From an uncultured Bacteroides sp. (GTDB taxonomy: Bacteria > Bacteroidota > Bacteroidia > Bacteroidales > Bacteroidaceae): a stretch of 64,000 nucleotides of DNA. The stretch lies in assembly GCF_905207245.1 (NCBI RefSeq), contig NZ_CAJLKP010000027.1, positions 171 to 64,170 on the forward strand. Reading direction: 5' to 3'. The notes under the pieces are model-generated. The model worked only from the letters and a program-made list of their open reading frames with translations. It was not told where the DNA came from and made no database searches. This document shows, piece after piece, positions 1-64,000 of the stretch. Position 1 is the stretch's first letter, and each line of letters starts with the position of its first letter. Made by a program: the position numbers and the translations under genes.

Positions 1-195
1 AAACTACTTAAAATCAGGGAATTATATTCATTCTTTGTTTCGATATTCAGTGTTTTATTCGTACCTTTACTTCGTATTAAAAGGTACTATAATACCTTTA
101 ATCAATGAACAATTATTTTTTATTTAAAATAAACTTCGATTTTAGTAAAACAAAAAACAGCAGATAGCTGTTGTTATTATAGAATTGAAAACGAC

Positions 196-645
196 ATGAG
201 AACAACTGTAAAGACATTTTTGGTATTTATGCTACTGACATTGGTATATAGTCTAAGTAGCAGCGCCGTCAACTTTACGGGGACGGTCGATAAAGAAGCA
301 GCCGCTTGCAAAGTAAGTGCTTCTTCTTCATCGCTGAGAAATGTCTCTTCAGATAATGTCGTTAACGATACAAGAAGCCTGTTTACTAATACCAAGTTCA
401 TGTGGTCTACTGATGTGGAACTTGGCAACAAACCTATCTCAGAAAGATATTCTTTTAATTCCCAGCGTTTCCGTAGAGCTATGGAAACTTCTATATTCCT
501 TAAGGGAATTTTCTTAATCTTATCTCAGCATCAGAATCTGATGGTGCATGACCAGTCGAAACTATACTATTCGGATAAAGATCCGCATTATACTTCCTTC
601 AGTAGTGAATACTACATCTATACTTTACGACGGATTATAATTTAA
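196..645 (+). CDS. hypothetical small secreted protein (coding status uncertain)
   Basis: 149-aa ORF with a signal-like N-terminus (MRTTVKTFLVFMLLTLVYSLSSSA). AT-rich and no family recognised. An antisense 84-aa ORF (177..431) overlaps it. Confidence 0.3.
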   Translation: MRTTVKTFLVFMLLTLVYSLSSSAVNFTGTVDKEAAACKVSASSSSLRNVSSDNVVNDTRSLFTNTKFMWSTDVELGNKPISERYSFNSQRFRRAMETSIFLKGIFLILSQHQNLMVHDQSKLYYSDKDPHYTSFSSEYYIYTLRRIII

Positions 646-839
646 ATTTCCCGCAGACTAGTTTTCCCTTTCCATCTTTCCCAAATGTGGCTGAAAGTTG
701 GCGATCTCTTACATCCCTAACTCTAGGGTGAGGTTATACGGGTGATTACGGTATATTGATACCGTGAGGGGGAGAACTGTATCCATACGAATTATTCTAA
801 AAAATCAATTTTAATACAAAACCATTTAAATTTTTCATC

Positions 840-1652
840 ATGGAAACTACTCAAAAGAAATCCGCCTCTTTTAAAGGCATCAAGTCTGCCGGTTGGGTAA
901 TCGTAATTTGCTTTATCGTAGCCGTGCTTATTTTTCACTTTGTGTTGGGAAATCCCTCTAACTTCATGAACAATGACCCGAACAACCATCCGCTGCCTGG
1001 AAACTTCCTCGGCACTATCTATAAAGGTGGATTCATTGTTCCTGTTATCCAGACTCTCTTGCTGACCGTTATTGCATTGAGCATTGAACGTTACATTGCT
1101 ATCGGTGCTGCTTTTGGTAAAGGTCCGTTGGCTAAGTTTGTTGCTAATATCAAAGCTGCCCTGGCTGCCAGTGACATGAAGAAAGCACAGGAAATTTGTG
1201 ACAAACAACATGGTTCTGTTGCCAATGTAGTAAATGCTACTTTGAAAAAGTATGCTGAAATGGAAAATGATACCAATCTGTCTAAAGACCAGAAGTTGCT
1301 TGCCATACAGAAGGAATTGGAAGAAGCCACTGCGCTGGAACTGCCGATGATGGAGCAGAACTTGCCTATTATCGGTACTATCACTACTCTGGGTACATTG
1401 ATGGGATTGCTCGGTACGGTTATCGGTATGATTCGTTCGTTTGCCGCTCTGGCTGCCGGAGGTTCTGCTGACTCAATGGCGTTGTCACAAGGTATCTCTG
1501 AGGCCTTGATTAATACGGCATTCGGTATCTTGACCGGAGCACTCGCCGTTATTTCCTATAACTATTATACCAATAAGATTGATAAGCTGACTTACAGCCT
1601 TGATGAGGTTGGATTCTCTATCGTGCAGACTTTTGCCGCTACGCATAAGTAA
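840..1652 (+). CDS. exbB: MotA/TolQ/ExbB family proton channel
   Basis: 270 aa with three TM segments. C-terminal signature TLGTLMGLLGTVIGMIRSF is typical of ExbB/TolQ. It is the first gene of an exbB-exbD-exbD-tonB array. Confidence 0.9.
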   Translation: METTQKKSASFKGIKSAGWVIVICFIVAVLIFHFVLGNPSNFMNNDPNNHPLPGNFLGTIYKGGFIVPVIQTLLLTVIALSIERYIAIGAAFGKGPLAKFVANIKAALAASDMKKAQEICDKQHGSVANVVNATLKKYAEMENDTNLSKDQKLLAIQKELEEATALELPMMEQNLPIIGTITTLGTLMGLLGTVIGMIRSFAALAAGGSADSMALSQGISEALINTAFGILTGALAVISYNYYTNKIDKLTYSLDEVGFSIVQTFAATHK

Positions 1653-1679
1653 ATTGACTCAATTTTTAATTTAATAATT

Positions 1680-2285
1680 ATGGGTAGAGCGAAGATAAAA
1701 AAGAAAAGTACGTTCATCGATATGACGGCGATGAGTGATGTGACAGTACTGCTGCTGACCTTTTTCATGCTGACATCTACGTTCGTGAAGAAAGAGCCGG
1801 TGCAGGTCACCACTCCGGCCTCTGTTTCCGAAATTAAGATTCCGGAAACGAATATCCTGCAGATATTGGTCGATCCGAACGGAAAAGTGTTTATGAGTAT
1901 GGACAAACAGTCTGACCTGCGCGAGGTGCTGGAAGCCATGGGACAAGAGTATGGAGTGACATTCACTCCGGAGGAAACCAAGAAGTTCGGATTGGCATCT
2001 ACTTTCGGAGTACCGATGAAGAGTATGAAGAAGTACCTCGACTTGCCGCAGGACCAGCAGGATGCTGTGTTAAAGAATGAGGGGATACCTACTGACAGTA
2101 TCGACAATCAGTTTAAAGCATGGGTGCGCAATGCCCGTGCCACGAACAAAGATTTACGTATCGCCATCAAGGCGGATGCCAATACTCCTTATTCCGTAAT
2201 CAAGAATGTGATGAACTCACTTCAGGACCTCAGAGAGAATCGGTATAACCTGATTACTTCTCTGAAGACTACTTCTGAAGAGTAG
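1680..2285 (+). CDS. exbD: biopolymer transporter ExbD/TolR
   Basis: 201 aa. N-terminal IDMTAMSDVTVLLLTFFML single-TM motif is characteristic of ExbD. Follows exbB. Confidence 0.87.
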   Translation: MGRAKIKKKSTFIDMTAMSDVTVLLLTFFMLTSTFVKKEPVQVTTPASVSEIKIPETNILQILVDPNGKVFMSMDKQSDLREVLEAMGQEYGVTFTPEETKKFGLASTFGVPMKSMKKYLDLPQDQQDAVLKNEGIPTDSIDNQFKAWVRNARATNKDLRIAIKADANTPYSVIKNVMNSLQDLRENRYNLITSLKTTSEE

Positions 2286-2363
2286 GGAACAAGGGGCAAG
2301 AGGGATAATACACCCTCGTAGACTTGTCAACTGAAACCTCGTCAACTAAAAAAATAGAATATT

Positions 2364-3014
2364 ATGGCTGAAATACAAGAAAGCGGCAATAAGAAAGGCG
2401 GAAAAAGCAAGCAGAAGAAAATGACTGTCAGGGTGGACTTTACACCAATGGTGGACATGAACATGTTGCTGATTACCTTCTTTATGCTTTGTACCTCACT
2501 GAGCAAGCCTCAGACGATGGAGATAAGTATGCCGAGTAACGATAAGGACATTACCGAAGAACAGCAGTCGAAAGTGAAGGCATCACAGGCTATTACTCTG
2601 CTGCTGGGTAGTGACGATAAAATGTATTATTACGAAGGAGAGCCCAACTACAAGGATTATACTTCGCTGAAGGAAACAACCTATCAGCCGGATGGTCTGA
2701 GGGCAATGCTCTTGCAACGTAATAGGGCTGCTGTAAATGAAGTGAACGAACTGAAACAGCAGAAACTGGACCTCAAGATATCAGAGGATGATTTCTCGAA
2801 GCGGCTTGCTGAGATAAAGAGCGGGAAGAATACACCGACAGTGATTATCAAAGCCACCGATAATGCTTCGTACAAGAATCTGATTGATGCACTCGATGAA
2901 ATGCAGATATGTAATATAGGTAAGTATGTGATTACCGACATTGCCGAAGCCGACGAATTTCTGATAAAGAATTTCGATAGCAAGGGTGAATTGTCGCAGA
3001 ACATTGCTGAATAA
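2364..3014 (+). CDS. exbD: biopolymer transporter ExbD/TolR (second paralog)
   Basis: 216 aa with VDFTPMVDMNMLLITFFML motif. Operon context. Confidence 0.85.
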   Translation: MAEIQESGNKKGGKSKQKKMTVRVDFTPMVDMNMLLITFFMLCTSLSKPQTMEISMPSNDKDITEEQQSKVKASQAITLLLGSDDKMYYYEGEPNYKDYTSLKETTYQPDGLRAMLLQRNRAAVNEVNELKQQKLDLKISEDDFSKRLAEIKSGKNTPTVIIKATDNASYKNLIDALDEMQICNIGKYVITDIAEADEFLIKNFDSKGELSQNIAE

Positions 3015-3040
3015 TGTGTAACACCTAAAAAAGTAAGAAT

Positions 3041-3856
3041 ATGGCTAAAGTAGATTTAAGTTCTTCGGAATGGTGCGACCTTATATTCAACGGCAAGAAC
3101 AAGGCATACGGTGCTTATAAGTTGAGGGAGACTTCTCCGAAACGTCATAATATCGCTGTGATATTGGTGATTGTCATCGCATTGGTAGGGTTCAGCATTC
3201 CTACTTTGATAAAGATGGCTACACCGAAGCAGAAGGAAGTGATGACTGAAGTGACTACTCTGTCTCAACTGGAGGAACCGGAAATTAAACAGGAAGAGAT
3301 GAAGAGAGTGGAGCCTGTTGCTCCCCCGCCTCCTGCTTTGAAGAGTTCTATCAAGTTTACCGCTCCGGTCATCAAAAAAGACGAGGAAGTAAACGAAGAG
3401 GATGAAATGAAGAGCCAGAAGGAACTGACTGAAACAAAAGTTGCCATTTCTATTGCCGACGTGAAAGGTAATGACGAAGCGAACGGTAAGGATATTGCTG
3501 ACCTGAAACAAGTGGTTACGCAGGCCGAGCCGGAACCTGAAAAGGTCTTCGATATGGTAGAGCAGATGCCTCAGTTCCCTGGTGGGCAGGCAGAGATGAT
3601 GCAGTTCATCAGTAAGAACATGAAGTATCCGACTATCGCTCAGGAAAACGGTACGCAAGGACGTGTGACTTGTCAGTTTGTGGTAGGTGCCGATGGTCGT
3701 GTGCGCGATGTGAATGTACTGAGAGGTGTAGACCCTTATCTGGACAAAGAAGCTGTTCGTGTGATAATGTCCATGCCTAAGTGGATTCCCGGCAAGCAGA
3801 ACGGTAAAGCTGTGTCGGTGAAGTATACAATACCGGTTGTGTTTAGATTACAATAA
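3041..3856 (+). CDS. tonB: energy transducer TonB
   Basis: 271 aa. N-terminal TM, Pro/Glu/Lys-rich linker (EPVAPPPPALK), and a C-terminal TonB_C-like domain (MPQFPGGQAEMMQFISKNMKYP...GRVTCQFVV...GKAVSVKYTIPVVF). Confidence 0.88.
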   Translation: MAKVDLSSSEWCDLIFNGKNKAYGAYKLRETSPKRHNIAVILVIVIALVGFSIPTLIKMATPKQKEVMTEVTTLSQLEEPEIKQEEMKRVEPVAPPPPALKSSIKFTAPVIKKDEEVNEEDEMKSQKELTETKVAISIADVKGNDEANGKDIADLKQVVTQAEPEPEKVFDMVEQMPQFPGGQAEMMQFISKNMKYPTIAQENGTQGRVTCQFVVGADGRVRDVNVLRGVDPYLDKEAVRVIMSMPKWIPGKQNGKAVSVKYTIPVVFRLQ

Positions 3857-3866
3857 TATGTGTGTG

Positions 3867-4817
3867 ATGAAAACGGTGAAACAACTTCAGCTTTTAGGTT
3901 TGGTGATGATGCTGGCTTCTGTGTCGGCATGCCAGAGCAAGCCCAAGGACGGACTGACGGATACATACACTTCGGGCGTGATAGCGATTGCTGCGGACGA
4001 AAGTTTCCGGCCTATCGTGCAGGAAGAAGTGGATGTGTTTGAGGGACTGTTTCCTTTGGCAGGAATTGTACCCCGTTATGTGACGGAAGTGGAAGCCGTC
4101 AATCTATTGCTCAAGGACAGTCTGCGGTTGGCGATTACCAGTCGCAGGCTGACACCGGAGGAGATGAACTCTTTCAATAGCCGGAAGTTCTTCCCACAGG
4201 AGATAAAGATAGCCACGGATGGATTAGCGTTGATTACCAATAAAGATAATCCCGATACACTGATTACCGTGAATGAGATCCGCGACATCCTGACGGGAAA
4301 GACCGCACAATGGAAAGACATCTATCCGGCATCCCGGTTGAAGGATATCAGTTTGGTATTTGATAACAAGAATTCCAGTACCGTACGTTTTGCGGTAGAT
4401 TCCATTTGCAAGGGTGCTCCGTTGTCGGACCAGGTAAAGGCGTTGAAGACCAACCGTGAGGTCATCGACTATGTGTCAAAGACTCCTGATGCTATCGGTA
4501 TTATTGGCGTGAATTGGCTGAGCGACCGTAATGACAGCACAGGACTTTCCTTTAGCAAAGAAGTACGGGTGATGTCCGTCAGCGCTGCCGACAAGGCGAC
4601 GCCGGAAAACAGTTTCAAACCCTATCAGGCATATTTGTTTTACGGTGATTATCCGTTGGCACGCAGCATCTATGCCCTGTTGAATGATCCGCGGAGCGCT
4701 CTTCCGTGGGGATTTGCCTCTTTCCTCTCTTCCGACCGGGGACAGCGGATTATTCTAAAGTCGGGATTAGTGCCTGCTACCCAACCGGTGCGGGTGGTGA
4801 ATATAAAAGATAAATAA
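3867..4817 (+). CDS. PstS-family (PBP-like) substrate-binding lipoprotein
   Basis: Start moved to MKTVKQLQLLGLVMMLASVSAC (lipobox), the internal Met of the 3837 ORF. Periplasmic-binding-protein-like sequence (IGIIGVNWL, DYPLARSIY). This is the usual partner gene of the Bacteroidota exbBD-tonB cluster. Confidence 0.72.
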   Translation: MKTVKQLQLLGLVMMLASVSACQSKPKDGLTDTYTSGVIAIAADESFRPIVQEEVDVFEGLFPLAGIVPRYVTEVEAVNLLLKDSLRLAITSRRLTPEEMNSFNSRKFFPQEIKIATDGLALITNKDNPDTLITVNEIRDILTGKTAQWKDIYPASRLKDISLVFDNKNSSTVRFAVDSICKGAPLSDQVKALKTNREVIDYVSKTPDAIGIIGVNWLSDRNDSTGLSFSKEVRVMSVSAADKATPENSFKPYQAYLFYGDYPLARSIYALLNDPRSALPWGFASFLSSDRGQRIILKSGLVPATQPVRVVNIKDK

Positions 4818-4822
4818 CTAAA

Positions 4823-6268
4823 ATGAATGCTATTATGAAAACGATGTTAATTCTTAGTATGGGAGCATTGCTGTTGGCCGGCACTGTTTCTGCACAGGCG
4901 CCTGTGAACGAATGGCAGGCTGGGGTAGATAAAATGAAAAACTTGGTTCAGACCAATCCCGAACAAGCTTCTGAGGAAGCCGGTGCATTGCTGAAAGGGA
5001 AGAATAAAAAGAATGTGGACCTTGTGACTTCCATAGCCCGTGTTTATCTGAATGCCGGAAAGCTTACCGATGCTCAGGAGTATCTGGCAATGGCGAAGAA
5101 AGCCAATAATAAGGATCCGAAAGTGTCCGTACTGGAGGGCGACATAGCTCTTGCACAAAAGAATGTGGGACAAGCCTGTCAGCTTTATGAACAGGCCATT
5201 TACTTCGACCCGAACTGTAAGGAGGCTTATCTGAAATATGCGCAGGCCTACAAATCTGCCAGTCCTTCATTGGCCATCGAGAAGCTGGAACAACTGAAAG
5301 CTGTGGAACCGGATTGTCTGGAAGCTGACAAGGAATTGGCTGAAGTATATTATTCCAGTAATCGGTTTGATAAAGCTGCCGCGATGTATGCGAAGTTCAT
5401 CAATACGCCTCTTGCTACGGAAGATGACATGCTGAAGTATGCATTTGCCTTATTCCTGAACCATGACTTCGAGAAATCGCTGCAAATAGCCCAGAAAGGC
5501 TTGCAGGCGAATGCCCGTCATGCTGCATTCAACCGTCTTGCCATGTATAATAATACGGACTTGAAACGTTATGAAGATGCGGAGAAAGCTGCTGATGCTT
5601 TCTTCCATGCTTCGGACAATGCGGATTATTCTTATCTGGATTATCGCTATTATGGCGCTTTATTGACTGCGTTGAAGAAATACGATGAAGCCATTATAGA
5701 ATATGGCAAGGCGCTTGAGAAGGACAATACGCAGACCGACTTATGGCGTGAAATCTCCGATGCTTATGAAATGAAGAACGATTATGCACAGGCTATTGCT
5801 TCTTATCAGAAGTATTATGATGCATTAGCCAAGGATAAAAAGACCCCTGAAACCTTATTCCAGCTAGGGCGTCTTTATTACGGACAGGGCACGTCTTCGG
5901 ACACGCTCACCGTGCAGCCTGCCGACCGTATGGCGGCGTTGCAGTCTGCTGACTCTGTATTCGCACTTGTTTCCGAACAAGCTCCCGATAGCTATCTGGG
6001 AGATATGTGGCGCGCCCGGACCAATTCTGCCATGGACCCCGAAACTACCGACGGGCTGGCGAAACCTTATTATGAAAAGGTGATGGAGGTGTTGCTAAGT
6101 AAAAACGATCCGAAGTATAATTCTCCGTTGATAGAGTGTTACAGTTATCTGGGATACTACTATCTATTGAAGAGCGACTATCCTACTTCGAAGGAGTACT
6201 GGAATAAAATTCTGGCTATAGACCCCGCCAATGCTACTGCCAAAAAGGCGTTGGATGGCATCAAATAG
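4823..6268 (+). CDS. tetratricopeptide-repeat protein (secreted)
   Basis: 481 aa with a signal peptide and many TPR-like A/Y/L-rich 34-aa repeats (AIYFDPNCKEAYLKYAQAY, AIASYQKYYDA, EYWNKILAIDPANATAKKAL). Last gene of the exbBD-tonB cluster. Confidence 0.8.
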   Translation: MNAIMKTMLILSMGALLLAGTVSAQAPVNEWQAGVDKMKNLVQTNPEQASEEAGALLKGKNKKNVDLVTSIARVYLNAGKLTDAQEYLAMAKKANNKDPKVSVLEGDIALAQKNVGQACQLYEQAIYFDPNCKEAYLKYAQAYKSASPSLAIEKLEQLKAVEPDCLEADKELAEVYYSSNRFDKAAAMYAKFINTPLATEDDMLKYAFALFLNHDFEKSLQIAQKGLQANARHAAFNRLAMYNNTDLKRYEDAEKAADAFFHASDNADYSYLDYRYYGALLTALKKYDEAIIEYGKALEKDNTQTDLWREISDAYEMKNDYAQAIASYQKYYDALAKDKKTPETLFQLGRLYYGQGTSSDTLTVQPADRMAALQSADSVFALVSEQAPDSYLGDMWRARTNSAMDPETTDGLAKPYYEKVMEVLLSKNDPKYNSPLIECYSYLGYYYLLKSDYPTSKEYWNKILAIDPANATAKKALDGIK

Positions 6269-6295
6269 CAACAATTTTAGTTGTTTGTCGTGTCG

Positions 6296-6345
6296 GGAGG
6301 AGTGGAGAGTGATTCTTAGCTCCTCTCTTTTTTTGCTTTTTTTTG
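6296..6345 (+). terminator. putative intrinsic terminator after the TPR gene
   Basis: GGAGGAG (6296-6302) pairs with CTCCTCT (6320-6326), followed by TTTTTTTGCTTTTTTTT. Confidence 0.45.
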
Positions 6346-6376
6346 AGGAAACGCTTGGAATATTAAAAAGTTTGCC

Positions 6377-6384
6377 TACATTTG
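6377..6384 (+). promoter_or_regulatory. Bacteroides-type -7 promoter box (TACATTTG)
   Basis: Matches the TAnnTTTG -7 consensus of the Bacteroides primary sigma factor. Lies 50 nt upstream of the ATG at 6435. Confidence 0.45.
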
Positions 6385-6434
6385 CGGTGTACTAATAAAC
6401 TAATACACTAAATAACTAATAAATATCCAAGCTT

Positions 6435-7289
6435 ATGCTACGAGTAGAAAACATTTCGTTCAGTTATCGTCGGGGCAAGAAAGAAGTTCTGCACGATTTT
6501 TCGCTTTCATTGGAGAAGGGTAGAGTATACGGGTTGCTGGGAAAGAATGGCGCCGGTAAGTCTACATTGCTTTATCTGATGAGCGGTTTGCTCACCCCCA
6601 AGAGCGGGAAGGTGATTTATCATGATACTGATGTGCGTCGCAGGTTGCCTGTCACTCTGCAGGATATGTTCCTGGTACCTGAAGAGTTTGAACTTCCTTC
6701 TATATCTCTGGTCAGCTATGTGGAGTTGAACAGTCAGTTCTATCCCCGTTTCAGCAAAGAAGATATGGTGAAGTACCTGCATTATTTTGAGATGGAGCAG
6801 GATTTGAATTTGGGAGCTTTATCTATGGGGCAGAAAAAGAAAGTATTCATGAGTTTTGCATTGGCTACCCATACTTCATTGTTGATTATGGACGAGCCAA
6901 CCAACGGACTTGATATTCCGGGTAAAAGCCAGTTCCGTAAGTTCATTGCTTCCGGCATGTCGGATGACAGGACAATTATTATCTCTACTCACCAGGTGCG
7001 GGATATTGATAAGATATTGGATCATGTAGTGATTATGGATAACAGTCGTGTATTGCTTGATGAGTCTACCGCCAGCATTTGCAACAAGTTGCTTTTCCTT
7101 GAAAGTGATGACCGTGAAATGGCGAAGACTGCACTTTATACATTGCCTTCCGTGCAAGGCAACTTCCTGATGCTACCGAATACGGAAGACGAAGAATCGG
7201 AGATTAATCTTGAACTGCTGTTCGGTGCTACGCTTGCCGCACCACAGAAGATGGCAGAAATGTTTCACCCTAAAAAGAATGAACAATGA
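6435..7289 (+). CDS. ABC transporter ATP-binding protein
   Basis: Walker A GKNGAGKSTLL, signature LSMGQKKK, Walker B LLIMDEPTNGLD. Confidence 0.9.
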   Translation: MLRVENISFSYRRGKKEVLHDFSLSLEKGRVYGLLGKNGAGKSTLLYLMSGLLTPKSGKVIYHDTDVRRRLPVTLQDMFLVPEEFELPSISLVSYVELNSQFYPRFSKEDMVKYLHYFEMEQDLNLGALSMGQKKKVFMSFALATHTSLLIMDEPTNGLDIPGKSQFRKFIASGMSDDRTIIISTHQVRDIDKILDHVVIMDNSRVLLDESTASICNKLLFLESDDREMAKTALYTLPSVQGNFLMLPNTEDEESEINLELLFGATLAAPQKMAEMFHPKKNEQ

Positions 7290-8125
7290 TACGCGATACT
7301 TTTTTTAGTGCACCCCGTTTTGTGAGCTTATGCCGCAAAGAAATGGTGGAGAGTTGGAAAGCTAATTTGCTTAGGTTTGTAATGATGTACGGCATAATGG
7401 CGATTGCTTTTATATGGAATGGCTACTTTCAATATAATCATCCGGAAGGTCTGATTAATAGAGGGATAACTCAGGACCCTATATGGACATTTGAATTGGG
7501 AGCTTTCATTTGGGCGCTTGTTATTATGGGACTTCTGAGCGCTTCGTTCATTATGGAACGCATGAAATCTAAAACGAACCGGATAGCTATGTTGATGACG
7601 CCTGCTACGATGTTTGAGAAGTTTTTCTCCCGTTGGCTGGTATTTACTTTCGGCTTTCTCATCGTATTCCTGATAGCTTTCAAATTGGCGGATTGGACAC
7701 GTGTAGCGGTTTATATGGTCAGCTATCCCGAGTTGAAAGATATTATTTCCTCTACTCCGCTTTCCCATCTGGTAGGAAAAGGACAATTCTGGACGGTTTT
7801 TGCTGATTGCAATTATTTCATGTTAGGAGTAAGCGCTTATTTCTTTGCACAGTCCTTGTTTGTTTTGGGTAGTTCCATCTGGCCGAAAAACTCATTTGTG
7901 AAAACTTTCTCAGCCATTGTGGTCGTTGCTATCATTTATATAGCAATAGGATCGGTACTGGGAAAAATAGTATTTGAAGCACGTGGTGTTCGTGGAGTGA
8001 ATCAGGATATATCTGATGAAGCCATGACACTTTGGACTACAATCGTCTTCTTTGGTATGGCTATCTTCAATTGGATAGTCGCTTATTTCCGCTTTAAAGA
8101 ATCTGAAATCATTAACCGCTGGTAA
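7286..8125 (+). CDS. multi-pass membrane protein, probable permease partner of the ABC ATPase
   Basis: 279 aa with about 6 hydrophobic segments. Its start overlaps the ATPase stop (ATGA). Confidence 0.6.
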   Translation: MIRDTFFSAPRFVSLCRKEMVESWKANLLRFVMMYGIMAIAFIWNGYFQYNHPEGLINRGITQDPIWTFELGAFIWALVIMGLLSASFIMERMKSKTNRIAMLMTPATMFEKFFSRWLVFTFGFLIVFLIAFKLADWTRVAVYMVSYPELKDIISSTPLSHLVGKGQFWTVFADCNYFMLGVSAYFFAQSLFVLGSSIWPKNSFVKTFSAIVVVAIIYIAIGSVLGKIVFEARGVRGVNQDISDEAMTLWTTIVFFGMAIFNWIVAYFRFKESEIINRW

Positions 8126-8127
8126 GT

Positions 8128-8496
8128 ATGAATTTTAAAGAAAGTAAAGCCATCTACCTGCAAATAGCAGATCGGATTTGTGACGAGGTACTTCTTGGTC
8201 AATATCAGGAAGAAGAACGTATACCATCCGTCAGAGAATATGCGGCTGTGGTAGAGGTAAATGCCAATACGGTGATGCGTTCGTACGATTATTTGCAATC
8301 ACAAGGGGTTATTTATAACAAGCGGGGCATTGGCTATTTTGTGTCTGCCGGTGCTCGCGAACAAATCCTTTCATTGCGGAAAGAGTATTTTCTGAAAGAA
8401 GAGGTGGATTACTTCTTCAAGCAGATGTACACACTCGGTATTTCGGCAAAAGATATGTCGGATATGTATCAGGAATATAGTAAGAAACAAAAATAA
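8128..8496 (+). CDS. GntR-family (YtrA-like) transcriptional regulator
   Basis: 122 aa. Winged-helix motif IPSVREYAAVVEVNANTVMRSYDYLQSQGVIYNKRGIGYFV. The short YtrA-type length and ABC neighbours fit. Confidence 0.85.
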   Translation: MNFKESKAIYLQIADRICDEVLLGQYQEEERIPSVREYAAVVEVNANTVMRSYDYLQSQGVIYNKRGIGYFVSAGAREQILSLRKEYFLKEEVDYFFKQMYTLGISAKDMSDMYQEYSKKQK

Positions 8497-8507
8497 AGAA
8501 GAAGATT

Positions 8508-9329
8508 ATGAAACGAACAACTTATATAATATTTGGAATGCTGCTTGCCGGATTGGTGGTTATATGCGGTGGCATATTCTATAGCTCTACGTTATTTTTC
8601 GACGGGAATGATAACTTTATGGATATCAATGGAGAACAAAAAACAGTGCAGTTGCCAGAGTGCAAAGTGGTGCAGTTGGTGACAGATAGAGATATCATTG
8701 TGGATGATAACGAAATAAAAGAAATAAGAATGGTTGCATTCAGTGAGATACCGCTGAAGGTTCGTCAGGCGCAAGCAGAAAACGGTACTTTCACTTATGC
8801 TTCTGATATGGATAAGTATATGACGATGAATACGTCGGGAGATACATTGCATATTGTATTCAATTTCTCCAAAGAAAAACTGGAGAAGAAGTACCAGGAT
8901 ATGTCTTGGCTTAATGTGCGCTCCAAAGAGATGATTTTGGCCTTACCCGCTGATATACAAAGGATAACTTCCAATTTGATAAGTCAGCAGGTGAACTTTA
9001 AAAATCTGGATTGTGACACATTGTCTTTTGCTGTAGAAAACCGTGCCACTATAGAAAATTGTCGATTTAGAGCCTTGCATGTGATTAATGGAAATTTGAA
9101 TTTTGACAGTGGAGAAGTGAAAGACTTACATCTTCGGCTGGATAACATACACTCCTGGCATGTAAATAAAGAATCTTTTAGCATTGATACTGAGTATCTC
9201 TATGCACATGGTAACCCAAGATGTACAATAGAAAAAGGAGAGTGTCGCCAAGTGGTTTGGATGCCCCAGTCAAGTGGAGCCACGCTGAATATAAACCTGA
9301 AAGAAGCCGCACGAATCGTTGTGGAATAA
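8508..9329 (+). CDS. membrane-anchored hypothetical protein
   Basis: 273 aa with an N-terminal TM. The C-terminal half looks like repetitive beta-strands. No family assigned with confidence. Confidence 0.55.
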   Translation: MKRTTYIIFGMLLAGLVVICGGIFYSSTLFFDGNDNFMDINGEQKTVQLPECKVVQLVTDRDIIVDDNEIKEIRMVAFSEIPLKVRQAQAENGTFTYASDMDKYMTMNTSGDTLHIVFNFSKEKLEKKYQDMSWLNVRSKEMILALPADIQRITSNLISQQVNFKNLDCDTLSFAVENRATIENCRFRALHVINGNLNFDSGEVKDLHLRLDNIHSWHVNKESFSIDTEYLYAHGNPRCTIEKGECRQVVWMPQSSGATLNINLKEAARIVVE

Positions 9330-9351
9330 CAATAGGAATAGTCAGGATACA

Positions 9352-9381
9352 AAAAAAGACCGTTGAAAAACGGTCTTTTTT
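9352..9381. terminator. bidirectional intrinsic terminator
   Basis: AAAAAAGACCGTT-GAAA-AACGGTCTTTTTT is a perfect hairpin flanked by an A-run and a T-run. It lies between the convergent 8508..9329 CDS and the tRNA gene. Confidence 0.65.
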
Positions 9382-9387
9382 ATTTAG

Positions 9388-9460
<73 letters not shown>

Positions 9461-9474
9461 ATGTTTTGTGGGTG

Positions 9475-9482
9475 CAAAGGTA
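9475..9482 (-). promoter_or_regulatory. -7 promoter box TACCTTTG for the tRNA gene
   Basis: The minus strand reads TACCTTTGcacccacaaaacat and then the tRNA 5' end follows. Matches TAnnTTTG. Confidence 0.55.
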
Positions 9483-9654
9483 CGGCTTTTTATGAAACTA
9501 ACAAATAAAATCCGTTTTATTTTCTCTAAAAAATGTGATGTTGTTTCTAAACTGTTGATAAGTAACATGATAGTGTATGCTTTTTTTTTCTTCTCTTCCT
9601 ATGATGGAATGTTAATAAAACACACGATTTCTTGTGTGGTATGCAGAAAAGTTT

Positions 9655-9662
9655 TACTTTTG
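9655..9662 (+). promoter_or_regulatory. -7 promoter box TACTTTTG
   Basis: TAnnTTTG match 35 nt upstream of the TetR-family start at 9697. Confidence 0.4.
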
Positions 9663-9696
9663 CTCAAATTATTAAGCAATGTGCAATTATTAATAT

Positions 9697-10296
9697 ATGA
9701 CTGTATCGAAGACAAAAGCTAAATTAGTGGATGTAGCCCGTCAGTTGTTTGCAAAGATGGGTGTTGAGAATACCACGATGAATGATATCGCTCTTGCTTC
9801 TAAAAAAGGTAGAAGAACTCTCTATACCTATTTTAAAAGTAAGGAAGAGATCTATACGGCTGTTGTCGAGTCGGAACTGGAGATTCTTTTGGATGTGATG
9901 AAGCGGGTGGCAGAGAAAGATATTTCACCCGACCAGAAGATTATCGAAATGATTTATACTCGCCTGGATGCTGTGAAGGAGGTGGTATATAGGAATGGAA
10001 CGCTCCGTGCTACCTTTTTCCGTGATATATGGCGGGTAGAGAAGGTGCGCAAACGTTTTGATGCCAAAGAACTACAGCTTTTCAAGGATGTACTCCAAGA
10101 GGGTGCGGAGAAAGGGGTATTTCAGATTGACGATGTCGATATGACTGCCGAGCTGGTACACTATTGCGTGAAAGGTATCGAAGTACCTTATATACGCGGA
10201 CACATAGGCGCTAAACTGACGGATGAGGAACGCGACAAGTACGTGGTCAACATTGTGTTCGGTGCGCTGCATAGAAAAGAAAACTTTAATCAATAA
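9697..10296 (+). CDS. TetR/AcrR-family transcriptional regulator
   Basis: N-terminal HTH: KLVDVARQLFAKMGVENTTMNDIALASKKGRRTLYTYFKSKEEIY. Confidence 0.86.
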   Translation: MTVSKTKAKLVDVARQLFAKMGVENTTMNDIALASKKGRRTLYTYFKSKEEIYTAVVESELEILLDVMKRVAEKDISPDQKIIEMIYTRLDAVKEVVYRNGTLRATFFRDIWRVEKVRKRFDAKELQLFKDVLQEGAEKGVFQIDDVDMTAELVHYCVKGIEVPYIRGHIGAKLTDEERDKYVVNIVFGALHRKENFNQ

Positions 10297-10306
10297 TTAA
10301 AAAAGT

Positions 10307-11053
10307 ATGGGATTATTAGATGGAAAAACTGTCATTGTGACTGGTGCTGCACGCGGCATCGGTAAGGCGATCGCTTTAAAGTTCGCTTCTGAAGGAGCAA
10401 ATATTGCATTCACTGACCTGGTGATTGATGAAAATGCAGAGAATACAACCAAAGAACTGGAAGCAATGGGCGTGAAAGCTAAAGGTTATGCTTCAAACGC
10501 TGCCAGCTTTGAAGATACTGCCAAGGTAGTAGAAGCCATTCATGCAGATTTTGGTCGCATTGATATTCTGGTAAACAATGCAGGTATCACTCGTGATGGT
10601 CTGATGATGCGTATGAGCGAGCAACAATGGGATATGGTTATTAACGTTAACCTGAAGTCTGCTTTCAACTTTATTCATGCTTGTACTCCGATCATGATGC
10701 GTCAGAAAGCAGGTAGCATTATCAATATGGCTTCTGTAGTAGGTGTTCACGGTAATGCCGGACAAGCCAACTATGCAGCTTCCAAGGCTGGTATGATTGC
10801 TTTGGCTAAGTCTATTGCCCAGGAACTCGGTTCTCGCGGCATCCGTGCCAACGCTATTGCTCCGGGCTTTATCCTGACCGATATGACTGCTGCATTGTCT
10901 GACGAGGTAAGAGCCGAATGGGCAAAGAAGATTCCTTTGCGTCGCGGCGGTACTCCCGAAGACGTGGCAAACATTGCTACCTTCCTCGCTTCTGATATGT
11001 CTTCTTATGTATCAGGACAGGTGATCCAGGTAGATGGTGGTATGAATATGTAG
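10307..11053 (+). CDS. fabG: 3-oxoacyl-ACP reductase (SDR family)
   Basis: TGAARGIGKAIA cofactor motif, NNAGIT, catalytic YAASKAG. 248 aa. Confidence 0.9.
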   Translation: MGLLDGKTVIVTGAARGIGKAIALKFASEGANIAFTDLVIDENAENTTKELEAMGVKAKGYASNAASFEDTAKVVEAIHADFGRIDILVNNAGITRDGLMMRMSEQQWDMVINVNLKSAFNFIHACTPIMMRQKAGSIINMASVVGVHGNAGQANYAASKAGMIALAKSIAQELGSRGIRANAIAPGFILTDMTAALSDEVRAEWAKKIPLRRGGTPEDVANIATFLASDMSSYVSGQVIQVDGGMNM

Positions 11054-11061
11054 TTTAAATT

Positions 11062-11151
11062 AAGAATGAAGAATGATGAATGAAGAATTTTGCTACGCTA
11101 TGCAAGTATGCCGCAAAGTAATTCATCATTCTTCATTCATCATTCTTCATT
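11062..11151 (+). repeat. palindromic element A (heptad-word arms plus GC-rich core)
   Basis: Perfect 24-bp stem: 11065-11088 (AATGAAGAATGATGAATGAAGAAT) pairs with 11128-11151. The arms are 7-nt tandem words (AAGAATG AAGAATG ATGAATG AAGAATT). The 39-nt core is TTTGCTACGCTATGCAAGTATGCCGCAAAG. An A9 run follows and abuts the rluA-family ATG. Confidence 0.85.
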
Positions 11152-11159
11152 AAAAAAAA

Positions 11160-11831
11160 ATGACTGTCGTATACGAGGACAATCATATCATTATAGTCAA
11201 CAAGACCGCTTCCGAGATCGTTCAGGGAGACAAGACGGGGGATACGCCGCTTTCGGAAACTGTAAAGCAGTATTTGAAGGAGAAATACCAGAAACCCGGT
11301 AATGTTTTCATCGGTGTTACCCACCGGCTGGACCGCCCCGTGAGCGGTCTTGTTGTATTTGCTAAGACCAGCAAGGCGTTGTCCCGCCTCAATGAAATGT
11401 TCAAGAATAGTGAGGTGAAGAAGACTTACTGGGCTATCGTGAAGAATGCTCCGAAGGAGCTGGAAGGAGAATTGGTGAACTATCTGGTGCGCAATGAGAA
11501 GCAGAACAAGAGCTATGCATATGATAAGGAGGTGCCAAAAAGTAAAAAGGCCATCCTGAACTATCGCCTGATAGGAAAGTCGGAGAATTACTTTCTGCTG
11601 GAAGTGGATTTGAAGACCGGACGGCATCATCAGATACGTTGCCAGTTGGCAAAGATGGGATGTCCTATCAAGGGAGATTTGAAGTATGGCTTTGCCCGCT
11701 CCAATCCGGATGGAAGTATTTGCCTGCATGCACGTCGTATCAGCTTTGTGCATCCGGTGTCTAAAGAAATGATTGAAGTGGAAGCACCTGTACCGCCGAC
11801 GAATCTCTGGCAAGGCTTTCAGATGATATAA
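11160..11831 (+). CDS. RluA-family pseudouridine synthase
   Basis: Catalytic motif HRLDRPVSGLVVFAKT, plus GRHHQIRCQLA. Confidence 0.88.
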   Translation: MTVVYEDNHIIIVNKTASEIVQGDKTGDTPLSETVKQYLKEKYQKPGNVFIGVTHRLDRPVSGLVVFAKTSKALSRLNEMFKNSEVKKTYWAIVKNAPKELEGELVNYLVRNEKQNKSYAYDKEVPKSKKAILNYRLIGKSENYFLLEVDLKTGRHHQIRCQLAKMGCPIKGDLKYGFARSNPDGSICLHARRISFVHPVSKEMIEVEAPVPPTNLWQGFQMI

Positions 11832-11834
11832 GAA

Positions 11835-11910
11835 AGAGCTTATTATAAAATAGAAATGCATCAAAAGGCTGAATAGTTTTTTGACGCATTTCTATTTTAT
11901 AGTAGGCTCT
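11835..11910. terminator. long bidirectional hairpin between convergent genes
   Basis: AGAGCTTATTATAAAATAGAAATGCATCAAAA pairs with TTTTGACGCATTTCTATTTTATAGTAGGCTCT (about 32 bp, 3 mismatches). Loop is GGCTGAATAG. Confidence 0.6.
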
Positions 11911-11912
11911 TA

Positions 11913-12944
11913 TCAAAAACGTGGCTTCACATATTTATCCTGAGAGGAAGTAAAACGTAATCCCGGTATGCTGTTACTCTTTCTTGGGAAGCTGATGGAC
12001 TTGATAAGCGAATAATCATCCGCATCCAGTGCATAATATTCGTCCGCGTCGGCTGTTTTCACACAAACCGTCCAGTCGAACATATTTCCGAAGATGGACA
12101 GGGCATCCTCTTCAGGATTGAAGGAAGGAACTCCGGTCTTGATCACATCATAAGTCTTATTGTTCAGCACATAGAAGTTGTTATCCACATCCGTCAGGAA
12201 CCCCAGTGTCTTGCGGTCCTTGAACTCCGTGATGAAAAGATACTTCGCATTTAAGCCTTCCGGCAGGGAAATGGCACGTACATACGGGCGCCCTTTTGTC
12301 TGTTTCAGATGGAAAAGTTTTCCCTCATTATCCAGAACCAGATAACCTTCATCGTACTCCTTGCGAGTGGTGGGATTACCGGCCAATCGGCGGGCAGGGA
12401 ATTTAAACCCTTTCTTCACCATAGCCTCTGTGAACAGTTGGCTTTTGTCTGTATCTACCGTATTGGTTTTCATACCGATAAATTCAAGATTTTTCGAGGT
12501 GACGCGGAATACATCATCGGGCATACTCAGGTCCACACGTCCCGACATACTTTCCAGCAAAGGATAAAGCTCTATCTTGGAGGCATTGATATCCGAAGCT
12601 GCCGAGCGGAAGCTGAAATTCGTAAGCTGCACCTCGCGCGGAGTGACGGCAACGCCATTGATGCTGTCCGGGAACCGCTCATCCGCCATAAGCTGGCGCA
12701 TGTAGAAGAACGGGAGAATACTGTCCGTCTGCTCCTGTGTATATACATTGCCGGACTGGTCGCGTCGTACCACGCCTTTACCATCTTCATTGCCCATGGA
12801 GAGGAAGTCGCCGAGGACACAACTGTACATGGAAAAAGGAACCTTCGATGGCTTTGCCGCAAAGAAAGAATAACACCAAGGCAACTGCCAGATAATGAGC
12901 AATGCAATAGTGATGTATAAGAATATTTGACTAAAACGTTTCAT
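11913..12944 (-). CDS. N-terminally anchored protein of unknown function (resembles the Bacteroides DUF4857 family, from memory)
   Basis: 343 aa with one N-terminal TM (IFLYITIALLIIWQLPWCY). The remainder looks soluble and beta-rich. Last gene of the ABC sub-operon. Confidence 0.55.
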   Translation of the reverse strand: MKRFSQIFLYITIALLIIWQLPWCYSFFAAKPSKVPFSMYSCVLGDFLSMGNEDGKGVVRRDQSGNVYTQEQTDSILPFFYMRQLMADERFPDSINGVAVTPREVQLTNFSFRSAASDINASKIELYPLLESMSGRVDLSMPDDVFRVTSKNLEFIGMKTNTVDTDKSQLFTEAMVKKGFKFPARRLAGNPTTRKEYDEGYLVLDNEGKLFHLKQTKGRPYVRAISLPEGLNAKYLFITEFKDRKTLGFLTDVDNNFYVLNNKTYDVIKTGVPSFNPEEDALSIFGNMFDWTVCVKTADADEYYALDADDYSLIKSISFPRKSNSIPGLRFTSSQDKYVKPRF

Positions 12945-12980
12945 TGTCTTTTTCGTTCTTAATAGTGAATGTATAACCTG

Positions 12981-13649
12981 TTAATCTTGTTCGCCTGCCT
13001 TGAACCGTGCGATGGAGAGCCATGAGAGACTTGCCGTGAGCAGGGTGTAGATTGCCAGCCAGGGCAGGAAAGCGTTGTAAGCTTCCGGTGCCGGAGCCAG
13101 GAAGAAGATGCGCAACAGCAATACAGAGATTACCAGATTGAGGACGCGGCGTTTCCAGGTCGGTTCCAGGCATATCCATGAAATCAGAAGATAAGCGGCA
13201 ATACCTGCCAGATACCAGGGAAGAGCTGTCAGCAGAATCCGCGAATAAAGTTCCGGAGCCAGGACGCCTTGCATGTAAACCGTCATCAGCAGGTAGTTGG
13301 CGGCAAAGCAGATAAGTAACACTACCAGTCCGTAGAGCAGCATCAGGTTAATCATCCGCAGTTGCGGGTAGGGCAGATGCAATGTCAGTTTCAGGCATTT
13401 ATGGTGCATTTCGGGTACGAATTGTACCAGTGCAAGCAGTATCCCGACCAATAGTGGAATAAATTCCAGTAAATCCACGAATACGGTATCCCGTGCCAGC
13501 ATAACTTCCCAAACGTGTTCCACGCCTTTCATGCTGGCAACACGGTTGATGCGCAACATCGAGTATCCGGCAAAACCGAGCGTTACAAGCAGTGCAAGCA
13601 ACAGATACCAGCGGGTTTTAATCCATTCTTTATAAAATATAGCGTTCAT
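12981..13649 (-). CDS. ABC-2-type permease-like membrane protein
   Basis: 222 aa with about 6 TM segments. N-terminus IFYKEWIKTRWYLL is typical of ABC-2 permeases. Lies downstream of an ABC ATPase. Confidence 0.6.
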   Translation of the reverse strand: MNAIFYKEWIKTRWYLLLALLVTLGFAGYSMLRINRVASMKGVEHVWEVMLARDTVFVDLLEFIPLLVGILLALVQFVPEMHHKCLKLTLHLPYPQLRMINLMLLYGLVVLLICFAANYLLMTVYMQGVLAPELYSRILLTALPWYLAGIAAYLLISWICLEPTWKRRVLNLVISVLLLRIFFLAPAPEAYNAFLPWLAIYTLLTASLSWLSIARFKAGEQD

Positions 13650-13650
13650 G

Positions 13651-13780
13651 GTGAATTAAAAATTAAAAATTGAAAATTAAAAAATGATACTGAGATATTG
13701 AAAATTGAGAATTGAGAGGTGATACAACAGCTACACTGCGCAGCTGTTTTTTAATTTTTAATTCTCAATTTTTAATTTAA
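13651..13780 (-). repeat. palindromic element B (AATTnAA heptad words, GC hairpin, conserved 33-nt arm)
   Basis: Fills the 131-bp gap between the ABC ATPase stop and the permease start. Contains heptad runs at 13654-13685 and 13697-13719, the hairpin AACAGCT-acactgcgc-AGCTGTT (13726-13748), and a 33-nt arm at 13747-13779 that is identical to 47869-47901. Confidence 0.8.
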
Positions 13781-14668
13781 TCAGTATTTTCCCGTCAGTC
13801 CGATAAAAGCATCTTCCAGGTTTACAGTCTCGCATTTCAAATCGCTGTAAGGCACTTGCAGGGCTTTGAAACGGGTTTCTACTTCTTGTTGAGGCAGGAA
13901 CGAGAAGGTTTCCAGCGTGTTTCTGATAAGAGACGGATGGTAGAAATCCTTATCTTCCGGCATCTTGTAACCTTCGGGCAACGTGCAGGTATAGCGGCGT
14001 ATCGTGTCCAACAGTTCCTTTACGGGCTGCTGGATGAGGATACGTCCGTAATCCATGATGATGCAGTCGTCTACCAGGCGTTCCATATCCTGAATGATGT
14101 GCGAGGTCAGGAAAACAGTTTTGTTTTCCGAGCGGGCATAGTCACGCAGATAGTCCACGAAGAGGCGGCGGTAGCCGGGGTCCAGACCGAGAGAGAAATC
14201 GTCCAGTACCAGCAATTCCGGGTTTTGCGCCAGGATAAGTCCCAGTGCCACTTGCGAACGTTGTCCGCACGACATACGCGAGATGCGCTGTCCGGGAGCT
14301 ACTTTCAGTTTATCCATCAGGTCGTAGTACGCTTCTTTGCGCCACTGTCCCGGATAGAAAGCAGAATAAAACTTCTCAATCTCCCGGATGGTCATGAACT
14401 GATATTGCACATGTCCCTCGATGAGCAGGCCGATATTACGGCGTGTCGAAGGGTGCATGGTCTGAATGTCCTGTCCGAAGATGGAGCATTGGCCGGAGCG
14501 GGGTTTCAGGTAACCGCTCAATATATTGATCGTTGTGGTTTTTCCTGTACCATTTTTCCCCAGCAGTCCCAGGATGCGCCCTTTAGGCACGCTGAAGCTG
14601 AGGTTTTCGTAAATTAACCGTTTGCCATAATAGTGCGTCAGGTTATTGCATTCAATGATATTCTCCAT
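13781..14668 (-). CDS. ABC transporter ATP-binding protein (ABC-2/NosF-like type)
   Basis: Walker A GKNGTGKTTT, signature MSCGQRSQV, Walker B LLVLDDFSLGLD. Confidence 0.9.
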   Translation of the reverse strand: MENIIECNNLTHYYGKRLIYENLSFSVPKGRILGLLGKNGTGKTTTINILSGYLKPRSGQCSIFGQDIQTMHPSTRRNIGLLIEGHVQYQFMTIREIEKFYSAFYPGQWRKEAYYDLMDKLKVAPGQRISRMSCGQRSQVALGLILAQNPELLVLDDFSLGLDPGYRRLFVDYLRDYARSENKTVFLTSHIIQDMERLVDDCIIMDYGRILIQQPVKELLDTIRRYTCTLPEGYKMPEDKDFYHPSLIRNTLETFSFLPQQEVETRFKALQVPYSDLKCETVNLEDAFIGLTGKY

Positions 14669-14763
14669 TGATATCTTTTGTTTTTAGTATTGAACCTATT
14701 TTAATAACTCGTTAGCTGCATGGATTGATCTCGGAACTCCTGTAGGTAATTCTGTTTACCCCA

Positions 14764-14896
14764 AATGGTAACTCCATTTACACGCCGTGGTAAAGACCGT
14801 TACATGCCGAGGTAAAGAGCGTTACAATACGTGGTAAAGGTCGTTACATCCTGCGGTAAATGCTTTTACCTCTTGTGGTAAATGCTTGGTAAATGC
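14764..14896. repeat. tandem array of about six 22-bp units (GnGGTAAAGnnCGTTACAnnnn)
   Basis: Units start at 14787, 14809, 14831, 14853 and 14875, with a degenerate unit at 14764. Each has GGTAAA...TTAC(C) dyad symmetry. Unit 14853 carries the perfect arms GGTAAA/TTTACC. Confidence 0.8.
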
Positions 14897-14962
14897 AATG
14901 CTTTGATAATTAGACTGCTAACCAATGCTTATATCTCAGGCTATATGCGAAGCTTGAGTCGT

Positions 14963-15535
14963 TTATAGAAATAGAAAAAGTAGCGGAATCAGTATACCTG
15001 CTGCAAGTTCTATACCTCCTCGTCCCCACAAGCCTTTTGGTCCTTTCAGCATCACCATTCCCGTGACGGTAATAATGATGAGTCCTACGGCAAATACATC
15101 TGCGAAGTGAGTCCACCATCTTCCGGGATTGTAATGCAGCTTGGTCAGGGCGCTTATCAACGGACGACGTGTCAGCTTCTCGTAAACGGCTTGCTTGGTC
15201 TGCAGATTGACCATCAGGTTGGAACCGCCTTTCAGGAATACCTTCATCTGGTTTTCCTTCGGGAAGTAATGTTTGGTATAGTTCTTTTCTTCACCGAGTG
15301 GTGCCAGCAGCTTCAGGACATCATCCTTTTTCATTCCGGCCTGCGGGGGCATCACTTCGGTAACGGTATATTCCTGTCGCTCTACCGAGTAATTGGGATT
15401 GATCGTATTCCGGTGGTTCATCACAATTCCGGAGATGGCATATATCAATACCATCCCCGAGAAGAAGAATGAGAGGTCCCGGTGGATGGTCCGGCTCCAT
15501 TTCCGAAATACGGTTCCCGCCTTACTGAATTTCAT
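14963..15535 (-). CDS. PepSY-associated TM-helix family membrane protein
   Basis: 190 aa. RKWSRTIHRDLSFFFSGMVLIYAISGIVMNH is the typical PepSY_TM N-terminus. A second TM pair lies at the C-terminus. Confidence 0.68.
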   Translation of the reverse strand: MKFSKAGTVFRKWSRTIHRDLSFFFSGMVLIYAISGIVMNHRNTINPNYSVERQEYTVTEVMPPQAGMKKDDVLKLLAPLGEEKNYTKHYFPKENQMKVFLKGGSNLMVNLQTKQAVYEKLTRRPLISALTKLHYNPGRWWTHFADVFAVGLIIITVTGMVMLKGPKGLWGRGGIELAAGILIPLLFLFL

Positions 15536-16106
15536 AGTTGGCGGCTTCCATATAATAGAATGACAGATAGGGCTTTCCTGATTCGGCCTGACGCTTGGCT
15601 ATTTTGGCGCGGAAGTCGGCGATACGTGCTTCGGGCGTATTGGCTGTTTCGCCGCGTGCTTTCTTCTCAGTGCTGCATCCGGCTTCGCCTTCACCGTGCT
15701 TTTCGGCAGCGGCAGCTTTCAAGCGTGATTCCCATTGTTGCAGATAAGCTTCGTCCACACGTTGTTCTTTCAGGGTTCCGGTGACGCGGACGATGCTGTT
15801 GACACACTTCGTATCGAAAGAACCCAGTTTGGCTGCTTCTACACGGATGGTCTGTGTGTCGTCGCTACCCATCAGGAAGATTTTGGTGGCGCCATGCTTG
15901 CAGGCATGTGTACATACACCTTCGATGGTGATTTCTTGGTCGGTCAGTGACTCGGCATTGGCAAGGAGGTCGTCTATTTCCATTGCACCGGAGGTCTGTT
16001 CGGTGGTTGCGGTTTCTTCAGTGCTCTTCTGCTTGTTGCTGCAAGAAGTTCCGATAAAGAATAACGCCATGATGGCGGCTGCGATTGATAATGTTTTAGT
16101 TCTCAT
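15522..16106 (-). CDS. lipoprotein of unknown function with Cys/His motifs
   Basis: Lipobox FFIGTSC. Contains CTHACKHG and a later GCS motif, so metal binding is possible. Overlaps the PepSY-TM start by 14 nt. Confidence 0.55.
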   Translation of the reverse strand: MRTKTLSIAAAIMALFFIGTSCSNKQKSTEETATTEQTSGAMEIDDLLANAESLTDQEITIEGVCTHACKHGATKIFLMGSDDTQTIRVEAAKLGSFDTKCVNSIVRVTGTLKEQRVDEAYLQQWESRLKAAAAEKHGEGEAGCSTEKKARGETANTPEARIADFRAKIAKRQAESGKPYLSFYYMEAANYEIQ

Positions 16107-16177
16107 TGTTGTTTTTTGTTTTATTGTTAGTTATACTTTTGTTTATTACGTAATTCACTATAGATGGAAGGAGGCCT

Positions 16178-17719
16178 TTAGAAAGAAATTCCCAGAGATA
16201 CTTCTATCCGGTCTGTCCCACCACATTTATCATATTCCTGATGCAGCCAGTTGGCTGAGAGGAATACGGCATACCGATCATTGAGTATATAGTCCCCGCG
16301 CAGTTTGAGGGCAACGGAGGCGTGGTCGTCACTGAGGTAATCGATGTTCGAGAGTAAAGTGCTGCCTACTGAACCTTTGCTGTCCAGTCCCGTCAGGGAA
16401 TAATCAGACTTCACATTGGAAGTATATCCACCGGCAACGCTTGCCGATAACAGCATTTTCGACACTTTCCAGAGGGATTGTGCTTCCAGTCCGCCGCTTG
16501 CAGAGGCTATTTCAACATAGCGTCCGTTTCCTTTATATTCGGGTTTCGTCTGGCAGTAGCCGGCGGTGGGGAGCAGAGTCCATCCCCAGCGGCGGTTCCC
16601 GTTGAGGCGTTGTCCTATCATACCTTTCAGTCCGGCTTTCAGTGTCGTATTTTTGAACTGGTCCACACTGCTGATTTGGGGATAAATGGCACCGGACGGT
16701 TCGCCGAAGATGTTTTCAACACCCGTACGCTGTTGCAATGCGGCAAGCAAGTGCACTCCATATTCCCATTCACGGTTGAGGTGTGTCCATGCAGTTTCTA
16801 ACGAAGCGTCTATGTTCTTTATTTCATTGATGGGAGTGTAATTGGTGCTGGACAACTCTTTGGTCAAATGAAAGTAGTCCGCCCGCAATGAAGCGGAAAA
16901 GCCATTATTGTCCCCTTCCTTGCTCACCGGAAGCAAATCGACGCTGCCGCCTATGCCCTCGCCTGTGTAGCGGGTGCTGGTCTGCGTTCCCGCAAAGCGA
17001 ACGTAATCCATGCCCAGCCCAAGCATTTGGTAGACGGATGTGGAACCTTTATCGGCAAGGAACGAGATTTCGCTCTTCTGATTGTACTTACGGGCATGCA
17101 CTGCAAGACCTAAGTTATATTTCCCGCTCAGGTTGCGTGAAAGTGCGAGGCTCGCCTGCAAATCGGAAATGATGTTACGCGGACGCGGGTCTTTGTCGCG
17201 GTAAGCAATCACCGCGCGATAACCCAGTTCGGCACCGGCAGTCCATTCGCCGAAGCGGTAGGCATACCCTCCGGAGAATTTATATTCCTCTTCTTTCATG
17301 AAGCCGCCGATGGAGTCGCCCACTACGTAAGGGTAGAGGAGAGAGTAGTCGGAATTCTCATTCCAAACCACATCTTCCCTGCGTCCGTTGCGGTAGGAGG
17401 CTTGCCCGAAAAGCCGGTTGCGCGGATTCAGTACGACGAAAGAGTTTACTTCTGCGCTGAAATCTTTTTTCCCGTTTCCTTCCTGTGCCAATGCAGCATC
17501 ACCACGTTGCTCGTACAGTCCCTTCACGCTGACGCTTGTCAGACTGAAAGGACGCTGTTCGAAACGGATGGCGGCATTCTGCCACACTTGGTTGCGGAAT
17601 ACAGCCATCCGACTGTATTCCGACAATAGTTTTTGTTCGACAGTAAGCGTATCTGCTGCGGCCAGTCGTAGGGGCGACAGGACTATTGCGGTCAATATGA
17701 TAAGGAAACGTTGTCTCAT
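16178..17719 (-). CDS. predicted outer-membrane beta-barrel protein of unknown function
   Basis: 513 aa with a signal peptide, alternating aromatic/polar strand pattern and a C-terminal ...SLGISF (terminal Phe). From memory it resembles the DUF6850 family. Confidence 0.55.
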   Translation of the reverse strand: MRQRFLIILTAIVLSPLRLAAADTLTVEQKLLSEYSRMAVFRNQVWQNAAIRFEQRPFSLTSVSVKGLYEQRGDAALAQEGNGKKDFSAEVNSFVVLNPRNRLFGQASYRNGRREDVVWNENSDYSLLYPYVVGDSIGGFMKEEEYKFSGGYAYRFGEWTAGAELGYRAVIAYRDKDPRPRNIISDLQASLALSRNLSGKYNLGLAVHARKYNQKSEISFLADKGSTSVYQMLGLGMDYVRFAGTQTSTRYTGEGIGGSVDLLPVSKEGDNNGFSASLRADYFHLTKELSSTNYTPINEIKNIDASLETAWTHLNREWEYGVHLLAALQQRTGVENIFGEPSGAIYPQISSVDQFKNTTLKAGLKGMIGQRLNGNRRWGWTLLPTAGYCQTKPEYKGNGRYVEIASASGGLEAQSLWKVSKMLLSASVAGGYTSNVKSDYSLTGLDSKGSVGSTLLSNIDYLSDDHASVALKLRGDYILNDRYAVFLSANWLHQEYDKCGGTDRIEVSLGISF

Positions 17720-17733
17720 GCTTAATCTTTTGA

Positions 17734-19047
17734 TTATTGGGCCGGTAAGAGGGTGGCACGTACCGAAGGCTCAAAGTCTACGCTTGAGTTATTGGTATCT
17801 TGCAATACTTTACGTCCGTCTTCGGTGGTGTAGGCTGTTCTGCGGACAACTGCCTTGCCGTAGTTTTCGGCAATCGTACTGTTCACACCTATATAGGCAT
17901 ATCCCATATCCAATGCCATGCTTGTCACGTTCCATACATATTTGTTCTTCGGACTCAGGTTGACAGCGTCTATAATCCAGCTATTGGGGAATTTGTATTC
18001 GGTGAATACCTTAGATTGGTTTCCGGTTGCCAGTGTATAAGTATAGTCGTAGGTATACTCTTCCAAGTATTGTTTGGAAGTCATTCCTGCCGGTAGCCGT
18101 CCGATAGCGTATGACCTGTTGCCTTGTTTAGCCAACACCCAAACGGTTTTGGTGTAATTGTACATCATGTCCAGATTGGGCACATCCGGATTGTCTATGT
18201 CCGGGTTGGAGGTGCTGGTAGACTGGGTGTACCATTCAAAGTCAGCCTTACTCAGGTCGGCCGAACCGGGGTTGGCTTCTTGATGGTTTATGGCATTATC
18301 ACAAATGGTGATGCTTTCTCCCGGCAACACCGGATAGTCTGTACCGCTTCCGGGAACCATGGCTATCACCTGCACGGTCATGGCTTCCTCCATAATGTTC
18401 GGGGTGTAATCGTTTTTGGTAACGGTCAGGAATTTAGATTCAAGCAATACCAGTCCGTCGGCATACAGCGTTTCGGTAGAGTTGTTGTGGATGCGGATAT
18501 ACTGGTCGCCGTTATACTGCTTGTTTGTTTCCGCATTCAGGGTTCCGGCGGCAAAAACTTCTGCAATCACGAAATCACCTTTCTCGTCCTTGTTCAGCAC
18601 ATAGACGGGCAGGTTCAGTGATATGGTTCCACCTTTTACTTCCACATTTTGCTTGGCACCTTGAACGTCAACATCAGCGGTTTTGGTTACTTCTACCGTT
18701 TCTTCTTTTCCGTCCTCATTGGTTATAATCTGGGTTTCCTTGTAACTATAGGATGCGGTACCTATAAAAGTTACGTTATACAGACCGTCGGTCAGCGTGG
18801 CCAATGTGCTTTGGACTGCCGCACGGGTCAGGGTAGAGGCATAATCAACTCTTGTCTCAAGTCCGGTGCTGATGTCGGTAAACGTGTATGTTCCCGTCTT
18901 GACGGTCAGGTCGTCTCCGATACTGTTGATGACATTTAATCCCATGTCTACCTGTGTAGTGGCAACGTCGTCGTCGCTACAAGCGGTCATTGCAAAGCCC
19001 CCTGCCAGCAGGAGTGCCCATGCGAAATACTTTACTCTTTTCATCAT
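17734..19047 (-). CDS. surface lipoprotein of unknown function (DUF4876-like, from memory)
   Basis: 437 aa. Lipobox GGFAMTAC followed by SDDD. Lies immediately downstream of the TonB-dependent receptor. Confidence 0.55.
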   Translation of the reverse strand: MMKRVKYFAWALLLAGGFAMTACSDDDVATTQVDMGLNVINSIGDDLTVKTGTYTFTDISTGLETRVDYASTLTRAAVQSTLATLTDGLYNVTFIGTASYSYKETQIITNEDGKEETVEVTKTADVDVQGAKQNVEVKGGTISLNLPVYVLNKDEKGDFVIAEVFAAGTLNAETNKQYNGDQYIRIHNNSTETLYADGLVLLESKFLTVTKNDYTPNIMEEAMTVQVIAMVPGSGTDYPVLPGESITICDNAINHQEANPGSADLSKADFEWYTQSTSTSNPDIDNPDVPNLDMMYNYTKTVWVLAKQGNRSYAIGRLPAGMTSKQYLEEYTYDYTYTLATGNQSKVFTEYKFPNSWIIDAVNLSPKNKYVWNVTSMALDMGYAYIGVNSTIAENYGKAVVRRTAYTTEDGRKVLQDTNNSSVDFEPSVRATLLPAQ

Positions 19048-19068
19048 AATCTATTGTTTTTATACTTG

Positions 19069-21801
19069 TTAAAATCTTAAGTTGGCTTCCATCCCGAAGT
19101 ATGGGTTATAAGTGCGCTTGACCTCTCTCGTACCACTGTGATATATGGGTGCTACGTTCAGCAAGCGGTTTACAAATAATGACAGTTGCATATACTTCCC
19201 GATTTCTTTGGTCGCTTTCAGATTGATGCCCATTTCAAAGGGAACCACTTTGCGGTTGAAGTAATCGTCGGCATATTTGTTTACTAAATGTTGCAACTGC
19301 ACGTCCGTGGCGTCAGCTTCTGTGAAGAGATGTACTTTTCCTCCTTTATCCACGTAACTCACCGGTGTTCCGTTGTTCCAAAGGCTTTGTGAGGCGGTGT
19401 ACCAAGTGCACTGTGCTGTCACAGAAAAAGCCATTCCTATTCTGTTCAGATAGGTGTCGGCAGTGACATTCGTATTGAATACTTCATTGGTGGAACCACT
19501 TTCCCAATCATACAGACCTACATATTGCAATTGTTCTCCGTTCAGTATGATGGATGACTCTTTATATTCGGGCATACTATTGCTATAAGTTGTTTTTAGC
19601 CAGGCGCCGGTGACGGTGAATCTGGTTTTCAGTTGCTTGATACGTTGGGACGAGAAAGTGAACTCCACACCCTGCTTGCGTACACGTGTACCGTTTCCGG
19701 CCATTTTGTAGGCGTTGATTAAAGTATCTTCTGCATAGGATAGACCTTCCAGTGTGGGCGGACCGGTCAGTTCGGAAGAGTTGATGGAAGAAGTATCGTA
19801 CTTCTTGTAAGCCAGTGTGCGGTAATAGGAAATATCGCGGAAAGCATTGTTCATGCGTTCCTGAAAATAGGTGACGGAGAATTGGTTTCCTTTATGTGCC
19901 ACATTCAGGCGCACTTCCCATTTCTGGTTGCGTGCAGGTTCCAGGTTATAATTCGTATTGTCCCATTTATAGGTCATCATGTTGATGCGGCGATAGTCGG
20001 CATTGTTATGGTAGTAGTTCAGTTGCACTACGTCCACATATCTGGCATCCGGATATAGCTGTGCGGTGGTCGGGAGCTTTGACAACCAACCGATGCCGGC
20101 GGATATGTCGATCAGCCAGTCCTCGTTGGCACCCAGTGCGGGGAGTTGCCACTTCAGGTTAAAGCGGGGATCGAGGTATATTTTGCCTTGAATAGCATAG
20201 TCGCCGGATAAGCCTAACAGAGAGTTGGCGCGTACACCTGCCGAGAGGAACAGTTCATGCTTGCCGAGGGGCAGCTTCATTTGCTCTTCTGCATAAACGG
20301 ATACGTCCTGCCGTGCCGGGATGTCATTATAACTCCGGGGGCGGGTGGTCGATGAGGTGTTCAACGGGCGGGTGGTGTCATATACCTGTCCGTCTCCGAA
20401 GTTCTTGCTCAGATTCCATTCCGCACCGACTTTCAGCGTGTGAGAGCTTTTCATCCAGTGAAAGGCGAAATCGCCGATTATTTTGGCATTTGCATAGAAA
20501 GGCTTGCCGTCCACCAATACATTGGCTACGTAGTTATAAGGAAGGTAAAGTCCGTCCGCCTCTCCCTGTTCCGTGCTGTTGGGGATACCGGTGGGGCGGT
20601 CCAGTGATACCGACTTCCGTTCTTTTATCTTGCTGAACTCTTGCGAAACGGATGCGTTGGCACGCAGCTGGCGCAAGAAAGAGTGCTCGGGGCGCTTCAA
20701 CACCCATTCGCCGCCCAGCGTCATTTTATCATAAGAGGACTTGTAAGAATCTTCCTTTACGGTAATATCTTTATCACGTTTCACATTGTCGAATGAACCG
20801 GTATAATCGGCGTTGATACGCCAGTCTATGTGTCCAATCTTTGCTTTGTAGTTAGTATTCAGACGGGCGGATGCGGTGATGCGTTTGTAGTTCTCACGGC
20901 TGTCGCGCGGATCTACTTTCGAATCCAGATAACTAAGATCCAGATTCAGTACATTGGTGCCGCTGATTGCCCAGCCTTTTCCGGCGGAGAACAGTTTGCT
21001 TACCTGGTCTGCTTTGAAACGTGCAGTCAGGGGAGAGGCGCTTGATTTCCGTTTGATGTTTACTAATCCTCCGGTCAGGTTTCCGTATTCTACAGAAGGT
21101 ATTCCCCGGATGATTTCCACACTTTCTATATTGTCTGTTGAAAGCGTACGCATATCTACACCTTTGGATACGGACTCTTTGTCACCTTGATTTGTTCCTT
21201 GCAGGTATTGCAAGTTGGCATCAGTGTTTACGGTCATGCCGTCCACCACAAATCCCACTCCTAAAGAGGCGATGGTTTCGCTGGTGCTTCCGGCTTCACG
21301 GATTTTTATCAGATTGGCACTGCCCATGTTCGGGTCAACGGACTTTCCGCCGGGAAGCAACTCCAGCAAGTCGGTGAAACTTGTCGGTTGCAGATGTTCC
21401 ATTGCCCTGCGGTCTATTCTTGACGCACTGGTCAGTCCTTTCGACTCCGAAGCGGTAATCACTACCTCATTCAGTGCTAGGGTCGATGAAGTGAGTTGGA
21501 AAGACAGGGTTGTATTTTTGGAGATAGAGAGAGTCTTTGTTAACTTGTCATATCCCAGATAAGATACGGTTATTGTATATGTTCCGGCTGATAATTTGGA
21601 GAAAGAATACTTTCCGTTCTGGTCGCTGAGAGCGCCATACCAAGTCTTATCCGCAGTCTGTAATTGAATGGTGGCAAAACTTAAAGGCTCTTTGGTCTGC
21701 GCATCTTGTATAGTTCCGGTGAGGGTGTAACCATGTTGGGCAGAGGCAGATAAGTGATTGATAAACAGAATTGTTATGATATAAAGAACTTTGCGAAACA
21801 T
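19069..21801 (-). CDS. TonB-dependent receptor with N-terminal carboxypeptidase-regulatory-like domain
   Basis: 910 aa. Contains a CarboxypepD_reg-like segment (YTLTGTIQDAQTKEPLSFATIQL...GKYSFSKLSAGTYTITVSYLGY), a plug region, and a C-terminal ...MEANLRF. No SusD-like partner is present. Confidence 0.9.
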   Translation of the reverse strand: MFRKVLYIITILFINHLSASAQHGYTLTGTIQDAQTKEPLSFATIQLQTADKTWYGALSDQNGKYSFSKLSAGTYTITVSYLGYDKLTKTLSISKNTTLSFQLTSSTLALNEVVITASESKGLTSASRIDRRAMEHLQPTSFTDLLELLPGGKSVDPNMGSANLIKIREAGSTSETIASLGVGFVVDGMTVNTDANLQYLQGTNQGDKESVSKGVDMRTLSTDNIESVEIIRGIPSVEYGNLTGGLVNIKRKSSASPLTARFKADQVSKLFSAGKGWAISGTNVLNLDLSYLDSKVDPRDSRENYKRITASARLNTNYKAKIGHIDWRINADYTGSFDNVKRDKDITVKEDSYKSSYDKMTLGGEWVLKRPEHSFLRQLRANASVSQEFSKIKERKSVSLDRPTGIPNSTEQGEADGLYLPYNYVANVLVDGKPFYANAKIIGDFAFHWMKSSHTLKVGAEWNLSKNFGDGQVYDTTRPLNTSSTTRPRSYNDIPARQDVSVYAEEQMKLPLGKHELFLSAGVRANSLLGLSGDYAIQGKIYLDPRFNLKWQLPALGANEDWLIDISAGIGWLSKLPTTAQLYPDARYVDVVQLNYYHNNADYRRINMMTYKWDNTNYNLEPARNQKWEVRLNVAHKGNQFSVTYFQERMNNAFRDISYYRTLAYKKYDTSSINSSELTGPPTLEGLSYAEDTLINAYKMAGNGTRVRKQGVEFTFSSQRIKQLKTRFTVTGAWLKTTYSNSMPEYKESSIILNGEQLQYVGLYDWESGSTNEVFNTNVTADTYLNRIGMAFSVTAQCTWYTASQSLWNNGTPVSYVDKGGKVHLFTEADATDVQLQHLVNKYADDYFNRKVVPFEMGINLKATKEIGKYMQLSLFVNRLLNVAPIYHSGTREVKRTYNPYFGMEANLRF

Positions 21802-21818
21802 CTTTATGGATTTGTTTG

Positions 21819-21826
21819 CAAAGTTA
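21819..21826 (-). promoter_or_regulatory. possible -7 box TAACTTTG for the receptor gene
   Basis: The minus strand reads TAACTTTGcaaacaaatccataaagATG. The distance to the ATG is very short, so support is weak. Confidence 0.3.
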
Positions 21827-21923
21827 TGTAGAATGGGAAACGTGGGAAATCGCTATATATAGGTAAATTGTGGGTAGAGTTGTGGATTTTGCTACTTATA
21901 AATAGGTATTGGTCAGAAACAAC

Positions 21924-21964
21924 AAAAGCCGTTCCCCAGAATAGACAAGTAGGGAGCGGCTTTT
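21924..21964 (-). terminator. intrinsic terminator/attenuator after the small ORF
   Basis: On the minus strand, AAAAGCCGCTCCC-loop-GGGAACGGCTTTT is followed by GTTGTTT. Confidence 0.55.
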
Positions 21965-21984
21965 GTATGTTAGCGTGCTTACTA

Positions 21985-22233
21985 TTATTTGGCAGGCTGT
22001 GCAGGTGTTTCTGCTGCAGGCGTTTCCGTTGCAGGAGCTTCTGTCTTGGGCTCTTCTGCTTTCGGTTCTTCTGCTTTGGGTTCTTCCTTGGCAGGCTCAG
22101 TTGCCTTAGGTTCATCAGTCTTTTCCGTTGTCGGTTGCTGAGTCTTCACGGGATCCTGAGCGTTTGCCACGAAAGAACCACCACAAACAAACATAAACAG
22201 GGCTGCTACTAATACTAACTTTTTCATAATCAT
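21985..22233 (-). CDS. small secreted Pro/Glu/Lys/Ala/Thr-repeat protein
   Basis: Start placed at MIMKKLVLVAALFMFVCGGSFVANA (signal peptide). The mature part is low complexity with EEPKA x3 and ETPA repeats. Sits about 90 nt downstream of a sigma-54 promoter match. Confidence 0.6.
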   Translation of the reverse strand: MIMKKLVLVAALFMFVCGGSFVANAQDPVKTQQPTTEKTDEPKATEPAKEEPKAEEPKAEEPKTEAPATETPAAETPAQPAK

Positions 22234-22325
22234 TTGCTTTTTAAGTGTTATACTATATATATTTCTAAGTTTAAAGTTTAGGTTTCCTCTTTTTTGGGGA
22301 AGCTTGTCGCTTACATATGAATAGT

Positions 22326-22341
22326 TGCAAAGGTTGTGCCA
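22326..22341 (-). promoter_or_regulatory. sigma-54 (-24/-12) promoter
   Basis: The minus strand reads TGGCACaacctTTGCA. This is an exact match to TGGCAC-N5-TTGCW with correct GG-GC spacing. The adjacent upstream gene encodes a sigma-54 activator. Confidence 0.72.
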
Positions 22342-22398
22342 AGAGGAACTGATGATAGGCAAGTGGTTGATTATTAGTGAAGTTGGTGAGTGGGGAAA

Positions 22399-22458
22399 GT
22401 GTGGCACAGTGTGGAATTGTGTGGAAAGTGTAGAAACAAGTGTGGAAAAATTCCACAC
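22399..22458. promoter_or_regulatory. candidate enhancer (UAS): GTGTGGAA repeat array with a perfect dyad
   Basis: GTGTGGCA 22399, GTGTGGAA 22409, 22419 and 22440, GTGTAGAA 22428. The dyad GTGTGGAAAAATTCCACAC spans 22440-22458. A further copy lies at 22498-22505. The array is 60-130 bp upstream of the sigma-54 promoter. Confidence 0.45.
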
Positions 22459-22504
22459 TGTGGTGGTCTGCACCATACTAAAGCCGTAGCCAAAGCGTGT
22501 GGAA

Positions 22505-23860
22505 TTATAAGTTTATGTCGTACAAACTTAATTTATTGTACAACGTCTTCCGGTCAATACCCAGCAACTGTGCTGCCCGGCTTTTGTTGTTTCCCGTTTG
22601 TCGCAATGCCTCGATAATTTTTTGTTTTTCTGTTTCCTCATTGCGCAGGGGTAAACCTATGTGGGTATGGATAGGCTCTTGAAGTTCGGTCAGTTCGTTC
22701 GGGGTGATGAACTTGCCTTGTGCCAGCAGGGTAGCACGGCGCACAATATTCTTCATCTGCCGGAGGTTACCCGGCCAGTGATATTCTGACAGTGCTTTGG
22801 ATGCCGCGTCGTCGAAACCAATCAATTGTTTATCCAGCTCGCGGTTGGCTTGGTCGAGGAAGAAGTTTGCAAAGAGAAGAATATCTTCCCGGCGGTCCTT
22901 CAGTTCGGGCATGCGCAGGGTGAATTCGTTGATTCGGTGGAACAAATCCTGGCGGAAGGTTCCTTTTTCGATAGCCTGCTCCAGATCTTCATTGGTGGCC
23001 GAAACTAAACGTATGTCTACGGTGATTTCCTTATTGGAACCTACCGGACGAATCTTCCGTTCCTGCAAGGCTCGCAATAGTTGTATTTGTACTTCATAAC
23101 TGAGATTGCCTATTTCATCCAGAAAGATAGTCCCGCCGTTGGCAGCAACGAAAGCGCCTGTCTTGTCCGTCAGTGCTCCGGTGAATGAACCTTTTATGTG
23201 TCCGAAGAATTCAGAAGCGGCAAGTTCTTTAGGGATAGAGCCGCAATCGATGGCAACAAAGGGTTGCCCGGCACGTTTGCTGAGTTGGTGGATGCGATGG
23301 GCTACGTATTCTTTTCCCGTTCCGCTGGCACCGTTGATGAGTACCGACATGGTGGTGGGAGCAACCAGCCTTACATAATTATATAATTGTTTGGCAGCGT
23401 CGCTTTCTCCTTCCAGATAATCAGAAGAACCGCTTCCTGAGGCTTGTGAGTGGGTGTTGTCCCCTTTATCGGAACGGACGGTCTGTTTGGGTGAAGCAGA
23501 TGGTTGCTTTATCGCTTCGCCTATTTTCTTCAAAAGTTCTTCCGGATTTACCGGTTTGGCAACGTAATCGCTGGCACCTAATTTCATGGCTTGCACGGCC
23601 GACTGGATGTCGGCATAGCTCGTCATCATGATGAGTGGGATGGACATACCCTGAGTTCCTAACCACTTCAACAAATCGATGCCGTCCTTGTCGGGCAGAC
23701 GCAGGTCGGACAAAATCAAGTCGGCACCCTCCGTTTCCAGATGCTTCTGGGCGCGGGCGATACTGCTGACGGAAGTTACCTGGAAGCCTTTTTTGCCTAA
23801 CCAGGTTTTTAGCATCATACCGTAAGTAATGTCGTCTTCAACGATGAGTATAGATTTCAT
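22505..23860 (-). CDS. sigma-54-dependent response regulator (NtrC family: REC + AAA+ + Fis-HTH)
   Basis: REC domain (ILIVEDD...DLILSDLRLPD). AAA+ Walker A GASGTGKE, GAFTGA-type loop GSFTGA, ASEFFGH. C-terminal HTH NKSRAAQLLGIDRKTLYNKL. Confidence 0.92.
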   Translation of the reverse strand: MKSILIVEDDITYGMMLKTWLGKKGFQVTSVSSIARAQKHLETEGADLILSDLRLPDKDGIDLLKWLGTQGMSIPLIMMTSYADIQSAVQAMKLGASDYVAKPVNPEELLKKIGEAIKQPSASPKQTVRSDKGDNTHSQASGSGSSDYLEGESDAAKQLYNYVRLVAPTTMSVLINGASGTGKEYVAHRIHQLSKRAGQPFVAIDCGSIPKELAASEFFGHIKGSFTGALTDKTGAFVAANGGTIFLDEIGNLSYEVQIQLLRALQERKIRPVGSNKEITVDIRLVSATNEDLEQAIEKGTFRQDLFHRINEFTLRMPELKDRREDILLFANFFLDQANRELDKQLIGFDDAASKALSEYHWPGNLRQMKNIVRRATLLAQGKFITPNELTELQEPIHTHIGLPLRNEETEKQKIIEALRQTGNNKSRAAQLLGIDRKTLYNKLSLYDINL

Positions 23861-23917
23861 TGCCTTAACTTTTGTCTCTTTTAAGACACAAAGGTAAACC
23901 GTTTTACCTGAAAATCG

Positions 23918-23925
23918 TATATTTG
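23918..23925 (+). promoter_or_regulatory. -7 promoter box TATATTTG
   Basis: TAnnTTTG match 26 nt upstream of the ATG at 23952. Confidence 0.45.
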
Positions 23926-23951
23926 CAAACTTAATTTAAATAAAAAGCGTT

Positions 23952-24791
23952 ATGAAGAAGAATTTTATTGTAATATTAACCATACTGATTTGCAGTGTAA
24001 CAGCCTGCCAGTCGGGACAAAAGAAAGATAGAAATATGAGTGAAGAAACTAAATTAAAGATTGAGACATCTGCAGGTGACATCATTGTGAAACTGTATAA
24101 TGAGACGCCGCAGCACCGTGATAATTTCATTAAATTGGCGGAACAAGGAACATATGAAGGTACGCTGTTCCATCGTGTCATCAAGGATTTTATGATACAA
24201 GCAGGTGATCCTGAATCAAAGAATGCACCTAAAGGCAAGATGTTGGGTGCGGGCGATGTAGGCTATACGATCCCTGCCGAGTTTGTTTATCCGAAGTATT
24301 TCCATAAGAAAGGCGCATTGTCTGCTGCACGTCAGGGTGATAATGTGAATCCGAATAAAGAGTCTTCCGGTTGCCAGTTCTACATTGTTACGGGTAAGGT
24401 GTACAATGACACTACCTTGCTTGGTATGGAGAACCAGATGAATCAGAACCGTTTGACAACTGTGTTCAATACTTTGGCACAGAAGCACATGAAGGAGATT
24501 TATAAGATGCGTAAGGAGAATGACCAGGACGGGTTGATGAACTTGCAGGATACATTGTTTGCACAGGCTGAGGCAGAAGTTGCCAAGCAACCGGAATTCC
24601 ACTTTACACCGGAACAGGTGAAAGCTTATACTACAGTGGGCGGTACTCCGCATCTGGACGGCGAATATACTGTGTTCGGCGAGGTTGTTGAAGGCATGGA
24701 TATAGTAGATAAGATACAACAGGTAAAAACGGATCGTAGCGATCGCCCGGAAGATGATGTGAAGATCAAGAAGGTGACAGTGCTGAACTAA
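23952..24791 (+). CDS. cyclophilin-type peptidyl-prolyl isomerase (lipoprotein)
   Basis: Lipobox ICSVTAC. FHRVIKDFMIQAGDP, GCQFYIV, YTVFGEVVEGMDIVDKI. Confidence 0.9.
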   Translation: MKKNFIVILTILICSVTACQSGQKKDRNMSEETKLKIETSAGDIIVKLYNETPQHRDNFIKLAEQGTYEGTLFHRVIKDFMIQAGDPESKNAPKGKMLGAGDVGYTIPAEFVYPKYFHKKGALSAARQGDNVNPNKESSGCQFYIVTGKVYNDTTLLGMENQMNQNRLTTVFNTLAQKHMKEIYKMRKENDQDGLMNLQDTLFAQAEAEVAKQPEFHFTPEQVKAYTTVGGTPHLDGEYTVFGEVVEGMDIVDKIQQVKTDRSDRPEDDVKIKKVTVLN

Positions 24792-24834
24792 ACTGTTGGT
24801 GGAATTAATTCAAGCCGGTACAGAAGAGAAGGAA

Positions 24835-24924
24835 ACAAGGGGACGAGTTGACAAGGGGACAAGGGGCTGCGCAATGCTTCTATACCGCATGGAACCTTGT
24901 TCCCTTGTCAACTCTTCCCCTTGT
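24835..24924 (+). repeat. palindromic element E (octamer-word arms plus GC-rich core)
   Basis: 30-bp stem between 24835-24864 and 24895-24924 (28 Watson-Crick pairs, 1 G:U, 1 mismatch). Arms are built from the words CAAGGGGA and CGAGTTGA. Core is GGCTGCGCAATGCTTCTATACCGCATGG. Confidence 0.85.
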
Positions 24925-24986
24925 CAACTGATTCAAATCCGCTCCGAAAAGTGTTAATTCCGCTAACAAGTAACAATCGCTATTTT

Positions 24987-26219
24987 ATGAAAATCAATAA
25001 ACTCACTCTCTCTAATGGTTTGCGACTGGTGCATTACCAGGATATCAGTACTCAGATGGTGGCACTGAACATCGTCTATGATGTAGGTGCTCGGGATGAA
25101 CATCCTGATCATACTGGTTTTGCCCACTTGTTCGAACATCTTATGTTCGGCGGTTCCGTGAATATTCCCGATTATGATGCCCCACTGCAATCGGCAGGAG
25201 GTGAAAACAATGCTTGGACGAACAATGATATCACTAACTATTACCTTACCGTTCCCAAAGCGAATGTAGAGATTGGTTTCTGGTTGGAGTCCGACCGTAT
25301 GCTGAGCCTGGCATTCAATGAACAAAGCCTTGAGGTGCAGCGCGGTGTGGTAATGGAGGAGTTTAAACAGCGTTGTCTGAACCAGCCTTATGGGGATGTG
25401 GGACATTTCATCCGCCCATTGGCCTATCAGGTGCACCCATATCGCTGGCCTACTATCGGAAAGGACTTGTCGCATATTGAACAAGCCACGCTGGAAGAGG
25501 TGAAAGCATTCTTCTACCGTTTTTATGCACCCAACAATGCTGTGTTGGCCGTCACCGGAAACATTTCATGGGAAGAAACTGTCAGGTTGACAGAGAAGTG
25601 GTTTGGTCCGATACCCCGCAGGGATGTGCCTGTGCGGAATCTGCCGCAGGAAATTGCACAGACGGAAGCCCGCAGACAGGTGGTGGAGCGTCCCGTACCT
25701 TTGGATGCACTCTTTATGGCTTATCATATGTGCAGCCGCGAACATCCCGATTATTATGCGTTCGATATTCTTTCGGACATCCTTAGCAACGGGCGTTCCA
25801 GTCGTTTGAACCGTCGTCTGGTGCAGGAGCAGAAATTGTTCTCCAGTATTGATGCTTATATTTCCGGCACGCGTGATGCGGGACTGTTGCATATCAGTGG
25901 AAAACCGGCGGCAGGTGTGTCGTTGGAGGAGGCTGAGGCTGCTGTGTGCAAGGAGTTGGAAAAGCTGCAGCAGACAGCGATAGAGGAACAAGAACTGGAG
26001 AAAGTGAAGAATAAATTCGAGTCTACTCAGATATTCGGAAATATTAATTACCTGAATGTAGCTACTAACCTGGCATGGTTCGAACTGACCGGGCAGGCGG
26101 AAGACATAGACCGCGAAGTAGAACGGTATCGCGCTGTGACGGCGGAACAATTGAAACGGGTGGCACAAGAGGCTTTCCGGGAGGAAAACTCGGTAGTGCT
26201 ATATTATAAGAAAGAGTAG
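24987..26219 (+). CDS. M16-family (pitrilysin-like) zinc peptidase
   Basis: Start moved to MKINKLTLSNG. Inverted zinc motif HLFEH (HxxEH). Confidence 0.85.
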   Translation: MKINKLTLSNGLRLVHYQDISTQMVALNIVYDVGARDEHPDHTGFAHLFEHLMFGGSVNIPDYDAPLQSAGGENNAWTNNDITNYYLTVPKANVEIGFWLESDRMLSLAFNEQSLEVQRGVVMEEFKQRCLNQPYGDVGHFIRPLAYQVHPYRWPTIGKDLSHIEQATLEEVKAFFYRFYAPNNAVLAVTGNISWEETVRLTEKWFGPIPRRDVPVRNLPQEIAQTEARRQVVERPVPLDALFMAYHMCSREHPDYYAFDILSDILSNGRSSRLNRRLVQEQKLFSSIDAYISGTRDAGLLHISGKPAAGVSLEEAEAAVCKELEKLQQTAIEEQELEKVKNKFESTQIFGNINYLNVATNLAWFELTGQAEDIDREVERYRAVTAEQLKRVAQEAFREENSVVLYYKKE

Positions 26220-26225
26220 TTTTTT

Positions 26226-27560
26226 ATGAAGAATCTAATAGATACATACAAAGGCCATTACAAAGCCCTGTTTTATTTAGGGCTCCCTATCGTCATCGGC
26301 CAGTTGGGTGTCATCATCCTCGGCTTTGCCGATACCCTAATGGTAGGACATCATAGCACAGCGGAGCTGGCTGCCGCTTCTTTCACCAACAATCTTTTCA
26401 CGCTTTGCATCATTTTCAGCACAGGTTTCTCTTACGGACTGACGCCTGTGGTGGGTGAGTTTTACGGGAACCGCCGCTTTATGGAAGCCGGACAGGCCTT
26501 GCGTTCCAGCCTGCTCGCCAATGTGCTGGTAGCCCTGCTGCTGACACTCGTCATGACCATCGTCTACTTCAATGTAGAGCGCATGGGACAACCGGAGGAA
26601 CTGATTCCCTTGATAAAACCTTACTTCCTTATACTGCTGGCATCGCTGGTATTCGTCATGCTCTTCAATGGTTTCAAGCAATTTACCGATGGTATCACCA
26701 ACACGCAAACCGCCATGTGGGTGCTGCTTGGCGGGAATGCATTGAATATTGTCGGCAACTACGTACTGATTTACGGGAAGTTCGGCTGTCCGGAATTGGG
26801 ATTGCTGGGGGCGGGCATCAGCACCCTGTTCTCACGTATAGTGATGGTGATTGTATTTGCACTTATCATTTTCCGTACTCGCAGATTTCTGAGGTATAAG
26901 GCGGGTTTCCTTCGCCTGGGTTGGTCGAAACAGATGTTCAGGAGGCTCAATGCACTTGGATGGCCTGTTGGTTTGCAGATGGGGATGGAGACGGCTTCAT
27001 TTAGTCTCAGTACCATCATGGTGGGGTGGTTGGGCACCATTGCTTTGGCTTCCCACCAGATTATGCTTACCATTTCCCAGTTCACGTTTATGATGTTCTA
27101 TGGGATGGGGGCGGCAGTGGCGGTTCGTGTCAGCAATTTCAAGGGGCAGAGTGATATGGTGAATGTACGTCGTTCGGCATATGCCGGTTTCCATTTGATT
27201 ATGGCAATGGCGGTGGTGCTTCTGAGCATTGTGTTCCTGTTTCGTAATAGGGTGGGAGGTTGGTTCACAGATAGCATGGAGGTGTCGGCCATGGTGTCTT
27301 CCCTGTTCCTGCCGTTTCTGGTTTATCAGTTTGGCGACGGGCTGCAAATCAGTTTTGCCAATGCCTTGCGCGGCATTGCAGACGTAAAACCTATGATGTT
27401 CATTGCATTTATCTCCTATTTTATTATATCTTTGCCTGTGGGTTACCTATGCGGTTTTGTACTGGGCTGGGGCACGGTCGGTGTCTGGATGGCGTTTCCG
27501 TTTGGGTTGACGAGCGCAGGCATTATGCTTTGGCTACGGTTCCGCTATAAGACGAGATGA
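26226..27560 (+). CDS. MATE-family efflux transporter
   Basis: 444 aa with 12 predicted TM segments. N-terminus LGLPIVIGQLGVIILGFADTLMVGH is typical of the family. Confidence 0.9.
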   Translation: MKNLIDTYKGHYKALFYLGLPIVIGQLGVIILGFADTLMVGHHSTAELAAASFTNNLFTLCIIFSTGFSYGLTPVVGEFYGNRRFMEAGQALRSSLLANVLVALLLTLVMTIVYFNVERMGQPEELIPLIKPYFLILLASLVFVMLFNGFKQFTDGITNTQTAMWVLLGGNALNIVGNYVLIYGKFGCPELGLLGAGISTLFSRIVMVIVFALIIFRTRRFLRYKAGFLRLGWSKQMFRRLNALGWPVGLQMGMETASFSLSTIMVGWLGTIALASHQIMLTISQFTFMMFYGMGAAVAVRVSNFKGQSDMVNVRRSAYAGFHLIMAMAVVLLSIVFLFRNRVGGWFTDSMEVSAMVSSLFLPFLVYQFGDGLQISFANALRGIADVKPMMFIAFISYFIISLPVGYLCGFVLGWGTVGVWMAFPFGLTSAGIMLWLRFRYKTR

Positions 27561-27577
27561 AAGAAAAGTGATAGAAT

Positions 27578-29929
27578 ATGAACAATGTCTCCAAGAAGAA
27601 AATAGCTGCCGGTTATGCTGTCCTGCTGGCAGTTTTGCTTTACTCCCTGTTCTTTGTGCACAGGGAGATGGAGAACCTTATGAGTTCCGACACTAGCGAC
27701 ATCCTGCGTACCGACAGCTTGATAGGTCTTTTGCGGGAGAAAGATGCCAATACCGTCCGCCTACTGCGCACGCTGAGCGAAGCAAACGACAGCATGATTT
27801 CCGCCCGTGAGGTGGAGCAGATAATTGCCGAACAGGATACCATCATTACTCAACAACGTGTGCAGCGTCGTGTTACTGCCCGTCGTGATACAGTTGTGAC
27901 GCAACCCAAGAAGAAGGGCTTCTTCCGCCGTCTGGGCGAAGTCTTCGTGCCACCCAAGAAGGATACTGCCGTGCAGGTACAGACTACCCTTGAAGTGGCC
28001 ACCGATACCATTCTCGATGCCTACAACCCCGTCGATTCCCTGCATGCAAAACTGCGTACTGTTGCCCAACAGAAGAAGGCGACTAATAGCGTGGTGCAAC
28101 GTCGCAAGCGAACCCTGCAACGCCTAGACCATGCACTGACCGCCCGCATCGACAGCCTCTTGAAAGGATATGAACAGGAAACCCTGCTCCGCGCCCGCGA
28201 AGAAGCCGAGTATCAGAAGGCGGTGCGCCATCGTTCAGCAACCATCATTTCGGGTATTGCGGCGGGAGCCGTAGTGTTGTCCGTCATCTTCCTTGTCATG
28301 ATTTGGCGCGACATTACCCGTAGCAACCGCTACCGCCGCCAATTGGAAGAGGCCAACCGCTTCGCCGAGGAACTGCTCGCCTCCCGCGAAAAACTGATGC
28401 TTGCCATCACCCACGACTTCAAAGCCCCTTTAGGCTCCATCATGGGCTATGCCGACCTGCTTTCACGTCTCACTGTAGATGAGCGGCAACGCTTCTACCT
28501 CGATAATATGAAAACCTCCTCGGAACACCTTCTGAAACTGGTTACCGATCTGCTCGACTTCCATCGCCTCGACCTGAAAAAAGCTGAGATTAATCGTGTC
28601 ACTTTCCACCCTTCACGCTTGCTGGAAGAAATCTATGTCAGCTTCGAACCACTGACTTCCGCCAAGGGACTGTCTCTGAAATGCGATATAGCCCCTGAAC
28701 TGAAAGGAACCTTCATCAGTGACCCACTGCGCTTGCGCCAGATTGTCAACAATCTGCTTTCCAATGCTGTGAAGTTCACTTCGGAGGGCAGCATTACACT
28801 GACAGCCTGTTTTGTACCGAAGGATGACCCTGCTTTCTCCGGTAATCACCTGAAGCTCTCTGTCATCGATACAGGCAAGGGTATGGAGGCGGGCGACCGT
28901 GAACGTATCTTTCAGGAATTTACCCGCCTGCCGGGAGCACAGGGCGAAGAAGGGTTCGGACTGGGACTGTCCATCGTCCGCATGTTGGTGCAGTTACTCG
29001 AAGGGCGTATAGATGTGGACAGTGTGCCCGGAAAGGGGAGCACATTTACACTTCGCGTTCCGCTTTATCCGGTGAAGAGGGAGGGGAATGAAGAATTGGG
29101 AATGAAGAATGAAGAATTGGGCTGCGCACCCACGCCGTCAGGTAATTCTTCATTCTTCATTTCTAATTCTTCATCTTTCCATATCCTCATGATTGATGAC
29201 GACCGTATCCAACTCACCCTCACCTCCGCCATGTTGTCGCAAAGCGGCATAACCTCCGTCACTTGCCTGCAATTGGATGAATTGTTGGATGCCTTGCGTA
29301 CCGACACTTTCGATGTGCTGCTTACTGACGTGCAGATGCCTGCAATGAACGGTTTCGACCTGCTGAATCTGTTGCGTGCTTCGAATATTCCGCAGGCAAA
29401 GACCATACCTGTAATTGCCGTCACTGCACGCAGCGACATGCAACGGGATGAATTTCTAAAACACGGCTTCACCGGCTGCCTGCACAAACCGTTCATGGTG
29501 AATGAGTTGCTTGCCGAATTGAAACAGGAAGCCGGGGAACTGAAAGCAACACCTCCAGAAACTGAGTCAATCGCCGATACACCGACACCGGCCGGCACTT
29601 CGACTTTGAATTTTTCCGCCCTCACCGCCTTCTCCGGTGATGATGCCGACGCGGCAAAATCCATTCTGGAAAGTTTCGTCACCGAGACGCGCCTTAACAC
29701 TGACCACCTGCGGCATTCCCTTGAGGCGGAAGACACAGATGGCATCGCAGCTATGGGCCACAAGATGCTCCCCCTCTTTACGCTGTTGGGTGCTGATGAA
29801 CTCGTAATTCTGCTGAAAGCGCTCGAAGCATCGCACGGCGTGCCTTTTAACGAAGAGATAAAAGAAAAGTCACTTTTGGCACTGAGCATTATAGAAGAAG
29901 TGCTGACACAAGCTGTGAAACTCTATTAG
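27578..29929 (+). CDS. hybrid sensor histidine kinase/response regulator with C-terminal HPt domain
   Basis: Two TM segments and coiled-coil regions. HisKA H-box ITHDFKAPL, HATPase (NAVKFT...DTGKGM...GFGLGLSIV), REC (ILMIDDD...LLTDVQMP...HKP), HPt-like (AAMGHKMLPLFTLLGA). Confidence 0.9.
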   Translation: MNNVSKKKIAAGYAVLLAVLLYSLFFVHREMENLMSSDTSDILRTDSLIGLLREKDANTVRLLRTLSEANDSMISAREVEQIIAEQDTIITQQRVQRRVTARRDTVVTQPKKKGFFRRLGEVFVPPKKDTAVQVQTTLEVATDTILDAYNPVDSLHAKLRTVAQQKKATNSVVQRRKRTLQRLDHALTARIDSLLKGYEQETLLRAREEAEYQKAVRHRSATIISGIAAGAVVLSVIFLVMIWRDITRSNRYRRQLEEANRFAEELLASREKLMLAITHDFKAPLGSIMGYADLLSRLTVDERQRFYLDNMKTSSEHLLKLVTDLLDFHRLDLKKAEINRVTFHPSRLLEEIYVSFEPLTSAKGLSLKCDIAPELKGTFISDPLRLRQIVNNLLSNAVKFTSEGSITLTACFVPKDDPAFSGNHLKLSVIDTGKGMEAGDRERIFQEFTRLPGAQGEEGFGLGLSIVRMLVQLLEGRIDVDSVPGKGSTFTLRVPLYPVKREGNEELGMKNEELGCAPTPSGNSSFFISNSSSFHILMIDDDRIQLTLTSAMLSQSGITSVTCLQLDELLDALRTDTFDVLLTDVQMPAMNGFDLLNLLRASNIPQAKTIPVIAVTARSDMQRDEFLKHGFTGCLHKPFMVNELLAELKQEAGELKATPPETESIADTPTPAGTSTLNFSALTAFSGDDADAAKSILESFVTETRLNTDHLRHSLEAEDTDGIAAMGHKMLPLFTLLGADELVILLKALEASHGVPFNEEIKEKSLLALSIIEEVLTQAVKLY
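29085..29177 (+). repeat. palindromic element inside the hybrid kinase ORF
   Basis: 31-bp stem between 29088-29118 and 29144-29174 (29 Watson-Crick pairs plus 2 G:U). Heptad words GAATGAA/GAATTGG. 25-nt core GGGCTGCGCACCCACGCCGTCAGGT. The reading frame stays open across it. Confidence 0.85.
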
Positions 29930-30090
29930 AAAATCAAGATACGATATGTTCCCGGACAATTTACAAGTTAATTAAACCAACTATTCGAAACATCTGCTTT
30001 TTGGACTTTTTTTCTTTATGGGGAACTAAATGTCAGGAGAATTTGTTTACTTTGTAACGATTTAAACACTGACTATCGAATGATACTCTC

Positions 30091-33000
30091 ATGAGAAGAA
30101 AATGGATAAAATGGGTAGTATGGATACTGCTTACACCTGTTATACTGTTTGTAATACTGATGGTATTGCTCTACGTGCCTCCCGTACAAAACCTAATACG
30201 GAAACAGGCCACTGCAATAGCATCCGAAGCTACGGGTATGGATATATCCGTAGAGCGGATAGACCTCCGCTTTCCGTTGAACCTGCTGGTGCGCGGCGTG
30301 CAGGTGATACAGCCTGTGCAGGCTGACAAACAAATCGCTTCCGTCCCCGGTGACACCCTCGCCATGCGGCAAGTCTCTGACACCTTGCTGTTGCTCGAAA
30401 GCCTGAACGTGCGCGTGCAGGCATGGCCCTTGATACGGGGACAGGTGGAAGTGGATGAAGTAACTTTGAACGGTGTTTCCGTAAATTCCGCCAATCTGAT
30501 AGAAGGCATGCACCTGAAAGGTGTGCTGGGCCGCTTCTTCCTCGAAAGCCATGGCATCAATCTGAAGACGGAAGATGTCGTGCTCAATCGTATAGAACTG
30601 AGCGACACCCACATGTTGGTAGTGATGAACGACACCACCACTGCCGAACCGGACACTACTGCCACTACTCTCAATTGGAAAATAGCCCTGCACAAACTAG
30701 CGTTGAAAAACGTCTCCGTAGACCTGCAAATGCCTCTCGACTCCATGAGCCTCGACGCCCGTCTGGGCGAGGCGGAAATAGACGATGCCACTGCTGACCT
30801 CGGACGCCAAGCCTATGGTTTCAGGCAATTCCTGCTTAGCGGCACCTCTGTGAATTATGATACGGGCAGCCACCTTGCCAGTGCACTGAACAGCCTTATC
30901 GACACCGGCAGCCTTGCCAATGCCGACAGCACCTCCGTGAAGCCCCTTCCCGGTTTCGATGCTTCGCACATTGCCTTGCGGGATATACGCATCGGCATAG
31001 ACTCCGTGCTTTACGCCGGGCACAATATCAACGCCGTCATTCGCGAATTCTCCATGAACGAACGTTCCGGTCTGAGCGTTACCTCACTGACGGGACGGGT
31101 GTTTGCTGATTCCACTGTGATACAGGTACCGTTTTTAAAGCTCCTCACCCCGCATAGCGAGATGGACTTCACCGCGCAGACTTACTGGGAGTTAGTGGAT
31201 ATTCCTACCACCGGGCGATTGACCGCCCGCTTCAACGCCCGCATCGGTAAGCAGGATGTAATGCTCTTTGCTGGCGAACTTCCTGAAACTTTTAAGGAAG
31301 CCTATCCCTTCCGCCCCCTCACCATTCGTGCCGGAACGGAAGGTAACTTCAGGCAGATGCAGATTTCACGTTTCAACGTGGATTTGCCGGGCGCTTTCAC
31401 CCTTGACGGCGGCGGCGAAATATGGAACCTCACCGACAGTCTGACCCGCAACGGGAGCATCGACCTCGACATCCGCACTCAGAATCTGAACTTCCTTACC
31501 GGCCTGACAGGTGTCACTCCGGATGGCTCCATCGTGGTGCCGGACAGTATGCATCTGACGGCGCGTCTCACCATGGATGGCCCCAAGTACGATGCCACCC
31601 TGAAGCTGAAAGAGCGCGAAGGCGTGCTGAACCTGCTGGCACACTACAACACCGCAACTGAAGCCTATCAGGCGGACCTCAACGTGGATGCCCTGCAACT
31701 GCACCATTTCCTGCCCAAAGACTCTATTTATACCCTTTCGGCTAAAGTTGCTGCCAAAGGCCAGGGCTTCGACCCTGCCAACCACCGCACGGTGGCCACC
31801 CTGAAAGCCTCCCTCGGCGAATTGCAATACGGCCACTGGCACATCTCCGGTATAGACCTGACGGCGGGATTGAAATCCGCTCTTGCCACCGTGCACCTGG
31901 CGAGTGACAACCCACTCTTGAAGATGCAGGCCGAAGCCGATATGCGTCTGGACCGCAAGTATCTGGACGGTAAACTCGATATGAATGTGACGGAGGTGGG
32001 CTTGCATGAGTTGGGTATTTCGCCCAAACCCTTGAAGCATCCTTTCGCCTTCAATCTCGGTGCGGAAGCACGCCACGACTCCATCAAAATGAAGATGGAT
32101 GCAGGCGACCTTGACTTCCAGTTCCGTGCCCGCAGCACTCTGAAGAAACTGATAGACCAAGGCAGTGCTTTCGCCACACTTCTCACCAGACAGATAGAAC
32201 AGAAGCAGCTTGACCATGCCGAACTGCGGCGGGCGCTCCCCTCGGCCGGTATGCAACTGAAAGCGGGCAAGCAGAATCCCGTCAGTTACTTTCTGGTAAC
32301 GAAGGATATTTCTTTTAATGATCTCATTCTGCGCTTCGGCACCACACCCCAGCGGGGTATCAATGGCCGGACCGCTATACACGGTCTGCGCATGGATTCC
32401 TTGCAACTGGATACCATCTTCTTTGCCATCAGTCAGGATACTGCTCGCATGAAGTTGCAGGGCGGTGTTATCAACGGGCCGAAGAATCCTCAGGTTGTAT
32501 TCCGCAGCACATTGACGGGCGAAGTCCGCAACGATGATGCCGAACTGACTCTGAACTACGTGGATGCCAAGGGAGACACCGGTCTCGATCTCGGGGTCAA
32601 TGCCCGCCCACTCATTGAAGGCAGGGGGAGGGGCAATGGTATCGCTTTCCGCCTGACGCCCGCCGAGCCCATCATTGCCTTCCAAAAGTTCCATTTTGTA
32701 GATGGCAACAACTGGATTTACTTGCACAAAAATATGCGAGTCTATGCCAATGTGGACATGGACAGCAATGACGGACTCTGTTTCCGTATGCAGTCCGATA
32801 GGTCGGACACCGTTTCTTTGCAGAACATTAATCTGGAATTAATCCGTTTCCGTCTGGACAAACTGAGTGGTATCTTGCCCTATATGCCACGGATAACAGG
32901 ACTATTCTCAGCAGAAGCAAATTATATACAGACGGCAACTTCACTGCAAGTGTCGGCGGAAGCCGGTGTGGAAAACCTGACCTACGAACGCCAGCCGGTA

Positions 33001-34728
33001 GGTAACATCGGACTGGGTGCCACGTGGCTACCGGGTGATGCAGGTACTCACTACCTGAACGCTTATTTCCGTTCGGGAGATCAGGAAGTATTGACTGCCG
33101 ATGCTGTGCTGAAGCAGAAGAACGGACGCGATTCCATCGATGTCAATACCACCTTTGAACATTTCCCGCTTTCGCTTGCCAATGCTTTCGTTCCCGACCG
33201 TATGGTTGCCCTCACAGGTGATATTGATGGCGGGCTCTACATCAACGGCTCCCTGGAAAAGCCGAAGTTGAGTGGAGACCTTTCGTTGGACAGTGTATCG
33301 GTTTATGCCCGCCAGGCAGGCGCACGCTATTGGTTCGACAACCGTCCGTTGAAGATAGAAAACAATCAGCTTATCTTTAATAAGTTTGCCATATACACCA
33401 CCAGCCGGAATCCCTTTACGATAGACGGTAATGTGGACTTCCGTAATATGGAGAAGCCTACTGCGAAACTGAATCTGCGTGCCCAGAATTATACTTTACT
33501 CGATGCGCCCCGTACCAAGGAAAGCATGCTCTACGGTAAAATCTTCGTAGACCTGAATGCCACCGTACGCGGTCCGCTGGATGCGTTGACCATGCGCGGG
33601 AATATGAATCTGCTGGGTAATACGGATGTGACCTATGTGTTGACTGATTCTCCCCTGACGGTGGAGGACCGCTTGGGTGAGCTTGTGAAGTTCACTTCCT
33701 TTACGGATACCACTTCTGTACAGGCCACGGAAACACCGACCATGTCGCTTGGCGGTATGGATATGCTGATGTCTGTGCATATTGACGATGCCGTGCGCCT
33801 GCGTGCCGACCTCAGTCCCGACCGTAGTAGTCGCGTGGAACTTGAAGGGGGAGGAGACCTGAATCTGCAATATACTCCACAGGGCGATCTTACGTTGTCC
33901 GGTCGTTATACTTTGATTGGCGGTATGATGAAGTATGCCTTGCCTGTGATTCCTTTGAAAGAATTTCAGTTCACCAATGGCAGTTATGTCGACTGGACGG
34001 GGAATCCGATGAATCCCAAACTGAACCTGACTGCCACGGAGCGTGTCCGCGCTTCCGTCTCCGACGGCGATGACAATAGTGGCTCACGCATGGTAAACTT
34101 CGATGTGTCCATCAGCATTAAGAACAGTCTGGAAAACCCCGACCTGAGTTTCAACCTCAGCGCACCCGAGGATGCCAGCGTACAGAATGAATTGGCGGCA
34201 ATGAGTGCAGACGAGCGAAGCAAGCAGGCCATCACCATGCTTGCCACAGGCATGTATCTGTACAATGGGGGGAAAGGTGGTGGACTGACTATGGGATCCG
34301 CACTGAACAGTGTACTGCAAAGCCAGATTAATTCGTTAACCGGAAACCTTAAGAATGCATCTCTCAGTGTCGGTATTGAGGACCGCACTGCTGCCGAAAC
34401 CGGTGATAAACAAACGGATTATAGTTTCCGCTATTCGCAACGTTTCTTTAATGACCGTGTGCAGGTTATCATTGGTGGAAAAGTGTCCAGTGGTGCCAAT
34501 GCTACGAATGATGTAGAGTCGTTCATCGACAATATCTCACTGGAATATCGACTGGACAACAGTGGAACGCGCTATGTTCGCGTTTTCCATAACAAGAATT
34601 ATGAAAGTGTGCTTGATGGTGAAATCACTGAGACGGGTGTCGGTCTTGTACTCCGCCGCAAGATGGATAAGCTAAGCGAGTTGTTCATTTTCAAGAGAAA
34701 AAAGAAAATAGAGCCGGTAAGTGAATAA
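30091..34728 (+). CDS. tamB: translocation/assembly module TamB-like protein (AsmA/DUF490 family)
   Basis: 1545 aa. N-terminal TM anchor, very long beta-rich body, conserved C-terminal region (RYSQRFFNDRVQVIIGGKV...). Followed by a BamA/TamA-family gene. Confidence 0.82.
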   Translation: MRRKWIKWVVWILLTPVILFVILMVLLYVPPVQNLIRKQATAIASEATGMDISVERIDLRFPLNLLVRGVQVIQPVQADKQIASVPGDTLAMRQVSDTLLLLESLNVRVQAWPLIRGQVEVDEVTLNGVSVNSANLIEGMHLKGVLGRFFLESHGINLKTEDVVLNRIELSDTHMLVVMNDTTTAEPDTTATTLNWKIALHKLALKNVSVDLQMPLDSMSLDARLGEAEIDDATADLGRQAYGFRQFLLSGTSVNYDTGSHLASALNSLIDTGSLANADSTSVKPLPGFDASHIALRDIRIGIDSVLYAGHNINAVIREFSMNERSGLSVTSLTGRVFADSTVIQVPFLKLLTPHSEMDFTAQTYWELVDIPTTGRLTARFNARIGKQDVMLFAGELPETFKEAYPFRPLTIRAGTEGNFRQMQISRFNVDLPGAFTLDGGGEIWNLTDSLTRNGSIDLDIRTQNLNFLTGLTGVTPDGSIVVPDSMHLTARLTMDGPKYDATLKLKEREGVLNLLAHYNTATEAYQADLNVDALQLHHFLPKDSIYTLSAKVAAKGQGFDPANHRTVATLKASLGELQYGHWHISGIDLTAGLKSALATVHLASDNPLLKMQAEADMRLDRKYLDGKLDMNVTEVGLHELGISPKPLKHPFAFNLGAEARHDSIKMKMDAGDLDFQFRARSTLKKLIDQGSAFATLLTRQIEQKQLDHAELRRALPSAGMQLKAGKQNPVSYFLVTKDISFNDLILRFGTTPQRGINGRTAIHGLRMDSLQLDTIFFAISQDTARMKLQGGVINGPKNPQVVFRSTLTGEVRNDDAELTLNYVDAKGDTGLDLGVNARPLIEGRGRGNGIAFRLTPAEPIIAFQKFHFVDGNNWIYLHKNMRVYANVDMDSNDGLCFRMQSDRSDTVSLQNINLELIRFRLDKLSGILPYMPRITGLFSAEANYIQTATSLQVSAEAGVENLTYERQPVGNIGLGATWLPGDAGTHYLNAYFRSGDQEVLTADAVLKQKNGRDSIDVNTTFEHFPLSLANAFVPDRMVALTGDIDGGLYINGSLEKPKLSGDLSLDSVSVYARQAGARYWFDNRPLKIENNQLIFNKFAIYTTSRNPFTIDGNVDFRNMEKPTAKLNLRAQNYTLLDAPRTKESMLYGKIFVDLNATVRGPLDALTMRGNMNLLGNTDVTYVLTDSPLTVEDRLGELVKFTSFTDTTSVQATETPTMSLGGMDMLMSVHIDDAVRLRADLSPDRSSRVELEGGGDLNLQYTPQGDLTLSGRYTLIGGMMKYALPVIPLKEFQFTNGSYVDWTGNPMNPKLNLTATERVRASVSDGDDNSGSRMVNFDVSISIKNSLENPDLSFNLSAPEDASVQNELAAMSADERSKQAITMLATGMYLYNGGKGGGLTMGSALNSVLQSQINSLTGNLKNASLSVGIEDRTAAETGDKQTDYSFRYSQRFFNDRVQVIIGGKVSSGANATNDVESFIDNISLEYRLDNSGTRYVRVFHNKNYESVLDGEITETGVGLVLRRKMDKLSELFIFKRKKKIEPVSE

Positions 34729-34785
34729 TATGAATGATAATTTGTAGGGGTGAGTAGTTACACCCGCAAACATAAAGCAAAGAAG

Positions 34786-37134
34786 ATGAAGAAACTTGTA
34801 TATATACTCATTGCAACCCTGCTTCTGGCAGCTTGCTCCACTACTAAGCATCTGCCTGAAGGAGAAGTGCTCTACACCGGACAAAAGCCGATGATAGTGG
34901 AGAACCGTTCCGTGACCCCGGTTGGTGTGACGGCAATGGAAGAAGTAGAAGCAGCCCTTGCCAAAGCTCCCAACAACTCTCTGCTGGGTAGCTCCGAATA
35001 TCGCATCCCTTTTCCTTTCGGATTATGGGTATACAATGGCTTCAGCAAGTATAAAAAAGGTTTCGGTAAGTGGATATTCAATCGCTTTGCCGCTACTCCT
35101 GTATTTATGTCCACCGTCAATCCGGACATCCGCCAGAAGGTGGCAACGAACATCCTGCACGATTATGGTTACTTCAATGGCAAGGTCAGCTACCAAACCT
35201 TTGTGAACCCCAAAGACAGCCTGAAAGCCAAGTTGCAATATACTGTCGACATGCGCAACCCATACTTCATTGATACCGTTTATTATCGTGGTTTCAACGA
35301 TACCACCATGCGTATCATCAATCTGGGGCGCCGTCGCTCTCTCATCAGTCCGGGTGAACAATTCAATGTCACCGACCTTGATGGTGAGCGTACCCGTATC
35401 AGTGGCCTGTTACGTAATATGGGCTATTACTATTTTCGTCCCGACTATCTGACTTATCAGGCAGACACAACGCTTGTTCCCGGTGGGCACGTTAGTCTGC
35501 GCATAATACCCGTCCCCGGTCTGCCGAAAGATGCCGAACGTCCTTTTTTCGTAGGAAATACCAACTTCTATCTGCATGGTCCGCAGGGACAGATGCCGAA
35601 CGATAGTCTTTATTATAAGTCTTTCTGGATACACTACTACAATAAGTTGAAGATACGCCCCAATATGCTTTATCGCTGGTTGCACTATCAGGGTTATCAA
35701 AGAAAGCGTCAGGAACTGGATAAGGGAGGCATGCGCCGCCGTCCGGACAAATTGTACAGCCAGTATCGTCAGACCCGTATCCAGGAGCGTCTGGCAAGCG
35801 TAGGCATTTTCCGCTATCTGGAAATGCAGTACACTCCCCGTGATACCGCCCTCATTTCCGATACCCTTGACGTGAATATTCGCGCCATATTGGATAAACC
35901 GTATGATGCAGAGTTTGACTTCAACGTCACCATGAAAAGCAATAACCAGACGGGACCCGGCGCCGCTTTCACCGTAACCAAGAATAATGTTTTCGGTGGT
36001 GGCGAGACTTGGAATGTGAAAGTGAACGGTTCCTATGAATGGCAGACGGGCAAGAACAGCAGTTCGCTGATGAACAGTTACGAATTGGGATTGTCTTCAG
36101 CACTTACTTTCCCGCGCATCGTCTTCCCCCGTATGGGTGATAAGGAGTATGACTTTCCGGCTTCAACCACTTTCCGTGTCTACATAGACCAGATGAATCG
36201 TGCCAAGTACTACAAGCTGCTTGCTTTCGGTGGAAACGTCACATACGATTTTCAGCCTGTGCCCACCCGTAAGCATAGCATCACACCCTTCCAGTTGACG
36301 TTCAATGTACTTCGTAATCCCACTACGGCTTTTGAAGAAATACAAGCCCAGAATCCTGCGCTCTATGTCAGCCTCCGTAATCAGTTTATTCCTAAGATGG
36401 AATATACTTATACTTACGACAATGCTTCCCTGCGCACTGTTCGCAATCCTATCTGGTGGCAGACGACGGTGGCTTCCGCCGGTAATCTGACTTCCTTGAT
36501 TTACCGTGCATTCGGAGAATCGTTCAGCAAGGAAGATAAGAAACTGATGGGCGTCCCCTTTGCCCAGTTCCTGAAGTTGAATTCCGAGTTCCGCTATCAT
36601 TACCGGATAGATAAGAATCAGATGATTGCTTCCCGCATTGCAGGTGGAGTGATTTGGTCCTATGGAAATGCGACCACTGCGCCTTATACCGAGCAATTCT
36701 ATATAGGTGGTGCCAATAGTATCCGTGCTTATTCCGCACGTAGTATCGGCCCCGGTGGCTATCCGCCCAATAAGGAGAAGAAGTATTCTTATATTAACCA
36801 CGTGGGTGACATCCGCATGGAGGCAAACGTAGAATACCGTTTTCGTATCCTTGGTGATTTGCACGGTGCTATCTTCCTTGATGCCGGTAATGTTTGGTTG
36901 ATGCGTAAAGATGAGGCTCGGCCCAATGGAGAACTCACTTTAAAGAATTTCCCCAAACAGATAGCTCTGGGTACAGGTGCAGGTTTGCGTTACGATCTGG
37001 ACTTCCTCGTGTTCCGTTTGGACTGGGGAGTGGCACTACACGATCCGTATGAAACTGGGAAGAAGGGCTATTATAATATTCCGAAGTTCAAGGATGGCAT
37101 GGCATGGCATTTTGCAATAGGTTATCCGTTCTAA
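34786..37134 (+). CDS. BamA/TamA-family outer-membrane protein (surface antigen D15)
   Basis: Start moved to MKKLVYILIATLLLAAC. C-terminal barrel region (YIGGANSIRAYSARSIGPG...GTGAGLRYD...HFAIGYPF). Confidence 0.8.
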   Translation: MKKLVYILIATLLLAACSTTKHLPEGEVLYTGQKPMIVENRSVTPVGVTAMEEVEAALAKAPNNSLLGSSEYRIPFPFGLWVYNGFSKYKKGFGKWIFNRFAATPVFMSTVNPDIRQKVATNILHDYGYFNGKVSYQTFVNPKDSLKAKLQYTVDMRNPYFIDTVYYRGFNDTTMRIINLGRRRSLISPGEQFNVTDLDGERTRISGLLRNMGYYYFRPDYLTYQADTTLVPGGHVSLRIIPVPGLPKDAERPFFVGNTNFYLHGPQGQMPNDSLYYKSFWIHYYNKLKIRPNMLYRWLHYQGYQRKRQELDKGGMRRRPDKLYSQYRQTRIQERLASVGIFRYLEMQYTPRDTALISDTLDVNIRAILDKPYDAEFDFNVTMKSNNQTGPGAAFTVTKNNVFGGGETWNVKVNGSYEWQTGKNSSSLMNSYELGLSSALTFPRIVFPRMGDKEYDFPASTTFRVYIDQMNRAKYYKLLAFGGNVTYDFQPVPTRKHSITPFQLTFNVLRNPTTAFEEIQAQNPALYVSLRNQFIPKMEYTYTYDNASLRTVRNPIWWQTTVASAGNLTSLIYRAFGESFSKEDKKLMGVPFAQFLKLNSEFRYHYRIDKNQMIASRIAGGVIWSYGNATTAPYTEQFYIGGANSIRAYSARSIGPGGYPPNKEKKYSYINHVGDIRMEANVEYRFRILGDLHGAIFLDAGNVWLMRKDEARPNGELTLKNFPKQIALGTGAGLRYDLDFLVFRLDWGVALHDPYETGKKGYYNIPKFKDGMAWHFAIGYPF

Positions 37135-37177
37135 TTGTAAGTTTTGTACAATAGAACTAAATTATGAACTAATTGTC

Positions 37178-37185
37178 TACCTTTG
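37178..37185 (+). promoter_or_regulatory. -7 promoter box TACCTTTG (a second match TAATTTTG lies at 37202-37209)
   Basis: TAnnTTTG matches upstream of the ATG at 37259. Confidence 0.4.
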
Positions 37186-37258
37186 TTGGTTATATTTTTT
37201 GTAATTTTGCCAGCGTAATCAACAGTGATACACTAACCTATTTTTAATAATAACTAAT

Positions 37259-38170
37259 ATGAAACCAACTTTATTCTTATTGGCAGCCGGTATGGGCAGC
37301 CGTTATGGTGGCTTGAAGCAATTGGACGGATTGGGTCCCAATGGCGAGACTATTATGGATTACTCTATTTACGATGCTATTAACGCTGGATTCGGTAAGC
37401 TCGTGTTCGTTATCCGTAAGGATTTTGAGAATGACTTCCGTGATAAAATTATTTCCAAATACGAAGGTCACATTCCGTGCGAACTGGTATTCCAGTCTAT
37501 TGACGACCTGCCCGAAGGCTTTACTTGTCCCGAAGGTCGTACAAAACCTTGGGGAACCAACCATGCTGTAATGATGGGTGCCGATGTAATTAAAGAACCG
37601 TTTGCAGTGATCAACTGTGATGACTTCTATGGTCGCGATTCTTTCCAGGTGATGGGAAAGTTCCTTTCTGCACTGCTTGAAGGTTCAGAGAATGTATACT
37701 CTATGGTAGGTTTCCGTATCGGCAACACGTTGAGCGATAGTGGTACGGTGTCTCGTGGGCTTTGTGGCACGGATGCCAAGAATCTGCTGACTTCTGTTGT
37801 TGAACGCACTAAGATTCAGCGCATGAATGGCGAAGTGAAATATGTAGATGATAATGGTGAGTGGGTAGCTACTCCCGAAACTACTCCGGTAAGTATGAAC
37901 TTCTGGGGCTTCACTCCCGATTACTTTGGATATAGCTGCGAGTTCTTCAAGAGCTTCCTGAGCGATCCGAAGAATATGGAGAACCTGAAGAGCGAATTCT
38001 TCATCCCGTTGATGGTGGATAAGTTGATTCAGGACGGCACTGCTACGTGCGAGGTGCTTGACACTACGAGTAAATGGTTTGGCGTGACTTATCCTGAAGA
38101 CCGCCAGAGCGTTGTAGATAAAATCCAGGCTTTAGTGGACGCAGGTGAATATCCTGCCAAGCTGTTTTAA
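37259..38170 (+). CDS. sugar-phosphate nucleotidyltransferase-family protein
   Basis: N-terminal LLAAGMGSRYGGLKQLD (the GxGxR nucleotide-binding loop of NTP-transferases). Confidence 0.72.
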   Translation: MKPTLFLLAAGMGSRYGGLKQLDGLGPNGETIMDYSIYDAINAGFGKLVFVIRKDFENDFRDKIISKYEGHIPCELVFQSIDDLPEGFTCPEGRTKPWGTNHAVMMGADVIKEPFAVINCDDFYGRDSFQVMGKFLSALLEGSENVYSMVGFRIGNTLSDSGTVSRGLCGTDAKNLLTSVVERTKIQRMNGEVKYVDDNGEWVATPETTPVSMNFWGFTPDYFGYSCEFFKSFLSDPKNMENLKSEFFIPLMVDKLIQDGTATCEVLDTTSKWFGVTYPEDRQSVVDKIQALVDAGEYPAKLF

Positions 38171-38211
38171 GTCTGGAGACTTTGCGAAAGTAATTTTAAA
38201 TTGTAATGAGA

Positions 38212-38241
38212 GGGAGTCATCGTGAGATGGTTCCCTTTTTT
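38212..38241 (+). terminator. intrinsic terminator
   Basis: GGGAGTCATC-GTGA-GATGGTTCCC followed by TTTTTT. Confidence 0.6.
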
Positions 38242-38256
38242 AATTACTTTCCCTTC

Positions 38257-39939
38257 TTAGAGGCGTATGCTGGCTTCGCAGGATTCTGCTACGGCGGGGT
38301 GGTGGGTGATGAAGATAAAAGTCTTTCCTGTGCAGTCTCTGCGCAGGTTCTTTATTAATTGCCGTTCGGTTTCGGGGTCGAGGGCGGAAGTGGCTTCATC
38401 TAATAATAAGATGTGTCCCGGGCGGAGGAGTGCACGGGCGATGGCGATGCGTTGGGCTTGTCCTTCGCTGAGGCCGCCACCTTGTTCGTTGAGACTGGTG
38501 TCGATGCTTTGCGGAAGAGAAAAGACAAAGTCGGCACAAGCGGTGCGGAGGGATTGGAGCATCTGGGTTTCCGTGGCATGAGGATTACCCATGAGGAGAT
38601 TGTCACGGATAGTACCACTGAAAAGGGTATTTCCCTGGGGAACGTAGACGAAGTTGGCACGTGTTTGTGGAGAAACCTTGAGAGTTGAGAGTTGAGGCAA
38701 TGCTGCGTTGACAGATGAAGAATTGTGGTTACTTGCAGGGCCTAAAAATCTTTTGCCTATAAGAGTGATGTCTCCTTCTTGAGGGGTAGTGAGAGCGAGT
38801 AACAGACGGATAAGAGTGGTCTTACCGGCACCCGTCTCACCTAAAACAGCAGTACAACTTCCGGCGGGGAAGTTGCAGGAGAAATGATTCAGTATAGGGC
38901 GGTCGCCTGGCGAATAACTGAAGGTAATATCCTTTAGTTGCAAATCCGGCGTTGTTTCAAAGAATTCCGATTCTCCGGTCGTTTCAGCAGGCAGTTCTTC
39001 CAGTTCCATTAATCGCTCCACGGCGGTGAGGGCGTTGATAAACGAAGGCAGCAGGCGCGAAAGGTCGAGTGCAGGGCGTTGCACTTTGCCTACTAATTGT
39101 AGGAAAGCAGTCATCGTTCCGAAGGTTATGCTGCCTGTGCTGAGGCGGACGGCTCCCCAAAGAAAAGCAGTGAGATAACCGCCGGAGAATGCGAAGGCTA
39201 CCAGTGTGCGTGCCGATAATGAAAAGCGGGTGCGTCCGAATATCTGGCTACGGAGAGCATCTTGCAAGTCATCCAATTTATTGATATGCCGTTCGCCCTG
39301 TTCCAGTGTTTTGATAACAGTGCGGTGTTGCAGGCTCTCCTGGATGACGGATTGAATACGGCTATCACTTTGCCGGATTTCCCGGGTATAGCGGCGCATC
39401 CGTTTCATGTAGAAGCGGCTGCCGAGAAGAAAAATAGGTAGGATTCCTACAACTACCCATGGCAGGGACGGGTCGAGTAGACAGAAGAAAATGAATGCAG
39501 CCAGTAACTGGACAATGGTGACAATAAAAGCGGGGATTGTACTGGTCAGTAGTCCTACGATGGCGGCAGTGTCCTGCTCCACCCGGTTTACGATGTCTCC
39601 GGTGTGGAAACGTTCCAGTTCGTTCCAACGGCTTTGCAGTAGTCGGGAGAAGAGACGGTGGCGCAAGGCATTTCCGGCTTCTACCTGCATACGGGCACTG
39701 AGCCAAGTGTCGGCGGCACTGCAAAGAAGCTGTGCTATCAGTAGGGCGATGGTGAGGAGGGCGGCATGAGTCAGGCGTCCGGTTGCGGCACCTGTGGCGA
39801 TGTCTATGACGACTTTAGAGGCGTAGATAAATGCAAGAGAGACGCCTACACCGATAATTCCGGTGAAGCAGGAGAGAAGGATGCGTCCTCGTTGTCCGTG
39901 GGAGACTTCCCGGACGTATTTTAGCTGCGCTGTCTTCAT
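38257..39939 (-). CDS. ABC exporter (fused TMD-NBD), no C39 peptidase domain
   Basis: 560 aa. Six TM segments in the N-terminal half. Walker A GETGAGKTT, signature LSEGQAQR, Walker B LLLDEATSALD. About 20 extra residues lie between Walker A and the Q-loop. Confidence 0.88.
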   Translation of the reverse strand: MKTAQLKYVREVSHGQRGRILLSCFTGIIGVGVSLAFIYASKVVIDIATGAATGRLTHAALLTIALLIAQLLCSAADTWLSARMQVEAGNALRHRLFSRLLQSRWNELERFHTGDIVNRVEQDTAAIVGLLTSTIPAFIVTIVQLLAAFIFFCLLDPSLPWVVVGILPIFLLGSRFYMKRMRRYTREIRQSDSRIQSVIQESLQHRTVIKTLEQGERHINKLDDLQDALRSQIFGRTRFSLSARTLVAFAFSGGYLTAFLWGAVRLSTGSITFGTMTAFLQLVGKVQRPALDLSRLLPSFINALTAVERLMELEELPAETTGESEFFETTPDLQLKDITFSYSPGDRPILNHFSCNFPAGSCTAVLGETGAGKTTLIRLLLALTTPQEGDITLIGKRFLGPASNHNSSSVNAALPQLSTLKVSPQTRANFVYVPQGNTLFSGTIRDNLLMGNPHATETQMLQSLRTACADFVFSLPQSIDTSLNEQGGGLSEGQAQRIAIARALLRPGHILLLDEATSALDPETERQLIKNLRRDCTGKTFIFITHHPAVAESCEASIRL

Positions 39940-39989
39940 GCTTTATCTTTTTAATATGATTAGCTACGCGGGAAAGTGTATTGCAATCT

Positions 39990-40256
39990 TTATTCTATGA
40001 TTCCGGCTTTCAACCAGTCCTCTGTCACTTGGCGGGCATCGCGTGCGGCGGTGTCGGCTTCTACTTCGTAGTGTTCCGTAAGGTAGGCGGCGAGCGTTTC
40101 GGCATCGAACTCTTTATTTTCTACATTTTTCCATAGCCGGGCAGCTGTGGGGTTCAGACTGATGATGTTACTGAAATCTACATTGCCGGTGCCGCTCTGC
40201 ATGATGACGTATTCGTCACCGACTTGGTGGAGGGTAAAGCCTTTTTTGATTTTCAT
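39990..40256 (-). CDS. PqqD-family protein (candidate RiPP recognition element)
   Basis: Start moved to MKIKKGFTLHQVGDEYVIM (88 aa). The pattern ...LNPTAARLWKNVENKEFDAETLAAYLTEHYEVEADTAARDARQVTEDWLKAGII matches the PqqD winged-helix layout. Confidence 0.72.
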   Translation of the reverse strand: MKIKKGFTLHQVGDEYVIMQSGTGNVDFSNIISLNPTAARLWKNVENKEFDAETLAAYLTEHYEVEADTAARDARQVTEDWLKAGIIE

Positions 40257-40276
40257 GGGTGGTATATTTATTAATG

Positions 40277-40732
40277 TTAGATTCTTCTGAATATCGCCAG
40301 CAACCAGCGCCTTATAGGCATCAACTTCATCCACCAGTAGGAATATCGCTGCCAGGTTCGCCCGTTGCAAGGGTATTCCTTGTCTTTGCGTATGGCGGCA
40401 ATCATGATTCCCATGACATCCGTTATATGGGTCTGTTCGGTTACTTTCAGGTTTCCGTCGCCTAGGAGTGTTAATTCCTGTCCGTTGCGGCGGATGATAC
40501 GATGGAAGACGATGCGTCCCAGACTTTCCCTTGCCAGAACAACAGCACCCGGTTGCAAGTCTGCTTCGGTGAAGGGACCTACGACGATGCGGTCGCGGCG
40601 GTCCACAAGAAAGGGATTCATGCTGTTGCCCCGTATGATTAACGTCACGGTATGCCCTTCGTTGATGAGGCGTGCCACTTCGGGGAGTAATACCTCATTG
40701 GGGATGATTCTTTTCTGTTCGTTGCTTATCAT
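40277..40732 (-). CDS. S24/S26-family serine peptidase, apparently Ser/His (S26B/SipW-like) type
   Basis: 151 aa. Nucleophile motif RGNSMNPF. A downstream GRIVFHRII sits where S26A enzymes have xxKR(V/I). No N-terminal TM. Confidence 0.7.
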   Translation of the reverse strand: MISNEQKRIIPNEVLLPEVARLINEGHTVTLIIRGNSMNPFLVDRRDRIVVGPFTEADLQPGAVVLARESLGRIVFHRIIRRNGQELTLLGDGNLKVTEQTHITDVMGIMIAAIRKDKEYPCNGRTWQRYSYWWMKLMPIRRWLLAIFRRI

Positions 40733-40736
40733 TTGC

Positions 40737-41657
40737 TTACTTGATGGTGTTGAAACTCAGTTCGGCTGCCGCCTTGTCGGGCCGGCATTTCAGATGATAG
40801 ACCGGCAGGTTGGCGGCAAGAAGTTTCACGGTTTCTATCACGCCATTGTTCAGTTCTTCCACTGCTTTCAGGCAGGAACAGGAGGGCAACAAGGAAGCGA
40901 ATGCACGTGCTGCCCCTTCCCTTTTTATGATATTTTCCGGTGCCTGCTCCAAGCGGACGAATGCGCCTACCGGAACAGAATCGTTCTTGTAGCAAGGCGT
41001 CTTTCCACTCCAGGGCGAACCGTAGACGGTGGCTCCTCCGGTTTCCTTATTATAGTGGACGATAGGATTATCGTCATTCAGTAACTCGCAACCGGGAATA
41101 TTTTCTAACCACAACCGGGTGTGCGTGCTCTTTCCCGTTCCGCTTTTCCCTAAGAAGAGGTAGCCTTTTCCATCTTTCTTGATGACGGAGGCATGCATCA
41201 GCACGGTATCCATGCAGGCAGTCCTGAATGCATACACCATCATCAGTATATTATTGAGTACGAACGCATCTGCTTCTGTGTGGTGCAAAAACAACGTACC
41301 TGTGGCAAAGCCGGAGTGGAAACAGGCTGAATATTCTTTAGTATCGTTCGGTGCAAGGATGGTGATGAGGTATGAGTCGGTACCGGTCATTACGCTGATT
41401 CTGCACGTGGCACCTTCCCACTCAAACTCTGTGAGCTGGTGGTATTGCGAATTATCTTCCTCGTTACTCCCTTTTTCCAACTGAATGTTGAGTGAGAATA
41501 TAATCTTACTCTTGCTTTCCGGAATTTCTTTTTCCGGCAACAGGAAAGGGCTCAGGGAAGGGATAAGTTCCTCTGACTTCCAGCCTGGAATAGGAGATGA
41601 AGTGCCGAACAGGTAGGGACCTACCCGGAATAGTTGCACATTGCGTTCCTCTTTCAT
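40737..41657 (-). CDS. HPr-kinase-like P-loop protein
   Basis: 306 aa. GYLFLGKSGTGKSTHTRLWL...LLNDDNPIV resembles the HprK C-terminal catalytic core (GxSGxGKS ... DD). Confidence 0.6.
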   Translation of the reverse strand: MKEERNVQLFRVGPYLFGTSSPIPGWKSEELIPSLSPFLLPEKEIPESKSKIIFSLNIQLEKGSNEEDNSQYHQLTEFEWEGATCRISVMTGTDSYLITILAPNDTKEYSACFHSGFATGTLFLHHTEADAFVLNNILMMVYAFRTACMDTVLMHASVIKKDGKGYLFLGKSGTGKSTHTRLWLENIPGCELLNDDNPIVHYNKETGGATVYGSPWSGKTPCYKNDSVPVGAFVRLEQAPENIIKREGAARAFASLLPSCSCLKAVEELNNGVIETVKLLAANLPVYHLKCRPDKAAAELSFNTIK

Positions 41658-41879
41658 TCTTTTTTTGTATAGTAATTGGGTTGCTGTTTGTATATACGAC
41701 GTAAAGGTAGATGTATTCTTCTAATTTACCAAAGCTGCCGGAAGGATAATTCATTAGGAAGTTATATCTCTGCGTCTGATATATATTAGTAAATCTGAAT
41801 CCTCAGTGAAAGTAACAGAAATGTTGTATCAGATGTCTTCTTTCTGACTATAATTTGAAGACAAACTGCCGGAAATGAC

Positions 41880-41887
41880 TACCTTTG
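41880..41887 (+). promoter_or_regulatory. -7 promoter box TACCTTTG
   Basis: TAnnTTTG match 30 nt upstream of the ATG at 41918. Confidence 0.5.
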
Positions 41888-41917
41888 CAGTCTTGAACGC
41901 TAAATTTCATTGACACT

Positions 41918-43885
41918 ATGATATCAGTAGAAGGACTGAAAGTGGAATTCAACGCCACTCCTTTGTTCGAAGACGTCTCTTACGTTATCAACAAGAAAGA
42001 CCGCATCGCCCTGGTGGGCAAGAATGGTGCGGGCAAATCTACCATGCTTAAGATACTGGCTGGCTTGCAACAGCCCACTTCAGGCGTTGTTGCCGTTCCC
42101 CGCGAATGTACTATTGGCTATCTGCCTCAAGTGATGATTCTCAGCGATGAACACACTGTGATGCAAGAAGCCGAGCTTGCCTTCGAGCACATCTTTGAGA
42201 TGCAGGCAAACATCGAACGCATGAACCGGCAGCTTGCCGAACGCACTGATTATGACAGCGAGGATTATCATAAACTTATCGACCGCTTCACCCACGAGAA
42301 CGAACGCTTCCTGATGATGGGCGGCACTAACTTCCGTGCCGAAATAGAACGAACCCTGCAAGGTCTGGGATTCAGCCGTGAGGACTTCGACCGCTCCACT
42401 AGTGAGTTTTCCGGTGGTTGGCGTATGCGTATCGAATTGGCAAAGCTCCTGCTTCGCCGTCCCGATGTGCTGTTGCTCGATGAGCCTACCAATCACCTTG
42501 ATATTGAGAGTATCCAATGGCTGGAAAACTTCCTCTCTACCCGTGCCAATGCGGTAGTGTTGGTAAGTCACGACCGTGCTTTCCTCAACAACGTTACCAC
42601 ACGCACCATCGAAATCACCTGCGGACAGATTTACGACTACAAAGTGAAGTACGATGAGTTTGTCGTGCTGCGGAAGGAACGCCGTGAGCAGCAACTTCGT
42701 GCCTACGAAAACCAGCAGAAGCAGATAGAAGACACCGAGGCCTTCATCGAACGTTTCCGCTACAAAGCCACCAAAGCCGTGCAGGTGCAAAGCCGCATCA
42801 AGCAACTGGAAAAGATAGACCGCATTGAAGTGGACGAAGAAGATAACTCGGCACTGCGCCTGAAATTTGTTTGCAGCAATCGCAGCGGAAGTTATCCTGT
42901 CATCTGTGAGGATGTGGCCAAAGCCTACGGCGACCACGTCATCTTCCATGATGTGAACCTCACCATCAATCGTGGTGAGAAAGTGGCATTCGTGGGCAAG
43001 AACGGTGAAGGTAAATCTACTCTCGTGAAGTGCATCATGGACGAGATAACCGATTATACCGGAAAGTTGACTTTAGGACATAATGTCCAGATAGGATACT
43101 TTGCCCAGAACCAGGCACAGCTTCTTGATGAAACGCTTACGGTGTTCGATACTATCGACCGTGTGGCAGTGGGGGACATCCGCACCAAGATACGTGATAT
43201 CCTTGGCGCATTCATGTTCGGCGGCGAGGCTTCCGATAAGAAGGTAAAAGTGCTTTCAGGTGGTGAACGTACCCGTTTGGCTATGATTAAGCTCCTGCTG
43301 GAACCCGTGAACTTCCTGATACTGGACGAACCGACCAACCATCTGGATATGCGCTCGAAGGATGTGTTGAAAGATGCTATCCGCGAATTTGACGGTACGG
43401 TGATATTAGTCAGCCACGACCGTGACTTCCTTGACGGACTTGCGACTAAAGTATATGAGTTCGGTGGTGGCGTTGTGAAAGAACATCTTGGCGGCATCTA
43501 CGATTTCCTACAGAAAAAGCAGATAGAAAGCCTGAATGAATTACAGAAATCACCGACACTTTCAGCTTCCCCTTCCAACGGAAAAGAAAGTGCCGATAAG
43601 GATGTGGCAGCGCAGCCTTCCGGCGCAAAACTCTCTTACGAAGAGCAAAAGGAACTGAATAAAAAACTCAAGAAGCTGGAACGCCGTGTTGCCGACTGTG
43701 AAGAGGAGATAGAACAGACTGAATCCGCCATCGCCATTCTCGAAGCCAAAATGGCAACTCCCGAAGGCGCTTCGGATATGACACTCTACGAACAGCATCA
43801 GAAGTTGAAACAACAACTCGACTCCGTGATGGAAGAGTGGGACACCGCCTCTACCGAACTGGAAGAAGCGCGTGGTAACCAATGA
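41918..43885 (+). CDS. ABC-F family ATPase (translation-factor type, no TMD)
   Basis: Two ABC cassettes (GKNGAGKST and GKNGEGKST; LSGGWRMR and LSGGERTR) with an inter-domain linker and a C-terminal coiled coil. Confidence 0.9.
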   Translation: MISVEGLKVEFNATPLFEDVSYVINKKDRIALVGKNGAGKSTMLKILAGLQQPTSGVVAVPRECTIGYLPQVMILSDEHTVMQEAELAFEHIFEMQANIERMNRQLAERTDYDSEDYHKLIDRFTHENERFLMMGGTNFRAEIERTLQGLGFSREDFDRSTSEFSGGWRMRIELAKLLLRRPDVLLLDEPTNHLDIESIQWLENFLSTRANAVVLVSHDRAFLNNVTTRTIEITCGQIYDYKVKYDEFVVLRKERREQQLRAYENQQKQIEDTEAFIERFRYKATKAVQVQSRIKQLEKIDRIEVDEEDNSALRLKFVCSNRSGSYPVICEDVAKAYGDHVIFHDVNLTINRGEKVAFVGKNGEGKSTLVKCIMDEITDYTGKLTLGHNVQIGYFAQNQAQLLDETLTVFDTIDRVAVGDIRTKIRDILGAFMFGGEASDKKVKVLSGGERTRLAMIKLLLEPVNFLILDEPTNHLDMRSKDVLKDAIREFDGTVILVSHDRDFLDGLATKVYEFGGGVVKEHLGGIYDFLQKKQIESLNELQKSPTLSASPSNGKESADKDVAAQPSGAKLSYEEQKELNKKLKKLERRVADCEEEIEQTESAIAILEAKMATPEGASDMTLYEQHQKLKQQLDSVMEEWDTASTELEEARGNQ

Positions 43886-43914
43886 CATGTATCAACCAAT
43901 TTAATAATACAAGA

Positions 43915-45951
43915 ATGAGATTTACCAAGTATTTACCTTTCGCTGCAATTTGCCTCATGATGGCGGGATGCGGCACCGGCAAGCAGAAGGCTGAATTGAC
44001 AGCCGGCATCAAACTTGCCAATCTTGACACGACTGCCCTTCCGGGAAGCAGTTTCTATCAGTACGCCTGTGGCGGTTGGATTGAAAGCCATCCACTTTCG
44101 GCTGAGTATTCGCAATATGGTTCTTTCACCGAACTTGCCGAGAACAACCGCAAACAGATACAAGGTCTGATTGAGGAACTTGCCGCCACCCAGCATGAAG
44201 CCGGTAGTGTGGCTCAAAAAGTGGGCGACCTTTATAAAATTGCTATGGACAGCGTGAAGTTGAACCAGGAAGGTGTTGCCCCTATCAAAGCCGACCTGGA
44301 ACAAATAGCCGCTCTAAAGGATAAAAAAGATGTCTATGCCCTATTGGCCAACTTGCGCAAGCAAGGCATCGGCGCTTACCTCGGAATGTATGTTGCTGCC
44401 GATGAAATGAACAGTAACGAGAATGCCGTACAAACTTATCAAAGTGGTTTGAGTATGGGCGAACGTGACTATTATCTGGCTACAGACCCTTCTACTACTG
44501 CTATCCGCGATGCTTTCCGCACTCATGTGCAGAAGATGTATCAGTTGGCAGGCTTCGATGAGGCTACTGCCAAGAAAGGCATGGAAGTAGTGATGGACGT
44601 AGAAACCCGTCTTGCCAAGGCTTTCCGCTCTCGCACCGAACTGCGCGACCCGCATGCCAACTACAACAAGATGAGCATGGAAGAAATAAAGAAGAATTAT
44701 CCCACTTTCAACTGGGATGCTTATCTGTCAGAGCTTGGCTTGAAGGACGTAAAAGAAATCATCGTAGGTCAGCCTGCCTCTGTGGCTGAGGCAGCCAAGA
44801 TTCTGGATACATTACCTGTTGACCAGCAATCTCTCTACCTGCAATGGAAACTGATTGATGCTGCCGCCAACTACCTGAATGACGAGATAGCTCAACAAAA
44901 CTTCGACTTCTACGACCGCACTATGTCCGGAACACAGGAGATGCAGCCTCGTTGGAAGACCGCTGTTTCTGTTGTCAGCTCTGCACTGGGTGAAGCTGTG
45001 GGACAGATGTATGTAGAGAAATATTTCCCTGCTGCTGCCAAGGAACGTATGGTTACTCTGGTGAAGAATCTTCAGACGAGCTTGGGCGAGCGAATTAACA
45101 ACCTGCCTTGGATGAGTGATGAAACCAAACAGAAAGCACAGGAAAAACTGGCCACCTTCCACGTGAAGATTGGCTATCCTGACAAGTGGAAAGACTACTC
45201 TACACTGGAAATCAAAGACGACTCATACTGGAATAACATAAAGCGTGCTAACTTATGGAGCTATGCCGAAATGGTTGCAAAAGCTGGCAAACCGGTGGAC
45301 AAAGACGAATGGCTGATGACCCCGCAAACCGTAAACGCTTATTACAATCCGACAACGAACGAAATCTGTTTCCCTGCCGGTATCCTGCAATATCCGTTCT
45401 TCGATATGGAAGCTGACGATGCCTTCAACTACGGTGCTATCGGTGTGGTAATCGGTCACGAAATGACACATGGATTCGACGACCAGGGACGCCAGTACGA
45501 TAAAGACGGTAACCTGAAAGACTGGTGGACGGAAGAAGATGCCAAGAACTTTGAGAAACGTGCCGACGTGATGGTTGCTTTCTTCGACAGCATCGAAGTG
45601 GCTCCGGGCGTACATGCCAACGGGCGTATGACATTGGGTGAGAACATTGCCGACCATGGAGGCCTGCAGGTTTCTTTCCAAGCGTTCAAGAAAGCTACGG
45701 CTGCTGCTCCGCTGGAAGTGAAAGACGGTTTCACTCCCGAACAACGCTTCTTCCTGGCTTATGCCAACGTTTGGGCCAACAACACCCGCCCCGAAGCTAT
45801 CCTGCAATTGACGAAGGTGGATGTACACTCTTTGGGCAAATGGCGTGTAGACGCTGCATTGCCGCACATCGCAGCATGGAATGAGGCATTCGGTATTACT
45901 GAAAAAGATCCAATGTTCGTACCGGTGGAAGAACGCGTCTCTATCTGGTAA
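43915..45951 (+). CDS. M13-family metalloendopeptidase (PepO/neprilysin-like) lipoprotein
   Basis: Start moved to MRFTKYLPFAAICLMMAGC. Zinc motif HEMTHGFD, ENIADHGG, C-terminal ...ERVSIW. Confidence 0.9.
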   Translation: MRFTKYLPFAAICLMMAGCGTGKQKAELTAGIKLANLDTTALPGSSFYQYACGGWIESHPLSAEYSQYGSFTELAENNRKQIQGLIEELAATQHEAGSVAQKVGDLYKIAMDSVKLNQEGVAPIKADLEQIAALKDKKDVYALLANLRKQGIGAYLGMYVAADEMNSNENAVQTYQSGLSMGERDYYLATDPSTTAIRDAFRTHVQKMYQLAGFDEATAKKGMEVVMDVETRLAKAFRSRTELRDPHANYNKMSMEEIKKNYPTFNWDAYLSELGLKDVKEIIVGQPASVAEAAKILDTLPVDQQSLYLQWKLIDAAANYLNDEIAQQNFDFYDRTMSGTQEMQPRWKTAVSVVSSALGEAVGQMYVEKYFPAAAKERMVTLVKNLQTSLGERINNLPWMSDETKQKAQEKLATFHVKIGYPDKWKDYSTLEIKDDSYWNNIKRANLWSYAEMVAKAGKPVDKDEWLMTPQTVNAYYNPTTNEICFPAGILQYPFFDMEADDAFNYGAIGVVIGHEMTHGFDDQGRQYDKDGNLKDWWTEEDAKNFEKRADVMVAFFDSIEVAPGVHANGRMTLGENIADHGGLQVSFQAFKKATAAAPLEVKDGFTPEQRFFLAYANVWANNTRPEAILQLTKVDVHSLGKWRVDAALPHIAAWNEAFGITEKDPMFVPVEERVSIW

Positions 45952-45964
45952 TTACTGCCACCAC

Positions 45965-46096
45965 GTTGGCAAGACTTTGCCACCGTGATGGCAAAACTTT
46001 GCCACCGTGATGGCAAAACTTTGCCACTATGATGGCAAGACTTTGCCAATGCGATGGCAAAACTTTGCCACTACGATGGCAAAAATGCTCTGATAA
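45965..46096. repeat. tandem array of 22-bp units with dyad TGGCAAA-AC-TTTGCCA
   Basis: Five full units start at 45965, 45987, 46009, 46031 and 46053. A degenerate sixth starts at 46075. Variation is confined to an A/G position and the 4-5 nt linker. Confidence 0.9.
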
Positions 46097-46137
46097 TGCA
46101 ATGATATTCAGAGTTCCTACTTTACGAAAGATAAAGC

Positions 46138-46176
46138 AAAAGGCAGTAAATCCTAAACAGGATTGCTGCCTTTTTT
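46138..46176 (+). terminator. intrinsic terminator
   Basis: AAAAGGCAGTAAATCCT-AAAC-AGGATTGCTGCC followed by TTTTTT. Confidence 0.7.
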
Positions 46177-46228
46177 AATTATACCTAATTTATTGTGTTT
46201 GAGTATATGTGCAAATAAACATTTTTAG

Positions 46229-46236
46229 TACCTTTG
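46229..46236 (+). promoter_or_regulatory. -7 promoter box TACCTTTG
   Basis: TAnnTTTG match 27 nt upstream of the purH ATG at 46264. Confidence 0.5.
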
Positions 46237-46263
46237 CGCATCAAATCGTTAATACGCAAATCC

Positions 46264-47787
46264 ATGTCTGAAACAAAAAAAATTAAAACCGCTCTGGTAT
46301 CGGTTTATCATAAGGAAGGTTTGGACGAAATAATTACCAAACTGCATGAAGAAGGAGTAGAGTTTCTGTCAACCGGCGGAACTCGTCAGTTTATAGAATC
46401 GCTGGGCTATCCCTGCAAGGCAGTGGAAGACCTGACAACTTATCCCTCTATCCTGGGAGGACGTGTGAAAACCTTGCACCCGAAGGTATTCGGTGGTATT
46501 CTTTGCCGTCGCGGACTGGAACAGGATATGCAACAGATTGAAAAATATGAAATTCCCGAAATAGACCTTGTAATCGTCGACCTGTATCCGTTTGAAGCTA
46601 CCGTGGCTTCCGGTGCCGACGAAGCATCTATCATCGAGAAGATTGACATAGGCGGCATCTCCCTGATACGTGCTGCTGCCAAAAACTTTAATGATGTAGT
46701 GATTATTGCTTCTCAGGCTCAATACCAGCCGTTCCGCGACATGCTGATGGAACACGGAGCTACTACCTCTATCGAAGAGCGCCGTTGGTTCGCCAAAGAG
46801 GCATTTGCTGTTTCTTCTCACTATGACTCGGCCATTTTCAACTACTTCGATGGTGAAGAAGGTTCGGCATTCCGTTGCTCTGCCAACAATCAGAAGACTT
46901 TGCGCTATGGGGAAAACCCGCACCAGAAGGGGTACTTCTATGGAAATCTGGAAGGAATGTTCGACCAGATTCATGGGAAAGAGATTTCTTACAATAACCT
47001 GCTCGATATCAACGCTGCCGTTGACTTGATAGACGAATTTGAAGATATAACTTTTGCCGTATTGAAGCATAACAATGCCTGTGGTCTGGCTTCGCGCCCC
47101 ACGGTGCTCGAAGCATGGAACGATGCATTGGCAGGCGACCCGGTATCTGCTTTCGGTGGTGTGCTCATCACGAACGGTGTGATTGACAAGGAAGCTGCCG
47201 AGGAAATCAACAAGATTTTCTTTGAAGTAATTATCGCTCCCGACTACGATGTGGATGCACTGGAAATACTGGGACAGAAAAAGAACCGTATCATTCTGGT
47301 TCGCAAGCCGACTACGTTGCCGAAGAAACAGTTCCGCTCATTGCTGAACGGCGTACTGGTTCAGGACCGTGACCTGAACATCGAACAGCCGGAAGATTTG
47401 AAGACAGTAACCACCAAAGCTCCTACCGCACAGGAAATAGAAGATATGCTCTTTGCAAATAAGATTGTAAAGAACAGCAAGTCCAATGCCATCGTACTGG
47501 CAAAAGGCAAACAATTGCTGGCAAGCGGTGTAGGACAGACTTCACGTGTGGATGCTTTGAAGCAAGCTATTGAAAAAGCCAAGAACTTTGGTTTCGACCT
47601 GAAAGGTGCCGTGATGGCATCCGACGCTTTCTTCCCCTTCCCCGACTGTGTGGAAATTGCCGGAGGCGAAGGTGTGACTGCTGTTATCCAGCCGGGTGGC
47701 TCGATTAAAGACCAACTCTCGTTCGACTATTGCAATGAACATGGCATCGCAATGGTGACTACGGGAATCCGTCATTTTAAACACTAA
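46264..47787 (+). CDS. purH: bifunctional AICAR transformylase / IMP cyclohydrolase
   Basis: Start moved to MSETKKIKTALVSVYHKEG. MGS-like domain followed by an AICARFT domain (LRYGENPHQ, LKHNNACG, GGSIKD). Confidence 0.93.
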   Translation: MSETKKIKTALVSVYHKEGLDEIITKLHEEGVEFLSTGGTRQFIESLGYPCKAVEDLTTYPSILGGRVKTLHPKVFGGILCRRGLEQDMQQIEKYEIPEIDLVIVDLYPFEATVASGADEASIIEKIDIGGISLIRAAAKNFNDVVIIASQAQYQPFRDMLMEHGATTSIEERRWFAKEAFAVSSHYDSAIFNYFDGEEGSAFRCSANNQKTLRYGENPHQKGYFYGNLEGMFDQIHGKEISYNNLLDINAAVDLIDEFEDITFAVLKHNNACGLASRPTVLEAWNDALAGDPVSAFGGVLITNGVIDKEAAEEINKIFFEVIIAPDYDVDALEILGQKKNRIILVRKPTTLPKKQFRSLLNGVLVQDRDLNIEQPEDLKTVTTKAPTAQEIEDMLFANKIVKNSKSNAIVLAKGKQLLASGVGQTSRVDALKQAIEKAKNFGFDLKGAVMASDAFFPFPDCVEIAGGEGVTAVIQPGGSIKDQLSFDYCNEHGIAMVTTGIRHFKH

Positions 47788-47789
47788 TT

Positions 47790-47901
47790 AAATTGAGAAT
47801 TGAGAATTGAAAATTGAGAAATAATATCTTCTCTCACTTTTAATTCTCAGTTCCTAATATGAGTGATATTTTTTAATTTTTAATTCTCAATTTTTAATTT
47901 A
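47790..47901 (+). repeat. palindromic element C (AATTGAG heptad arm / U-rich arm)
   Basis: 32-bp helix between 47790-47821 and 47869-47900 (27 Watson-Crick pairs plus 5 G:U, no other mismatch). The 3' arm ends 2 nt before the mreB ATG. Confidence 0.85.
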
Positions 47902-47902
47902 C

Positions 47903-48925
47903 ATGGGATTATTCTCTTTTACGCAAGAAATAGCGATGGACCTTGGTACCGCCAATACCATTATCACAACCAATGGCAAGATTGTGGTGGATGAGCCTTC
48001 GGTGGTAGCTCTCGACCGTCGTACCGATAAGATGATTGCCGTGGGTGACAAGGCAAAGATGATGCATGAAAAGACCCACGAAAACATACGTACCATCCGT
48101 CCGCTCCGCGACGGTGTAATTGCCGACTTCTATGCTTGTGAGCAAATGATACGCGGTCTGATAAAGATGGTGAATAACCGTAGCCGTCTGTTCTCTCCTT
48201 CGCTTCGTATGGTAATCGGTGTCCCTTCAGGTAGTACGGAAGTGGAATTGCGTGCCGTACGCGACTCTGCCGAGCATGCCGGTGGTCGTGACGTTTACCT
48301 GATTTTCGAACCTATGGCTGCCGCTATCGGTATCGGTATCGACGTGGAAGCTCCGGAAGGAAACATGATTGTAGACATAGGTGGTGGTTCTACTGAAATC
48401 GCCGTTATCTCTTTGGGTGGTATCGTAGCCAATAACTCTATCCGCATTGCCGGTGATGACTTGACTGCTGACATTCAGGAGTACATGAGCCGCCAGCACA
48501 ATGTGAAAGTCAGCGAGCGTATGGCTGAACGTATTAAGATCAATGTAGGTGCTGCCCTGACCGAACTTGGAGAGGATGCTCCGGAAGATTATATTGTTCA
48601 CGGACCGAACCGTATCACGGCCCTGCCTATGGAAGTGCCCGTATGCTATCAGGAAGTGGCACACTGTCTGGAGAAATCAATCTCCAAGATTGAAACTGCT
48701 ATCTTGAATGCGCTGGAAAATACACCTCCCGAATTGTATGCCGATATCGTGCACAACGGTATTTATCTGGCAGGTGGTGGTGCATTGCTCCGCGGACTCG
48801 ATAAGCGTTTGACAGATAAGATAAACATTCCGTTCCATATTGCCGAAGACCCCTTGCATGCCGTTGCTAAAGGTACAGGTGTTGCATTGAAGAATGTGGA
48901 TCGTTTCTCATTCCTTATGCGGTAA
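47903..48925 (+). CDS. mreB: rod-shape-determining actin homolog MreB
   Basis: IAMDLGTANT, DIGGGSTEIAVISLGG, GIYLAGGGALLRGLD. Confidence 0.95.
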   Translation: MGLFSFTQEIAMDLGTANTIITTNGKIVVDEPSVVALDRRTDKMIAVGDKAKMMHEKTHENIRTIRPLRDGVIADFYACEQMIRGLIKMVNNRSRLFSPSLRMVIGVPSGSTEVELRAVRDSAEHAGGRDVYLIFEPMAAAIGIGIDVEAPEGNMIVDIGGGSTEIAVISLGGIVANNSIRIAGDDLTADIQEYMSRQHNVKVSERMAERIKINVGAALTELGEDAPEDYIVHGPNRITALPMEVPVCYQEVAHCLEKSISKIETAILNALENTPPELYADIVHNGIYLAGGGALLRGLDKRLTDKINIPFHIAEDPLHAVAKGTGVALKNVDRFSFLMR

Positions 48926-48934
48926 TAAAAGGAT

Positions 48935-49777
48935 ATGCGAAATTTACTGAACTTTCTTGTTAAATACAACTACTGGTTCCTCTTTCTATTGTTAGAGGCA
49001 GCCAGTTTTGTTTTATTATTCCGCTTCAATTACTATCAGCAGAGCGTGTTTTTTACTTCTGCCAATAGCGTGGCGGGGAAAGTTTATGATATTTCGGGAG
49101 CTATCACTTCTTATTTCCACCTGAAAACAACCAATGAAGACCTGCTGGACCGCAACATGTGGCTGGAACAACGGGTGGCATTCCTTGAAAAGACACTGAA
49201 AAACAACGGAATGGACTCTGTCAGGCTGTATAGCCTGGAACGGCTCGAACCGGAAGAATATCAGATATTCAAGGCGAATGTGATTAAGAATAGCTTGAAC
49301 CGGCTGGATAACTATATCACTCTTGACGAGGGAACCAGTGCAGGTATCCGTCCGGAAATGGGTGTGGTAGATGCCAATGGAGTGGTAGGTATTGTTTATA
49401 AGACTTCTCAGCATTATTCTACCGTCATTCCGTTGCTGAACAGTAAATCGAGTATTAGTTGTAAGATTGTGGGCAGTGACTATTTCGGCTATTTGAAGTG
49501 GGAATATGGAGATTCCCGTTTCGCTTATTTGAAGGATTTGCCCCGTCATGCCGAGTTCAACCTGGGCGATACGGTTGTGACAAGCGGTTACTCTACGGTA
49601 TTTCCCGCAGGAGTCTTAGTGGGCACGGTGGATGATATGTCCGACTCGCACGACGGCCTTTCTTATCTATTAAAGATAAAACTGGCTACGGATTTCGGAA
49701 AAGTGAGCAATGTGCGTGTAATTGCCCGTACAGGACAGGAAGAGCAGAAAGCGTTGGAGAAGGAAGAGGAAAAGTGA
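48935..49777 (+). CDS. mreC: rod-shape-determining protein MreC
   Basis: 280 aa with an N-terminal TM, a coiled coil and C-terminal beta domains (GDTVVTSGYSTVFPAGVLVG). Follows mreB. Confidence 0.88.
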   Translation: MRNLLNFLVKYNYWFLFLLLEAASFVLLFRFNYYQQSVFFTSANSVAGKVYDISGAITSYFHLKTTNEDLLDRNMWLEQRVAFLEKTLKNNGMDSVRLYSLERLEPEEYQIFKANVIKNSLNRLDNYITLDEGTSAGIRPEMGVVDANGVVGIVYKTSQHYSTVIPLLNSKSSISCKIVGSDYFGYLKWEYGDSRFAYLKDLPRHAEFNLGDTVVTSGYSTVFPAGVLVGTVDDMSDSHDGLSYLLKIKLATDFGKVSNVRVIARTGQEEQKALEKEEEK

Positions 49778-49890
49778 TAGAGTGATGAGATGATAAAGTG
49801 ATAGGGCGAAAAGTGATAGAATGAAAAATGATAAGAGAATAAACTCCCCTTCATTTTTTAATTTTTAATTTTCAATTTTTAATTTAATAA
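49778..49890 (+). repeat. element D: GTGATAG-word run plus an unpaired copy of the conserved U-rich arm
   Basis: GTGATAG/GTGATGA/ATGATAA words span 49773-49835. The arm at 49854-49886 is 32/33 identical to 47869-47901. No complementary partner arm was found. Confidence 0.7.
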
Positions 49891-49892
49891 GT

Positions 49893-50393
49893 GTGGTCAT
49901 CAATTATCTGCATAAATTAGGTTGGTTTATTGGTTTGGTGCTATTGCAGGTGCTGATACTGAACAATGTGCATATTGCCGGATATGCCACTCCTTTTCTA
50001 TATATCTATCTCATACTGAAGTTCGAGTCGGAAACGCCGAGAAATGCCTTAATGCTATGGGCGTTCTTCCTGGGACTGACAGTGGACATTTTCTCGGATA
50101 CGCCGGGCATGAATGCGGCGGCTACGGTAGCGCTGGCATTCTTGCGGCCTACTTTCCTGCGATTGTTTGTGCCGCGAGATACATTAGAGAACATCGTTCC
50201 TTCGATAAAGTCGATGGGAATTGCTCCCTTTCTGAAATATTTGGTTGTCAGTGTTTTTGTTCATCATGCAATATTACTTACCATAGAATTCTTTTCGTTC
50301 GCCCACATCGGAACGTTGCTACTGAGAATTGTGGCAAGTGCGTTGCTGACTATAACCTGCATAATGGCTATAGAAGGAGTGAGGAAAAAGTAA
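49893..50393 (+). CDS. mreD: rod-shape-determining protein MreD (GTG start as given by the ORF track)
   Basis: 166 aa with 5 hydrophobic segments. Lies between mreC and the PBP2 gene. Confidence 0.72.
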   Translation: MVINYLHKLGWFIGLVLLQVLILNNVHIAGYATPFLYIYLILKFESETPRNALMLWAFFLGLTVDIFSDTPGMNAAATVALAFLRPTFLRLFVPRDTLENIVPSIKSMGIAPFLKYLVVSVFVHHAILLTIEFFSFAHIGTLLLRIVASALLTITCIMAIEGVRKK

Positions 50394-50394
50394 A

Positions 50395-52260
50395 ATGGCT
50401 AAAAACTACGTACTCGAAAAGCGGAAATTGGTGATAGGTGGGGTGGCGATTGTGATTGTCATCATCTATATTATGCGTCTTTTTGTGTTGCAAGTCATGA
50501 CTGATAGTTACAAAAAGAATGCAGATAGCAATGCTTTTCTTAATAAAATCCAGTATCCTTCGCGTGGTGCGATTTATGATCGTAATGGAAAGTTGTTGGT
50601 GTTCAATCAGCCGGCATATGATATTACGTTTGTGCCACGAGAGGTGACGCAACTTGATACACTGGATTTTTGCCGTACACTGAATATTACCAAAGAACAG
50701 CTTCTTAAGCGAATGGCGGATGTGAGGAACCGCTGGATGAACCCTGGCTACTCAAGATATACGCATCAGGTTTTTATGACGCAGCTCTCGGCGGAAGAGT
50801 GCGGTGTGTTTCAGGAGAAACTTTTCAAATTCCCCGGTTTCTATATTCAGAGGCGTACTATCCGGCAATATACATATGATGCCGCCGGACATGCTTTGGG
50901 GGATATTGGTGAAGTGTCAATGAAAGATATCGAAGCGGATGACTACTATATTCGTGGTGACTATATAGGCAAGCAGGGAATAGAAAAGTCTTATGAGAAA
51001 TACCTGCGTGGAGAGAAAGGAGTTGAAATTCTTCTTCGTGATGCACATGGACGTATTCAGGGACATTATATGGATGGAAAGTTGGATCGTTCGTCTGTGC
51101 CGGGTAAGAATCTCACGTTAGGGTTGGATATTGAGTTGCAGAGATTGGGCGAACGCCTGATGAAGAACAAAATTGGTGCGATTGTAGCCATTGAACCGGA
51201 GACGGGGGAAATTCTTTGTCTTGTATCAGCTCCGAACTTTGATCCGCATTTGATGATTGGTCGTCAACGTGGAAAAAATCATCAGATGTTGCAGATGGAT
51301 AAGCAAAAGCCTTTATTGAATCGTGCCATTATGGGATCTTATCCGCCGGGTTCTACTTTTAAGACAGCACAGGCTTTGACTTTCCTGCAAGAAGGAATTA
51401 TTCAGCCTTCCACATCTTTCCCTTGTTCTCATGGGTTTGTTTATGGTGGTTTGCGGGTAGGCTGTCATGGACATGGGTCGCCATTGCCACTGATTCCGGC
51501 AATCGCTACCTCTTGTAACGCTTACTTCTGTTGGGGACTTTATCGCATGTTTGGTGACCGGAAGTATGGTTCGCCACAAAATGCGATTACAGTCTGGAAA
51601 GATCATATGGTTTCCCAGGGATTCGGCTATCGATTAGGTACGGACCTTCCCGGAGAAAAGCGTGGATTTATTCCGAATGCAGGTGTGTATGATAAAGCCT
51701 ATCGCGGTTCGTGGAACGGACTGACGGTAATCAGTATTTCTATCGGTCAGGGTGAAGTATTGAGCACTCCTTTGCAAATGGCGAATCTGGCGGCTACCAT
51801 TGCCAACCGTGGCTATTTCGTAACCCCTCATATTGTAAAGGAAATCCAGGAAGCAGAGTTGGACAGCATCTATCGGGAACGTCGGTATACTTCTATTGAC
51901 CGGCAGTATTATGAAGAAATAGTAGAAGGTATGCGGGCAGCAGTAACAGGTGTTACCGGAAGTGCTACTTGTCGCATTGCGGGGACTATTCTGCCCGGTG
52001 TGGAAATATGCGGAAAGACCGGTACGGCACAAAACCGCGGACATGACCACTCCGCATTTATTGGTTTTGCACCTATGGATAAGCCAAAGATTGCCATTGC
52101 CGTTTATGTGGAAAATGGCGGTTGGGGGGCTACTTATGGAGTACCTTATGGTGCTCTGATGATGGAACAGTATTTGAACGGAAAACTTTCGCCTGCCAGT
52201 GAGGCACGGGCGGAAGAGATGAGTAACCGTGTTATAATGTATGGTAACGAGGAGAGATAG
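50395..52260 (+). CDS. mrdA: penicillin-binding protein 2 (elongasome transpeptidase)
   Basis: N-terminal TM. RGAIYDRNG, active-site PGSTFK, SCN and KTGTA motifs. Confidence 0.92.
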   Translation: MAKNYVLEKRKLVIGGVAIVIVIIYIMRLFVLQVMTDSYKKNADSNAFLNKIQYPSRGAIYDRNGKLLVFNQPAYDITFVPREVTQLDTLDFCRTLNITKEQLLKRMADVRNRWMNPGYSRYTHQVFMTQLSAEECGVFQEKLFKFPGFYIQRRTIRQYTYDAAGHALGDIGEVSMKDIEADDYYIRGDYIGKQGIEKSYEKYLRGEKGVEILLRDAHGRIQGHYMDGKLDRSSVPGKNLTLGLDIELQRLGERLMKNKIGAIVAIEPETGEILCLVSAPNFDPHLMIGRQRGKNHQMLQMDKQKPLLNRAIMGSYPPGSTFKTAQALTFLQEGIIQPSTSFPCSHGFVYGGLRVGCHGHGSPLPLIPAIATSCNAYFCWGLYRMFGDRKYGSPQNAITVWKDHMVSQGFGYRLGTDLPGEKRGFIPNAGVYDKAYRGSWNGLTVISISIGQGEVLSTPLQMANLAATIANRGYFVTPHIVKEIQEAELDSIYRERRYTSIDRQYYEEIVEGMRAAVTGVTGSATCRIAGTILPGVEICGKTGTAQNRGHDHSAFIGFAPMDKPKIAIAVYVENGGWGATYGVPYGALMMEQYLNGKLSPASEARAEEMSNRVIMYGNEER

Positions 52261-53707
52261 TATATGGAAATCATTGGATTGGGTGACGATTTGCGTTTAT
52301 CTGATTCTTATCGTATTTGGATGGTTCAGTGTCTGCGGGGCAAGTTATGACTATGGCGACCGCGACTTTTGGGATTTCTCAACCCGTGCGGGTAAGCAGT
52401 TGGTGTGGATTATCTGTTCTTTCGGTTTAGGGTTTGTATTGCTGATGTTGGATGATGATATCTATGATATGTTTGCCTACCTGATTTATATAGCGCTTGC
52501 CATATTGCTTGTAGTTACCATATTTATAGCTCCTGATACCAAGGGCTCCCGGTCGTGGCTGGTGATGGGACCTGTCAGTTTGCAGCCGGCAGAGTTTGCC
52601 AAGTTTGCCACGGCATTAGCACTTGCCAAGTATATGAATTCCTATTCGTTCACCATGAAGAACTGGAAGAACATACTGATGATGGTTTCTCTTATCCTAC
52701 TCCCGATGGTGCTGATTATCCTGCAACGAGAAACGGGTTCTGCACTGGTATACACTGCATTTTTTCTGGTATTGTACCGGGAAGGGATGCCGGGTGTGGT
52801 GTTATTCTCCGGCTTGTGTGCGGTTGTCTATTTTGTGGTAGGCATCCGTTTCGATCAGGTATTTATTGCCGATACACCGACACCGATAGGGGAGTTCGCA
52901 GTGCTGTCTATGGTACTTTTGTCTGCTGCAGGTATGGTATGGGTGTATAAAAAAAAGTGGGAACCTGTACGCAATATACTATTGGTTACGGTGGGGGTGT
53001 TACTGATAGCTTATATTATCTCAGAACATGTGGTTCCGTTCAATCTGGTTTGGGTACAGTGGGGATTATGCATTCTGGTGGTAGGGTATCTTATTTTTCT
53101 TTCTTTGAGTGAGCGACATCTCAGCTATTTCCTGATAGGCTTGTTTGCTATCGGTTCTATCGGTTTTCTGTATTCAAGTGATTATTTCTTTAATAAAGTA
53201 CTGGAACCGCATCAACAGATTCGTATCAAGGTAGTATTGGGTATGGAGGAAGATTTGACTGGTGCAGGATACAATGTGAATCAGTCTAAAATTGCTATCG
53301 GTTCGGGAGGATTGACCGGGAAGGGATTCCTGAATGGTACGCAGACCAAACTGAAATATGTGCCCGAACAGGATACGGATTTTATTTTCTGCACGGTAGG
53401 CGAGGAGGAAGGATTTATCGGTTCTACTGCCGTATTGCTTCTATTCCTTATATTGATACTTCGCCTGATAGCTGTGGCGGAACGGCAACCGTCTGTTTTC
53501 GGCAGGGTGTATGGCTATTCGGTGCTCAGTATATTCTTGTTCCACCTATTTATAAATATAGGTATGGTACTGGGATTGACGCCTGTGATTGGTATCCCTC
53601 TACCATTCTTTAGTTATGGCGGCTCCTCTCTCTGGGGCTTCACTATCCTGTTGTTCATCTTCTTGCGAATTGATGCAGGACGTAAAAAAAGACTTTCAGC
53701 GTTTTAA
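52241..53707 (+). CDS. rodA: rod-shape-determining protein RodA (SEDS family)
   Basis: 488 aa polytopic protein. QPAEFAKF, DTDFIFCTVGEEEGFIG, PLPFFSYGGSS. Confidence 0.9.
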   Translation: MVTRRDSIWKSLDWVTICVYLILIVFGWFSVCGASYDYGDRDFWDFSTRAGKQLVWIICSFGLGFVLLMLDDDIYDMFAYLIYIALAILLVVTIFIAPDTKGSRSWLVMGPVSLQPAEFAKFATALALAKYMNSYSFTMKNWKNILMMVSLILLPMVLIILQRETGSALVYTAFFLVLYREGMPGVVLFSGLCAVVYFVVGIRFDQVFIADTPTPIGEFAVLSMVLLSAAGMVWVYKKKWEPVRNILLVTVGVLLIAYIISEHVVPFNLVWVQWGLCILVVGYLIFLSLSERHLSYFLIGLFAIGSIGFLYSSDYFFNKVLEPHQQIRIKVVLGMEEDLTGAGYNVNQSKIAIGSGGLTGKGFLNGTQTKLKYVPEQDTDFIFCTVGEEEGFIGSTAVLLLFLILILRLIAVAERQPSVFGRVYGYSVLSIFLFHLFINIGMVLGLTPVIGIPLPFFSYGGSSLWGFTILLFIFLRIDAGRKKRLSAF

Positions 53708-54181
53708 TTTAATTCCTATGTCATTGATGCCGGGAAGTACTTCGTCCGGTAGCAGGTGTGTGATTTTAAAGCGGTATTCTCCGACTTTTCCAATGCGAAT
53801 AAGTCCTGCGGAGAGTGTCGATTGATATAATCCGCCCCAACCGTCACCCAGCCAGATGCCTGCACTGTCGGCAAGTTTCAGTTCTAATGTATCCCTTTTG
53901 ATGTTCTGGGCTTCCGGGCTGTCGTAATAAATAAGAAGAGGCAGGTTCTGATAAGGATAATTGTTTCGGTTTCTGACTTCTACGGATACGTTGTAGAGCG
54001 TAGCGGAGTCCGGAACCATCACATTGAAGAATAGTGTATCTTTCCTCTGCCACCCTTCCGTTGGCAGAGATTGAAAGGTATGATATACCGTCTGTTCGTC
54101 GCAAGCCATGCAGAGGCTTGCGGCAAACAGTAGTATCAAACTCTTTTGGAGAAACGTCTTATGCTTGAGCTGGCTTTTCAT
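53696..54181 (-). CDS. GldH-like lipoprotein
   Basis: Start moved to MKSQLKHKTFLQKSLILLFAASLCMAC (lipobox). About 160 aa. The sequence (VYHTFQSLPTEGWQRKDTLFF...RNRNNYPYQNLPLLI) and its position after a PSP1 gene match my memory of the GldH family. Confidence 0.55.
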   Translation of the reverse strand: MKSQLKHKTFLQKSLILLFAASLCMACDEQTVYHTFQSLPTEGWQRKDTLFFNVMVPDSATLYNVSVEVRNRNNYPYQNLPLLIYYDSPEAQNIKRDTLELKLADSAGIWLGDGWGGLYQSTLSAGLIRIGKVGEYRFKITHLLPDEVLPGINDIGIKLKR

Positions 54182-55589
54182 TTCCGGCTGGTTTCTCTCC
54201 TTGTTGTCTGGGTGAATTATTGGGTCTGGCGCCTTTGTCGTTGCGCTGACCGTTCTCGCGTTGCCCGTCGCCCCGTTCACGATTATTCCTTGGCGGCTTG
54301 TTACGTCTGGGCTGTTCTCCTTGCTGCCGGTCTCTTTGCGGCTTGGCTTGGTCACTTTGCTGTCTAGGCTGTTCGTTCTGAGGTCTGGCACCATTTGGGG
54401 ATCTAAAGTCTCCTTGCGGACGTTGTCTGGGTTGTTGTTCCGCAGGTTGGTTAGGGTTTCCTTTTTTCTTTTTCTTGCGGTTATTATTGCCGTTTCCGCC
54501 ACCGTTATTCTCTCCGCCGTTCTTTGCCTTGCGGCTACGATCGAACCGAGTGAGACTTTCTTGTTCCAGCAAGTCTACCGGCTTTTTAGATTCTACACGG
54601 CGTGTTTCTTCTATGAGACTGTCAGGTTTAGTACCCCTCTTGTTCATGCCGATGATTTCGAACGCACGTTTACCGCTGATAGTTACCAGATTGGCAGGAA
54701 TATTTTTGTCGGTAGAGTATGTTATCTGGTTACTCAGAATATCCGCTTTAAAGAAATAGAATGTACCGTCTTTAGTTTCCAGTTCGATTTCTCTGGAAGG
54801 GAGGCGCTTCTGCGCTTCTACATAGCAGTCTACTTCGTAGTTGAGACAACATTTCAGTTTGGCGCATTGTCCTGCCAACTTTTGAGGATTGAGGGAAATA
54901 TCCTGATAACGTGCCGCACTTGTAGATACCGACACGAAGGAAGTCATCCAGGTTGCGCAACAAAGTTCACGTCCACAGGGACCGATGCCTCCGATGCGTC
55001 CGGCTTCCTGGCGCGCACCGATTTGTTTCATCTCAATGCGTACATGGAAAGCGTCAGCCAGTACTTTAATGAGCTGACGGAAGTCCACACGTTCATCGGC
55101 AATGTAATAGAAGATTGCTTTATTGCCGTCTCCCTGATATTCCACATCACCGATTTTCATATTGAGGTTTAGGTTGAGGGCAATTTGGCGGGCACGTATC
55201 ATCGTGCTGTGCTCGCGGTCTTTCGCCTCGTTATACTTGTCCATATCTACCTGTTTTGCCTTGCGGTAGATACGTTTGATGTCAGCTTCGGATTTGATAT
55301 TTGCTTTCCTCATTTGTAACGGAACGAGCCGTCCGGTCAAGGTTACTACGCCGATATCATGTCCCGGTGTTGCTTCTACGGCTACGATGTCTCCCTTTTC
55401 AAGAGGTATACGGTTGCTGTTGCGGAAGTACCCTTTGCGGGTATTCTTGAACTGTACCTCCACCATGTCGCTCTCTTCTCCGTTTCCGGGGATGTCAGCC
55501 AACCAGTCGTAGGTGTTCAGTTGCTTGTCCTGTCTGCAACAACTTTTGCAACAGAGACCTCCACTTCCGTTATGTAGTTTAAAATCCAT
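54159..55589 (-). CDS. PSP1-domain protein (RicT/YaaT-like) with a long basic disordered tail
   Basis: PSP1 core (VEYQGDGNKAIFYYIADERVDFRQLIKVLADAFHVRIEMKQIGARQEAG...GPCGRELCC...KLKCCLNYE). The C-terminal roughly 130 aa are rich in R/Q/N/P/G/K. Confidence 0.85.
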   Translation of the reverse strand: MDFKLHNGSGGLCCKSCCRQDKQLNTYDWLADIPGNGEESDMVEVQFKNTRKGYFRNSNRIPLEKGDIVAVEATPGHDIGVVTLTGRLVPLQMRKANIKSEADIKRIYRKAKQVDMDKYNEAKDREHSTMIRARQIALNLNLNMKIGDVEYQGDGNKAIFYYIADERVDFRQLIKVLADAFHVRIEMKQIGARQEAGRIGGIGPCGRELCCATWMTSFVSVSTSAARYQDISLNPQKLAGQCAKLKCCLNYEVDCYVEAQKRLPSREIELETKDGTFYFFKADILSNQITYSTDKNIPANLVTISGKRAFEIIGMNKRGTKPDSLIEETRRVESKKPVDLLEQESLTRFDRSRKAKNGGENNGGGNGNNNRKKKKKGNPNQPAEQQPRQRPQGDFRSPNGARPQNEQPRQQSDQAKPQRDRQQGEQPRRNKPPRNNRERGDGQRENGQRNDKGARPNNSPRQQGEKPAGNEKPAQA

Positions 55590-55633
55590 CTTTTTATTTA
55601 TGATTTAGCTATTTACAATTATATATCTGGTTT

Positions 55634-56752
55634 CTACTGTTTAAGTAGAACAATCATTTTTAATGAAAAATCAAAGAATACCATCCGGGCATTTACGTTC
55701 TGCTCGATGTGTATCTGTGCTTCACTCAGTTCGTCCATCATCCCCATCACGTTCCGTTCGTTGATGAAAGGAGCGAAGCGGGTGGCAAAGTTCTGCTCAG
55801 GCAAGGTCATGTAGTTCATCTCCTTGTTGTGCAGATTGTAGATGAAATTCTCACGAATCATACGTTGGGCATATGCCAGGAAATTCTTCTGCCGTTCGCG
55901 TCCTATGCCTGCGAGTTGTTCGCTCCACTGCTTCATTTCCCGTATCTTTCGTTGATAGGAGAGACGCATGAGGCTGACGAATAGTTCAAAGAACAATTCA
56001 TTTTCCTCATTCAGATGGATGGTTTCCAACGCTTTAATGAAGTCACCATTGGCAAGATGTGCCAAGGTGAAGCTATCGTTGGGACGTACACCGTATTTCT
56101 GTTGCAAAGCATTGGCAATGTCTGTTTCTTCTATCTTGCGGATATTGAAACGTTGCGTACGGCTTAGGATGGTTGGTAAAATCATGTCCGGAGTCTCGGA
56201 TACCAATAGAAATACTGTCTTTTCAGGTGGCTCTTCCAGAAGTTTCAGCAATTTGTTGGCACAGACTACGTGCATCTTTTCCGGTAACCATACGATAGTG
56301 ACTTTGTATCCGCCTTCGCTTGACTTCAAACTGAGTTTTCGTACAATTTCATCACTTTCCTTTGCGTAGATGATGGCTTGCCCATTTTCGGCATCCATCT
56401 CATTGAGCCAGTGGTTGAGGCTGAAATAGGGGCTGTTTAATATCAAGTGCCGCCAGTCGGCTATATAGTCATCACAAACTTCCTTTTTCCCTTTCTTTAC
56501 GATGGGGAAGACAAAGTGCACATCAGGATGTACCAGTTTGTTCCATTTTACACAAGAAGGACAAGTTCCGCAAGCATCTGTTTTGGTACGATTCGGGCAA
56601 CAAATGTAACGGGCATAGGCCATTGCCAACGGAAGTTTTCCTACCCCCGATGGACCGCAAAATAGTTGTGCATGAGGGATGCGTCCTTCTTGCACTTCTT
56701 GTCTTAATCGCTCTTTAGCGGCTTCCTGTCCTATTACATCTTTGAAAAACAC
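55634..56752 (-). CDS. holB: DNA polymerase III subunit delta-prime
   Basis: HAQLFCGPSGVGKLPLAMAYARYICC, zinc-module cysteines CGTCPSC, SRTQRF sensor motif. Confidence 0.85.
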   Translation of the reverse strand: MFFKDVIGQEAAKERLRQEVQEGRIPHAQLFCGPSGVGKLPLAMAYARYICCPNRTKTDACGTCPSCVKWNKLVHPDVHFVFPIVKKGKKEVCDDYIADWRHLILNSPYFSLNHWLNEMDAENGQAIIYAKESDEIVRKLSLKSSEGGYKVTIVWLPEKMHVVCANKLLKLLEEPPEKTVFLLVSETPDMILPTILSRTQRFNIRKIEETDIANALQQKYGVRPNDSFTLAHLANGDFIKALETIHLNEENELFFELFVSLMRLSYQRKIREMKQWSEQLAGIGRERQKNFLAYAQRMIRENFIYNLHNKEMNYMTLPEQNFATRFAPFINERNVMGMMDELSEAQIHIEQNVNARMVFFDFSLKMIVLLKQ

Positions 56753-56803
56753 GATATTATCTACGATTTACATTGTTCTTAACTTCCAACTCTCAACTTC
56801 TTT

Positions 56804-57757
56804 TTAGTAGACCAGTTTTGCAACTTCTTTTATACTATCTACGGCACCAATGGAATAGAAGTGAATGCTTGGCACACCATACCCTACTAATTCTTTGCAT
56901 TGTTGCACACACCATTCGATACCTACTTGCTTGGCCTCTTCATCTGTTTTGCACTTCATAGCTTCACGTGCCAGCTCTTCGGGCAGGTCTACCTTAAAGG
57001 TCTTGGGTATCATGCTGATTTGAGATATTTTCTTGAATGGTTTGATGCCGGGAATAATAGGGATGGTAACACCTGCTTTCTGTGCGCGTTTCACGAAGTC
57101 GAAATATTTTCGGTTATCATAGAAAAGCTGTGTGACGGCATACTCTGCGCCTGCTTCCATCTTCTTTTTTAACCAATAAATGTCAGTATCTATATTGGGC
57201 GCTTCTTCATGTTTCTCTGGATAGCACGCCACACCATAGGAAAACGGTGTATTCGTCACCTTCATTTCCGAACCATCTACGAAGATGCCTTTATTGAAAT
57301 TGTTGATTTGTTCCTGTAATTCGATGGCGTGGTGATAACCGTCGCCTTCGGGAGTAAATACCGATTCATGCTTTGCCTTGTCTCCACGTAAAACAAGTAA
57401 GTCCGTGATGCCGAGAAATTGTAAGTCAAGCAGCACATATTCCGTTTCTTCACGGGTGAAACCACTGCAAAGAAGATGAGGGACTACGGTGATGTTGTAT
57501 TTATTTTGGATAGCACCGGCTACGGCAACAGTTCCCGGACGGCGGCGTAAGCGATTGCGTTGAAACAAGCCATTACCCAGGTCTTTGTATACATATTCGC
57601 TGCGATGCGTGGTAATATTGATGTATTTAGGGTCAAATTCCCGTAAAGTATCTATGGTTTCGTACAGCTTTTCGATGCCTGTGCCTTTCAGCGGTGGCAG
57701 TATTTCAAAAGAGAAAGCTGTCTTCTCATTGCTGTGTATCAGGTCGATAATTTTCAT
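56804..57757 (-). CDS. metF: methylenetetrahydrofolate reductase
   Basis: 317 aa. FSFEILPP N-terminus and the TIM-barrel MTHFR pattern (ITDLLVLRGD, AGAEYAVTQLFYD). Confidence 0.9.
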   Translation of the reverse strand: MKIIDLIHSNEKTAFSFEILPPLKGTGIEKLYETIDTLREFDPKYINITTHRSEYVYKDLGNGLFQRNRLRRRPGTVAVAGAIQNKYNITVVPHLLCSGFTREETEYVLLDLQFLGITDLLVLRGDKAKHESVFTPEGDGYHHAIELQEQINNFNKGIFVDGSEMKVTNTPFSYGVACYPEKHEEAPNIDTDIYWLKKKMEAGAEYAVTQLFYDNRKYFDFVKRAQKAGVTIPIIPGIKPFKKISQISMIPKTFKVDLPEELAREAMKCKTDEEAKQVGIEWCVQQCKELVGYGVPSIHFYSIGAVDSIKEVAKLVY

Positions 57758-57785
57758 TTCTTTTTCGTTGTCTTTGTTCGGTGAA

Positions 57786-57793
57786 CAAAACTA
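57786..57793 (-). promoter_or_regulatory. -7 promoter box TAGTTTTG for metF
   Basis: The minus strand reads TAGTTTTG. It lies about 30 nt upstream of the ATG at 57757. Confidence 0.4.
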
Positions 57794-57850
57794 TTTGTAC
57801 ATTGGGAACAAAAATACGAAAAAGAAATGAGATATGCTTTTTTTATCCGG

Positions 57851-59749
57851 CTATTCTTTTATACAGCGTATCGAAAGGGCTTTATAATAACTAGCTTTCG
57901 AAACGAGAGTATTGCCTGAATCACATAAGTTACTACTTCCGGTAAAGAAAGCTGTTTGCTCTGGTATACTACTACTACCATCTTCATAGTCTAATGTCCA
58001 GTAACCTACTAATTTGTTTTTAAGCAGATGCTGTCCATCACCCCACATGCCTGCCGGATATACGGCAAACCCGGTCAGATTGGAAGCCGGGCAAACAGGT
58101 TTACCTTCTGTTGACGCTTCCCAAGCTCCGGTTTTTATTAAAGAGGCATCATTCCCTATATAAGCTTTTAAGGAATTCCAATCATTCGTATTGGGAATTT
58201 TCCATCCTGCTGGTGCTAAATTGTTTTTAAGTACAGCCTCACCATTATAGAAATAAGTTTCATAATCTTTGGGCTTGAAGTAACTCGCCCCTTTTCCCAA
58301 ATTTGTTTGTTTGCTTAAAGTAGTACCATCCCTATATGCCGTTGCATGTAAATCTTCTCCCATCCAGTATTGTGTACCAACTTTTACAATCGAATACTCG
58401 CTGGTATTTCCATTACGTATATCTCTGATGGTATGACTGACAATATCTATGCTGATGGGGTTTTCCGGTTCTTCTAATAAAATAGTACCTTCTGCATTGA
58501 GATAGAACTTATTAATGAATGGGGAACTACCTTCTGTGTAGCTGAAACTATTTTTATCCATATCCCACTTTATTATTCCACCATTTATGGCTTCCTTTTC
58601 GTCTTGTAGTTGCAGAACGGTGCCGTGACTCAGATCACTTAGTTCATCTTCTTTAACCGGATATACAATGATAGCTTTAGAAGTGATTTTGTCAGATTTC
58701 AGATACTCTTTGCAAACTTCTGCTATAGGCTTTCCCCCATGATAAACCCTATATACATTTGATTGGGAAAAAGATAATGCTGCGAGACGAATGGTGGTGA
58801 TGCTTCCTTGATTATCAGTATCTTTATTTTCCCCATTCACCCAGTCGTCAACTTTACTGGCTATTCCGGTAAGGGTGTGACTTGTAGCCTGCATAGCTGT
58901 AATATTTATTTGGCATTGCGTACTTCCTTGCATGGTTAGCTCCGGCATCGGACAGGTGTACACTTTTCCATTCCATTCCATTGTGAACGATTGTATATCA
59001 GGGGATATCTTTTGTGGTATGATAATAAATTCCTTTCCTGTTAAGTTACCACTCATTATATTCCATTCACCATGAGGGATGATATCTGTTTCTTCGGTGA
59101 GATTTATAAAAGTATCTGTCTTTGTATCATATTCTGCTTTGGTATTGAAGCCTGTTGCTATAATTCTGGGTTTGGCATTATACATTTTTGTAACGTCTTC
59201 TCCGGCACCGGGCGTGATTATGATTTTTATCTTGGTAAATTTATGCTTGTACTGTAGCTCTACTGCGTCTTCACTACTTGCTATATCTTCTTCTGATGCT
59301 ATTAAAAAGTCAGACAGGACACGATTACTGTCCTTGCTCTGATCGGTTTGGATGGATACGGGAATGGTAGATTTGCCTATGGGAATTCCCGTTTTCTGAT
59401 AAGGATAATAGCTGATAAAGTCAAGTGTTGCGTCTCCTGCGGGATAGAACACTGTTTTTTCGGGAGTAAATACCTCGTTTTCCCCACATTCCAACCATAT
59501 ATTGTCTATATAGCGTTTTTCTGTGATTGAAGTGGAAGGGAGCATAGCATATAGTCCTACTTTATCTCCTTTTTCGAATGCTGTGTCTGTAACACGAGTG
59601 TTGTTGTTATTGACTTTTGTGGAAAACTTGATCGGAATAGTTCCGGAAGAATCCTCCGATTCAATTTCGTTGACACAAGCTGTTAACAGCGGAATAGTAC
59701 ATAGCGATAGGAGCATCAAACTCTTGTTTTTGATGTTTTTTCTATTCAT
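57851..59749 (-). CDS. fimbrillin-like lipoprotein with C-terminal FISUMP (Fibrobacter major paralogous) domain
   Basis: Start moved to MNRKNIKNKSLMLLSLCTIPLLTAC. N-terminal fimbrillin-like segment (IKFSTKV...FEKGDKVGLYA). C-terminal VKVGTQYWMGEDL...APAGWKIPNTNDW...GYWT. Confidence 0.68.
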   Translation of the reverse strand: MNRKNIKNKSLMLLSLCTIPLLTACVNEIESEDSSGTIPIKFSTKVNNNNTRVTDTAFEKGDKVGLYAMLPSTSITEKRYIDNIWLECGENEVFTPEKTVFYPAGDATLDFISYYPYQKTGIPIGKSTIPVSIQTDQSKDSNRVLSDFLIASEEDIASSEDAVELQYKHKFTKIKIIITPGAGEDVTKMYNAKPRIIATGFNTKAEYDTKTDTFINLTEETDIIPHGEWNIMSGNLTGKEFIIIPQKISPDIQSFTMEWNGKVYTCPMPELTMQGSTQCQINITAMQATSHTLTGIASKVDDWVNGENKDTDNQGSITTIRLAALSFSQSNVYRVYHGGKPIAEVCKEYLKSDKITSKAIIVYPVKEDELSDLSHGTVLQLQDEKEAINGGIIKWDMDKNSFSYTEGSSPFINKFYLNAEGTILLEEPENPISIDIVSHTIRDIRNGNTSEYSIVKVGTQYWMGEDLHATAYRDGTTLSKQTNLGKGASYFKPKDYETYFYNGEAVLKNNLAPAGWKIPNTNDWNSLKAYIGNDASLIKTGAWEASTEGKPVCPASNLTGFAVYPAGMWGDGQHLLKNKLVGYWTLDYEDGSSSIPEQTAFFTGSSNLCDSGNTLVSKASYYKALSIRCIKE

Positions 59750-60112
59750 TGTTGTTTGGTTATTGAAATGCATATATGCATTCCGGATTAATACTTAATT
59801 TTACTAAGCAATCAATGCATCAGAATATTCGGGGGGATTGAGTAGGACCATAACTGGTATGGAAAAGTCTGTCGGCTTTAAGATGCTAATTATTTGAAGT
59901 CACGCTTGAATTCAGGTTCTATTCTATCTTTATGTTCGTCAACGTTAATTAACGTTAGTGGACGTCAAAGGTAAAATTTTATTTTAATGTAATGAAAGAA
60001 ATATCTCTTTTATGTTCATAATTTTACTTATTATGCTTTGTATGAAGGTGATAAATAAACAGGTTTTACCCTACATTTTCTTTCTTTCGCGGGAGATTTC
60101 AAAATTATCACG

Positions 60113-60120
60113 TACCTTTG
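60113..60120 (+). promoter_or_regulatory. -7 promoter box TACCTTTG
   Basis: TAnnTTTG match 29 nt upstream of the metA ATG at 60150. Confidence 0.5.
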
Positions 60121-60149
60121 TAGTCGAATTAAAGATAATCTGAGGACTT

Positions 60150-61067
60150 ATGCCATTAAATTTACCTGATAAGCTGCCGGCGATAGAGTTGCTGAAAGAA
60201 GAGAATATATTTGTCATTGACAACTCGCGCGCCACGCAACAGGACATCCGTCCGTTGCGCATCGTTATCCTGAACTTGATGCCTTTGAAGATTACCACGG
60301 AGACAGACCTTGTGCGTTTGCTCTCCAATACACCGCTTCAGGTGGAAATCTCGTTCATGAAAATCAAGAGTCATACATCGAAGAATACGCCTGTTGAACA
60401 TATGCAGACGTTCTATACTGACTTTGAGAAGATGCGTGGCGAGAAGTACGACGGTATGATTATCACCGGTGCCCCGGTAGAGCAACTGGATTTTGAAGAA
60501 GTGACTTACTGGGATGAGATTATGGAAATCTTTGATTGGGCGCGTACGCACGTCACATCTACCCTTTATATATGCTGGGCGGCACAGGCCGGACTCTATC
60601 ATCATTATGGAGTGCCTAAGTATGCCTTGGATAAGAAGATGTTCGGCATTTTCGAACATCGTCCGTTGCAGCCGCTGCATGCCATTTTCCGCGGCTTCGA
60701 TGATGTGTTCTATGTTCCACATAGCCGCCATACGGAAGTGCGGAAAGAAGATATCCTGAAAGTGCCGGAACTAACTTTGCTCTCTGAATCGGAAGAGGCA
60801 GGCGTGCATCTTGTTGTGGCACGTGGTGGGCGTGAGTTCTTTGTGACCGGGCATTCGGAGTACTCTCCGTTGACACTGGATACAGAATACCGCAGAGATT
60901 TAGGCAAAGGACTGCCTATTGAAGTGCCTCGTAATTATTATGTGGATAATGATTTGGACAAAGGTGTGATGGTACGTTGGCGTGCCCATGCCAATTTACT
61001 GTTTTCCAATTGGCTGAACTACTTCGTATATCAGGAAACTCCGTATAATATCAACGATATAAAGTAG
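60150..61067 (+). CDS. metA: homoserine O-acyltransferase (MetA family)
   Basis: [23 protein letters not shown]-terminus, [14 protein letters not shown] (active-site Cys region). Confidence 0.9.
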
Positions 61068-61147
61068 TTACAAGCTACGAGCTACGAGTGACAAGACTTT
61101 GCGGTCATAGCATAGCACTCGTAGCTCGTAGCCTGTAACTTGTAACT
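61067..61147 (+). repeat. palindromic element F (GCTACGA heptad arms)
   Basis: 24-bp stem between 61067-61090 and 61116-61139 (1 A:C mismatch). Words are GTTACAA GCTACGA GCTACGA GTGACAA, with an extra TTGTAAC word at the 3' end. The 25-nt core resembles the reverse complement of the element A core (ACTTTGCGG...CATAGC). Confidence 0.85.
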
Positions 61148-61154
61148 AAAAAAT

Positions 61155-63059
61155 ATGATAAAGCAACGAAAGATAGAGTTACTGGCTCCTGCCAAAAACA
61201 TGGAATGCGGCATTGAGGCTATTAATCATGGTGCGGATGCGGTCTACATCGGTGCGCCTAAGTTTGGCGCACGTGCAGCAGCCGGCAATTCGTTGGAAGA
61301 TATAGCTGCTTTGGTGGCTCATGCCCATTTATATAATGCCCGGATTTATGTGACTGTCAATACGATCTTAAAGGAAGAAGAACTGGAAGAGACAGAGAAA
61401 ATGATTTGGGATTTGTATCGTGCGGGAGTGGATGCGCTTATTGTGCAAGATATGGGAATCACTCACTTAAACCTGCCACCTATTCCCTTGCACGCCAGTA
61501 CGCAAATGGATAACCGTACGCCGGAGAAAATACGCTTCCTTGCAGAAGCCGGTTTCCGGCAGGTAGTATTGGCACGTGAGCTCTCCTTGCAGGAAATCAG
61601 CCATATTCATAAAGCCTGTCCGGAAGTGCCGTTGGAAGTATTTGTGCATGGGGCACTATGCGTTAGCTATAGTGGACAGTGCTATGTCAGTCAGGCATGC
61701 TTTGGGCGTAGTGCCAACCGGGGAGAGTGTGCACAGTTTTGCCGTCTGCCTTTCAGCCTGGTGGATACCGACGGAAAAATAATTGTACGTGATAAGCATT
61801 TGCTATCCCTTAAAGATTTGAATCAGAGTGATATGCTGGAAGAACTGCTCGATGCGGGCGCTGCTTCACTTAAAATAGAAGGTCGTCTGAAAGATGTCTC
61901 TTACGTAAAGAATGTCACAGCAGCCTATCGCCAGAAGCTGGATACCATCTTTGCCCGCCGCAAAGAATATGTGCGTGCTTCTTCCGGTATCTGCCGTTAT
62001 ACTTTCCGGCCGCAACTGGATAAGAGCTTCAGTCGTGGATTTACTCACTATTTCCTGCATGGACGCAGTGAAGAGATTTTCTCTTTCGATACCCCGAAAT
62101 CTCTCGGTGAAGAGATGGGAACTATGAAAGAGCAACGTGGAAATTACCTTACGGTAGCCGGACTGAAATCATTTAATAACGGTGATGGCGTATGCTATCT
62201 TGATGAACAGGACCGTTTGCAAGGTTTTCGCATCAACCGCGTGGACGGAAATAAACTTTATCCGGCAGGTGAGGTGCCCCGTATCCGTCCGCGAACTGTG
62301 CTCTACCGCAACTTCGACCAGGAATTTGAGAAGCTGCTTTCCCGCAAGTCTTCCGAGCGGAAGATTGCCGTATCCTTGCTTTTGGCAGATACGGCTTTTG
62401 GCTTTACCCTGACTGCTACGGATGAGGATGATAATAGTGTGACCCTTTCTTTCCCTTATCAGAAAGAACTTGCCCGTACTCCGCAGGCGGATAATCTGCG
62501 CACGCAACTCGGCAAATTAGGAAATACTCCCTTTGATGCTTGTCTTCCTGTAGGGGCGAAGTATCATTTGCCCGAAACCCGTTCCGCCATCGAAATATGC
62601 TTTTCCGACAACTGGTTTCTCCCTGCTTCCGTCGTAGCCGAATGGCGTCGCCAGGTTATAGAAAAACTCATTACTGACCGCCGCATCAACTACCGTCAGG
62701 AACTAGCTGTCTGGAAACCGACCACCCATCCTTTCCCGCTTTCGGAGACTCTGCATAAACCAGCCGCTTTCGGAACTTCATTGACGTATCTTGGCAATGT
62801 AATGAACACCCGTGCCGCTTCTTTCTATGCTGACCACGGCATTGCCTCCGTGGCTCTGGCCTATGAGAAGCAATCTGTTCCGGGTGCTGTCCTGATGTTT
62901 TGCAAACATTGCCTGCGTTATAGTATGGGTTGGTGTCCTACTTATCAGAAAGGACGTTCACCTTACCGGGAACCTTATTACCTGTCAGGAACCGACGGTA
63001 AGCGTTTCCGTCTGGAGTTTGATTGTAAAAATTGTCAGATGAAGGTTTATGCGGAATAA
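61155..63059 (+). CDS. U32-family peptidase
   Basis: ELLAPAKNMECGIEAINHGADAVYIG N-terminus. 634 aa with multiple Cys motifs (CVSYSGQCYVSQACFGRSANRGECAQFCR). Confidence 0.87.
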   Translation: MIKQRKIELLAPAKNMECGIEAINHGADAVYIGAPKFGARAAAGNSLEDIAALVAHAHLYNARIYVTVNTILKEEELEETEKMIWDLYRAGVDALIVQDMGITHLNLPPIPLHASTQMDNRTPEKIRFLAEAGFRQVVLARELSLQEISHIHKACPEVPLEVFVHGALCVSYSGQCYVSQACFGRSANRGECAQFCRLPFSLVDTDGKIIVRDKHLLSLKDLNQSDMLEELLDAGAASLKIEGRLKDVSYVKNVTAAYRQKLDTIFARRKEYVRASSGICRYTFRPQLDKSFSRGFTHYFLHGRSEEIFSFDTPKSLGEEMGTMKEQRGNYLTVAGLKSFNNGDGVCYLDEQDRLQGFRINRVDGNKLYPAGEVPRIRPRTVLYRNFDQEFEKLLSRKSSERKIAVSLLLADTAFGFTLTATDEDDNSVTLSFPYQKELARTPQADNLRTQLGKLGNTPFDACLPVGAKYHLPETRSAIEICFSDNWFLPASVVAEWRRQVIEKLITDRRINYRQELAVWKPTTHPFPLSETLHKPAAFGTSLTYLGNVMNTRAASFYADHGIASVALAYEKQSVPGAVLMFCKHCLRYSMGWCPTYQKGRSPYREPYYLSGTDGKRFRLEFDCKNCQMKVYAE

Positions 63060-63081
63060 GGAAGTGAAATATGAGTCAGGA

Positions 63082-64000
63082 ATGCGAATCAGCATAGGAC
63101 TACACAAAGTGTGCCGTTTCTTTTCTTTGCGCAGGTCTGCACTTATCTGTATTTCCTTATTCTTGTGTTTCTGTTTTCTTTCTTGCCGCTATTCTCGTCC
63201 CAATCTGGATGAGGAAGGAATGAGTGCCGGGACCCGCGATTCCTTGACTTACCTTTATGACCGCCACTATACGCTGAATACCAATTTGGAAGTGGTGCAG
63301 GATTCTGTTGTACTCGCCTGCCTTCCTGTGAAAGATTGCTATAATACCCTTTACAGAGGGGATCGTGTGGTAGTGGCCGAGTTAGCCATTCATCTGGCAG
63401 ATAGCGTGGATAGCGTCTGGGTGAAGCTGGCCCATACTCAGGATATACAGGGCTGGATTGGTGAGCGGGAGATGATGCAGGCTTTTGTGCCGACGGATAG
63501 TATTTCCCAATTCATTTACCTATTCAGTGATACGCATGCATCGTATTTTGTTATTATTTTCGCTTTGTTTGTGGGGGCCTGGATGCTGCGCCTATTCCGA
63601 CGTAAACAGTTGAAGATGGTTTATTTCAATGATATAGATAGTGTGTATCCGTTGTTGCTTTGCCTGCTGATGGCTTTCAGTGCTACGGTGTACGAGTCCA
63701 TGCAGGTCTTTGTGCCCGAAACATGGGAACACTTCTACTTTAATCCTACGCTTTCTCCTTTTAAAGTGCCGTTTGTTCTTTCAGTCTTCTTGCTGAGCAT
63801 CTGGCTGTTTATCATTGTGCTGCTGGCAGTGCTCGATGATCTGTTCCGCCAGCTTTCGCCTGCTGCCGCTATGTTCTATTTGTTGGGGTTGGCATCTTGC
63901 TGCATCTTCTGCTATTTCTTCTTTATACTGACTACACAGATTTATATCGGTTACGTCTTCCTTGCCGCTTTCATCTGGATTTTCCTGAAAAAGATGCATA
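63082..64000 (+). CDS. hypothetical lipoprotein/polytopic membrane protein (3' end outside window)
   Basis: Read by hand because the ORF is open to the window end and absent from the track. MRISIGLHKVCRFFSLRRSALICISLFLCFCFLSC (lipobox), then a soluble segment, then at least 4 hydrophobic segments. Confidence 0.5.
   Translation, partial: MRISIGLHKVCRFFSLRRSALICISLFLCFCFLSCRYSRPNLDEEGMSAGTRDSLTYLYDRHYTLNTNLEVVQDSVVLACLPVKDCYNTLYRGDRVVVAELAIHLADSVDSVWVKLAHTQDIQGWIGEREMMQAFVPTDSISQFIYLFSDTHASYFVIIFALFVGAWMLRLFRRKQLKMVYFNDIDSVYPLLLCLLMAFSATVYESMQVFVPETWEHFYFNPTLSPFKVPFVLSVFLLSIWLFIIVLLAVLDDLFRQLSPAAAMFYLLGLASCCIFCYFFFILTTQIYIGYVFLAAFIWIFLKKMH

Follow-up and report, generated by a model that had tools for sequence, protein, structure and literature searches.

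Linear polyphosphorylated peptides (LPPs) are a RiPP family defined in Bacillota, the core genes of which (lppK, lppB, lppS, lppN and lppD, plus the precursor gene lppA) specify a kinase, a PqqD-type RRE, a SipW-like signal peptidase, a PF14907 transferase and an MsbA-like exporter, and the pathway has been partly reconstituted (Popov et al., Nat Commun 2026; PMC13381572). LppK is required for serine phosphorylation of the peptide, and lppK deletion abolishes the +80 Da series; lppS deletion abolishes leader cleavage, for which LppS, with the catalytic residues S29, H68 and D93, needs LppB, whose N33 and D70 contact the YxxP leader motif (PMC13381572). LPPs were called restricted to Bacillota, where they are patchy, having been gained and lost many times and occurring in 80 of 9173 Bacilli genomes, and the clusters are located in capsule loci, with precursors of up to 200 aa; for certain precursors and RREs the accompanying dataset gives the location as 'elsewhere in the genome' (PMC13381572). 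Paeninodin/pseudomycoidin-type lasso clusters (A, C, B1, B2, K, N, D) likewise contain an HprK-like kinase acting on a precursor serine, a PqqD-family B1 protein, a PF14907 protein and an ABC exporter, together with a macrolactam cyclase and a transglutaminase-type B2 protease, and in the SynChlorMet (ScmC, ScmD, ScmE/F) and HPr-rel-A (TIGR04249, TIGR04352) systems a PqqD-family protein is accompanied by a P-loop protein related to ScmC/HprK; SynChlorMet also has two radical-SAM/SPASM maturases beside ScmC and ScmD.

A comparable cassette was analysed here in a 64-kb stretch of Bacteroides DNA (the window), in which four co-directional minus-strand genes encode a kinase, a peptidase, a PqqD protein and an ABC exporter (Table 1). 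In the ORF list the genes are separated by gaps of 4, 20 and 50 nt, the last, between the PqqD and ABC genes, being the widest at only 50 nt, and both the packing and the 260-bp upstream gap given in a preliminary description of this DNA are borne out, as are all four of its domain assignments. The longest ORF of the PqqD gene in that list has 126 aa from a TTG start, and the shorter ATG form is the one tabulated. Judged from position only, the promoter presumably lies within the upstream region, which contained neither an ORF that is conserved or resembles the LppA leader nor any Rfam family match. The flanking 303-aa 'nucleotidyltransferase' is not the pathway's PF14907 enzyme.

Table 1. Features of the four-gene cassette, with positions in the window
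Feature	Position	Strand	Remarks
ABC exporter gene	38257-39939	minus	560 aa (ORF list)
PqqD gene	39990-40256	minus	88 aa from ATG (MKIK...), start used by all homologues
Peptidase gene	40277-40732	minus	151 aa (ORF list)
Kinase gene	40737-41657	minus	306 aa (ORF list)
Region upstream of the operon, common to the divergent ABC-F gene	41658-41917		260 bp

The kinase falls into the precomputed Pfam family PF27840 'ScmC', and with the local libraries it gave weak matches to TIGR04249 ScmC (E 2.6e-6, its best NCBIfam match), TIGR04352 (8.9e-5) and PF07475 (0.1). The P-loop GKSGTGKST and the NDD motif were invariant in 81 sequences, and H155, S172-H179 (P-loop), N194-P198 (NDDNP) and P215-T220 (PWSGKT) were kept in at least 80 of the 81, the P-loop, catalytic His and catalytic Asp all being conserved. 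With HprK/P and ATP-dependent PEP carboxykinase it has in common a P-loop fold of the PEPCK type and motifs in the order His, GxSGxGK[ST], [GAN]DD, but it belongs to neither family, since the HPr kinase/phosphorylase model TIGR00679 was matched at E 0.017 (14.4 bits versus a cut-off of 240) and PF07475 with 12.6 bits versus 33.3. The earlier label of an HprK-like protein thus holds at the superfamily level, but the family is ScmC and the fold as a whole is closer to PEP carboxykinase, because Foldseek matched the AlphaFold2 model (pLDDT 91.2) to PEP carboxykinases over the whole length at E 1e-8, ahead of HprK/P at E 1e-4.

Such a ranking, the motif parallels MHAS/MHCS, GKSGTGKST/GLSGTGKTT and NDD/GDD, and the UniRef name 'phosphoenolpyruvate carboxykinase' of an orthologue would fit a PEP-carboxykinase-like small-molecule kinase acting on a non-ribosomal substrate, with the PqqD protein as a generic adaptor. 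We regard this as very unlikely: the PEPCK segment YAGEMKKG, which we take to be the Mn/substrate site, has no counterpart in the only alignment to a PEP carboxykinase, where non-lysine residues stand opposite it. A peptide substrate is favoured by fusions of the kinase with the peptidase and by its linkage to an RRE in which the Asn and Asp for leader binding are retained, and LppK, required for peptide serine phosphorylation, is also a PF27840 member (PMC13381572).

Compared by hhalign, the window kinase aligned with an LppK-type kinase at 98.3 % probability (E 1.6e-14, 176 columns), the reference being the kinase that adjoins an LppS orthologue 97 % identical to LppS and that likewise belongs to PF27840, versus E 1.2e-9 over 98 columns for the lasso kinase. 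Searches of 87 sources (the window and 86 loci) matched LppK in all 87 (best E 4.5e-17) and the neighbouring lasso kinase in 56 (best 5.5e-6), so by sequence the Bacteroidales kinases are nearer to LppK than to the lasso kinase. The kinases of the LPP paper and that of the window also have the same top models (TIGR04249, TIGR04352 and TIGR04355). We therefore assign the 306-aa protein as an LppK-type HprK-like kinase with predicted activity. The SynChlorMet and HPr-rel-A models were reached with 27 bits versus a cut-off of 125 (TIGR04249) and 21.7 versus 200 (TIGR04352); to our knowledge these systems lack an S24-type peptidase, and unlike SynChlorMet the cassette is surrounded by no listed radical-SAM/SPASM gene in loci L001-L006, L087 and L089.

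The 88-aa protein matched PF05402 (E 7e-15, 55.5 bits versus a cut-off of 23.4), and its family aligned with the LppB family at 97.2 % probability (E 3.6e-11). N35 and D73 do not vary among the sequences compared (69 of 69) and correspond in the alignment to N33 and D70 of LppB, so that the protein is best read as a discrete PqqD-type RRE with an Asn and an Asp for the YxxP leader motif, a predicted binding. Of the proteins with a solved structure, the lasso RRE TfuB1 is its best relative (E 7e-5), and the Bacteroidales RREs as a group match LppB, not lasso B1.

The Peptidase_S24 model was matched by the 151-aa protein at E 1.8e-4, just under its cut-off. The boxes G-x-S37-M-x-P-F, H77-R78 and G91-D-G-N94, given more fully as RGNSMNPF, FHRI and GDGN...E99, were kept in at least 74 of 76 sequences, and 75 of the 76 have His77 at the position of the general base, in agreement with the Ser/His nature proposed earlier. 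Ser-Met-x-Pro, His-Arg and Gly-Asp-x-Asn boxes are typical of ER/archaeal-type signal peptidases, and the window peptidase has them, and the beta-barrel catalytic fold, in common with SipW/Sec11 (S26B) and LexA/UmuD (S24). From all of these it differs in its genetic linkage to an RRE and a kinase; unlike SipW/Sec11 it has no visible N-terminal membrane anchor, the model showing a short N-terminal helix (16-24), and unlike LexA, whose general base is Lys, it has a His in place of the dyad Lys and lacks a LexA-like DNA-binding domain. LexA catalytic (C-terminal) domains were matched by the structure model (pLDDT 73) at E 2.5e-4; a LexA/UmuD-type self-cleaving S24 protein was nevertheless rejected, because His77, and not the Lys of a Ser-Lys dyad, stands at the base position and because Ser37 is too close to the N-terminus to leave room for an Ala/Cys-Gly self-cleavage site ~35 residues before the serine.

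Against LppS (WP_029196374.1), BLASTP gave 34 % identity over 92 aa (E 1e-7) and family-level hhalign 98.6 % (E 1.4e-15, 136 columns), with S37 aligned to LppS S29 and H77 to H68. LppS D93 stands opposite the non-acidic T98, beside the near-invariant E99, and E99 or D92 would have to stand in for it. The LPP paper defines LppS by the model TIGR02228, which was not matched by the window peptidase and was matched weakly by its relatives. On this alignment evidence the protein is a homologue of LppS and a putative leader peptidase, soluble and of the archaeal/ER signal-peptidase-like Ser/His type, whose third catalytic residue is ambiguous. Like its LPP counterpart, it is a soluble SipW-like Ser/His protein of 151 aa that has a helix at the N-terminus and ends in a hydrophobic tail.

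The exporter comprises only ABC_membrane (PF00664) and ABC_tran (PF00005), a fused TMD-NBD protein in which the domain search found no peptidase (C39) domain. It matched TIGR02203 (MsbA) at E 6e-65 and TIGR02204 at E 1e-60, both under the models' own cut-offs, and a Paenibacillus LppD orthologue at E 1.8e-55 (phmmer). It may thus be called MsbA-like, as in LPP clusters, although such a generic feature discriminates little.

Taken as a whole, the cassette has in common with the LPP cluster of Paenibacillus alginolyticus DSM5050 the PF27840 kinase, the PqqD RRE, the SipW-like peptidase and the MsbA-like exporter, and neither has a cyclase; kinase, PqqD protein and peptidase are homologous by profile comparison, with identities to the validated LPP proteins of only 25-34 %. 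It differs in phylum (Bacteroides versus Bacillota), in the absence of lppN, in gene order, of the type K-S-B-(N)-D against A-K-B-S-D-N, and in the absence of lppA in cis. The preliminary description knew of no described function for this combination and had named a match to an already characterised pathway as a reason to give up its reading; the statement was overtaken by the description of the LPP family in 2026, which provides that match (PMC13381572). What is new here, judged from the sequences, is the occurrence of an LPP-like system outside Bacillota with the nearby precursor gene and the fifth enzyme missing.

The precursor had been reported as not visible, and wider searches agree. Across 2.1 million translated residues in six frames, from the window and the related loci, the LppA-leader HMM gave a best E of 0.17; phmmer with LppA returned 0 matches in the window and the 86 loci, and a leader regex scan gave no credible match. 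No small ORF conserved across genera was found in the window or related loci, where neither a YxxPxVLxHQxIxFET-type leader nor an lppA with a YxxP...F-x-[T/A] leader was detected in or near a cluster. As for the fifth enzyme, a PF14907-like HMM built from the neighbours had no match in the 64-kb window, so an LppN was not recovered there. A PF14907 gene occurs in 14 of 80 loci, lying between the PqqD and ABC genes in L087, whose kinase is 75 % identical to that of the window, and after the PqqD gene in L089; the transferase is therefore found in close relatives of the window and not in the window itself.

The absent lasso enzymes were also as first noted. The Paenibacillus cyclase and B2 protease had 0 phmmer matches in the 87 sources; the precomputed Pfam lists of the neighbours in L001-L006, L087 and L089 held no asparagine-synthetase-like cyclase or transglutaminase-type protease, and the gene calls with precomputed Pfam in the same loci no radical-SAM or YcaO gene. 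The resemblance to phosphorylated lasso clusters minus cyclase and B2 protease, remarked on earlier, is thus real, and kinase, PqqD protein, PF14907 protein and ABC exporter do form the accessory set of paeninodin-type clusters, with a lasso B1 as the best solved PqqD relative. A split lasso pathway, for which other parts of the genome supply the cyclase, B2 protease and precursor, is nonetheless extremely improbable, given the empty searches, the cassette's own LppS-type leader peptidase (a serine enzyme, in contrast to the lasso one) and a kinase and an RRE that resemble LppK and LppB more closely than they do their lasso paralogues.

The kinase is encoded in at least 596 species genomes, mostly of Bacteroidales. 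Among 80 species loci its neighbours included the peptidase in 75, the PqqD protein in 67 and the exporter in 39, a clustering far beyond chance that had been predicted for Bacteroidota; in contrast to LPP clusters, many genomes have the exporter gene, and in some cases also the PqqD gene, at a separate place. Fusion proteins of kinase and peptidase, peptidase and PqqD, and peptidase and ABC were found, and the residues for catalysis and leader contact have been kept in 69-81 species. The lack of a precursor, a cyclase and a PF14907 gene in the window might suggest the relic of a lasso or LPP cluster that no longer makes its product, which is hardly to be expected: intact ORFs with conserved catalytic residues, a peptidase family of 748 clusters at 50 % identity (E <= 1e-10), tight operon spacing and recurrent gene fusions indicate purifying selection on a working unit.

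The wide distribution, like the stable position in three Bacteroides species and the rarity on plasmids, fits the earlier suggestion that this may be a conserved system and not an accessory bacteriocin island. The same distribution bears on what the substrate may be. It is very broad and apparently vertical, unlike the patchy one in Bacilli, so a different substrate class is possible, and the four proteins could mature and export a larger housekeeping-type protein or an envelope component linked to capsule or outer-membrane biogenesis. Consistent with this, the cassette is rare on plasmids, keeps its place beside a nucleotidyltransferase-TamA-TamB block in three Bacteroides species (kinases 46-75 % identical to that of the window) and has no precursor in cis; in L075 a polysaccharide-type operon ends with PqqD-PF14907-ABC genes, and Bacillota LPP clusters also sit in capsule loci, with their long precursors (PMC13381572). 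But the flanks differ between genera, which makes the TamAB neighbourhood a local synteny, and the PqqD-type RREs characterised so far all have a dedicated precursor peptide as their ligand; we therefore hold a housekeeping or envelope substrate to be unlikely.

Weighing these data, we consider that the cassette is probably an LPP-type RiPP pathway in a Bacteroides form, acting on a substrate whose gene lies elsewhere. The following steps are each taken by homology from the Paenibacillus system. The 88-aa PqqD protein would capture a ribosomal precursor, encoded elsewhere in the genome, by means of Asn35 and Asp73, which would contact a YxxP-like motif in the leader. Using ATP, the ScmC/LppK-type kinase would place a single phosphate or several on a serine close to the beginning of the core. 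The soluble Ser37/His77 enzyme, docked by its N-terminal helix on the PqqD-leader complex, would then cut off the leader, probably preferring the phosphorylated form, and the linear phosphopeptide would be moved across the inner membrane by the MsbA-like ABC exporter. In close relatives the PF14907 nucleotidyltransferase would put a further group on the phosphate; the product of the window would stop at the phosphorylated stage because that gene is absent.

More tentatively, gut and rumen Bacteroidales (Bacteroides, Phocaeicola, Prevotella, Alistipes, Parabacteroides, Muribaculaceae and others) may possess a vertically inherited, near-core LPP-like machine, with a kinase-peptidase-RRE triad whose substrate gene lies elsewhere; instead of a classical secreted RiPP, the substrate could be a protein of larger size or a peptide connected with the capsule or envelope. 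If so, polyphosphorylated ribosomal products would be widespread in the dominant gut phylum and would so far have escaped recognition there. With the precursor missing in cis, the question of the substrate becomes a concrete one that can be tested, and genes annotated as 'hypothetical protein', 'phosphoenolpyruvate carboxykinase' or 'S24/S26 family peptidase' gain a pathway context. Occurring in so many species genomes, many of them from human gut and rumen, the kinase-peptidase-RRE unit would widen the LPP family across phyla, and Bacteroides, being amenable to genetics, would offer a second system for studying the role of polyphosphorylated peptides.

The four cassette genes are encoded on the minus strand with gaps of 4, 20 and 50 nt between them and a 260-bp gap ahead of the first gene in the ORF table, and the sequence likewise bears out the tight same-strand packing given in the preliminary description. 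Contigs of an uncultured Bacteroides (GCA_902472515.1) encode proteins identical to the cassette proteins, and B. oleiciplenus and B. stercorirosoris proteins fall in their 90%-identity clusters. In public records the kinase is named 'hypothetical protein' or 'phosphoenolpyruvate carboxykinase', and the other three 'S24/S26 family peptidase', 'PqqD family protein' and 'ABC transporter ATP-binding protein'. Nothing further came from Rfam, promoter or terminator scans.

Locations of the cassette genes, neighboring features and candidate ORFs in the window or, where an L-number (fetched locus with cassette relatives) or accession is given, in that record
Feature	Location	Strand	Remarks
Kinase, 306 aa	40737-41657	minus	ORF table and sequence
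Peptidase, 151 aa	40277-40732	minus	ORF table and sequence
PqqD protein, 88 aa	39990-40256	minus	start is the ATG common to all homologues
ABC exporter, 560 aa	38257-39939	minus	ORF table and sequence
TamB (1545 aa), Omp85/TamA (794 aa) and 303-aa sugar-nucleotidyltransferase-like block	30091-38170
tRNA gene	9388-9460	minus	sole Rfam match in the window
44-aa ORF with YDIPSV	54034-54168	plus	rejected candidate
450-bp stretch harboring the 44-aa ORF	53707-54168		no long ORF or Rfam match
Secreted protein, ~155 aa	L011:7180-7659 and 24 other loci		rejected candidate; Prevotellaceae/Bacteroidaceae MAGs, between rpoD and the kinase gene
MADNYLEKK...RKAKEQR... ORF, 62-89 aa	L013:6978-7199, L025:1182-1451, L060:5696-5884		rejected candidate; variable C-terminus
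PqqD-PF14907-ABC genes, Bacteroidaceae MAG	L075:10152-14046	minus
Locus with second PqqD paralogue, Phocaeicola	L009:5528-9221
Kinase relative, Butyrivibrio fibrisolvens plasmid (243 kb)	NZ_CP146964.1:186476-186985		30% identity, E 1e-14

In local NCBIfam/Pfam libraries the kinase gave only weak matches, i.e. to TIGR04249 ScmC (2.6e-6), TIGR04352 HprK_rel_A (8.9e-5), PEP carboxykinase (2.9e-4), TIGR00679 (0.017) and PF07475 (0.1), and its precomputed family is Pfam PF27840 'ScmC'. Its AlphaFold2 model is confident (pLDDT 91.2), and Foldseek found it to resemble ATP-dependent PEP carboxykinases over the whole length (E 1e-8) and HprK/P in the P-loop domain (E 1e-4), the former being the better match for the whole-length model. 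H155, the P-loop S172-H179, NDDNP 194-198 and PWSGKT 215-220 are kept in at least 80 of 81 sequences, and in the one alignment made to a PEP carboxykinase nothing in the kinase corresponds to the PEPCK segment YAGEMKKG. Therefore, the earlier designation 'HprK-like' stands for fold and motifs but not for membership, the kinase belonging to neither HprK nor PEPCK. A PDB sequence search with the kinase profile gave no significant match. A four-cysteine metal site was considered and dropped, since only C222 and C291 stay conserved among the 81 sequences. For some orthologues the gene call is 338 aa, longer by 32 aa at the N-terminus.

The 151-aa peptidase narrowly missed Peptidase_S24 (E 1.8e-4), and its boxes G35-x-S37-M-x-P-F, H77-R78, G91-D-G-N94 and E99 are kept in at least 74 of 76 sequences; such boxes are typical of the ER/archaeal class of signal peptidases (SipW/Sec11), in which the Lys of LexA is replaced by His. 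The model (pLDDT 73) matched the catalytic domains of LexA and lambda repressor, only a short helix (16-24) precedes the catalytic serine, and the C-terminus is a Trp/Arg-rich tail. No significant match was obtained in a PDB sequence search with the peptidase profile.

The preliminary description knew of no function for this gene combination; such a family has, however, been described in Bacillota as 'linear polyphosphorylated peptides' (LPPs; Popov et al., Nat Commun 2026;17:6633, PMC13381572), so the finding cannot count as categorically new. The core LPP genes include lppA (precursor with the leader YxxPxVLxHQxIxFET), lppK (HprK-like kinase), lppB (discrete PqqD RRE), lppD (MsbA-like exporter) and lppN (NTP_transf_5 protein), and heterologous expression yielded precursor and core peptide with one to four phosphates on Ser3 (PMC13381572). 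In deletions, phosphorylation was lost without lppK and cleavage without lppS, which encodes the SipW-like leader peptidase; LppS cleavage depended on LppB, and no activity was seen for LppN (PMC13381572). The supplementary 'HprK kinase' group of that paper has TIGR04249, TIGR04352 and TIGR04355 as best models (PMC13381572), the same best-matching models as the window kinase.

Homology to the LPP proteins was assessed with LppS, LppB and LppA sequences from Supplementary Data 1 of PMC13381572 and with a Paenibacillus frigoriresistens locus (L090), whose LppS is 97% identical and which supplied an LppK orthologue, itself of family PF27840. By hhalign, the kinase family aligned with this orthologue at 98.3% (E 1.6e-14, 176 columns) versus 96.4% (E 1.2e-9, 98 columns) with the adjacent lasso kinase. 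The peptidase was 34% identical to LppS over 92 aa (BLASTP, E 1e-7), and the two families aligned at 98.6% (E 1.4e-15) over 136 columns that take in the N-terminal helix and C-terminal tail. S37 pairs with LppS S29 and H77 with LppS H68; the third catalytic residue appears ambiguous from the alignment, because LppS D93 pairs with T98, the neighbor of the near-invariant E99.

The 88-aa protein proved PqqD-like as proposed (PF05402, 55.5 bits), and its family aligned with the LppB family at 97.2% (hhalign, E 3.6e-11). N35 and D73 are present in 69/69 sequences and pair with LppB N33 and D70, the residues that grip Pro and Tyr of the leader motif (PMC13381572), suggesting a YxxP-type leader for the substrate. 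Among solved structures, the lasso RRE TfuB1 came closest to the PqqD family (E 7e-5), and the LppB structure 9X8Z was absent from the PDB matches of the PqqD search. The exporter contains ABC_membrane and ABC_tran domains only, thus lacking a C39 protease domain as described earlier; MsbA-type models were among its best matches, all under their cut-offs. One Phocaeicola locus (L009) encodes a second, divergent PqqD paralogue (105 aa), in which Ser replaces the conserved Asn; together with the ABC exporter this gene lies upstream of peptidase-kinase-PqqD, placing two recognition proteins in one cluster.

When the Paenibacillus genes were used as phmmer queries against all ORFs of 87 sources (the window and 86 related loci), LppK matched kinases in 87/87 sources, LppS gave 56 matches and LppB 6, while the lasso B1, cyclase and B2 queries each gave none. 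A split lasso pathway, with which the TfuB1 likeness would agree, is unlikely, and so is a kinase acting on a small molecule, considering the natural fusions with the peptidase and the nearby RRE with its conserved leader-contact residues.

With each GTDB species represented by one genome, a kinase relative was found in at least 596 species. Most of the matches listed are Bacteroidales (Bacteroidaceae, Prevotellaceae, Rikenellaceae, Muribaculaceae, Parabacteroides and Alistipes), and those listed from outside include one Sphingobacterium and two Fibrobacter MAGs. The kinase is adjoined by the peptidase in 75, the PqqD gene in 67 and the ABC exporter in 39 of 80 fetched loci, in line with the co-occurrence across Bacteroidota that the preliminary description suggested checking. 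The commonest order is kinase-peptidase-PqqD-(PF14907 gene)-ABC; in a Rikenellaceae-type group the peptidase gene is divergent from kinase-ABC, and one such locus has its PqqD gene 2.5 kb off. A ~375-aa gene with the motif GDIDLYVG occurs in 14 of the 80 loci; gene calls in L087, whose kinase is 75% identical, and in L089, both closer relatives, identify it as PF14907 NTP_transf_5, located after PqqD in both and between PqqD and ABC in L087, and no such gene was found in the window. Natural fusions, namely kinase-peptidase (P0048, P0347, P0370, P0409 and P0423; about 430-490 aa), peptidase-PqqD (P0367, 285 aa) and peptidase-ABC (P0319, 686 aa), tie the cassette parts together; these fusions, along with the conserved catalytic residues, make a relic unlikely. 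In P0379 and P0380 the peptidase is joined to NlpC/P60-like and RseP-like segments. At E ≤ 1e-10 the peptidase family comprises 748 clusters of 50% identity. A few Bacteroidota signal-peptidase-ABC fusions with adjacent RRE fall in a separate, unstudied network cluster in the LPP supplement (PMC13381572).

The nucleotidyltransferase-Omp85/TamA-TamB block adjoins the cassette in three Bacteroides species, the other two being those of L004 and L087, and the flanks are not alike in other genera; its 303-aa protein has sub-threshold Pfam matches only and is one of 2134 members of its cluster. In L075, the PqqD-PF14907-ABC genes come straight after a polysaccharide-type operon, assigned from sequence reading only (sugar transferase, WecB/TagA-like, glycosyltransferase and O-antigen-polymerase-like), with the kinase convergent and the peptidase not adjacent. 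This link echoes the capsule-locus context of Bacillota LPP clusters (PMC13381572) and, together with the broad, apparently vertical distribution, lends some support to the main rival, that the same machinery acts on a larger or envelope-linked substrate, which we regard as rather improbable.

As the preliminary description had stated, no precursor ORF was visible. When all ORFs of at least 35 aa lying between about −7 and +8 kb of the cassette were clustered for 80 loci, no precursor family emerged; the clusters contained only cassette genes and their shadow ORFs, along with neighbors specific to a lineage. The 471 intergenic ORFs of 12-90 aa, compared with each other by blastp-short, matched only within the same species. 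The regex [YW]xxPx9Fx[TA] had no credible match, an HMM from eleven LppA leaders reached E 0.17 at best, and the LppA query matched none of the ORFs of the 87 sources by phmmer. No precursor was seen either when the flanks of outlying loci were read by eye (L073, Sphingobacterium; L046, Fibrobacter MAG; L009; L075; L089), or among the window's intergenic ORFs. Three candidates were rejected: the secreted ~155-aa protein encoded ahead of the kinase gene (conserved core, Lys/Glu-rich tail), for its signal peptide, absence from the window and lineage synteny; the MADNYLEKK... ORF by the peptidase gene, being confined to 3-4 Rikenellaceae-type loci and devoid of a YxxP motif; and the 44-aa ORF, whose YxxPxV match is at chance level and whose sequence has no entry in the protein collection. 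The substrate is either encoded elsewhere or too divergent for recognition; some genomes listed in the LPP supplement have the RRE or precursor 'elsewhere in the genome' (PMC13381572).

The kinase is almost missing from plasmid and phage records; the relative on the Butyrivibrio (Bacillota) megaplasmid may come from a cluster of LPP or lasso type and might bridge the two phyla. LPPs are said to be restricted to Bacillota, occurring in 80/9173 Bacilli genomes after frequent gain and loss (PMC13381572). In contrast, the Bacteroidales clade belongs to another phylum, has no recognizable cis precursor, has often lost or unlinked lppN and lppD, and differs in gene order and distribution. Altogether, an LPP-type pathway is the best-supported reading of the cassette and probably the right one: by homology, the kinase would (poly)phosphorylate serine under RRE guidance, the Ser/His peptidase would remove the leader in an RRE-dependent manner, and the ABC transporter would export the product, whose phosphate would stay without further modification here because lppN is missing.
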